This document shows positions 1-32,000 of a stretch of DNA of 32,000 nt, one piece after another. The notes beneath the pieces are model-generated. The model was given only the letters and a program-made list of their open reading frames with translations. It was not told the DNA's origin and searched no databases. Position numbers and translations under genes: made by a program. Origin of the DNA: an uncultured archaeon (GTDB taxonomy: Archaea; Asgardarchaeota; Thorarchaeia; Thorarchaeales; Thorarchaeaceae); NCBI GenBank assembly GCA_964648855.1, contig CAZYLT010000015.1, positions 1 through 32,000 of the forward strand. Reading direction: 5' to 3'. The first letter of the stretch is position 1. The number at the start of each line of letters is the position of its first letter.

Positions 1-495
1 ATTCAGGCTGCTATTACAGAAGGTAATATCACTAAAGTGACGGAGATAACCACCAGACCAAGATACATTTCCATCGAAATCCATGGAGAATTCTCCCTGG
101 ATTGAAGCTCCACCTCCTTCTGCGTTAAGGTACGAATCTGTTCCCTCCAGATATCCCCCAGCACTCACTTCCACAATAGAGTCTGTGACATTCATGTTGA
201 TGGCCGAATTATTTAGAGTAAGTGATCCACCGCTTTGAATTAACACATCACCATTGACTACTATGCTGTGATTATCAGTATAAACAGTTGGCTGAGTAAT
301 AATCCAGTCGCCGGACCCGTCATATACATCGCCACTAGCATCACTAACACTAAATCCTATGTTGGGATGTGACGGTGTTTCCAGTGTTCTGTTCTGTTCT
401 GTTTCAGCTGGCTGTGCTATTGGAGAGAATGTAGCTAGAATCAGAAAGATTGCAAAAAGTAAGACTATCTTTGATGGTGTTGCAAATGAAGGCAT
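1..495 (-). CDS. Secreted/surface glycoprotein, probable parallel beta-helix repeat protein (5' part only; runs off window start)
   Basis: Not in ORF track. Manual translation from ATG at 495 (SD GAGGAG upstream) is open to position 1: MPSFATPSKIVLLFAIFLILATFSPIAQPAE...GDWIITQPTVYTDNHSIVVNGDVLIQSGGSLTLNNSAINMNVTD... It has a hydrophobic signal peptide, beta-rich G/S/N/T/V composition and several N-x-S/T sequons. Confidence 0.8.
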   Translation of the reverse strand, partial: MPSFATPSKIVLLFAIFLILATFSPIAQPAETEQNRTLETPSHPNIGFSVSDASGDVYDGSGDWIITQPTVYTDNHSIVVNGDVLIQSGGSLTLNNSAINMNVTDSIVEVSAGGYLEGTDSYLNAEGGGASIQGEFSMDFDGNVSWSGGYLRHFSDITFCNSSLN

Positions 496-708
496 GGAAC
501 TCCTCGCACGTCACGTACGAAATTTTCAGCATTTGTAATAAGTATTCTGGACACTAGCCCACAATTGAATAAAACGCATATTTGATGAATTTTATGGCAC
601 TCTCCCCTTAGCTAGAAGAATCAACTCATTCAAGAATAATGAGGACAAAGGGAATTATTTGCCAAACTCAACATCTTCAGTGAAATAAGTGAGGGGCAAA
701 ATGTCTCA

Positions 709-2043
709 CTACTGGGGGAATATCTCATATAGTTGGAGGATCCGCCTTTTGAAATCTGGGTGACTGAGAAGCAGAATCTTGGCGCCCACTTCGGTCTCAA
801 ACATCACACTATCAGGATTGGCCCTCAGCAGCTCAACAAGATTACCAATCTCTTTCTCCGAGAGACGTTCATCAGAGTCCAAGTCTGCATCTCGCCATTC
901 AACAGTTCCACTACCAGGTTTCGGTTCTTCTGATTTCTGTTCTTTCCGCTGCCGAGTCAGAGACTCAATAGCCGGCCTGACAGCCTCCTTAATCTGCTCA
1001 TCGCTCAGAGAGATACCATACGTTTCTCGCATATGTTTCAGCTTCCTAGTAAGAAAGAGTTCAGGCGCGACTTCACGAGCATTGTTTTCATCAATGCCAT
1101 CTAGGGGGTAGGCCAATATCATCTTCTCAAGATCACTCTGGTCTATAGGTTTCCTACGCTCAGGATTCAGTGATTCCAGCCACTTAACCTCATCAACCAA
1201 AGCAGAGATTGCTTCTACGCGCTGTCCAAGTCGAATCAATGCATTGATGGTTGGGCGAACCCCCATGACCTTCGCGGCGTGATAGTCACACAGTAGCTCT
1301 GCATCGCGAGAAGATCGTTGAAGAAGAACGAGGGAAATAGTCATCATGAGGCGAGAGAGACCAATGAAACAGAGGAGAATGAAAAACCTAACTCCAGCAA
1401 TGAATGGATTGAAATTCACAAGCATGGCAGATGCAATTCCAAGTCCAAGTCTGAGATATATGTACAAGTAAATTGAGTGAACGAAGAAGGATGGCATTCG
1501 CAATAGGATTTGAATAGGTGAATCATTGTTTCGAATGTGACCAAGCTCATGCGTTATTATCGATTTGACTTCTTCTGGCTTCAATAGGTCCATCAAATTG
1601 CTATAGAGCACCACGATAGAGCCCAAGAGAGGAAGGCTAAAGGTGAAAGCATTTGGCATAGGGGATTCCATTACATAGATTCGATCCACGGTCACCTCGC
1701 TCCTTTCAGCTAGTCCTCTTGTCCAAGACACGAGCTCATCCTGTGAATACCTAGAATCCCATTTCTCGGGGTCGCTTCGTTCCGGATAAATCATTTTCAT
1801 CCTTCTTTTTCGAAGCATGGAGCCAACAACCATGTATAACAAGAATAATTGAAGAAGAGAAATCGAAACAAACAGAGAAAGTGAGGTAAGAGGTGACTTT
1901 TGCATAATATCAAGGGAAATCAAGAATGGATTCTGGTCATCTAAAGCTATAAGAGATACAAATAGAATCTGAGCCAAGTCTGCTACCAAGAACAAGAATA
2001 GAAATGTCCATTTACTTCGTTCTATCTCCTCTATGTTCCTCAT
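709..2043 (-). CDS. Membrane zinc metalloprotease, M48 family (HtpX/Ste24-like), with large C-terminal insertion
   Basis: PNAF motif, HELGH zinc motif, third ligand in ELLCD (ExxAD-like), terminal SHP..RRI motif, multiple TM segments. Confidence 0.9.
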   Translation of the reverse strand: MRNIEEIERSKWTFLFLFLVADLAQILFVSLIALDDQNPFLISLDIMQKSPLTSLSLFVSISLLQLFLLYMVVGSMLRKRRMKMIYPERSDPEKWDSRYSQDELVSWTRGLAERSEVTVDRIYVMESPMPNAFTFSLPLLGSIVVLYSNLMDLLKPEEVKSIITHELGHIRNNDSPIQILLRMPSFFVHSIYLYIYLRLGLGIASAMLVNFNPFIAGVRFFILLCFIGLSRLMMTISLVLLQRSSRDAELLCDYHAAKVMGVRPTINALIRLGQRVEAISALVDEVKWLESLNPERRKPIDQSDLEKMILAYPLDGIDENNAREVAPELFLTRKLKHMRETYGISLSDEQIKEAVRPAIESLTRQRKEQKSEEPKPGSGTVEWRDADLDSDERLSEKEIGNLVELLRANPDSVMFETEVGAKILLLSHPDFKRRILQLYEIFPQ

Positions 2044-2119
2044 TCACACACATTCCTTCATACATGAATAGGCAGTACTGCAAACACAAAGCAAAGAATC
2101 TATTGTTTTGTCCGCAGTC

Positions 2120-2154
2120 TTTATCTTGTAGGAAGAACACTCACTCGGAGTGAG
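2120..2154 (+). promoter_or_regulatory. Putative TATA element (TTTATC) plus CTCACT-N3-AGTGAG inverted repeat overlapping the SD of tldD
   Basis: TTTATCT at 2120-2126. Perfect 6-bp inverted repeat 2140-2145/2149-2154 overlaps GGAGTGAGG just upstream of the TTG start at 2163. Confidence 0.35.
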
Positions 2155-2162
2155 GCATCATA

Positions 2163-3593
2163 TTGACCGATGGAAAGGATCTGGCTGAGATGTGCGTGTC
2201 CTATGGACAGGACCTCGGCGCAGATTATGTAGAAGCTCGCTTTGTTGAACAGTATGCCAGAGGCCTGGCATATCGAAACGGAGAACCAATTTCCGGAGGA
2301 ATGGAACCTTCTTCTGGAATAGGTGTAAGGGTACTCGTAAATGGCGGAATGGGTTTTGCCTCTTTTGACAGGCTGGAGGAGGATTTGGCAAAGACTGCGA
2401 TATCTACCGCCTTCAAGATGGCAAAGAATTCACAAAGGGAAGAGCCCATTGATTTGGGTGAGCCAGTGTCAAATACTGCAAATTGGTCCGTTGAAATCAA
2501 GACCCGATTGCGCGATATCGATATGGACACATTGATGGAAACTGCAGACACGCTTAATGAACAAATGAAGGGGCTAGCTCAATATACTTTGCTCTTCAAT
2601 CCTAAAGAAATGGAGAAATATATTGTAACGAGTGAGGGCTCGCAGATATCTGGAACTCTCTCATATCTCCAAGTCTTTGTTCTCCTTACAGCCAAGGGAA
2701 AACATGGTTCCGAACAAAGAATGATTGATTTCACACAAGCAGGTGGCTGGGAACGACTCGATGAAGGACATGTTGTTGACAATCTGGCTGACGAAGTAGC
2801 TCGTCTCAAGAAAACGGCGGACAAGGCAGAGAAGGTCAATGAATTGATGGAGCAACCAGTAGACATGATTTTCGGTCATGAAGTTGCAGGCATAATAGCT
2901 CACGAAAACGTGGGTCATCCATCCGAAGGAGATCGTATCATGGGTCGAGAGGGGGCACAAGCTGGCGAGAGCTTTTGGAGAGATTTAGAGATTGGCGAGT
3001 CCCGCGTAGGCTCGGAGGTCGTGACTGTTTCTGAGGACCCAACAATCCCAAACACAAGTGGATTCTATCTTTTTGATGACGAGTGTGTCAAAGCGAGAAA
3101 GCGGGTACTTATCAAAGAAGGAATAATCAACGAACCTTTGCTGAATCGCGAATTTGGTCAGAAGTTTGGGATGGGAAGTAACGGTGCTGCTCGTTCAACT
3201 GGATTTGAAAGAGAGCCAATAATACGAATGGCAAATACATTCTTCGAGCCAGGAGACCACTCATTCGAGGACCTGGTTGAAGATGTAAAACTTGGCGTGT
3301 ACATGAGGAGCTTTCAGGAGTGGAATATAGACGACAGACGTTATCAGTCGAAATATTCAGGTTCGGAGGCATACCTGATCAGAGAAGGAGAACTAACTGA
3401 AATAATGGTCAGAAGACCTGTTTTGGAAACAACCAGCGTTGGACTACTCAGCTCCGTTGATGCAATTTCGAAGAATCTAAAATTTGAATTTCCAGGGACA
3501 TGCGGAAAGAGTGACCCCATGCAAGGGATCCCTGTGTATGCCGGAGGCGGAGAAATCCGATTCCGCAATATTCGACTTGGAGGTGTTGGCTAA
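2163..3593 (+). CDS. tldD: TldD-family metalloprotease (catalytic subunit)
   Basis: GIGVRVL N-terminal motif, HENVGHPSEGD (HExxGH), DDE, RMANT, C-terminal GTCGK..Q; TTG start with SD. Confidence 0.93.
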   Translation: MTDGKDLAEMCVSYGQDLGADYVEARFVEQYARGLAYRNGEPISGGMEPSSGIGVRVLVNGGMGFASFDRLEEDLAKTAISTAFKMAKNSQREEPIDLGEPVSNTANWSVEIKTRLRDIDMDTLMETADTLNEQMKGLAQYTLLFNPKEMEKYIVTSEGSQISGTLSYLQVFVLLTAKGKHGSEQRMIDFTQAGGWERLDEGHVVDNLADEVARLKKTADKAEKVNELMEQPVDMIFGHEVAGIIAHENVGHPSEGDRIMGREGAQAGESFWRDLEIGESRVGSEVVTVSEDPTIPNTSGFYLFDDECVKARKRVLIKEGIINEPLLNREFGQKFGMGSNGAARSTGFEREPIIRMANTFFEPGDHSFEDLVEDVKLGVYMRSFQEWNIDDRRYQSKYSGSEAYLIREGELTEIMVRRPVLETTSVGLLSSVDAISKNLKFEFPGTCGKSDPMQGIPVYAGGGEIRFRNIRLGGVG

Positions 3594-4972
3594 TGACTGC
3601 ATTGGAGAATATGAGGGGTTTTGTTGATGAAGCGATTACTTACGCCGAGAAGAAGACAGAAGGTTTGATCGTAAAAGGAGAAATTAACTCTGGCTCGCAG
3701 GTCAGATTCTCTCGAAATTCCATCGATATAGCCAAACAGTGGGAAACTCTTACACTCAAGGTGTTTCTGATTCTTGAAGGAAACAAGACCGGTTTCACTG
3801 AACGGTCAATCTCGAAGAAAGAGGACATCAATCCCCTTATTGATGACATGGTGAAGTTCACCAAGATGCTACCCGAATCAATGGTGTTTGCGGGTGTTGA
3901 AGATAAGGTTCACGAGTATGACGTTATTGAAACGAACTACGATGAGAACTACGATGCCTTTGTAGAGAAAGCGCCTCGTGTAATCAACTCTACAATCGAT
4001 GCCGCGCTGGAGGAGGGAGCAAAGCGAGTGGCGGGAGCTTTGAAGCTCTCCAAAGAGCATGCATTCTTCCGCTCGAGCTATGGTCCTGAAGGGGCATCGC
4101 AGAGTACCCAATTTGATCTTAATGTCAGAGCGTTTCAGGACGAACTGGACTATTCTGGTCAAGGGCTCTTCTGTGGAACTATACCCTCGCAATCCGAGTC
4201 CAAAATGATAGCAGCTGGGAAGCAAGCCGGAGGGCTATCAAAGAAAGCAGATGGTGCAGTACAGGGAGAACCAGGGATATATGATTTGATTCTCAGTCCT
4301 ACTGTGGCGGCTGATGTAGTTGGCATAATCCCAACCTCAGCCAATCCATTCATGATAATGATTGGGATGTCTCCCCTTGGTGATAAGATGGGTGAGCAAC
4401 TAGCACCTGAATATGTCAATGCAGTCGATGATCCCAGGATTCCACAGGGTCTCGGGAGCAGTGCCTTCGATTTTGAAGGGACCCCCACACAGAAGACTCC
4501 AATCATTGAAGCGGGTGTATTGAAGAACCTAGTTCATAACACAAGCACCGCAAAGATGTATGAAACTGAAACGACAGGTAATTCTGGGATAATATCATGG
4601 GGGTCGGGCTTGAAGATGCTTTTGCCCACTTACACAAATATCGTCTTCAATGAAGGCGAGCATTCATTTGATGAGATGATCGAAACCAACAAACCCACGA
4701 TATATGTGACTTGTAACTGGTACACCCGATTCCAGAATTATCAGACAGGTGAATTCTCCACAATTCCGAGAGACGCCATGTTTCTTATTGAGGATGGGGA
4801 GATGAAACCAATCAAGAACCTACGGATCAGTGATAATACCCTTAGAATGTTCTCAAACATCATTGCCATGGGAAAAGACCGGAAGCAGGTGTACTGGTGG
4901 GAAGTGGGAATTCCTACATTTATTCCAACCGTGAAGGTAGAGAATTGCAGAATGTCAGCGGCTACACAATGA
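3593..4972 (+). CDS. pmbA: PmbA/TldE-family protein (non-catalytic partner of TldD)
   Basis: Overlaps tldD stop (TAATG); RFSRNSI, DDP..FDFEG, TTGN, WYTRFQN motifs; no HExxxH. Confidence 0.88.
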   Translation: MTALENMRGFVDEAITYAEKKTEGLIVKGEINSGSQVRFSRNSIDIAKQWETLTLKVFLILEGNKTGFTERSISKKEDINPLIDDMVKFTKMLPESMVFAGVEDKVHEYDVIETNYDENYDAFVEKAPRVINSTIDAALEEGAKRVAGALKLSKEHAFFRSSYGPEGASQSTQFDLNVRAFQDELDYSGQGLFCGTIPSQSESKMIAAGKQAGGLSKKADGAVQGEPGIYDLILSPTVAADVVGIIPTSANPFMIMIGMSPLGDKMGEQLAPEYVNAVDDPRIPQGLGSSAFDFEGTPTQKTPIIEAGVLKNLVHNTSTAKMYETETTGNSGIISWGSGLKMLLPTYTNIVFNEGEHSFDEMIETNKPTIYVTCNWYTRFQNYQTGEFSTIPRDAMFLIEDGEMKPIKNLRISDNTLRMFSNIIAMGKDRKQVYWWEVGIPTFIPTVKVENCRMSAATQ

Positions 4973-4983
4973 AAGCATAATAA

Positions 4984-5022
4984 GGCTCATCAGAGTGACC
5001 TCAATCATATTACTGGTGAGCC
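4984..5022. terminator. Stem-loop between convergent pmbA and GTPase genes
   Basis: GGCTCATCAG (4984-4993) pairs with CTGGTGAGCC (5013-5022) with one G.U; inner GTGA/TCAT pairing. Confidence 0.4.
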
Positions 5023-5048
5023 CGTTTGGGGCAAATTGCCAAAGAAAA

Positions 5049-5585
5049 TCATGAACGTCGAGTTGAAGCCTCATGACAAGACGCGGCAGCATGAAAGAAC
5101 AACTCACTGACATTAGTACCTTCCTTCGCACTAGTTTCGAAGTATTTTAGTGAGAGGATACTCGCTAGATTCTCCACTTCTTTCTTGGAAACATCTCTTC
5201 GCGCCTCCAAGTCAATCTTGTTGGCAACAAGAGACCCCGGTATTGTCATTGCTCCGGAGATACAGACACTCTCAGCCAGATTATCAAACCATTCTGGGAT
5301 GTCGTCGAACGTTGCTCGTTCAGTGACATCAAAAACGAGAATTACATGATGAGATCCCGCATAGAATCTATTCCGGAGAGCTGCAAAGGAATGCTGTCCA
5401 CCTAGATCGACGACACTGAGTACAACCTTGCCTTCAGGAAATTCGAAACTGGCAATGTTCATGCCTACACCGACAGTTGCAGTATAGGATTCGTTGAAAT
5501 CATCTCTCAAGTATCGTTGAATGAGAGAGGTCTTGCCTACATTTCGAGGGCCCATGACCAGTGTTTTGTAGACTTGCGCAGTCAT
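5049..5585 (-). CDS. Ras-superfamily small GTPase (Rab-like, Asgard type)
   Basis: G1 GPRNVGKTS, G2 YTATVG, G3 DLGGQ, G4 NKID, G5 ETSAK. Start at 5585 (MTAQVYK) is more typical than the 5630 in the track. No C-terminal prenylation motif. Confidence 0.93.
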   Translation of the reverse strand: MTAQVYKTLVMGPRNVGKTSLIQRYLRDDFNESYTATVGVGMNIASFEFPEGKVVLSVVDLGGQHSFAALRNRFYAGSHHVILVFDVTERATFDDIPEWFDNLAESVCISGAMTIPGSLVANKIDLEARRDVSKKEVENLASILSLKYFETSAKEGTNVSELFFHAAASCHEASTRRS

Positions 5586-5749
5586 CGAATTCAAATCCAA
5601 GAAAGCTTTCAGATATGTACTCTCCTTCATGGCAACGGTACCTTATAATTCATTCACGAACAAACGTTAATCTATCGAATGGCCCCTTGAATTGGCCTTC
5701 TTATGGGTATGAAAACGCTTTAGTGCATGCTCCGGTTAAAGGTATGATT

Positions 5750-6217
5750 ATGGTTGACCTGAAAGATATTAGAGAAAGAACGATTTCTGTGGATGAATAT
5801 ATCGAGTCATTAGATGATAAGAATCGAGATATCGTTCTGGAAATGTACGGTGAATACGAATTGAATGGCGATGTGGTGCAGGCGCTTCGGGATGAAATGA
5901 AGAATATCACAACTGTTGTCTTTAGTGCTGCATGGTGTGGAGATTGTAAGATCGCAATGCCAGTCGTCAAGCATCTTGTGGAACGAATCGGCATTGAAGT
6001 TAGAATATTCAACAAAATCAAGACTGCACCTCTTGACCAAGATCACCAATGGAAGATTCCCCCTTCTCCGCCTGAGATTGAAGAGTGGAACGTTACCGCT
6101 ATCCCATGGTTTGAGTTTATCGATGATTCTGGCAACCGTGTGGCGCACCTAATTGAAAAACCGAAGATTAAAGACACTTTGGAAGCAGAAATGTTATACG
6201 TGCTCAAGAATAAATAG
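5750..6217 (+). CDS. Thioredoxin-fold protein (WCGDC)
   Basis: FSAAWCGDC active site and cis-Pro motif AIPW. Likely start ATG 5744/5750; the upstream extension in the track overlaps the divergent GTPase. Confidence 0.88.
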   Translation: MVDLKDIRERTISVDEYIESLDDKNRDIVLEMYGEYELNGDVVQALRDEMKNITTVVFSAAWCGDCKIAMPVVKHLVERIGIEVRIFNKIKTAPLDQDHQWKIPPSPPEIEEWNVTAIPWFEFIDDSGNRVAHLIEKPKIKDTLEAEMLYVLKNK

Positions 6218-6259
6218 AACCTCTGTTATTCTAGAAGCACCAATCAGGAGGTAAAAATA

Positions 6260-7567
6260 ATGGAGATTCCAATGATTACCAAGTTCATAAATGGTTTGAA
6301 AATGTTCTTTGAGTCGAAGCGACTAAAATGGCTGACGATTGTCTTTTTTGCGGGAGCTGTTCTAATTACACTATGGGAGCAAATAGGAGGCTATTTCGCG
6401 GGATTCGGATTATTTGTTTCATTAATCTGGGGCATTTTTCCGACGTTTTTCATGCTGACATTTTTTGTTTCATTCGCGGGTTTTCAGAGATTCGTGGCGA
6501 GTGAAGAGTCATACAGCGCGTCACTCATAAGATTCATACCATGGATTATTGCCAGCGGAGTCCTACTATTCATACTCATAATGTTCGCATTTCCCATATT
6601 CAGCTTCATTTACATTGGAATCGCTTTTGTCGGATGGATTGGCTTCCAATCCTATTTCTCTGCTCGAACATCACTAACCTACGCAAGCGGAGTTCAAATG
6701 GATAAGGCATCGAAACTCACCACATTTCTATTTGGTACTGCAAATATTTTCAACTATGTTGCCATCATTGGTGCCTTTGTGTACACGGTTCTATTTGTGA
6801 ATCCAGCCGTACTCTTTCCACCATACACATCAGCATTGTTTTTCGGAATACTTGGAATGCTGCTTGCACTTGGTTTCAACTTTCTGAACGGTGTGATTGT
6901 GGCCTGGGAGCGAAACAAGCCACATGCGGCGAATATTGTTCTGCTTAGTATATTCATCTCCGTCTATTCCGCATATTTCACCTACAATGTGCTGAAAGGA
7001 TTTCAGCCAGGTATTGACCTTGTCAGTCTAGCAGTCACCATCTTTTTCATTCTGTACACGATGAGCTCCGTAGGACAGACCCTCGCCAGCAGAGCAGATA
7101 TGGACACCCGACTAAAGATATCAAAAGAAGCCGCTGCAACACTTACATTCTTTCTCGCCTCGGGATTCATGTTCGTTGATGTCACATTCAGTATCCTTGC
7201 AGGACCGTCACAGGGCGGCCTAGGGGACGGTGTCAAGCTTCTCATCTTCCCATTGATTGCTCTTCTGATGGAGATTCGATTCATCTACAGAGTTAGAAAG
7301 GCACAAGAAATGCCTGGAACGCCCGAAGAGATGGAGGTAGTTGGTGTAGACGAAGAGGTAGAGGAATTGGAGGCTGAAGGGGCACCTCCTACAGAACAGG
7401 AATTGGGAGTTGAAGAGGTACCACCTACAGAAGAAGATATGGCTGAAGAATTCCCTGATATGGATGAAACTGAAGGCGAGGAACCACCATTAGTGGAAGA
7501 AGAGGAACCTGCAGAAACAGAAGAGCAGGAATCTCTGGAAACGGAACACGAAGCTGATGAGCAGTAA
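6260..7567 (+). CDS. Polytopic membrane protein (about 10-11 TM) with long acidic disordered C-terminal tail
   Basis: SD AGGAGG; alternating hydrophobic helices; last ~85 aa Glu/Pro-rich. Confidence 0.85.
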   Translation: MEIPMITKFINGLKMFFESKRLKWLTIVFFAGAVLITLWEQIGGYFAGFGLFVSLIWGIFPTFFMLTFFVSFAGFQRFVASEESYSASLIRFIPWIIASGVLLFILIMFAFPIFSFIYIGIAFVGWIGFQSYFSARTSLTYASGVQMDKASKLTTFLFGTANIFNYVAIIGAFVYTVLFVNPAVLFPPYTSALFFGILGMLLALGFNFLNGVIVAWERNKPHAANIVLLSIFISVYSAYFTYNVLKGFQPGIDLVSLAVTIFFILYTMSSVGQTLASRADMDTRLKISKEAAATLTFFLASGFMFVDVTFSILAGPSQGGLGDGVKLLIFPLIALLMEIRFIYRVRKAQEMPGTPEEMEVVGVDEEVEELEAEGAPPTEQELGVEEVPPTEEDMAEEFPDMDETEGEEPPLVEEEEPAETEEQESLETEHEADEQ

Positions 7568-7698
7568 AAGCGCTTGCTGTTCGAATCCAAGAGTTTCGCT
7601 TTCGGCCCATCCGAAGGCTTTTATCCGCTATCTGTATTCGGAGGGAGTGACTATTGCCCTAGAAAAGAGGCATTAGCAAACATAACGGTGAATCACAA

Positions 7699-7863
7699 AT
7701 GGCAAAATGGGAATGTTTAGTCTGTGGCTGGATCTACGACGAAGAAAAGGGAGATCCTGACAGCGGAGTGGAACCAGGAACCAAGTTTGAAGACATACCC
7801 GACGATTGGGTCTGTCCAATGTGCGGTGCAGGCAAGGACGACTTCGAGAAAATCTCTGACTAG
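7699..7863 (+). CDS. Rubredoxin (54 aa)
   Basis: Missed by track (<60 aa). Translation [54 protein letters not shown]; two CxxCG motifs; SD GGTGA upstream. Confidence 0.97.
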
Positions 7864-7890
7864 TCGGAACCTGTTACATGATAAATACAT

Positions 7891-7926
7891 CCGGGCATTG
7901 TCCCGGGTTTCGCCTTTCATTTTTTT
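7891..7926 (+). terminator. Hairpin plus T-tract after rubredoxin
   Basis: CCGGG-cattgt-CCCGG stem followed by TTTCATTTTTTT. Confidence 0.45.
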
Positions 7927-8036
7927 CCAATAGGTACGATGAATTAGACATGTCCATGCTCATCTCAGAGATGAACAACGACAATCTAGGAGAAAGCAAT
8001 TTTTTTTGCAATGCAAAGAAGTAGGATTTCCTTTGA

Positions 8037-8423
8037 TTATTTCTTTCCTTGCACCATGGAAGCAAGCCGCTCAGCAATCTTCGAATAACCATCGGATTTA
8101 TCGATCACGCCTTCGGCCCCCACTGTGATAGCTATTTTTTTCAACTCGGGGTCTATATGGGCGGTAAGAATATGGATATTTGCAACACCCATTTCTGACA
8201 ATTGCTTGCTTGATTCTATACCGTCCATGATGGGCATCCTGAGGTCCATTAGAGTCATGTCTGGAGTTATATCATCTGCAAGCATAGTGGCCATTTTCTC
8301 CACAGCATCCTTACCATCGGAAGCACAGATGACTTCAATATCCGGTATTTCCTTTTTGAGGTAAGTTTCGAGGATTTCTGCTACTCTCGGTTCGTCATCA
8401 ACGATAAAGATGCGGGTGGTCAT
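8037..8423 (-). CDS. Single-domain response regulator receiver (CheY-like)
   Basis: IVDDE, phosphoacceptor Asp in LMDLRMPIMDG, ILTA, conserved Lys in VIDK. Confidence 0.93.
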   Translation of the reverse strand: MTTRIFIVDDEPRVAEILETYLKKEIPDIEVICASDGKDAVEKMATMLADDITPDMTLMDLRMPIMDGIESSKQLSEMGVANIHILTAHIDPELKKIAITVGAEGVIDKSDGYSKIAERLASMVQGKK

Positions 8424-8457
8424 TTTTGCTTCTCACAGCCTTCAGATGCGTGCATTC

Positions 8458-8479
8458 TTCTTGAAATGTAATTCAAGAA
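8458..8479. promoter_or_regulatory. Perfect 8-bp inverted repeat TTCTTGAA-N6-TTCAAGAA, putative operator
   Basis: Lies in the divergent intergenic region between the receiver gene and the DUF4139 operon. Confidence 0.4.
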
Positions 8480-8631
8480 TACATCAATTCAAAGCTTTCG
8501 CATGCTGAAAAGTTTAGTTGTCACAAGGTCAGGAAGGGATAGACATTGTTTTTGAGCAAGTTTTGGCGAATTCAATGATTCTACTCAAAGAATAAATGAG
8601 GGTATTTCCCACTCCACATCGGAGATTAGTC

Positions 8632-10218
8632 ATGATGGAATTAGATACCTCAATATCCAAAGTCACAGTATTCAGAAATGGAGCTAGAGTGACAAGAGCA
8701 GGTTCAGTGGAAGTAGAACCTGGGGATCTAAAGATTAGAGTTGGTGAGATATCTTCCTCAGCAATTGAAGATAGTTTCCGTGTTGATGGACGTGGGAAGG
8801 CACACATTGTCGCCCTTGACGTACAAAGAAAGGATCGAGTGTTTGAACCCGAAAAGGATATTGAACATATCTATTCCAGATTAAAGGAGTTGCGGCGAAG
8901 GCTGATAGCACTAGATGACGAAATAGAAATTGAAAATCTGAAAATCTCCAGCATGCAGCAGTTATTGGATGATTTTTCAGAAACCTATGGTACTATTTTG
9001 GCAGCAAATGAAACGGATATTTCCCAGCTGGAGAATATCGACTCTAAGAGTTCAGAAGTGAAATCCAAAGCGAGGAAGAAGCTGAGAGATTTGAGCAAAA
9101 AGCAGCGGGATATTCAAACGGAAATTGAGATATTGGAAGCAGAGATTGGAAAAATCAACAGTGAACGAAGAACAGAGACATTCTATGATGTAGATATAGA
9201 TTTGGAGGCTGAAGAAAAAGGAACCATTCAGCTCGAACTCGCTTACCAGACGGCTAGTGCGAGCTGGACCCCAAGTTATGATATCAATGTTGGACGGGAC
9301 TCATGCATAATAAGAAGAATGGGTCTTATCCGCAATAGTACTGGGGAGGTTTGGAAAGACATAGGCTTAAGGGTATCAACAGCGACAGCTACACCTGCAC
9401 ATGCAATAGAAGGCACTCCTCTGTATATAACAGCATATGACCCTGAAGCCATTAGGGCTAGAAAGGAAAGAGCAAAAAGAAGTATGAGAAGGGCACCAGC
9501 TGCCGCCGCTGAACCGGCACCTTTAGAGGAATCGGCTGGAGCTCCCCCTCCAAGTCCACCGCCTGAGTTAGAGGAAACCTTTGCTGAATCTAGTGAAACA
9601 GTATCGGGAATTTCAGTTTATGACGTACCAGATGCCATATCAATTCCATCTGACGGAAACAAGCATCCTGTTGCTTTGTCGGAAGAAGAGCTGGATTCGT
9701 TAACAACATACTTCTGGTATGCCGATGAGATGGCATATGTTGTTGCGCAGAACGAAGTGACAAACGGATCTCACTTGATTTTGCCAGGCGAGGCGAAAGT
9801 CTATGAGGAAAATGATTTGGTGGGCGAAACAACAATTCCACAAATAGCCCCGCGTGAGAAGTTCAAGATTGGCACCAGAATTGCGAACAAAGTTAAGGGG
9901 GAGAAGAAACTCGTAAAGAAGCAGATTCAGAAATCAGGGTTAGCTAGAGGGAAAATTCAACAGAACTATGGATATACTCTAAGCCTTGAGAATTTTGCAG
10001 AGAGGACGATCAAGGTTACTGTAAAGGATAGAATTCCGCATAGTTTCAACCCATCAATAGAAATTGAGATTCTGGACACAGAGCCCAAACCAAAGACATC
10101 AGAACTTGGCATTCTTGAATGGGAATTGGAGATGGAAGAGGGAGCCTCCAAATCAATCGAATACGGGTACAAAGTGACGTGGGAGAAGGAAACGGTCATT
10201 GTGCCCCCGTTGCCATAG
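8632..10218 (+). CDS. DUF4140/DUF4139 domain protein (MuiA/TIGR02231-like), paralogue 1
   Basis: ISKVTVFRNGARVTR, DSFRV, long coiled coil, ASWTPSYDI, NSTGEVW..LRVSTA, VKDRIP, GILEWEL. Start likely 8632/8635. Confidence 0.88.
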   Translation: MMELDTSISKVTVFRNGARVTRAGSVEVEPGDLKIRVGEISSSAIEDSFRVDGRGKAHIVALDVQRKDRVFEPEKDIEHIYSRLKELRRRLIALDDEIEIENLKISSMQQLLDDFSETYGTILAANETDISQLENIDSKSSEVKSKARKKLRDLSKKQRDIQTEIEILEAEIGKINSERRTETFYDVDIDLEAEEKGTIQLELAYQTASASWTPSYDINVGRDSCIIRRMGLIRNSTGEVWKDIGLRVSTATATPAHAIEGTPLYITAYDPEAIRARKERAKRSMRRAPAAAAEPAPLEESAGAPPPSPPPELEETFAESSETVSGISVYDVPDAISIPSDGNKHPVALSEEELDSLTTYFWYADEMAYVVAQNEVTNGSHLILPGEAKVYEENDLVGETTIPQIAPREKFKIGTRIANKVKGEKKLVKKQIQKSGLARGKIQQNYGYTLSLENFAERTIKVTVKDRIPHSFNPSIEIEILDTEPKPKTSELGILEWELEMEEGASKSIEYGYKVTWEKETVIVPPLP

Positions 10219-10230
10219 GAGTGGATACTG

Positions 10231-11787
10231 ATGATAGAGTGTGAAACAAAAATCGACAGAGTGATTGTATTCCGAGATGGAGCCAAGGTCACGCGAATTG
10301 GCAAAATAGACTTGAAACCTGGACAGCACACCGTTAGGGTTGGCAATATCTCCAAGTATGCAGAAAAAGATAGTTTCCGCGTGAAGGGCAAGGGTCATGC
10401 CAGATTGAAAAGCGTCGATGCTAAAAAAGTGACCAAGACATTCGAGCCTAAGAATGAGATAGGAGAATTGAGGAAGGAGTTGGATTCGCTTGAAGAAGAG
10501 AAGAAAGGCATTGTTGATAGGATATCGACTCAACAAGAAAGGGTGAAGTACCTCAGAGATATCTTGGGGCATTTCTCTAGCGAATTCGGTAAATGGCATC
10601 CGCTCAAAGATACGCCTCTTGAAACATTGGAGAAGAGCCAGAGCTTTATCATAAATGCACTTGGAGAAGCTAAGAAGAAAATACGAGACTTAGGGTATGA
10701 GTTGGAAGATGTTGAAGCTAAAATCCACGCAGTCAATGCTAATATCAATAGGGTGGGAGCAGCAAGAAGAACTGAAACAGAAACAATGGTCCGGATTTTG
10801 TTCGAAGCCGCTACGGAAACTTCTGTAAATTTGGAGATATCCTACGTACACAAATTCGCCCAGTGGGAACCTGTATATGATATCGACCTCACTGATGAAA
10901 AGGCTACAGTCAAAAGAATCGCCAATGTTCTCAATCAAAGCCTAGAAGATTGGATTGATACGGACCTAACAGTTTCAACAGCATCAATGCGACCTGTGCA
11001 GGCAATCCAACCTCAACCGTACTATGTCGATGTTGCTACTAGAGCATATGAAGCTGCACCACCCAGAACTGACAAGGCAGGATTTGGGATGGCAAGAGAA
11101 ACCTCGCTGATGGACGTGTCGGTTAGTGATGATACATTGAGACCAAAATATGCAGAAGCCTCTCAAACGTTAGGAGGTATCGTGCAGTATGACATACCTG
11201 GAAGGTTAACTGTTCTATCCGATGTTGATTCGAGCCCCGTAACGCTGACAAAAGAAGAACTCTCATCTCAGCTCATTTACTTCTGGAATGCATATGCCAT
11301 GGCAGAACCAGTAGCCCAAAATGAGGTCAAAATTGGCAATTCGATGCTCTTACCTGGAAAGGCAAGGATTTACGAGGATGGCGATTTCATTGGGGAAACA
11401 ACAATGGATATCGTCGCACCGGGCGAAAAGATAGCAATTGGCACAAGAGTTACATATGATGTCAAATGCGAAAAAATCCTGAAGACAAAGGAAACTGAGA
11501 AGGCAGGTTTGACTAGAGGGAACACCCGCCGCGAATACAGATATGAACTAAAAATTAATTCATACGCAAAGAGAGAGAGACCAATTCGAGTAGTAGATAG
11601 GATTCCCCACAGCTCATCAGAGAAGGTTGATGTGGAGCTTAAGCAGTCTGATCCCTTCCCAGAAAAGCAGGAACTAGGAGTCTTGGAGTGGCATTTGGAG
11701 GTCCAGCCAAATGAGGAATTTGTATTGTCATACAGTTTTGAGGTGGAGTGGGAGAAAGGATTGAAGCTGAGACCGTCTCTGCCCTAA
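10231..11787 (+). CDS. DUF4140/DUF4139 domain protein, paralogue 2
   Basis: IDRVIVFRDGAKVTR, DSFRV, coiled coil, AQWEPVYDI, NQSLEDW..LTVSTA, VVDRIP, GVLEWHL; 12 nt after paralogue 1 with SD GGAG. Confidence 0.88.
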   Translation: MIECETKIDRVIVFRDGAKVTRIGKIDLKPGQHTVRVGNISKYAEKDSFRVKGKGHARLKSVDAKKVTKTFEPKNEIGELRKELDSLEEEKKGIVDRISTQQERVKYLRDILGHFSSEFGKWHPLKDTPLETLEKSQSFIINALGEAKKKIRDLGYELEDVEAKIHAVNANINRVGAARRTETETMVRILFEAATETSVNLEISYVHKFAQWEPVYDIDLTDEKATVKRIANVLNQSLEDWIDTDLTVSTASMRPVQAIQPQPYYVDVATRAYEAAPPRTDKAGFGMARETSLMDVSVSDDTLRPKYAEASQTLGGIVQYDIPGRLTVLSDVDSSPVTLTKEELSSQLIYFWNAYAMAEPVAQNEVKIGNSMLLPGKARIYEDGDFIGETTMDIVAPGEKIAIGTRVTYDVKCEKILKTKETEKAGLTRGNTRREYRYELKINSYAKRERPIRVVDRIPHSSSEKVDVELKQSDPFPEKQELGVLEWHLEVQPNEEFVLSYSFEVEWEKGLKLRPSLP

Positions 11788-12057
11788 TCGTTGTCGAGTG
11801 CTTGTATTATACTTCCTCCGAATATTTCGCTAATTAGTTCCGGTAACCAATTTGACATTTGAAGGCAAGATTCTACAACAAACACTCTTCTAACCCACAA
11901 AGACACCTACCTCGGGACAAGGCCATACTGGTGCCTGCATACCATTTTTCGCAACCTCACTTCTGCTCTCGTTCTGGCTGCTTTTCCCAGACAGTATGAT
12001 TGTCATACAAGTTTTACCAGTCTATGACTGCAGTTCAAATACAAAACCGGAGATCTA

Positions 12058-13407
12058 TCAATCAAAAGAAGTATCCATCTCTTCAATTAAGGCAACAATC
12101 CGTTTGATACTCTTGCGGAAGTTTTCTATTGTGACTGTTTCATCAGGTGAGTGTGCCCGCGAATAGAAATCTGAACAGCCGATGGAAACCATCGGAACGT
12201 GGTCTTTGAATAGGTGAAGAGGACCTGAACCCGGGCTAGTGGGCTGTATTCGGATATCATGACCGAATGCTTTCCTATTTGCAGAATTGACAATCTCCAC
12301 AAATGGATGATTAACAGGCGTCTTTGCCGCAGGATACCCATCATGCCAAGCGATTTCGATATCCGAGAATCCGTTGGAATCGAGGTGCTTACGGAGCTTC
12401 AAGAGTATGTCCTGTGGATCCATGGATTCCACCAATCGAAAATCAACCTTCGCCATTGCTTCTGCTGGCAAGACCGTCTTTGATCCTTCACCTTGCCAGC
12501 CGCTCCCTATACCACATATGTTACAGGTAGGTCCGTTGTAGAACTCCATCTTCAGGGCTTGACCTTCCAATCCGTTAACGAACTGGTCAATATCATAGTA
12601 CTCCCTTACATCATCCTCATGCAGCTCAATATTTCTGATTGCCTCCAATTCGGCGTCTGACAGTGTGTTGACATCATCATAGAAGCCGTCAATGAGTATC
12701 TCCCCGTCTTTATTCTTTAACGAATTAAGCGCCCATACTAGTCTGTAAGGAGCAGAAGGCAACACGCATGCATTTGCTGAATGTGAATCCATCCTCAGTT
12801 TATTTATTTCAAGCTGAACGTAGAGAAGGCCCTTCAACCCGAGCCACGCTTCTTGAAAGCCATCAATTCCAGAGCCGCCAAATTCCCAAATGCCACCATC
12901 AGCCTTAATGAAATCTTCATTCTCACTCACGAATTCATGCAGGTGAGGGCTTCCGATCTCCTCCTCCCCCTCAATGACAAATTTGATGTTTACAGGTATC
13001 TCAACGTCCGATTCAATGAATGCCTTCAAAGCCCAAATGCGGGTAACAATATCCCCCTTGTTGTCAGCTACTCCTCTTGCATAGAGCCTTCCGTTTCTTC
13101 GACTTAGCTCAAAGGGAGGAGAATTCCAAAGATCAAAGGGTTCAGCGGGCTGAACATCATAATGGTCATAGAATAAGAGTGTGCGCTCTGCATGCACATT
13201 CATTTCGCCAGTTATCACCGGGAAACCTGAAGTTTCATGGAGCGCGGTTTCAAGTCCTAGGGAATCAAGCCATGATTTCACCAAATTGGCAGCATCAAGC
13301 ATGTGCTCCCCCTTTGCGGCAACAGAGGGAATTGAACAGAACTCAGCCAAATCATTTACAGCATCATCAACGTGACCATCAATATAGGAAAAAACCTTCT
13401 CAGACAT
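12058..13407 (-). CDS. M20/M25/M40 family metallopeptidase (dipeptidase/deacylase)
   Basis: YDHYDVQP, ARGVADNKG, EGEEEIGS, DSHS, AHSPDE. Start likely MSEKVF at 13407. Confidence 0.93.
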   Translation of the reverse strand: MSEKVFSYIDGHVDDAVNDLAEFCSIPSVAAKGEHMLDAANLVKSWLDSLGLETALHETSGFPVITGEMNVHAERTLLFYDHYDVQPAEPFDLWNSPPFELSRRNGRLYARGVADNKGDIVTRIWALKAFIESDVEIPVNIKFVIEGEEEIGSPHLHEFVSENEDFIKADGGIWEFGGSGIDGFQEAWLGLKGLLYVQLEINKLRMDSHSANACVLPSAPYRLVWALNSLKNKDGEILIDGFYDDVNTLSDAELEAIRNIELHEDDVREYYDIDQFVNGLEGQALKMEFYNGPTCNICGIGSGWQGEGSKTVLPAEAMAKVDFRLVESMDPQDILLKLRKHLDSNGFSDIEIAWHDGYPAAKTPVNHPFVEIVNSANRKAFGHDIRIQPTSPGSGPLHLFKDHVPMVSIGCSDFYSRAHSPDETVTIENFRKSIKRIVALIEEMDTSFD

Positions 13408-13501
13408 ATTGATCAGGCATACTGAAGCATAGGGCAAAAGAAAAATGCTCCTATCAGGTGTTGGAAAGCAGGTTCAGCCCTTTTTTGTAAATCTATGCAT
13501 C

Positions 13502-13654
13502 CTACATTTTCACTGGACGACAGAGGAATTCCTTTTTGTTGGCAGCCCTGCCACAGACTTCACAAATCCACTTTGGATTCTTGATGCGTTCTCGCATTTC
13601 TTCCACGCCATGATGTCGCGAGTATTCACAAAGATGCTGGGAATGGTCACTCAT
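13502..13654 (-). CDS. Small (50 aa) His/Cys-rich putative metal-binding protein
   Basis: MSDHSQHLCEYSRHHGVEEMRERIKNPKWICEVCGRAANKKEFLCRPVKM; SD GGTGA upstream of ATG 13654; HLC...CxxCGR...LCxP pattern. Confidence 0.8.
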   Translation of the reverse strand: MSDHSQHLCEYSRHHGVEEMRERIKNPKWICEVCGRAANKKEFLCRPVKM

Positions 13655-13935
13655 AATTGGGTTTTCACCTAATACCATCGCTACTCGGTCGCTTGAAACT
13701 CTTTTGCTTCCAACTTCAAAGACAGGTCTATAATCCCAAATTATTGGAATAGTTCTCATCTGTTCGCAAAACCAGCAGCTGTTAGGAATAATACGCACAA
13801 TCGATAGAGTGCCCACCATTTTACCTTGTTAAATTGTTCCATTCCTAAGAAGAATAAGGCTAGAATGGAAATCAGTGCGTTCAAGCTAGTGGAGTGAATA
13901 CTTAGTACTATTCGGTTGCGTGAAGTACTAGGCTG

Positions 13936-13976
13936 AGAAAAGGAATAGAAGAGGGCAGCTATGTCGCACCCTCTTC
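13936..13976 (-). terminator. Intrinsic-terminator-like hairpin downstream of gap
   Basis: GAAGAGGG/CCCTCTTC 8-bp perfect stem (13948-13955/13969-13976), followed on the minus strand by UAUUCCUUUUCUC. Confidence 0.55.
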
Positions 13977-14005
13977 GCAATGCACTGAGTTATCCTATCA
14001 GTATC

Positions 14006-15007
14006 TCACAGTTTGTCTGCCACATATTCTGCAAGGTCGACCATGCGCATCGCATAGCCAGCTTCATTGTCATACCATGAAAGGACCTTGACCAGATCAC
14101 CCATAACAATTGTCGCCAGTGAGTCATAGATGCTTGAATGCGTATCGCCGATGATGTCAGATGAAACAATGGGTTCATCCACATATTCAAGAATACCCTT
14201 GAGCTCTCCCTCTGCAGCCTTCTTGAATGCCTTGTTAACTTCATCCAGCGTGACTTCCTTTTCGAGAACGGCTGTCAAATCAACCACCGATCCATCCATC
14301 ACGGGTACTCTCATCGCCATAGCGTCAAGCCTACCGTCCATTTCAGGATACACCAGTGCGGTGGCTTTGGCAGCTCCAGTTGTCGTCGGAATGATGTTCC
14401 ATCCTGCAGCTCTTGCTCTCCTAAGGTCTTTATGTGGAAGGTCAAGAATGCTTTGACTTGTTGTGACTGCATGAGTAGTTGTCATAAGTCCCTTCTTGAT
14501 TCCGAACTCCTCGTGTAGGACCTTAGCAACTGGCGTAAGACAATTGGTTGTGCACGACGCGTTGGATATAACATGGTCATTCTCCGGTTCATATTCATCT
14601 TCATTGACGCCGAGGACGATGGTTCGCATTGGACTCTTGCCCGGAGCGCTGATTAATACCTTCTTTGCTCCAGCCTCAAGATGCTTCTCTGCATCCGCCT
14701 TCTTCCTAAAAATGCCGGTCGATTCAATTACAATATCGACCTTCATTTCTTTCCAAGGCAATTTAGCTGGGTCTCTTTCTGAAAGCATCTTGATTTTGTG
14801 TCCGTCAATGATGATGTGTCCATCTGCATATTCAACGGTTCCATCGTGCTTTCCAAACACCGTGTCATACTTGAACAGATGTGTGAGAGTTTCTGCATCC
14901 GCCAAGTCATTAATTGCAACTATTTCAAAATGCTTTGACTTCAGGCCAAGAGCTGCAAACCTTCTTCCTATCCGTCCAAAGCCATTGATAGCCAAACGTA
15001 CTGTCAT
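14006..15007 (-). CDS. gap: Glyceraldehyde-3-phosphate dehydrogenase, class I (bacterial/eukaryotic type)
   Basis: AINGFGRIGR, ESTG, SNASCTTNCL catalytic Cys, S-loop DLPHKDLRRARAA, WYDNE. Confidence 0.97.
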   Translation of the reverse strand: MTVRLAINGFGRIGRRFAALGLKSKHFEIVAINDLADAETLTHLFKYDTVFGKHDGTVEYADGHIIIDGHKIKMLSERDPAKLPWKEMKVDIVIESTGIFRKKADAEKHLEAGAKKVLISAPGKSPMRTIVLGVNEDEYEPENDHVISNASCTTNCLTPVAKVLHEEFGIKKGLMTTTHAVTTSQSILDLPHKDLRRARAAGWNIIPTTTGAAKATALVYPEMDGRLDAMAMRVPVMDGSVVDLTAVLEKEVTLDEVNKAFKKAAEGELKGILEYVDEPIVSSDIIGDTHSSIYDSLATIVMGDLVKVLSWYDNEAGYAMRMVDLAEYVADKL

Positions 15008-15119
15008 TAAACTGAAACACCTTTCTGCGTGTTATTTAAGGAAAAGTATCTCATGCCTATATGTCTTGTGAAATCAAATCTTAGTTTCAGCATCCATTGT
15101 TTGCTTCCGTTCCATACTT

Positions 15120-16199
15120 GTGGTTTCTGAGAAATATCGATCCGATGTCTTCATATCAGAAAATGTTTCTCAAAAGAGGAGAAGGAAGCCGTGCCAAAGG
15201 TTGTTTGCAGAAATCAGTGAAATCGATTTGAAAGAAGGAAAGCTCCTGTATAGGGGACACGATGCAACAGATATTGCAATGAAATACTCATTCGAGGAAG
15301 CATTCTTTTTGCTAACATATGGTAGGCTCCCAGATGGGAGCGAGCTCGAGGGCTTTATCGACTATCTCTCCTCGTTGCGACAAAGAATCAAGGTGATACA
15401 TTCAAATATACAAGAAACTGAAATCAAGTCGATTGAAACTGTTCCTTCCTACCTATCCAGAGTAAATAATGAATCGAGCCTGACAAGAAAGGATAAAGCG
15501 TTCCAGTTTGTTGCAGTACTCCCAGATTATGTAGCATTGACTAATATGAAATCAATTCCCGTCGCTGATAAACAACATACTAATTCCGTGAAACATGCTC
15601 AGCACGTGTTGAATCTACTTGCACCAAATTCGAATTCAGAAGAAGATTTACACGATTTTGAAGCTTGCCTGATTCTCCATATGGATGATCCTGATAACCC
15701 CTCATTGTCCGCTCTTAAAAGAAAATTCAAGGAAACAAAAAATGCATACCAGGCCTTAGAAGAAGCCTTGACACACCATATCGACCCTCTTCACCATGGT
15801 GCAGGTTATGAGTCATTCAAGATGTTGCAAGAACTCCACCAAGCAAGTTCTGTGAGAAAGGCACTTGAAAAAAGATTGGAAGACGGGAAGAGAATTTTCG
15901 GGATGGGGCACAGGATATACGAAACCATTGACCCGCGAGCCAAAATCTTAGAAGATATTCTCCAACGAAGAACCGAGGGAACCGATAACTACTGGATGTA
16001 TGAAATGGCGAATAGTGTAGCCGTGATAGGCGCAGAAGTCATTCTGGATTCCAAGGGTGTTATAGTCCATCCAAATCTTGATCTTTACAATGCGGCGGTC
16101 TATACTTCATTCGGCATTTCGCCTGAATTAAACACTGACCTGTTTGCAATCTCAAGAGCCGCCGGTTGGGTCTCTCATCTCATTGAAATGTACGATTAG
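15120..16199 (+). CDS. Citrate synthase / 2-methylcitrate synthase family protein, divergent
   Basis: ISEID..GKLLYRG, SFEE..FLL.YGRLP, PLHHGA, GMGHRIY..DPR, PNLD, SRAAGW; start uncertain. Confidence 0.82.
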   Translation: MVSEKYRSDVFISENVSQKRRRKPCQRLFAEISEIDLKEGKLLYRGHDATDIAMKYSFEEAFFLLTYGRLPDGSELEGFIDYLSSLRQRIKVIHSNIQETEIKSIETVPSYLSRVNNESSLTRKDKAFQFVAVLPDYVALTNMKSIPVADKQHTNSVKHAQHVLNLLAPNSNSEEDLHDFEACLILHMDDPDNPSLSALKRKFKETKNAYQALEEALTHHIDPLHHGAGYESFKMLQELHQASSVRKALEKRLEDGKRIFGMGHRIYETIDPRAKILEDILQRRTEGTDNYWMYEMANSVAVIGAEVILDSKGVIVHPNLDLYNAAVYTSFGISPELNTDLFAISRAAGWVSHLIEMYD

Positions 16200-16205
16200 A
16201 ATGCT

Positions 16206-17117
16206 TCACCGATCTTTTGATAGATTCCAGGATTCAACTACTTCTAAGACTTCTCTCTTTTCATTGATTCTGAGTGGATGGATGGGAGCTCGGCATCTAC
16301 CGCCAGTTAATCCAACATAATCTAATGCTGCTTTCACCACGGGAACATTGTTTGCTTTGCCCCTCCCTTCGCGGAGGTATTCCAAGGGAGTTATCTTGCG
16401 TTGTATCTCCATTGCAGTAGAGTAATCAGCACCTTTCAGCGCTTCGAGCATTTGAACAGATATTTCTGGCGCGAAGTTTCCAAGACCTGATGTGAAACCC
16501 TCTGCCCCAGCAAGCCAAAAGAATGGTGCAAATCGCTCTGCTGTTCCACAAGACCAAACTACGTCGTTCCCAAGGTCTTGCACCGTTTTTGCGAAGTCCA
16601 CTATCCTGCCATGTGCATATTTCACTCCAACAAGATTGTCATTCTTGATGAGAGATGCCAACACTGCATCAGTCATTAGACCTCCTTTCTTGTACAACAC
16701 AACTCCAATTTCATTAGCAGCGTCAATGATTTTCTGGCAATAGTTGAGTAACCCCTCAGCCGAGGCAAACACATGCCGAGGATACATAATCATAATGCCA
16801 TCAGCACCGAGTTCACTAGCAATTTTTGTCTGGTTCAGAGCAGTATTGATTGACCCTCCTGCTCCAGCCAATACACAAGCATCATTGCTCGTAGATTCAA
16901 TTGTGGTTTCAACGACTGACTCCCACTCTTCATCAGACAGAGAATAGTATTCTCCTGTATTGCCACACGGAACAAACAAGGAGATACCATGTTTTGATAA
17001 GAATCGGAGATTTCCCTCCAAGCCATGCAAATCTATATTGGATAGGTCTTCAGTAAATGGTGTCGCTGTTGTAACTGCAACCCCTTTCAGGGCATTACGG
17101 ATCTTTTCTGATGTCAT
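16206..17117 (-). CDS. Dihydrodipicolinate synthase (DapA/NanA/KdgD) family aldolase/dehydratase
   Basis: TPF, GNTGEY, ELGADG, VLY, Schiff-base Lys in GVKYA. Confidence 0.9.
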   Translation of the reverse strand: MTSEKIRNALKGVAVTTATPFTEDLSNIDLHGLEGNLRFLSKHGISLFVPCGNTGEYYSLSDEEWESVVETTIESTSNDACVLAGAGGSINTALNQTKIASELGADGIMIMYPRHVFASAEGLLNYCQKIIDAANEIGVVLYKKGGLMTDAVLASLIKNDNLVGVKYAHGRIVDFAKTVQDLGNDVVWSCGTAERFAPFFWLAGAEGFTSGLGNFAPEISVQMLEALKGADYSTAMEIQRKITPLEYLREGRGKANNVPVVKAALDYVGLTGGRCRAPIHPLRINEKREVLEVVESWNLSKDR

Positions 17118-17199
17118 AATGAATCGACCACTTTTCTAAGAGTGTGTTGATTAATTCTATCTGATATATCCGACTGTAGATGCGTCGATGCTCTTCAGC

Positions 17200-18036
17200 C
17201 TACGGAAAACCAGAAACGAGCCTCTCCTTTTCAGCAGACGTACCTGCAAAATCAATTTCTATGGTCCGGTAAGCCGATTCGCAGGGATTTCCCCTCGCAA
17301 CGTGGATTGCGTACTCTGGACCGTCCTCAGACTCAAGAGATTCTAATATGTAAGAGTACGAGGTCATTCCCCGAAATGTGTCCCCATTTGGGTCATAATG
17401 CCGACAGATTGAGTCAAACCCCCTATCTTCAGAATGTGAACTGAGTATCTTGCTGATGTCCGAAAGGTCCTCAGCCCCCTCCAGCATTCTACACGCCACC
17501 TGCAGCCTGTGTTGACTTGACGTCAGTGACCCCCCAGCTTCTCTCATTTCAGCTGGTGCGGATTCTATGTGGTTCGAGGTGGGGAGCTTCAGATGATGGT
17601 TGGTTCTCACCACCATTCTAACATCGCTCTCCTCAGCCATCTTACTATCTCCGATTTCAACAACACCCACATTCCCAGAATCAGAAATCACAAAGTTGCA
17701 CCACTGATACTCAGATCCGCTGTTCAAATCATCTCGCACGATACGGATTGCCTCGCTCAGTGATTTTGCTTCTCTCAAGAGCGATTCAAGAAGGTCATCA
17801 TAAGGGGGATCCTCCGAGATTAATACCGTAGCACTGGCAATCATCACACCATGGCTGTTGATACCAATAGATGCACCGGTGGGTCTTCCAACTGCGATGT
17901 CCAGACCTGTTACTAGAAAAGCTTCATCATCAAATTTGGCGGTGTCTTTAAAGTCCGAATAGACTAAATCGCGATTCTTGAACAGGAAGCGCTTTTCATC
18001 AACATCGAGCGCCCCTATGGTACATCCATCTGCCAT
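17200..18036 (-). CDS. N-terminal nucleophile (Cys) hydrolase, peptidase C45/AAT-like
   Basis: MADG|CT N-terminus, KNRD, GINSHG, RTNH, SICRH. Start likely 18036 (SD-like GGAAGGT upstream). Confidence 0.78.
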   Translation of the reverse strand: MADGCTIGALDVDEKRFLFKNRDLVYSDFKDTAKFDDEAFLVTGLDIAVGRPTGASIGINSHGVMIASATVLISEDPPYDDLLESLLREAKSLSEAIRIVRDDLNSGSEYQWCNFVISDSGNVGVVEIGDSKMAEESDVRMVVRTNHHLKLPTSNHIESAPAEMREAGGSLTSSQHRLQVACRMLEGAEDLSDISKILSSHSEDRGFDSICRHYDPNGDTFRGMTSYSYILESLESEDGPEYAIHVARGNPCESAYRTIEIDFAGTSAEKERLVSGFP

Positions 18037-18149
18037 ACCTTCCATATGCATGTACAAGTATTTCAATACAGTGTTGAACGGAATTTAGAGTTCAGAATAA
18101 ACAAGAACACTTTTCTCTGATGAGGAATCCTCTGTTTCTGTGAGCGATT

Positions 18150-19343
18150 ATGAAGGCAATCATAAATGGCACAATCCTATGTCCTATCAATGGGCAAATC
18201 GATGGTGGAATCGTGGTTTTTGACAATAAGAGAATACGATCTGTCGGAAAGGATGTCAAAATCCCTAAGAATGCAGAGATAATCGATGCAGAAGGGAAAT
18301 ACATTCTTCCTGGTTTCATTGATGCCCATACGCATCAGGGTCTCTTCGATGGTTCGATTGGATGGGCCGGAAGCGATGGCAATGAAATGACTGAGGCAAC
18401 TACACCCCATATGAGAGCTATTGACGGCTTCAACCCTCATGAGCCCTCTCTCAGTGAAGCTTTACTGGGCGGAGTCACTTCACTGAATACAGGACCAGGG
18501 TCTGGAAATGTCATTGGTGGTCAGGCTTTCGTGATTAAGCCAACTGGCAGCGATGTCGTTGAAGACATGATTCTCCAGGCCCCATCGGGATTGAAAGTCG
18601 CACTAGGAGAAAATCCAAAGCGCGTCCATGGCCGCGACAATAGCAGGATGCCTTCAACTCGAATGGGCATAGCTGCTTTGCTTCGAAAGACAATTACTGA
18701 CGCCCAGAACTACATGGATGAATGGAAGGCATTTGGCTCGAAAGCCAGAGAAGCAAAAGAAGAGGGCAAGGCACCACCAGCCCCACCCAAACGCGACTTA
18801 GGACTTGAAATGATTGCCAAGGTGGTGAAGCGGGAAATACCGTTACATGCTCATGCCCATCGTGCCGATGATATTGCCACAATTATTCGACTTGCTAAAG
18901 AATTCAATATTAGATTGGTTCTAATTCATTGCACAGAGGGCCATAAGATTGCAAACCACATTGCAAAGTCAAAGGTGCCGGCGGTGATTGGTCCAACAAT
19001 GTTTTGGGTGTCCAAGCCAGAAACAAGGGAACGAGGTTTTGAAACAGCGGTTATTCTCAATAAGGCAGGGGTCAAGGTTGCACTTCAAACAGATTCACTC
19101 ACACCCATGAATTACTTCCCGCTACTTCCCATGAACGTAATCAAACTGGGCATGAGCCGTGACGATGCCTTGAAATGTGTGACAATCAATCCAGCCGAAA
19201 TTCTGGGCATAGCTAAACGAGTAGGATCACTAGAGAAAGGCAAAGACGCAGACATAGTAATTTGGTCTGGACATCCCTTTGAGTTCTATAGTAAGGTGGA
19301 ACGGGTCTTTGTTAATGGAACAGAGATTGAGATTGAGAAGTAA
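18150..19343 (+). CDS. Metal-dependent amidohydrolase (amidohydro_1 family)
   Basis: LPGFIDAHTH, KVALGENPK, HAHR, IHCTEG, QTD, TINPA..GSLEKGKDAD. Confidence 0.93.
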   Translation: MKAIINGTILCPINGQIDGGIVVFDNKRIRSVGKDVKIPKNAEIIDAEGKYILPGFIDAHTHQGLFDGSIGWAGSDGNEMTEATTPHMRAIDGFNPHEPSLSEALLGGVTSLNTGPGSGNVIGGQAFVIKPTGSDVVEDMILQAPSGLKVALGENPKRVHGRDNSRMPSTRMGIAALLRKTITDAQNYMDEWKAFGSKAREAKEEGKAPPAPPKRDLGLEMIAKVVKREIPLHAHAHRADDIATIIRLAKEFNIRLVLIHCTEGHKIANHIAKSKVPAVIGPTMFWVSKPETRERGFETAVILNKAGVKVALQTDSLTPMNYFPLLPMNVIKLGMSRDDALKCVTINPAEILGIAKRVGSLEKGKDADIVIWSGHPFEFYSKVERVFVNGTEIEIEK

Positions 19344-19365
19344 GCATCAGTCGGCATCATGAATA

Positions 19366-19728
19366 GTGGAGGGAGATACAATCTCATTTCTCCCTCTGTT
19401 AAACATCAATTCACTCCAGCTCAGTTTTGATTGGCTGGTTTCTATTCTCATATGGATTGGAATTCTGCTGCCTATTTTGCTTGCGGTTGGAGGGTATTTT
19501 GCTTATCGATACGCTAAATCCAATATGCGGTCACGCAGAACCTTCATGACTACTGCCATTGCAGACTTGTCTGCGCCTGAGGACTCCACTACTCAAAACG
19601 AATCCATCCATTTTCCCAGGACCTGCCCCTGCTGCAACAGCCGATTGAATCTCTCTAAGATTATTTGGATTGGCGAAAAATCGGGCAAATGCCACAATTG
19701 TGGAGTAGTGATTCACGCAGAATCGTAA
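19366..19728 (+). CDS. Single-pass membrane protein with C-terminal zinc ribbon
   Basis: One TM helix followed by basic residues; CPCC...CHNCG at the C-terminus; GTG start uncertain. Confidence 0.75.
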   Translation: MEGDTISFLPLLNINSLQLSFDWLVSILIWIGILLPILLAVGGYFAYRYAKSNMRSRRTFMTTAIADLSAPEDSTTQNESIHFPRTCPCCNSRLNLSKIIWIGEKSGKCHNCGVVIHAES

Positions 19729-19798
19729 GGATATCCAATCAGCAGTTTGAACTGCTTGTTTCGGAGAGTATTTTTGGTAACGCTCCATTGGTCTTATT

Positions 19799-20923
19799 AT
19801 GCCAGAGGATGCTGATGACTATATTCTCAGGATAGAAGACCTAAGTGCTGCCTATACGTCAAAGCGTGGATTAGTACATGCTGTGAATGATGTATCATTT
19901 GGCATCAGGAGAGGCGAATCGGTGGGTCTCTTTGGAGAATCCGGCGCTGGCAAGTCTTCTGTGGCACTGGCAATATTGGGCATATTTGAGAAGACAGCCA
20001 AATTTGGTTCAGCATCAGGCGACAAAGAAAACAAGAGGCTTTGGGAACTACGAGAGAAAGCTCGCAAAGAGGGCAAGACTTCCAATGACATTGGAGAGAT
20101 GCTACCGGGAGTTGAAGGTCACATCTGGTACAAAGGAGAGGACTTGCTCGCCCTCGATGAAGAAGCGTTCAGGAAAATTAGAGGAAATGATATTACGTAC
20201 GTTCCTCAAGGCACAATGCAGTCATTGAATCCATATACAAACATACAACTGCAGACAGCCGAGTCTCTATGGGCTCATGATGATGAAAGCGTTCTTTATG
20301 AGAGAGAGGTTCTTAGACGGGTACTCCAAGCGCTGGACCTTGTAGAGATTGGAGATATAGACATTCGCAAGGCCTTGAAACCGAAGGAATTCAGCATGGG
20401 TGAAGACCAGCGAGTTCTGATTGCCATGGCACTCATAATGCAACCTGAGATTCTCATAGCAGATGAACCAACAACAGCGCTAGATGTTGGAGTTCAAGGG
20501 CGAATTATGGATGCTATCAATCTTGTTCGTGAGAAGCTCGATTTGACTATGCTCCTCATTACTAATGACCAAGGTCTCATGGCGGAAACTGCAGATCGAA
20601 TAGCTGTCATGTCGGCAGGACGAATAATGGAATTCGCAGACGCAGAGACAATTCTGAAAAACCCAGGCCACCCATTTACGAGGGCATTTCTCATGAGCAA
20701 TCCATCAATGGAAATAATACGCAGAATCAGGGAGAAGGGATTGATTCTCCGTGGAATCCCAGGAAATCCTCCTGACATGACAAACCCACCAACTGGCTGT
20801 CCCTTCCACACGCGATGCCAGTACAAGAAAGACATCTGTGTCGAACAAGTCCCTGAGTACCGTGAAGTAGAAGACGATCACTGGATATTCTGTCATCGAT
20901 ATGAAGAGCTCCCTGAATTCTAG
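19799..20923 (+). CDS. Orphan OppD/DppD-like ABC ATPase with degenerate signature and H-loop
   Basis: Walker A GESGAGKS, Walker B LIADEPT, signature FSMGEDQR, H-loop ITND, C-terminal HPF..GCPFHTRC..C..C. Confidence 0.9.
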   Translation: MPEDADDYILRIEDLSAAYTSKRGLVHAVNDVSFGIRRGESVGLFGESGAGKSSVALAILGIFEKTAKFGSASGDKENKRLWELREKARKEGKTSNDIGEMLPGVEGHIWYKGEDLLALDEEAFRKIRGNDITYVPQGTMQSLNPYTNIQLQTAESLWAHDDESVLYEREVLRRVLQALDLVEIGDIDIRKALKPKEFSMGEDQRVLIAMALIMQPEILIADEPTTALDVGVQGRIMDAINLVREKLDLTMLLITNDQGLMAETADRIAVMSAGRIMEFADAETILKNPGHPFTRAFLMSNPSMEIIRRIREKGLILRGIPGNPPDMTNPPTGCPFHTRCQYKKDICVEQVPEYREVEDDHWIFCHRYEELPEF

Positions 20924-21150
20924 TGAGAACAAATCGTGTATTCTCATTCACTAAGACATAGATTTCGATAATTTGAGCATTAATTCAAGAAGGCATTCAA
21001 GACGTTGACTTCCTGCAGCCCGAGTTGAAATGAAAATAAGTTCTGACTAATTGGGTGCCTTGAACACCGATTCTTCTCTTTAAGACATGTAGACAAGGGA
21101 CTTAAAGACTCCTTTCTTCATCTGATGGCTATGTAATAGGTGAAGTATAG

Positions 21151-22197
21151 ATGAACAATGAAACCCATAACTCAGGGGAATACGTCAAGGCCGAACCACC
21201 ACACCTGTGGATGGGCTTCACAAAGAACAAGTTAATGTTCAGAACGTTTCTATCCATGTCATTCATTGCCCTCGCATCTGTCATTGTGATGGGGCTTGAT
21301 GCCCTCTTTCACATTATGATTTCAGTCGTCACCGTTATTCTAGTGCATGGTCTGATATTCTACTATCAGGTCTGGCGGGGAATGAAACCAACGTACAAAT
21401 CACCGAGTTCGCCGATGGTTGCAGGATTAGTAGTCGGATTAGCTATGCCCATCAGCAGTCCGTTTCTAGTCACTGCTGTCGTGGCTTTGATTGCAATTCT
21501 GGTGTTCAAGTATGGACAGGGAGCCGTTCTTGACAGGAAATACCTCAACCCTGCTGCAGCATCGAAGACACTGCTTCTCATTCTGCTCTCACTCATGATT
21601 TTCTTGGAAGACTCTCTTGACATTGGAATGTTGTTTCATCCACACCATCTCAGCCTAGACCTTCTGAGTGCTGAAGGCTTTCAAGATTCGATGTGGATTT
21701 TCAGTGGTAAGGTACTGCCGATTCTTGGTATTGAGCTCTCACCCGCGCAGGCTCTTGTGATCTGGCAAACCCATGGCTGGATTGGCGGCGCAAGTGGAAT
21801 TGTCGTACTCATTGTAGGTGCGATAGCTGCATACTGGCTCAAATTCAAGTGGCGTATCATAATATCTACTCTGACAACAATGACAGTGCTAGCGGCAATT
21901 ACTGGACTGGCTCTGGGAGGAGACCCCCTCTTGCGGATCGCATTTCATGTCTTCACAGGAAGCGTCATCTTCATGACCTTCTTTATGGCAACTGAACCTC
22001 AGTCAACGCCCATGACCGAAATAGCTCAGGTTATCTTCGGCATCACACTTGCCCTACTGACCTTTGTATTGCAGATCCTTAATGTCTTGGGAGGATCTAT
22101 TATCGCCTTGCTAATTCTTAACCTAGCAACGCCAAGCCTAGACAAAATCAGAATTAAGAAACCCTATGGACTAAGAGGAACCGATGGAGAGAGCTAG
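21151..22197 (+). CDS. rnfD: RnfD/NqrB-family membrane protein (atypical)
   Basis: PPH, G..LAMP, NPAA, FFMATEPQSTP, LILNLATPSLD motifs; about 9-10 TM; SD GGTGA at 21139-21143. Confidence 0.85.
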   Translation: MNNETHNSGEYVKAEPPHLWMGFTKNKLMFRTFLSMSFIALASVIVMGLDALFHIMISVVTVILVHGLIFYYQVWRGMKPTYKSPSSPMVAGLVVGLAMPISSPFLVTAVVALIAILVFKYGQGAVLDRKYLNPAAASKTLLLILLSLMIFLEDSLDIGMLFHPHHLSLDLLSAEGFQDSMWIFSGKVLPILGIELSPAQALVIWQTHGWIGGASGIVVLIVGAIAAYWLKFKWRIIISTLTTMTVLAAITGLALGGDPLLRIAFHVFTGSVIFMTFFMATEPQSTPMTEIAQVIFGITLALLTFVLQILNVLGGSIIALLILNLATPSLDKIRIKKPYGLRGTDGES

Positions 22198-22199
22198 CG

Positions 22200-23522
22200 A
22201 TGAAAACCAACGACAGACCTGTAGGCGAGTTCGTGGAGAAGGGAGGCTTCAAAATGGACTTGTCCATGAAGAGGGATGCAGTGAATTCCCCCTTCACATC
22301 CGTTGCGCCAGCAGAGAAGATGGTTGTCTTTCTTCGCCAGCATATTGGACCTGAGACTAAGCCTTTAGTTGAAGTGGGGCAGGAGGTCCTCTACGGACAG
22401 AAGATTGGGGATGATTCAAGCGGTGGACCATTGGTTGTTCCCGTACATAGCCCAGTAAATGGACAGATTATTGCCTTGACGGAGCGAATCCATCCAGAAT
22501 CGGGCAGGAAAGAGAAGGCTTTCATAATAGAAACCAATAAGCAGGAACGGAAACCGTACTACGAGCCTATAAATCCGGATGATGTCACAAACGAGGAGTT
22601 ACAGGAGCGTGTAAGAGAGGCCGGTTTGGTAGGTCTGGGTGGGGCTGCATTCCCGACTCATGTCAAATTATCTCCAGAAGGGACGATAACGCATCTCCTC
22701 ATCAATGCAAAGGAAAGCGACGTCAACATAGCATGCGATTCACGCCTGATGGTCGAAAAGCCTGATGGAATAATAACCGGAATCAAGCTGATGGCTCAGA
22801 TACTTGAAGCAGATAATGTCCTTTTTGCCACAAGAACAAAGGAGGGTGAGATTCCTGGCTTCGAGAAAATGCTGAGCGAGGAGGACATCCCCATTATACG
22901 AGTTAGACGTAGCTATTCGGTTGGTAGCGAGAAGCTTCTCATAAAGGAGGTTCTGAACAAAGAAGTCCCATCTGGAAAATATCCACCAGACATTGGTGTT
23001 GTGGTTCATAACATATCCACCGCCCATGCTGTTAAGCGTGCAATCATTGATGGGGAGTCGCTCGTTAGTAGAGGCTTAACTATGTATTCGAAAAAGACTG
23101 GAGGAAAGAATCTCTGGGTTCGAATGGGCACACCCGTCGAACATGTGCTACAATCAGTCGGAGTATCACCAAGCGAATTCGAGAGGATTGTGATTGGTTC
23201 CACAATGATGGGGCCCAGCATACCTAGTTCATCATATCCCATTTTGAAAGCGACCTCGGCAATTACTGCTTTCACACAAAACGAACCAGATCCGTACCAG
23301 CACCCATTGCCATGCATTCGCTGTGGCTACTGCAACACGGTTTGTCCAGTTGACATCTATCCTCAGATGATAATGGAGGCTGAGAAAGCAGGGGATACGA
23401 ACCGATTGAAGAAGCTACATGTTGAGGTATGTATCGACTGCGGACTCTGTTCGTACGTCTGCCCATCACGCATCAGGTTCACCCCATATTTGCAGAGAGG
23501 AAAGCAAAAGATTCGAGAGTGA
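22200..23522 (+). CDS. rnfC: RnfC-family soluble flavin/Fe-S oxidoreductase subunit
   Basis: LRQHIG, GQKIG, VHSPVNG, AGLVGLGGAAFPTHVK, GSTMMG, CIRCGYCNTVCP and CIDCGLCSYVCPS. Confidence 0.92.
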   Translation: MKTNDRPVGEFVEKGGFKMDLSMKRDAVNSPFTSVAPAEKMVVFLRQHIGPETKPLVEVGQEVLYGQKIGDDSSGGPLVVPVHSPVNGQIIALTERIHPESGRKEKAFIIETNKQERKPYYEPINPDDVTNEELQERVREAGLVGLGGAAFPTHVKLSPEGTITHLLINAKESDVNIACDSRLMVEKPDGIITGIKLMAQILEADNVLFATRTKEGEIPGFEKMLSEEDIPIIRVRRSYSVGSEKLLIKEVLNKEVPSGKYPPDIGVVVHNISTAHAVKRAIIDGESLVSRGLTMYSKKTGGKNLWVRMGTPVEHVLQSVGVSPSEFERIVIGSTMMGPSIPSSSYPILKATSAITAFTQNEPDPYQHPLPCIRCGYCNTVCPVDIYPQMIMEAEKAGDTNRLKKLHVEVCIDCGLCSYVCPSRIRFTPYLQRGKQKIRE

Positions 23523-23822
23523 TAAGAACGCTCTGACAATAACACTTGGCAATTGGGTGATGTGACTCAAGAATTCCCACCCTCCAAGTAGAACCAAGAG
23601 ATTTCCATCGGAATCCTAGGGCGTATATGAGATGCTCTGAAAATACAGGGCGTGATAAAACCGCTAAGAGTATCGAAATTTCGCCTCCGTAGGAATTCCC
23701 TGCAATTCCTCAGATCTCCGGAGATGCAGTTGGACTTACATAGATAAACCCCTTCTGCTTTCTGCCCATTAGAATCCAGCATGAAGTTTGTAGGTCAATA
23801 TTCCTATGCTGCAATGAGAGCC

Positions 23823-24362
23823 TCAACTAATCTGGTCTATGAAACCATCTACTATCGCCGCGACTGAGTCAACTGCACGTGCCCAATTGTCAATATCCTC
23901 TTCGGGAAGCGGAGGAGCCCCAGCCAAATATCTGAACTTGGCGATCTGCCCAGAGTGATATATTCCATGCATGTATGTCCTAAGCAGAGCCCATGCTACG
24001 GATGGACCTTCTGCTGGTGATGGAGGAATAATGAGGAGTTGTTCTTTGCTGCATCTTTGAAGCACATCAAGAATCTTCTCTGAGTTCTCCCTCAATTTCC
24101 CAAGCATATCCTTTGGCTTCTTGGTGTCAGGCCTAGAACCAATTCCATGCTTGCTTCTGTAAAACCAGTATGTTTCGGAGGACGCAATATGTTCGAGAAG
24201 AATGAAAATACTAGACTGCTCTTCGTCGGGTATTACCCTCCTCAAAATTTGCTCATCGGTTAATCCGGCAATCATTCGTTCTAGATGATTTCTCTGATTT
24301 CGATGAGCTTCAGCAAGCATTGTTCTGAACCACTCTTCTTGCATATCTTTCCACACTTCCAT
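23823..24362 (-). CDS. DinB/YfiT-like four-helix metal-binding protein
   Basis: GLTDEQ, SIFILLEHIASSETYW, HGIYHSGQI His triad. Confidence 0.85.
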   Translation of the reverse strand: MEVWKDMQEEWFRTMLAEAHRNQRNHLERMIAGLTDEQILRRVIPDEEQSSIFILLEHIASSETYWFYRSKHGIGSRPDTKKPKDMLGKLRENSEKILDVLQRCSKEQLLIIPPSPAEGPSVAWALLRTYMHGIYHSGQIAKFRYLAGAPPLPEEDIDNWARAVDSVAAIVDGFIDQIS

Positions 24363-24369
24363 CGTTACC

Positions 24370-25548
24370 CTAGTCTTTGTCAGGCTTCTCTCTCGTCAAT
24401 TGGATGAGTTCATATTCCCGCAAACCCAGCTTCATCTTGTCAGCATGGGCCATCTGAATATCAGCAAGAGGGACAATCTCACCAGAATCTGGGTCTTTAC
24501 AGGCATGAGCAGTAGCGAACTTCTGCTGGCATTCTTCGTCACCAATCGGGGATGCTGGATTAGTGGGAGCTTCATTTATTGCATCCAGAGATGCTTGGTC
24601 TGTAGCCAAAGGGTCTCTTGACCCGAAAATGCCAATATCATGGACTAGTAATGGCGCGCCAACATTCCAGCAGTCGCACTTGTCAGAAATATCCATTGCG
24701 AGATTGATGTACCAAAACTTGTCACGTCCGACCGAATCAATCACACCAACCGCATTTTCAACAAATCTATAGACTTGTGTATGATTCGGACGCCAGCTCA
24801 TCGAAATAGCCTTTGCTTCTACGCGATTGCAGACGTGAATGCAGTGATAACATGCGATGCACTCGTTCTTGTCGATAGAAGCTTTCTCATCCATTGATAT
24901 GCATCTCACCGGGCAGACCTTTAGGCACTTTGAACATTCGGAACCTAGGCATTTCTCCTCGTCTAATTCAATATCGCCCATCCAATGCATCTCAGCTTTG
25001 CCCCTTTTACCTACTAGTCCAATTCCCAAATTCTTGATAGACCCACCCAGCCCTCCTAGACCATGTCCTTTTGCATGTGTGAGCATCAGGATTTTGTCAC
25101 AGTCAAGAACAGCTGTAGCTACATCCACCTTCTTGACATATTCACCGTCTATCTCGACATCAAAGACATCTGTACCCCAATAACCATCTGCCATTAGAAT
25201 AGGCGCCCCAACTGTTCCCTGGGTATAGCCATTGAGTTCTGCCATAGCGAGATATTCCGGAGCAGTGGTTCGGCCTCCATAAATACCACCTTCACCATAG
25301 CCAAGTCCACACGATTCGCATACAAACGGGATGCCTCCCGCTTCATGTATTAGCTCGACTGCTTTGCGAACATAAGCAGGACGAATGTAGTTAGTATTGC
25401 CCCACTGCCCAAAATGGGTCTTGACCATTACCTTTTCGCCTTCGTCAATTGCATCCAAGAATCCCATTTCTGTAAGAACATGTTCCAGCTTGTCGAGCAT
25501 GTTGTAGTGAGACTCTGCGTTTCTGTCTGAAAAGTACACCTTGCTCAT
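24370..25548 (-). CDS. DUF362 family protein with inserted 4Fe-4S dicluster (ferredoxin) domain
   Basis: SKVYF, VKTHFGQ.GN...IRP, THAKGH..GGSIKNLGIG, CSKCLKVCP / CIACYHCIHVC, CDC, DIGI..S.DP.A.DQAS. Confidence 0.9.
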   Translation of the reverse strand: MSKVYFSDRNAESHYNMLDKLEHVLTEMGFLDAIDEGEKVMVKTHFGQWGNTNYIRPAYVRKAVELIHEAGGIPFVCESCGLGYGEGGIYGGRTTAPEYLAMAELNGYTQGTVGAPILMADGYWGTDVFDVEIDGEYVKKVDVATAVLDCDKILMLTHAKGHGLGGLGGSIKNLGIGLVGKRGKAEMHWMGDIELDEEKCLGSECSKCLKVCPVRCISMDEKASIDKNECIACYHCIHVCNRVEAKAISMSWRPNHTQVYRFVENAVGVIDSVGRDKFWYINLAMDISDKCDCWNVGAPLLVHDIGIFGSRDPLATDQASLDAINEAPTNPASPIGDEECQQKFATAHACKDPDSGEIVPLADIQMAHADKMKLGLREYELIQLTREKPDKD

Positions 25549-25674
25549 TCTAAACCCTATCAGATGAAGAACATTCTATGTATAAAGGATTACGAAGGGA
25601 GCCCACAAAGGACCAAGGTCTGCTTTATCAACATTGTTTTAATGTGAAGATTACTGAGTCTGGAATTGAGTATC

Positions 25675-26754
25675 ATGTCTGATGAAGAAATCATACTTCA
25701 TGTTGAAAACCTTAGAGCTTACTATCCATCCAAAGAAGGCTTGATAAAAGCTGTCGATGATGTATCATTTGACGTAAGGAAGGGGGAGTCAGTAGGAATT
25801 TTGGGCGAAAGCGGGTGTGGGAAAAGCTCACTTGCGCTAGCCATAATGGGGCTCTTTGATAAGATGGCAAGATTTCGAGCAGGGTCATCAAACGTACCGG
25901 GTCTGTTGAAGGAGTTCGAGAAGAGGGGGAATGAGACCCCAGGCACGAGTGGCACAGTCATCTTCAGAAATCACGATATGTTAAATGCCCCTTACGAAGA
26001 CCTTTCGAAAATAAGGGGAAAAGAGATTGCAATGATTCCCCAAGGACTCACACATGCATTGAACCCACAGTACTCTATAGGGATGCAAACTGGAGAACCG
26101 ATTGAGATCCACGATGAGAATGTGCGTCTGTTAGAAATGAAAAAGAAAGTCTTAGATTTTCTCAATTTAGTCAGCTTGGCAGATGCTGACACTCGGTTTG
26201 TATTAGACCCTGGCAGTTTCAGCGGCGGAGAGGCTCAAAGAGTTCTCATTGCCATGTCATTGATATCTGGGCCGTACCTCGTGATTGCAGATGAACCAAC
26301 CAGTGCGCTAGACGTCACGATTCAAAGGCAGATAATGAACGTCCTCCAGATGGTAAAGGAGGAATTCGACGTGTCTACCATCATGATTAGCCATGACGCA
26401 GGGGTTATTGCAGAGGTTTCAGATAGAATCGCAATAATGTACGCTGGAAAAATAATGGAGCTGGGGGATGCTGTTCAGATATACCACAATCCGGGTCATC
26501 CTTACACAATGGGCTTGATGGCATCATTCCCAACAATTGCTATGATGCGGATGAGGGAAGGAGGTTCACGTCCAAAGCTTAGAGGAATTCGAGGCGAACC
26601 GCCAGATCCACGCAATATTCCAGAAGGATGTCCATTCCATCCCCGCTGCGATTTTGCAGAAGAAAAGTGTCAGGAAAACATTCCGGAATATAGGGAAGTT
26701 GAGTCAGGGCATTGGATTAGATGCATTCGTTATGAGGAAATTCAAAAAGAATAG
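25675..26754 (+). CDS. Orphan OppD/DppD-like ABC ATPase
   Basis: GESGCGKS, FSGGEAQR, IADEPT, ISHD, HPYT, GCPFHPRC..C..C; start 25666 (TTG) or 25675 (ATG). Confidence 0.92.
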   Translation: MSDEEIILHVENLRAYYPSKEGLIKAVDDVSFDVRKGESVGILGESGCGKSSLALAIMGLFDKMARFRAGSSNVPGLLKEFEKRGNETPGTSGTVIFRNHDMLNAPYEDLSKIRGKEIAMIPQGLTHALNPQYSIGMQTGEPIEIHDENVRLLEMKKKVLDFLNLVSLADADTRFVLDPGSFSGGEAQRVLIAMSLISGPYLVIADEPTSALDVTIQRQIMNVLQMVKEEFDVSTIMISHDAGVIAEVSDRIAIMYAGKIMELGDAVQIYHNPGHPYTMGLMASFPTIAMMRMREGGSRPKLRGIRGEPPDPRNIPEGCPFHPRCDFAEEKCQENIPEYREVESGHWIRCIRYEEIQKE

Positions 26755-26755
26755 G

Positions 26756-26779
26756 GGTGGGCACCGAAGTGTACCCACC
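26756..26779 (+). terminator. GC-rich hairpin directly after the stop codon of the orphan ATPase
   Basis: GGTGGG-CAC-cgaa-GTG-ta-CCCACC; no U-tract follows. Confidence 0.35.
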
Positions 26780-27013
26780 AAGAGGAAGACCTCACTCAGA
26801 GCGATAGAGAACACGGCAAACAGAGGAAACCAATCCTTGCAATTCAACCGTTTTTCTGACCTGATTCAGGGTTGCTCTAGATGTTGCATCCATTCTCCCG
26901 GCTAATAGACGACATAATTGAAGTATAATCTGGATATATACGTGTTTTGAGCTAGCGCATAATTGGCGCGTAATGACCAAAAAGCATATGGACACTAAGA
27001 AGATAGCCAGTTT

Positions 27014-27868
27014 GTGAAACCTAACATCCTTTTCCCGAAATTATCAATTCAAGAATTTCAGGATAGATATGCCTATTCATTTAACGTACGCCATTCCGTA
27101 GGTTCAGGCGACACAAGTTCTCTACAGCTGGAACCTGAAGACCTGAGAGAGGCGGCATCTCGAATCATCTTAGAGGCAGAGTATTCGTCTGCAGCTCTGT
27201 TAGAATATAGCAAATCGCTAGGGCCAGCGGAATTTTCACTATTCGTAGTAAATAAGGAAATAGTCAGAATCATGAAAAAGAAGCTCCTTTGGCCAGAAAG
27301 AATTCTTCCCATGCTAACATCTCCATTTTATTACTGGAGCAAGGATGCGGAAGGAAAGGATAATCCTCAGGGGGTAGTCAAAGAGGATGCATCGGTTTTC
27401 GATATCACCGTAGATTCTACCGGCGGATTACATTTCGCGGGAGCTGGCGGAAACTTCTGTGGAATCGTTGAAGGGGAGGTTGCAATGAACAAACCAAAAA
27501 TGCGCTCAGTTATCATGCCATCATTTCCAAAACCCGTGAAGGCGATACCCCGATACGAGTATGCAAACATCGAAGTTTCTACTGATTTTGATGGTTTGGA
27601 ATGTGAGGTTTATCCCATTCCGAGAAACAATCTGGATTATACGTTTTCTCAGAGCCCCAAAGTCTTCAGACACCATGGCATGGAGCTCAAAACAAGAGGA
27701 GAGCATGTCACGCTCTCTGTAAACAACTCAAGACCAGTCAATCTTCGTGGAGAAGTAGTAATTTACATTGCTAGAAACTATGGTGATATTGACAAATCAA
27801 AAGAGCTATTTCATCACGTGTGGATGTTTGCTATTGAGCAACTATTGAAGCAATATGGTCATGTCTGA
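27014..27868 (+). CDS. Hypothetical soluble protein
   Basis: 284-aa ORF with protein-like composition filling the gap; no recognised motif. Confidence 0.75.
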   Translation: MKPNILFPKLSIQEFQDRYAYSFNVRHSVGSGDTSSLQLEPEDLREAASRIILEAEYSSAALLEYSKSLGPAEFSLFVVNKEIVRIMKKKLLWPERILPMLTSPFYYWSKDAEGKDNPQGVVKEDASVFDITVDSTGGLHFAGAGGNFCGIVEGEVAMNKPKMRSVIMPSFPKPVKAIPRYEYANIEVSTDFDGLECEVYPIPRNNLDYTFSQSPKVFRHHGMELKTRGEHVTLSVNNSRPVNLRGEVVIYIARNYGDIDKSKELFHHVWMFAIEQLLKQYGHV

Positions 27869-27897
27869 ATGAGCATATATTAAAGAGCAAATGAAAT

Positions 27898-28689
27898 TTG
27901 CCTCATGAAATGGACTTGCCTATTGCCTTTCTCGCCTCTGGTATTATGATCATCCTATCAGCCATTTGGCGATACCGCGAGTACAATGCATTTAGGCAGT
28001 TCCGAGTGAATCTTCATCATGATGTCTGGAAAGTTAGAGAGGGCGAAACGATTGAGGGCGAACTGAGTAGATGTGTATCACATCAATGGGTCCTAGACAA
28101 CGTGTCAAATGGGAGCCATAATTCATTCCAGAACAAGATTAATGACTATCTTGAGGAAAACACCTTGAGTGGGTTCATTTGTCTAGCTTTTGTTCTTGGT
28201 GCGTCATCGATGATAATTGCTCTGCTTCTAATTGGATCAATCATCACAACCGGTGTGATGATTGTGGTTTTCCTTGTCGGATTGGCAGTTGTGATGGGGC
28301 CCGGGAACGCAAAAATATCTCAGCAGCTGTTAGAGTTTCTTATGGAAAGGGATCTATCCGAGCTCAATAGGCAAGATGTCGTTTATGCAACGATTGCATT
28401 TGATTCTGTGAAGAGCTGGATGAGAATTTCGACAATACTTGGAATTGCATTTCTGGTAATATCTCCATTTGGAAGTGACATTCCTCCGCTTGGTGCCCAA
28501 GTATTTTCTTACATTTCTTGGAGCTTGTTTTTGTCCCCTGCATTTGCTCTGAGCACAATCTCTCCAGCACTCTCAGTGGGCTATCTGGCATTGGCTATCA
28601 TATTGTTCTTCTATGTGCTTCTACTCCTAAAGAGACTAGTATTCTCGTTTTCTTCGGGTAAATCACGCCTACTAACGGAAGAGTCCTAG
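27898..28689 (+). CDS. Hypothetical polytopic membrane protein
   Basis: About 5-6 hydrophobic segments; start may be ATG 27910. Confidence 0.78.
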   Translation: MPHEMDLPIAFLASGIMIILSAIWRYREYNAFRQFRVNLHHDVWKVREGETIEGELSRCVSHQWVLDNVSNGSHNSFQNKINDYLEENTLSGFICLAFVLGASSMIIALLLIGSIITTGVMIVVFLVGLAVVMGPGNAKISQQLLEFLMERDLSELNRQDVVYATIAFDSVKSWMRISTILGIAFLVISPFGSDIPPLGAQVFSYISWSLFLSPAFALSTISPALSVGYLALAIILFFYVLLLLKRLVFSFSSGKSRLLTEES

Positions 28690-29027
28690 AACAGCCCCTG
28701 TAGGAACCCAAAGAGAGCTGCAAACGCTAAAACAAAGAGCGAGGACATAAGCACAGATCTCCCAATCAATGCGATTTTCCATGATTGAACAGGATTTCCT
28801 TCATCATCATAGCGTTTCGCTTCGTCTAATGGTTGCCTAGACATTAGGAGAGCACCAAGAATCAGCATTATTCCAAACTCTAGGATTAGAAGGGTGCTAA
28901 TGACGTAGAATGCTGAATAGTTGATATAAATGAGAAGCATGACGAATGCAATTCCAATGTCAACTGATACTAGGATTGTGGCGATTGCCAAGGAGAATTG
29001 AATCTCTGAGAGCCTACCGGATTCCAA
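28686..29027 (-). CDS. Small membrane protein (3 TM)
   Basis: Three hydrophobic helices with a charged loop; co-oriented downstream of the opp genes. Confidence 0.75.
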   Translation of the reverse strand: MESGRLSEIQFSLAIATILVSVDIGIAFVMLLIYINYSAFYVISTLLILEFGIMLILGALLMSRQPLDEAKRYDDEGNPVQSWKIALIGRSVLMSSLFVLAFAALFGFLQGLF

Positions 29028-29043
29028 GCACGCCCCAACCTAT

Positions 29044-29271
29044 CTAGAAAAATATGCCGAAATAAAGACCCAATATGAGTAATAGCACTGCCAAAATCAC
29101 GAGTGGGAGAAAGATGGTTTGGAGGGATGCGAGAAACAAAGCGACATAATCCGTCGCATCGAGAGGAATCGCTGGTTTTGTCCTTTGGGTTTCTTGATAC
29201 GCGTATTCAGCCCAATCAATATCTCTGTCAGGATCATCTGTTGCTCCTTTACGCTCGGGGTCTATTGCCAT
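29044..29271 (-). CDS. Small C-terminally anchored membrane protein
   Basis: Acidic N-terminus (DDPDRDIDWAEYAY), hydrophobic C-terminus ending GIFF. Confidence 0.72.
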   Translation of the reverse strand: MAIDPERKGATDDPDRDIDWAEYAYQETQRTKPAIPLDATDYVALFLASLQTIFLPLVILAVLLLILGLYFGIFF

Positions 29272-29322
29272 CTTTAATCCCAGCTTTCATTCATTCGAGC
29301 GAATTTTAATCACACGGTTCGC

Positions 29323-30363
29323 CTATGCTTTGGCTTTTTCTTTTTCGCCCATGGCGTCTGCATAGGTTTGTTGAGCGCTTGAACCAAAGTCCAATTCTCC
29401 AGCAAAGTGACAAGCAACAAGGTGTCCATCACCCATATCACGCAGCTCAGGCTGATTGGTTTCACAGATATCTTCGGCGAATATACAGCGCGGATGAAAT
29501 CTGCAACCCGTGGGAGGACTAATCGGACTGGGTACCTCACCACTCAGAATCTGAGCCTTACCAGCAAACTTGGGATTCGGAATAGGAACAGCTGATACGA
29601 GAGCAAATGTGTACGGATGTAATGCGCCTCTGAAAATGTCATGGGGAGTAAGCTCAACAATCTGTCCCAAATACATCACAGCTATTCGATCGCTCATGTG
29701 TTTCACAACACTCAAGTCGTGTGAGATGAACATGTATGTGAGGTTCAATTCCTCCTGAAGGTCCTTCATTAAGTTCAGCGTCTGTGCCTGAACAGACACA
29801 TCCGTACTAGATGTGGGTTCATCCATTACGACAAACTTCGGATTCAGTGCAAGTGCGCGAGCAATGCAGATTCGCTGGCGCTGCCCACCACTGAATTCGT
29901 GAGGAAAACGATTGAGGTGGTCCTCAGTCAATCCTACTTTCTGCAACAAGTCCAGAACTATTCGTCTCATTTCAGGGCCCTTTGCAATCCCGTTGACAAC
30001 AAGTGGCTCCCCTACTGAATTCTTTATGGTAAGTCGGGGATCTAGAGACGCCATGGGGTCCTGAAAAACTATCTGCATCTCTCTGCGGATTTTTCTCAGA
30101 TCTCGACCACTGATTTCTGAGATGTCCTCTCCCTCAAAAATGATCTGCCCTTCTGTAGGTTCAATCAGTCGGAGAACAGTTCGTCCAAGTGTTGTCTTGC
30201 CACAGCCGCTCTCTCCCACTATACCCATTGTTTCGCCTGTTCTGATGTCCATATCTACACCATCGACGGCGTGAACCTGTCCAATGACCTTTCTGAAGAC
30301 TCCACCAGTAAGTGGGAAATACTTCTTGAGCCCTCGAACTTTGAGCAATATATTATCTGACAT
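29323..30363 (-). CDS. oppF: Oligopeptide/dipeptide ABC transporter ATP-binding subunit OppF/DppF
   Basis: LKKYFP, VHAVDGV, GESGCGKT, FSGGQRQRI, MDEPT, ISHDL, HPYT, GCRFHPRC. Confidence 0.93.
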   Translation of the reverse strand: MSDNILLKVRGLKKYFPLTGGVFRKVIGQVHAVDGVDMDIRTGETMGIVGESGCGKTTLGRTVLRLIEPTEGQIIFEGEDISEISGRDLRKIRREMQIVFQDPMASLDPRLTIKNSVGEPLVVNGIAKGPEMRRIVLDLLQKVGLTEDHLNRFPHEFSGGQRQRICIARALALNPKFVVMDEPTSSTDVSVQAQTLNLMKDLQEELNLTYMFISHDLSVVKHMSDRIAVMYLGQIVELTPHDIFRGALHPYTFALVSAVPIPNPKFAGKAQILSGEVPSPISPPTGCRFHPRCIFAEDICETNQPELRDMGDGHLVACHFAGELDFGSSAQQTYADAMGEKEKAKA

Positions 30364-30378
30364 GTTTTGTCTCTCCTG

Positions 30379-31536
30379 TTATTTGAGTGGATGATGGCAT
30401 GCAACCCAATGCTCAGGCGCCAGCTCCATTAGGTGGGGCTTTTCCCTACTGCATACTTCAGTGGCATATTCGCATCTCGGGTGAAATCGACAGCCTGATG
30501 GAGGTGCGATGAGATTGGGAACACTTCCAAGAATCTGAGGCAGACGTTCTTTTTCTTCGTGCAATTTGGGAACTGCTATTAATAATCCAGCGGTGTAGGG
30601 ATGCAAAGGATTATTGAACAACTCCTTGGTTGCACATGTTTCTACCGTAGTTCCTGCATACATTACATTGGTCCAGTTACAGGTCTCCGCAACGACGCCC
30701 ATATCATGTGTAATGATGATTATTGATGTTCCAATTTCCTTCTTCAACTCATTCAGCAGATGCAGCACTTGTGCTTGAACAGTGACATCGAGGGCAGTGG
30801 TCGCCTCATCTGCTATGAGGACGCTAGGATTACAAGCCAATGCCATTGCGATGAGCGCTCTCTGTCGCATTCCGCCAGACAACTCATGTGGATACTGATC
30901 AATGACCTGTTCAGGAGCAGGCATCTTGGCTAGTTTAAGCATCTCCACTGCTCGCTTCTTGGCAGCCTTCTTTGCATCTTTTTCATCAGGCTCAGGCGGA
31001 TCATCAAGCTTGGATTCATAATACTGGATTTTTTCTTTGATTTTAAGTTCCCTCTCACCTCCTACATCTTCCTTCAGAGAATTCTCCAACTCTTCAATTT
31101 TCATCTCTATGACATCACGACTCAAGTCCTGATGCATTTGAATGACTTCCGCAATCTGCTCGCCAACCCTGAACACAGGATTCGGATATGTTGCGGGATC
31201 TTGGAAGACGATGGCAATCTTGCCACCCCTGATATCGAGCATTTCCTCGGGGCTTAAGCTGAGAATATCTACTGGTTCTTCTTTGCTTCCATTATCCGTC
31301 CTCGGACTGAACCAGACTTTTCCATCATCAATCTTCCCAGGAGGCTCAACAATTCGAAGGATGGATCTTGCGGTCACAGATTTCCCACAGCCCGTCTCTC
31401 CCACAAGACCCATAGTATCGCCACGTCGTAGAAACATCTCTACGCCATCGAGGGCTTTTACGATTCCTTCATACGTGTAGAAGTTCGTTTCGAGGTTCTT
31501 CACATGTAGGACTAGGTCCAAGTCTTCTATAGCCAT
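30379..31536 (-). CDS. oppD: Oligopeptide/dipeptide ABC transporter ATP-binding subunit OppD/DppD with helical insertion
   Basis: GETGCGKS, LSGGMRQR, IADEATT, ITHD, HPYT, GCRFHPRC. True start MAIEDL at 31536, 1 nt after the oppC stop. Confidence 0.93.
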   Translation of the reverse strand: MAIEDLDLVLHVKNLETNFYTYEGIVKALDGVEMFLRRGDTMGLVGETGCGKSVTARSILRIVEPPGKIDDGKVWFSPRTDNGSKEEPVDILSLSPEEMLDIRGGKIAIVFQDPATYPNPVFRVGEQIAEVIQMHQDLSRDVIEMKIEELENSLKEDVGGERELKIKEKIQYYESKLDDPPEPDEKDAKKAAKKRAVEMLKLAKMPAPEQVIDQYPHELSGGMRQRALIAMALACNPSVLIADEATTALDVTVQAQVLHLLNELKKEIGTSIIIITHDMGVVAETCNWTNVMYAGTTVETCATKELFNNPLHPYTAGLLIAVPKLHEEKERLPQILGSVPNLIAPPSGCRFHPRCEYATEVCSREKPHLMELAPEHWVACHHPLK

Positions 31537-31537
31537 G

Positions 31538-32000
31538 CTATCGCCTCCGAATTCGGGGATCCATAATATCGCGTATCCCATCTCCCACGAGATTGAATGC
31601 AAGCGCCACGAACAAGATGGCGAATCCAGGGAAGAAGACCGCCCAAGGAGCAATCATGAAGAAGTTCTGAGCCTTGGAGATCATCAAACCCCATTCAGCT
31701 ACTCCCGCTCTTGGTCCAAAGCCAATAAAGGCAAGACCTGCCGCAACAAGTAGTACTGAACCTGTATCCATTGTTGCTTGGACTATGAGAGGTTGAATTG
31801 TGTTTGGAATAATATGATAGGCCAAGATGCGGCCATCCGTTGCACCAACAGACCTAGCAGCTTCAACATAGAGTTTTTCGCGCTCGCCGAGGACTTGACC
31901 CCTCACCAAACGCGCATATGACGGCCACCATGTCACCATCAAAGCCAGAGAGATGCTTTGCAAACTTCGCTCACCAAGTGCCATTACGATGGCCATAGCA
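31538..32000 (-). CDS. oppC: Oligopeptide ABC transporter permease OppC/DppC (3' part only)
   Basis: WPSYARLVRGQ, EAA motif YVEAARSVGA, AEWGLMI, FNLVGDGIRDIMDPR. Confidence 0.93.
   Translation of the reverse strand, partial: AMAIVMALGERSLQSISLALMVTWWPSYARLVRGQVLGEREKLYVEAARSVGATDGRILAYHIIPNTIQPLIVQATMDTGSVLLVAAGLAFIGFGPRAGVAEWGLMISKAQNFFMIAPWAVFFPGFAILFVALAFNLVGDGIRDIMDPRIRRR

Follow-up and report, generated by a model that had tools for sequence, protein, structure and literature searches.

Both Rnf and Nqr are known from textbooks as redox pumps of six subunits. In the Rnf complex (RnfABCDGE; 7ZC6, 8AHX, 9ERI) the ion path is carried by RnfA/E and RnfD acts only as an electron conduit (Kumar et al. 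2025, PMC11889175), with an Asn of RnfD serving as riboflavin ligand (PMC11889175, PMC9588780), the A. woodii RnfD mutants N123A and D249A being inactive (PMC11889175), and an N-terminal arm of RnfD engaging RnfC (PMC9588780). Na+-NQR contains the homologous pair NqrA (related to RnfC) and NqrB (related to RnfD), where NqrA is devoid of cofactors, NqrB retains the covalent FMN and its riboflavin passes electrons to the final acceptor, ubiquinone or menaquinone. The closest published concept for the genes analyzed here is the bacterial two-subunit 'Nqr/Rnf-like' system, in which an RnfD/NqrB-like protein lacking the flavinylated Thr has been proposed to transfer electrons one way between NAD(P)H and the outside (Meheust et al. 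2021, PMC8238504; Huang et al. 2024, PMC10979944). In this system, hosted by Actinobacteria, CPR and Chloroflexi, an NqrF-type PF00175 NAD domain is fused to the RnfD-like protein, accompanied by a flavinylated RnfG-like partner and ApbE (PMC8238504, PMC10979944).

The window, i.e. the whole stretch of 32,000 nucleotides that was analyzed, belongs to a Thorarchaeota (Asgard) genome that is 94.6% complete and spread over 62 contigs. Two intact reading frames called on its forward strand, to which all features of the pair given below also belong, encode an RnfD-like protein of 348 residues (21151–22197) and an RnfC of 440 residues (22200–23522), separated by 2 nt. A 227-nt gap (20924–21150) lies upstream, with a putative Shine–Dalgarno-like motif GGTGA (21139–21143) positioned 7 nt ahead of the RnfD-like ATG, and the pair is followed by a convergent 71-residue open reading frame (23567–23782) and DinB (23823–24362); altogether, its neighbours in this genome comprise ABC ATPases, an amidohydrolase, DinB and DUF362. 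The first-pass annotation had described a self-contained operon with this ribosome-binding motif, spacing, gene order, upstream gap and convergent gene, each of which was found in the sequence, as were all the motifs it had quoted, namely FHPHHLSLDLLSAEGF, GWIGGAS and ATEP in the RnfD-like protein and GLGGAAFPT, NAKESDV and two CxxCxxCxxxCP stretches in RnfC.

RnfC scored 389.7 bits against TIGR01945, above the cut-off of 246 (245.95), and aligned over its full length with 8ahx_C (E 4.7e-66) and 7zc6_C (E 4e-65). It comprises an N-terminal barrel-sandwich, a NuoF-like FMN/NAD(H)-binding domain (residues 138–279; 22611–23036; PF01512, E 5e-37), which is the sole Complex1_51K match in the genome, and a C-terminal 2x[4Fe-4S] di-cluster ferredoxin domain defined by Fer4 family matches (residues 366–424; 23295–23471). 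The eight cluster cysteines (372/375/378/382 and 411/414/417/421) are invariant among 38 partner proteins, which likewise keep VGLGGAxFPTH and INAKESDPNxACD, bearing out the earlier statement that RnfC retains the GLGGAxFPT-type FMN/NADH motif and both 4Fe-4S clusters. The score against the NqrA equivalog was 60 bits with a cut-off of 450. An assignment as PrdC was rejected, as TIGR04481 yielded 141.5 bits against a cut-off of 490 and no prd or reductase genes are located nearby.

The partner matched PF03116 with an E value of 9.8e-36 and 124 bits, where canonical RnfDs reach 270–360 bits, and its TIGR01946 score of 78.6 bits fell below the cut-off of 207. PF03116 is its only domain, with no PF00175 fused to it. 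The AF2 model (pLDDT 90.2) predicted a fold with RnfD chains 9eri_D, 8ahx_D and 7zc6_D as top matches (TM ~0.7); urea and Amt transporters ranked after RnfD and NqrB (E above 1e-3, TM 0.3–0.44), and the NqrB equivalog gave 48.1 bits with a cut-off of 414. Based on PF03116, the fold matches and ~100 orthologs, whose alignment A2 contains 44 invariant columns, we assign it as the putative 10-TM membrane subunit of an FMN-less RnfD subfamily.

On the inner side, Asn133 (21547–21549), invariant in alignments A1 and A2, aligns with the riboflavin ligand, N123 in A. woodii and N124 in C. tetanomorphum, when 9eri_D and 7zc6_D serve as references. The invariant FFMATEPQSTP block (residues 277–287; 21979–22011) contributes Glu282, the equivalent of the ligand D249/D248; this Glu is an invariant conservative replacement of the canonical Asp, which the fused relatives described below keep. 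Judged by alignment, the riboflavin-pocket ligands of canonical RnfD (Asn123/Asp249, A. woodii numbering) are thus kept as N133/E282.

The outer side appears to be rebuilt. The canonical flavinylation motif D-A-x-[ST]-G-A-T-P-L aligns to LDLLSAEGF and is found in 0 of 100 orthologs, the aligned position reading SAEG, while E185 of 7zc6_D is replaced by G213 and the canonical N90 by M99. The aligned sequences indicate that the outer covalent-FMN site is gone as a trait of the whole family, which extends the initial observation of a lost FMN-Thr from one protein to all of its orthologs. Five family-specific histidines are conserved instead. Three belong to HPHH (residues 163–166; 21637–21648) within FHPHHLSLDLLSAEGF (residues 162–177), in the linker joining the two five-helix halves, with the canonical flavinylated Thr ~10 residues further on; among the orthologs H166 is invariant, and 90% or more of them keep H163 and H165, a conservation that had been proposed for checking at the outset. 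The invariant His208 (21772–21774) lies in HGWIGGAS, the counterpart of the canonical G-x-I-G-E-T-S without its Glu, and His266 (21946–21948), also invariant, is located on the outer side directly ahead of helix VIII and aligns to E232 of 7zc6_D. The placement of all five around the former FMN pocket derives from the alignment to 7zc6_D and the description in that paper, and is to be read as a predicted arrangement.

Modelling the two subunits together, as the first-pass annotation had suggested, resulted in docking with an ipSAE of 0.82 (best control 0.01), at least 89% of the contacts shared between runs and a partner pLDDT of at least 80. The threshold applied was passed by 58 of 80 solved complexes and by 2 of 110 mismatched pairs, and the pass may be due in part to resemblance to the solved Rnf structures. 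In the model, an N-terminal cytoplasmic arm of the RnfD-like protein (residues 10–28; 21178–21234), containing a conserved PPH with the invariant P17, is predicted to insert into RnfC, with residues 10–25 and 27–28 at the interface. Together with the EPQSTP loop the arm would pack against the RnfC Fe-S domain, which supplies most of the interface, residues 283–284, 286 and 288–289 of the loop region meeting RnfC residues 374 and 387. The predicted contact thus uses the same arm as that of canonical RnfD.

In this genome the single PF03116 match and the single RnfC_N match both correspond to the locus described here, so that only D and C of the six Rnf subunits are encoded. Profile searches of the genome found no PF02508 (RnfA/E), PF04205 (FMN_bind), PF02424 (ApbE) or PF04060 (RnfB N-terminal FeS), and eight other carrier genomes were negative for PF02508, PF04205 and PF02424, with control genomes positive for the same models. 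All PF03116 matches in the carriers searched were of the FMN-less type, and no genes for RnfA/E, FMN_bind or ApbE proteins adjoin the pair in ~60 loci. These data support that the pair does not function as a six-subunit ion pump of the ferredoxin:NAD+ type, as had been inferred from the locus alone with the proviso that rnfG/E/A/B should not turn up elsewhere and be co-distributed with it; as RnfA/E are absent, no pumping is expected via the RnfA/E route. Annotations of an 'Rnf complex' drawn from these genes in such archaea are misleading.

With Rnf, the pair shares the RnfC domains and cofactor motifs, the 10-TM RnfD fold, the riboflavin ligands and the arm-into-RnfC docking, whereas it lacks RnfA, B, E, G and ApbE as well as equivalents of the covalent-FMN Thr, E185 and N90, has gained the five-His cluster, and differs in its D-then-C gene order and low RnfD score. 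The 'Nqr/Rnf-like' system has in common with it that a partial Rnf/Nqr is built on an RnfD-like protein without the flavinylation Thr; the published descriptions set it apart, as the pair uses a separate RnfC (FMN plus two 4Fe-4S) in place of a fused PF00175 and has neither FMN_bind nor ApbE in nine carrier genomes. The first-pass proposal of an undescribed oxidoreductase therefore stands in part: the lack of flavinylation machinery and the separate RnfC set the pair apart, but a Thr-less two-subunit system had already been published (PMC8238504, PMC10979944).

Orthologs of the pair (~100; 45–86% identity) are distributed across Asgard, Thermoplasmatota and bacterial lineages, the hosts being mainly Asgard and Thermoplasmatota archaea with some bacteria, many of them from soda-lake or hypersaline sediments. 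The distribution is patchy, with 3 of 24 genomes of the same taxonomic family carrying the pair, and several paralogous copies are present in some genomes. The D-then-C order was found in all 36 dereplicated lineages having a downstream gene, and dN/dS amounted to 0.158 for D and 0.138 for C, so that both genes are under purifying selection. With ~100 orthologs, the fixed order and these ratios, the pair is not a chance feature, and it belongs to a conserved, horizontally spread family.

In a tree calculated by FastTree, the orthologs and the RnfD-like domains that carry fused Fer4, FrhB or Mo-pterin modules grouped on the same side of a branch supported at 100%, the Mo-pterin/Fer4 fusions being the sister group of the pair's family with 99% support. 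New here is this relationship, in which the family is sister to ferredoxin, FrhB and NuoG/Fdh-like fusions and forms with them one FMN-less clade. These fused domains, for which no description was found in the literature searched, share with the pair the HGWxGG and FMAT[DE]P motifs; they differ in that the input is fused, HPHH is retained in part, reading FYPEH in the sister group, and the operon partners are NuoE/F-like, 6xFMN_bind and B12-radical-SAM genes. As fusions with varied redox modules fall into one clade, the membrane module would seem to accept interchangeable cytoplasmic input modules. Long distant RnfD matches initially taken as candidate PF00175 fusions were rejected, as they are canonical RnfD-RnfG fusions.

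Taken together, the pair appears to function by itself as a membrane redox module linked to NAD(P)H. We give an even chance to the reading that the RnfD-like protein and RnfC form a 'half-Rnf' sufficient in itself, in which the NAD(H) arm operates without RnfA, B, E, G or ApbE and passes electrons from RnfC over an inner flavin to an outer acceptor. At the cytoplasmic face, the EPQSTP loop and the N-terminal arm would hold RnfC, whose FMN would exchange hydride with NAD(P)H and whose two [4Fe-4S] clusters would relay electrons to a non-covalent riboflavin-type flavin in the inner pocket of the RnfD-like protein (N133, E282). From there they would cross the membrane to the rebuilt outer pocket, where the covalent FMN is lost and the five conserved His would form the lining, and leave towards an external or membrane-bound acceptor. 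The transmembrane step within the RnfD-like protein is plausible at somewhat below even chance, and we infer both the cofactor occupancy and the direction of flow. Candidate occupants of the outer pocket are a non-covalent flavin, a metal and a salvaged heme: HemA, HemC, HemD and SirC are absent from the genome, and as tetrapyrrole synthesis genes and ApbE are both missing, an outer cofactor, if any, would be one of these three. The HPHH loop may take part and the acceptor may be a flavin, a quinone or a metal, as first surmised. For a fermenting archaeon the net result would be a one-way NADH-driven electron sink and no ion pump.

The same sequence and model data allow other readings, among which we consider it unlikely that the pair is an inner-site reductase of a quinone or other lipophilic carrier in the manner of NqrA/NqrB, i.e. 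a two-subunit, non-pumping NADH:quinone-type enzyme whose outer half is structural only. NqrB riboflavin hands electrons directly to ubiquinone in NQR (PMC12174285), and the FrhB and NuoEFG/Fdh-like inputs of the sister fusions are classic donors to quinone- or methanophenazine-reducing complexes. The genome moreover encodes a MenA-like prenyltransferase (99.7 bits, cut-off 102) with an adjoining polyprenyl synthase, a GGR-family protein and an HdrD-like/GlcD-like pair. However, 21 of the 24 family genomes have this gene regardless of the pair and carrier G012 lacks it, for which it was also dismissed as a co-distributed partner, and the futalosine (Mqn) pathway was not found in the genome. 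The sole complex-I-like module, at one point considered as a sign of a quinone pool, is a group-4 [NiFe] hydrogenase, its NuoD-like subunit having both NiFe motifs. The NqrB match is very weak, and a quinone reductase of this type would leave five invariant or near-invariant outer-side His unexplained. Less probable still, and in our estimate quite improbable, is a membrane-tethered RnfC that serves a soluble ferredoxin or other cytoplasmic protein via its Fe-S domain, with the RnfD-like protein as mere anchor or stabiliser, a role reportedly suggested before for NqrA-NqrB. Such a link of NADH and ferredoxin would be useful next to the ferredoxin-dependent group-4 hydrogenase chemistry of this genome, in which RnfC is the only NuoF-type NADH module, and RnfC-like proteins such as PrdC, the family behind the TIGR04481 match, do serve soluble reductases. 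Against this, the PrdC score and the lack of nearby reductase genes speak as described, the Fe-S domain is predicted to be buried against the RnfD-like protein, and the invariant riboflavin ligands and the cluster-facing loop exceed the needs of an anchor.

An ordinary Rnf whose other genes were missed is very unlikely: although an assembly of this completeness in 62 contigs could lose genes and small membrane proteins may diverge, nine carrier genomes lack PF02508, PF04205 and PF02424 with positive controls, none of the ~60 loci has such genes adjoining, and the RnfD-like protein is without the FMN through which RnfG would feed. We rate as equally improbable a redox-regulated channel or transporter, in which the RnfD-like protein would have reverted to a urea/ammonium-transporter-like role under the control of RnfC as an NAD(H)-sensing regulator. 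The ranking of urea and Amt folds behind RnfD and NqrB, the loss of the outer cofactor site with the gain of the His cluster, a P-type cation ATPase near the pair at some loci, and the saline habitats of many carriers would fit; the fold matches are weak, though, the riboflavin ligands are kept, every fused relative bears a redox module, and simulations and mutants revealed no ion path in A. woodii RnfD (PMC11889175). A functionless, decaying relic of a lost Rnf operon could account for the patchy distribution, but selection and conservation all but refute it, since the frames are intact, dN/dS is ~0.15, identity, invariant motifs included, is maintained from Asgard and Thermoplasmatota to bacteria, and some genomes contain paralogous copies.

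Extending the half-Rnf reading to the whole FMN-less clade, we tentatively suggest, as a possibility that we doubt more than we trust, a modular ApbE-independent transmembrane conduit. Interchangeable inputs (RnfC; fused ferredoxin, FrhB or NuoEFG/Fdh-like modules) would feed the inner riboflavin and, from there, an outer His-lined site with one of the three candidate cofactors, which would deliver electrons to extracytoplasmic acceptors, in some lineages DOMON/EB_dh-type heme or multi-FMN proteins; for fermenters among the Asgard archaea and Thermoplasmatota this might amount to NADH-driven export to minerals, humics or syntrophic partners. Independent of the acceptor, a two-subunit piece of Rnf persists alone under purifying selection, apparently with a rebuilt outer cofactor site and with no flavin transferase needed. 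If electrons are exported, the pair would represent a new NADH-linked extracellular or membrane sink in the archaea most closely related to eukaryotes, and RnfD-like proteins would be a general membrane adaptor for several cytoplasmic dehydrogenase modules; if only a membrane carrier is reduced, it would be a minimal NADH dehydrogenase of new design. How reducing equivalents exit the cell is a core question in syntrophy models of eukaryogenesis.

The surroundings of the pair provide candidate acceptors in a minority of lineages, which would be in keeping with electron flow towards the outside. In 11 of 38, an EB_dh protein, a DOMON-tagged secreted protein or an MsrQ-like protein of the di-heme type adjoins the pair; an extracytoplasmic or transmembrane redox neighbour (EB_dh, DOMON-tagged, MsrQ-like or 6xFMN_bind) is present in about one quarter of the lineages, and in only 4 of the 15 with sufficient flanking sequence. 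An anchored 6xFMN_bind protein bearing five flavinylation motifs accompanies the sister fusion group. The present genome contains no homolog of EB_dh, c5, c7 or FMN_bind, and EB_dh as an obligate partner was discarded, since neither this genome nor any other Thorarchaeota carrier has it. For c5, the DOMON tag was not reproduced, as hmmscan at 1e-4 remained blank on a homolog and hhalign to EB_dh proteins gave a probability of 0.4%; the Foldseek and VIA lists for c5 were taken up by its N-terminal NTF2-like domain. DUF362+Fer4 (24370–25548), located beside the pair in 4 loci, was rejected as partner since orthologs occur in many non-carriers; in genome G006 the true ortholog is found on a different contig. 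An MsrQ-like homolog (L100) is sited elsewhere in the genome, not at the pair, and is loosely co-distributed with it, occurring in 3 of 4 carriers versus 5 of 37 non-carriers, with one carrier devoid of it. Heme at the His cluster had first been discounted on the missing synthesis genes and was reopened by an FRD/MsrQ-like protein with two H-x13-H pairs that this genome encodes.

The RnfD-like open reading frame (348 aa; 21151–22197, + strand) and the rnfC frame (440 aa; 22200–23522, + strand) lie in the same orientation with 2 nt between them, preceded by a gap of 227 nt, in which GGTGA stands 7 nt ahead of the ATG, and followed by convergent genes. The surrounding Thorarchaeota (Asgard) metagenome-assembled genome (MAG) comprises 3.11 Mb in 62 contigs and is 94.6% complete. 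All motifs quoted for both proteins in the first-pass annotation were found in the sequence. By its sequence, the second frame encodes a nearly canonical RnfC, which clears the TIGR01945 cut-off (389.7 versus 246 bits) and gives full-length matches to solved RnfC chains (E 1e-59 to 1e-66). The first protein is a member of the RnfD/NqrB family far from the canonical ones: its PF03116 score is 124 bits, compared with 270–360 bits for canonical RnfDs, and its TIGR01946 score of 78.6 bits lies below the cut-off (207). AlphaFold models it with high confidence (pLDDT 90.2, pTM 0.88), the top structural matches being RnfD of A. woodii, A. vinelandii and C. tetanomorphum, followed by NqrB.

The two genes had been proposed to form a minimal module lacking rnfG, E, A and B. 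Genome-wide, they are the sole matches to PF03116, RnfC_N and the NuoF-type Complex1_51K profile, and the profile search yielded no match for ApbE, the RnfB N-terminal FeS domain or the families of RnfA/E (Rnf-Nqr) and RnfG (FMN_bind), whereas control genomes did yield matches. We extended the search to eight other distinct genomes with the pair, of which four belong to Thermoplasmata, three to Thorarchaeota and one to another archaeon. RnfA/E, FMN_bind and ApbE were absent from all eight, and every PF03116 match in them was of the FMN-less RnfD-like type; three copies occur in one carrier and two in another. MAG incompleteness, which might hide subunits in a single assembly, cannot plausibly account for RnfA/E, FMN_bind and ApbE missing in nine out of nine carriers, and the proposal that these subunits are not encoded elsewhere thus held.

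Likewise, the claimed loss of the covalent-FMN site extends to the whole family: the flavinylation motif is found in 0 of 100 RnfD-like orthologs, the canonical D-A-x-[ST]-G-A-T-P-L aligning to LDLLSAEGF. We mapped the flavin sites by HMMER alignment to C. tetanomorphum RnfD, with roles as described (PMC9588780). At the outer site, Thr153, the point of covalent FMN attachment, is absent, and Glu185 and Asn90 of the FMN/Na+ site are replaced by G213 and M99, respectively. Of the riboflavin ligands in the inner pocket, N123/N124 corresponds to the invariant N133 and D249/D248 to an invariant Glu, E282, which is Asp in the fused relatives; the A. woodii RnfD mutants N123A and D249A are inactive (PMC11889175). 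Five family-specific histidines were identified, with H166, H208 and H266 invariant and H163 and H165 at least 90% conserved. H163, H165 and H166 are located in the linker joining the two five-helix halves, H208 in the occlusion-loop equivalent and H266 in a short helix ahead of helix VIII, elements that, by homology, would together surround the former outer FMN pocket. The RnfD-like protein contains no cysteine, so that it cannot hold an Fe–S cluster.

Modeling of the complex with family alignments supplied for both chains gave an ipSAE of 0.82, compared with 0.01 for the best control, with contacts at least 89% consistent between runs and a partner pLDDT of at least 80; the mark of the docking tool is reached by 58 of 80 solved complexes versus 2 of 110 mismatched pairs. 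The predicted interface comprises the N-terminal arm (10–28), the invariant EPQSTP loop just past E282 and the C-terminus of the RnfD-like protein, facing the di-cluster domain of RnfC. As canonical Rnf uses the same docking mode (PMC9588780), the score may partly be a memory of solved complexes; the model shows that the docking surfaces are kept in the pair, binding itself being a prediction.

The RnfD-like orthologs (~100; 41–86% identity) occur in Thorarchaeota, Promethearchaeia/Lokiarchaeota, Thermoplasmatota and Bipolaricaulaceae, beyond which similarity falls steeply to E 1e-10. Dereplication of 90 loci at 90% identity left 38 RnfD-like lineages; the downstream gene is rnfC in all 36 that have one, and a second RnfC paralog is present in 6 of the 38. 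Relative to the closest unsaturated relative, dN/dS was 0.158 for the RnfD-like gene and 0.138 for rnfC. Within its family the pair was found in 3 of the 24 genomes sampled, and in 0 of 16 from the rest of the phylum sample, a patchy distribution that fits horizontal spread. Many of its metagenome matches stem from soda-lake or hypersaline sediments.

The nearest non-orthologous relatives (39–45% identity) are RnfD-like domains fused at their C-terminus either to a di-cluster ferredoxin domain or to a ferredoxin domain combined with an FrhB/FdhB F420-type flavoprotein or with a molybdopterin oxidoreductase. A branch with 100% support separates the orthologs and all fusions from canonical RnfDs in a FastTree phylogeny, whose midpoint drawing limits the claim to one side of a branch; the molybdopterin/ferredoxin fusions are the sister group of the pair's family (99% support). 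This clade indicates that the redox input modules with which the FMN-less RnfD-like module pairs on the cytoplasmic side are interchangeable, RnfC being their unfused form.

On soda-lake sediment contigs (L058 8773–17327, L065 9932–18456 and L082 9932–18166), the operon of the sister fusion encodes the RnfD-like::ferredoxin::molybdopterin-oxidoreductase (NuoG/Fdh-like; ~1128 aa), NuoE-like and NuoF-like proteins, a 245-aa Fe–S protein and a membrane-anchored protein that combines six FMN_bind domains with five flavinylation motifs, making it a candidate NADH/formate-driven electron-export system. The RnfD-like::ferredoxin fusions of L083–L094 (~450 aa; e.g. L086 5172–10680) precede a 5-TM protein of no known family and are flanked by 2–4 B12-binding radical-SAM genes and anchored Cys/His-rich proteins.

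Neighboring genes of the pair point outward in several lineages. A signal-bearing, divergently transcribed EB_dh protein (heme-b, DOMON-like) accompanies four lineages, a secreted protein another four, its DOMON tag being a database label not reproduced on re-examination, and a 6-TM protein with a faint MsrQ match and two invariant H-x13-H pairs, the di-heme signature of ferric-reductase domains (PMC3591440), another three. With 11 of 38 lineages (4 of 15 with enough flank to judge), extracytoplasmic or membrane redox neighbors are a recurring minority theme, not a universal one.

The window's genome encodes no EB_dh, homolog of the DOMON-tagged protein, FMN_bind or ApbE. It does encode an MsrQ-like homolog outside the locus of the pair (L100, G000:C13:52788–53399), a 6-TM protein with 50% identity to the operon version and both invariant H-x13-H pairs of the ferric-reductase/MsrQ/YedZ-type di-heme signature. 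Among relatives, this gene is present in 3 of 4 carriers versus 5 of 37 non-carriers, a co-distribution that is only suggestive because related genomes are not independent samples. As HemA, HemC, HemD/CobA and SirC were not detected in this genome, any heme would need to come from salvage, of which the organism may be capable.

In our reading, the pair is the NAD(H) arm of Rnf, operating by itself. Electrons would exchange between NAD(P)H and the RnfC FMN, between this FMN and the two [4Fe-4S] clusters of RnfC, and between these clusters and a non-covalent flavin at N133/E282 of the RnfD-like protein. For the onward step we tentatively favor a path by way of the rebuilt outer pocket with its histidine lining, leading to an acceptor that is external or lies in the membrane, because outward-facing neighbors occur in related lineages, the outer-side histidines are conserved and RnfD has been found to act purely as a conduit for electrons (PMC11889175). 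As the main rival, the inner flavin might reduce a lipophilic carrier directly, with an analogy in NQR, which appears rather unlikely. With RnfA/E absent, pumping of ions by the canonical route is not to be expected.

Stand-alone RnfCD goes unmentioned in a 2025 RNF/NQR review. Among published concepts, the bacterial two-subunit 'Nqr/Rnf-like' system comes closest; action in one direction was proposed for it, and its RnfD-like subunit also lacks the flavinylation Thr (PMC8238504, PMC10979944). It differs from the pair in possessing a fused NqrF-type NAD domain, a flavinylated RnfG-like partner and ApbE, each of which was looked for here and found to be missing.

Two further candidates were considered. 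A cluster on contig C3 of the window's genome (~111400–118000; L099 5445–11941) encodes a geranylgeranyl-reductase-family protein, a polyprenyl diphosphate synthase, a MenA-like prenyltransferase scoring 99.7 bits (cut-off 102), an HdrD/GlpC-like CCG Fe–S protein and a GlcD-like FAD oxidase; it was rejected as partner since the MenA-like gene, which 21 of 24 family genomes contain, does not follow the distribution of the pair. The frequency of this gene, combined with a futalosine pathway that was not found in this genome, hints at an unrecognized prenylated membrane carrier in Thorarchaeota. A DUF362 protein (24370–25548, − strand) that has 16 Cys and carries a di-cluster ferredoxin domain as an insertion is common throughout the family and was dismissed as a dedicated partner, showing no specific linkage to the pair. 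The sole complex-I-like module of the genome is a group-4 energy-converting [NiFe] hydrogenase (contig C1, ~326000–335300), whose NuoD-like subunit contains both RxCGxCxxxH and DPCxxC and is encoded next to a NuoH-like subunit and large membrane subunits of Mrp-like type.

Some Thermoplasmata have, after the first RnfC, a second paralog (L013, L015, L031, L038, L042, L047, L078), which is often succeeded by the MsrQ-like 6-TM protein and an FAD-dependent HI0933-like protein (PF21688); in some members of this group the homolog of L100 thus shares an operon with RnfD-RnfC-RnfC2. A divergent hemA-sirC-cobA/hemD-hemC cluster lies upstream at L028, L031, L038 and L042. Within the window, four OppD/OppF-like ABC ATPases (19799–20923 and 25666–26754, + strand; 29323–30363 and 30379–31653, − strand) adjoin no permease or substrate-binding gene, two of them flanking the RnfDC/DinB/DUF362 block on both sides. 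Two tandem paralogues (8596–10218 and 10231–11787, + strand) each combine DUF4140 and DUF4139, and a Ras-family small GTPase (5049–5630, − strand; PF00071, E 2e-41), one of the 'eukaryotic signature' proteins typical of Asgard archaea, fits the Thorarchaeota origin.
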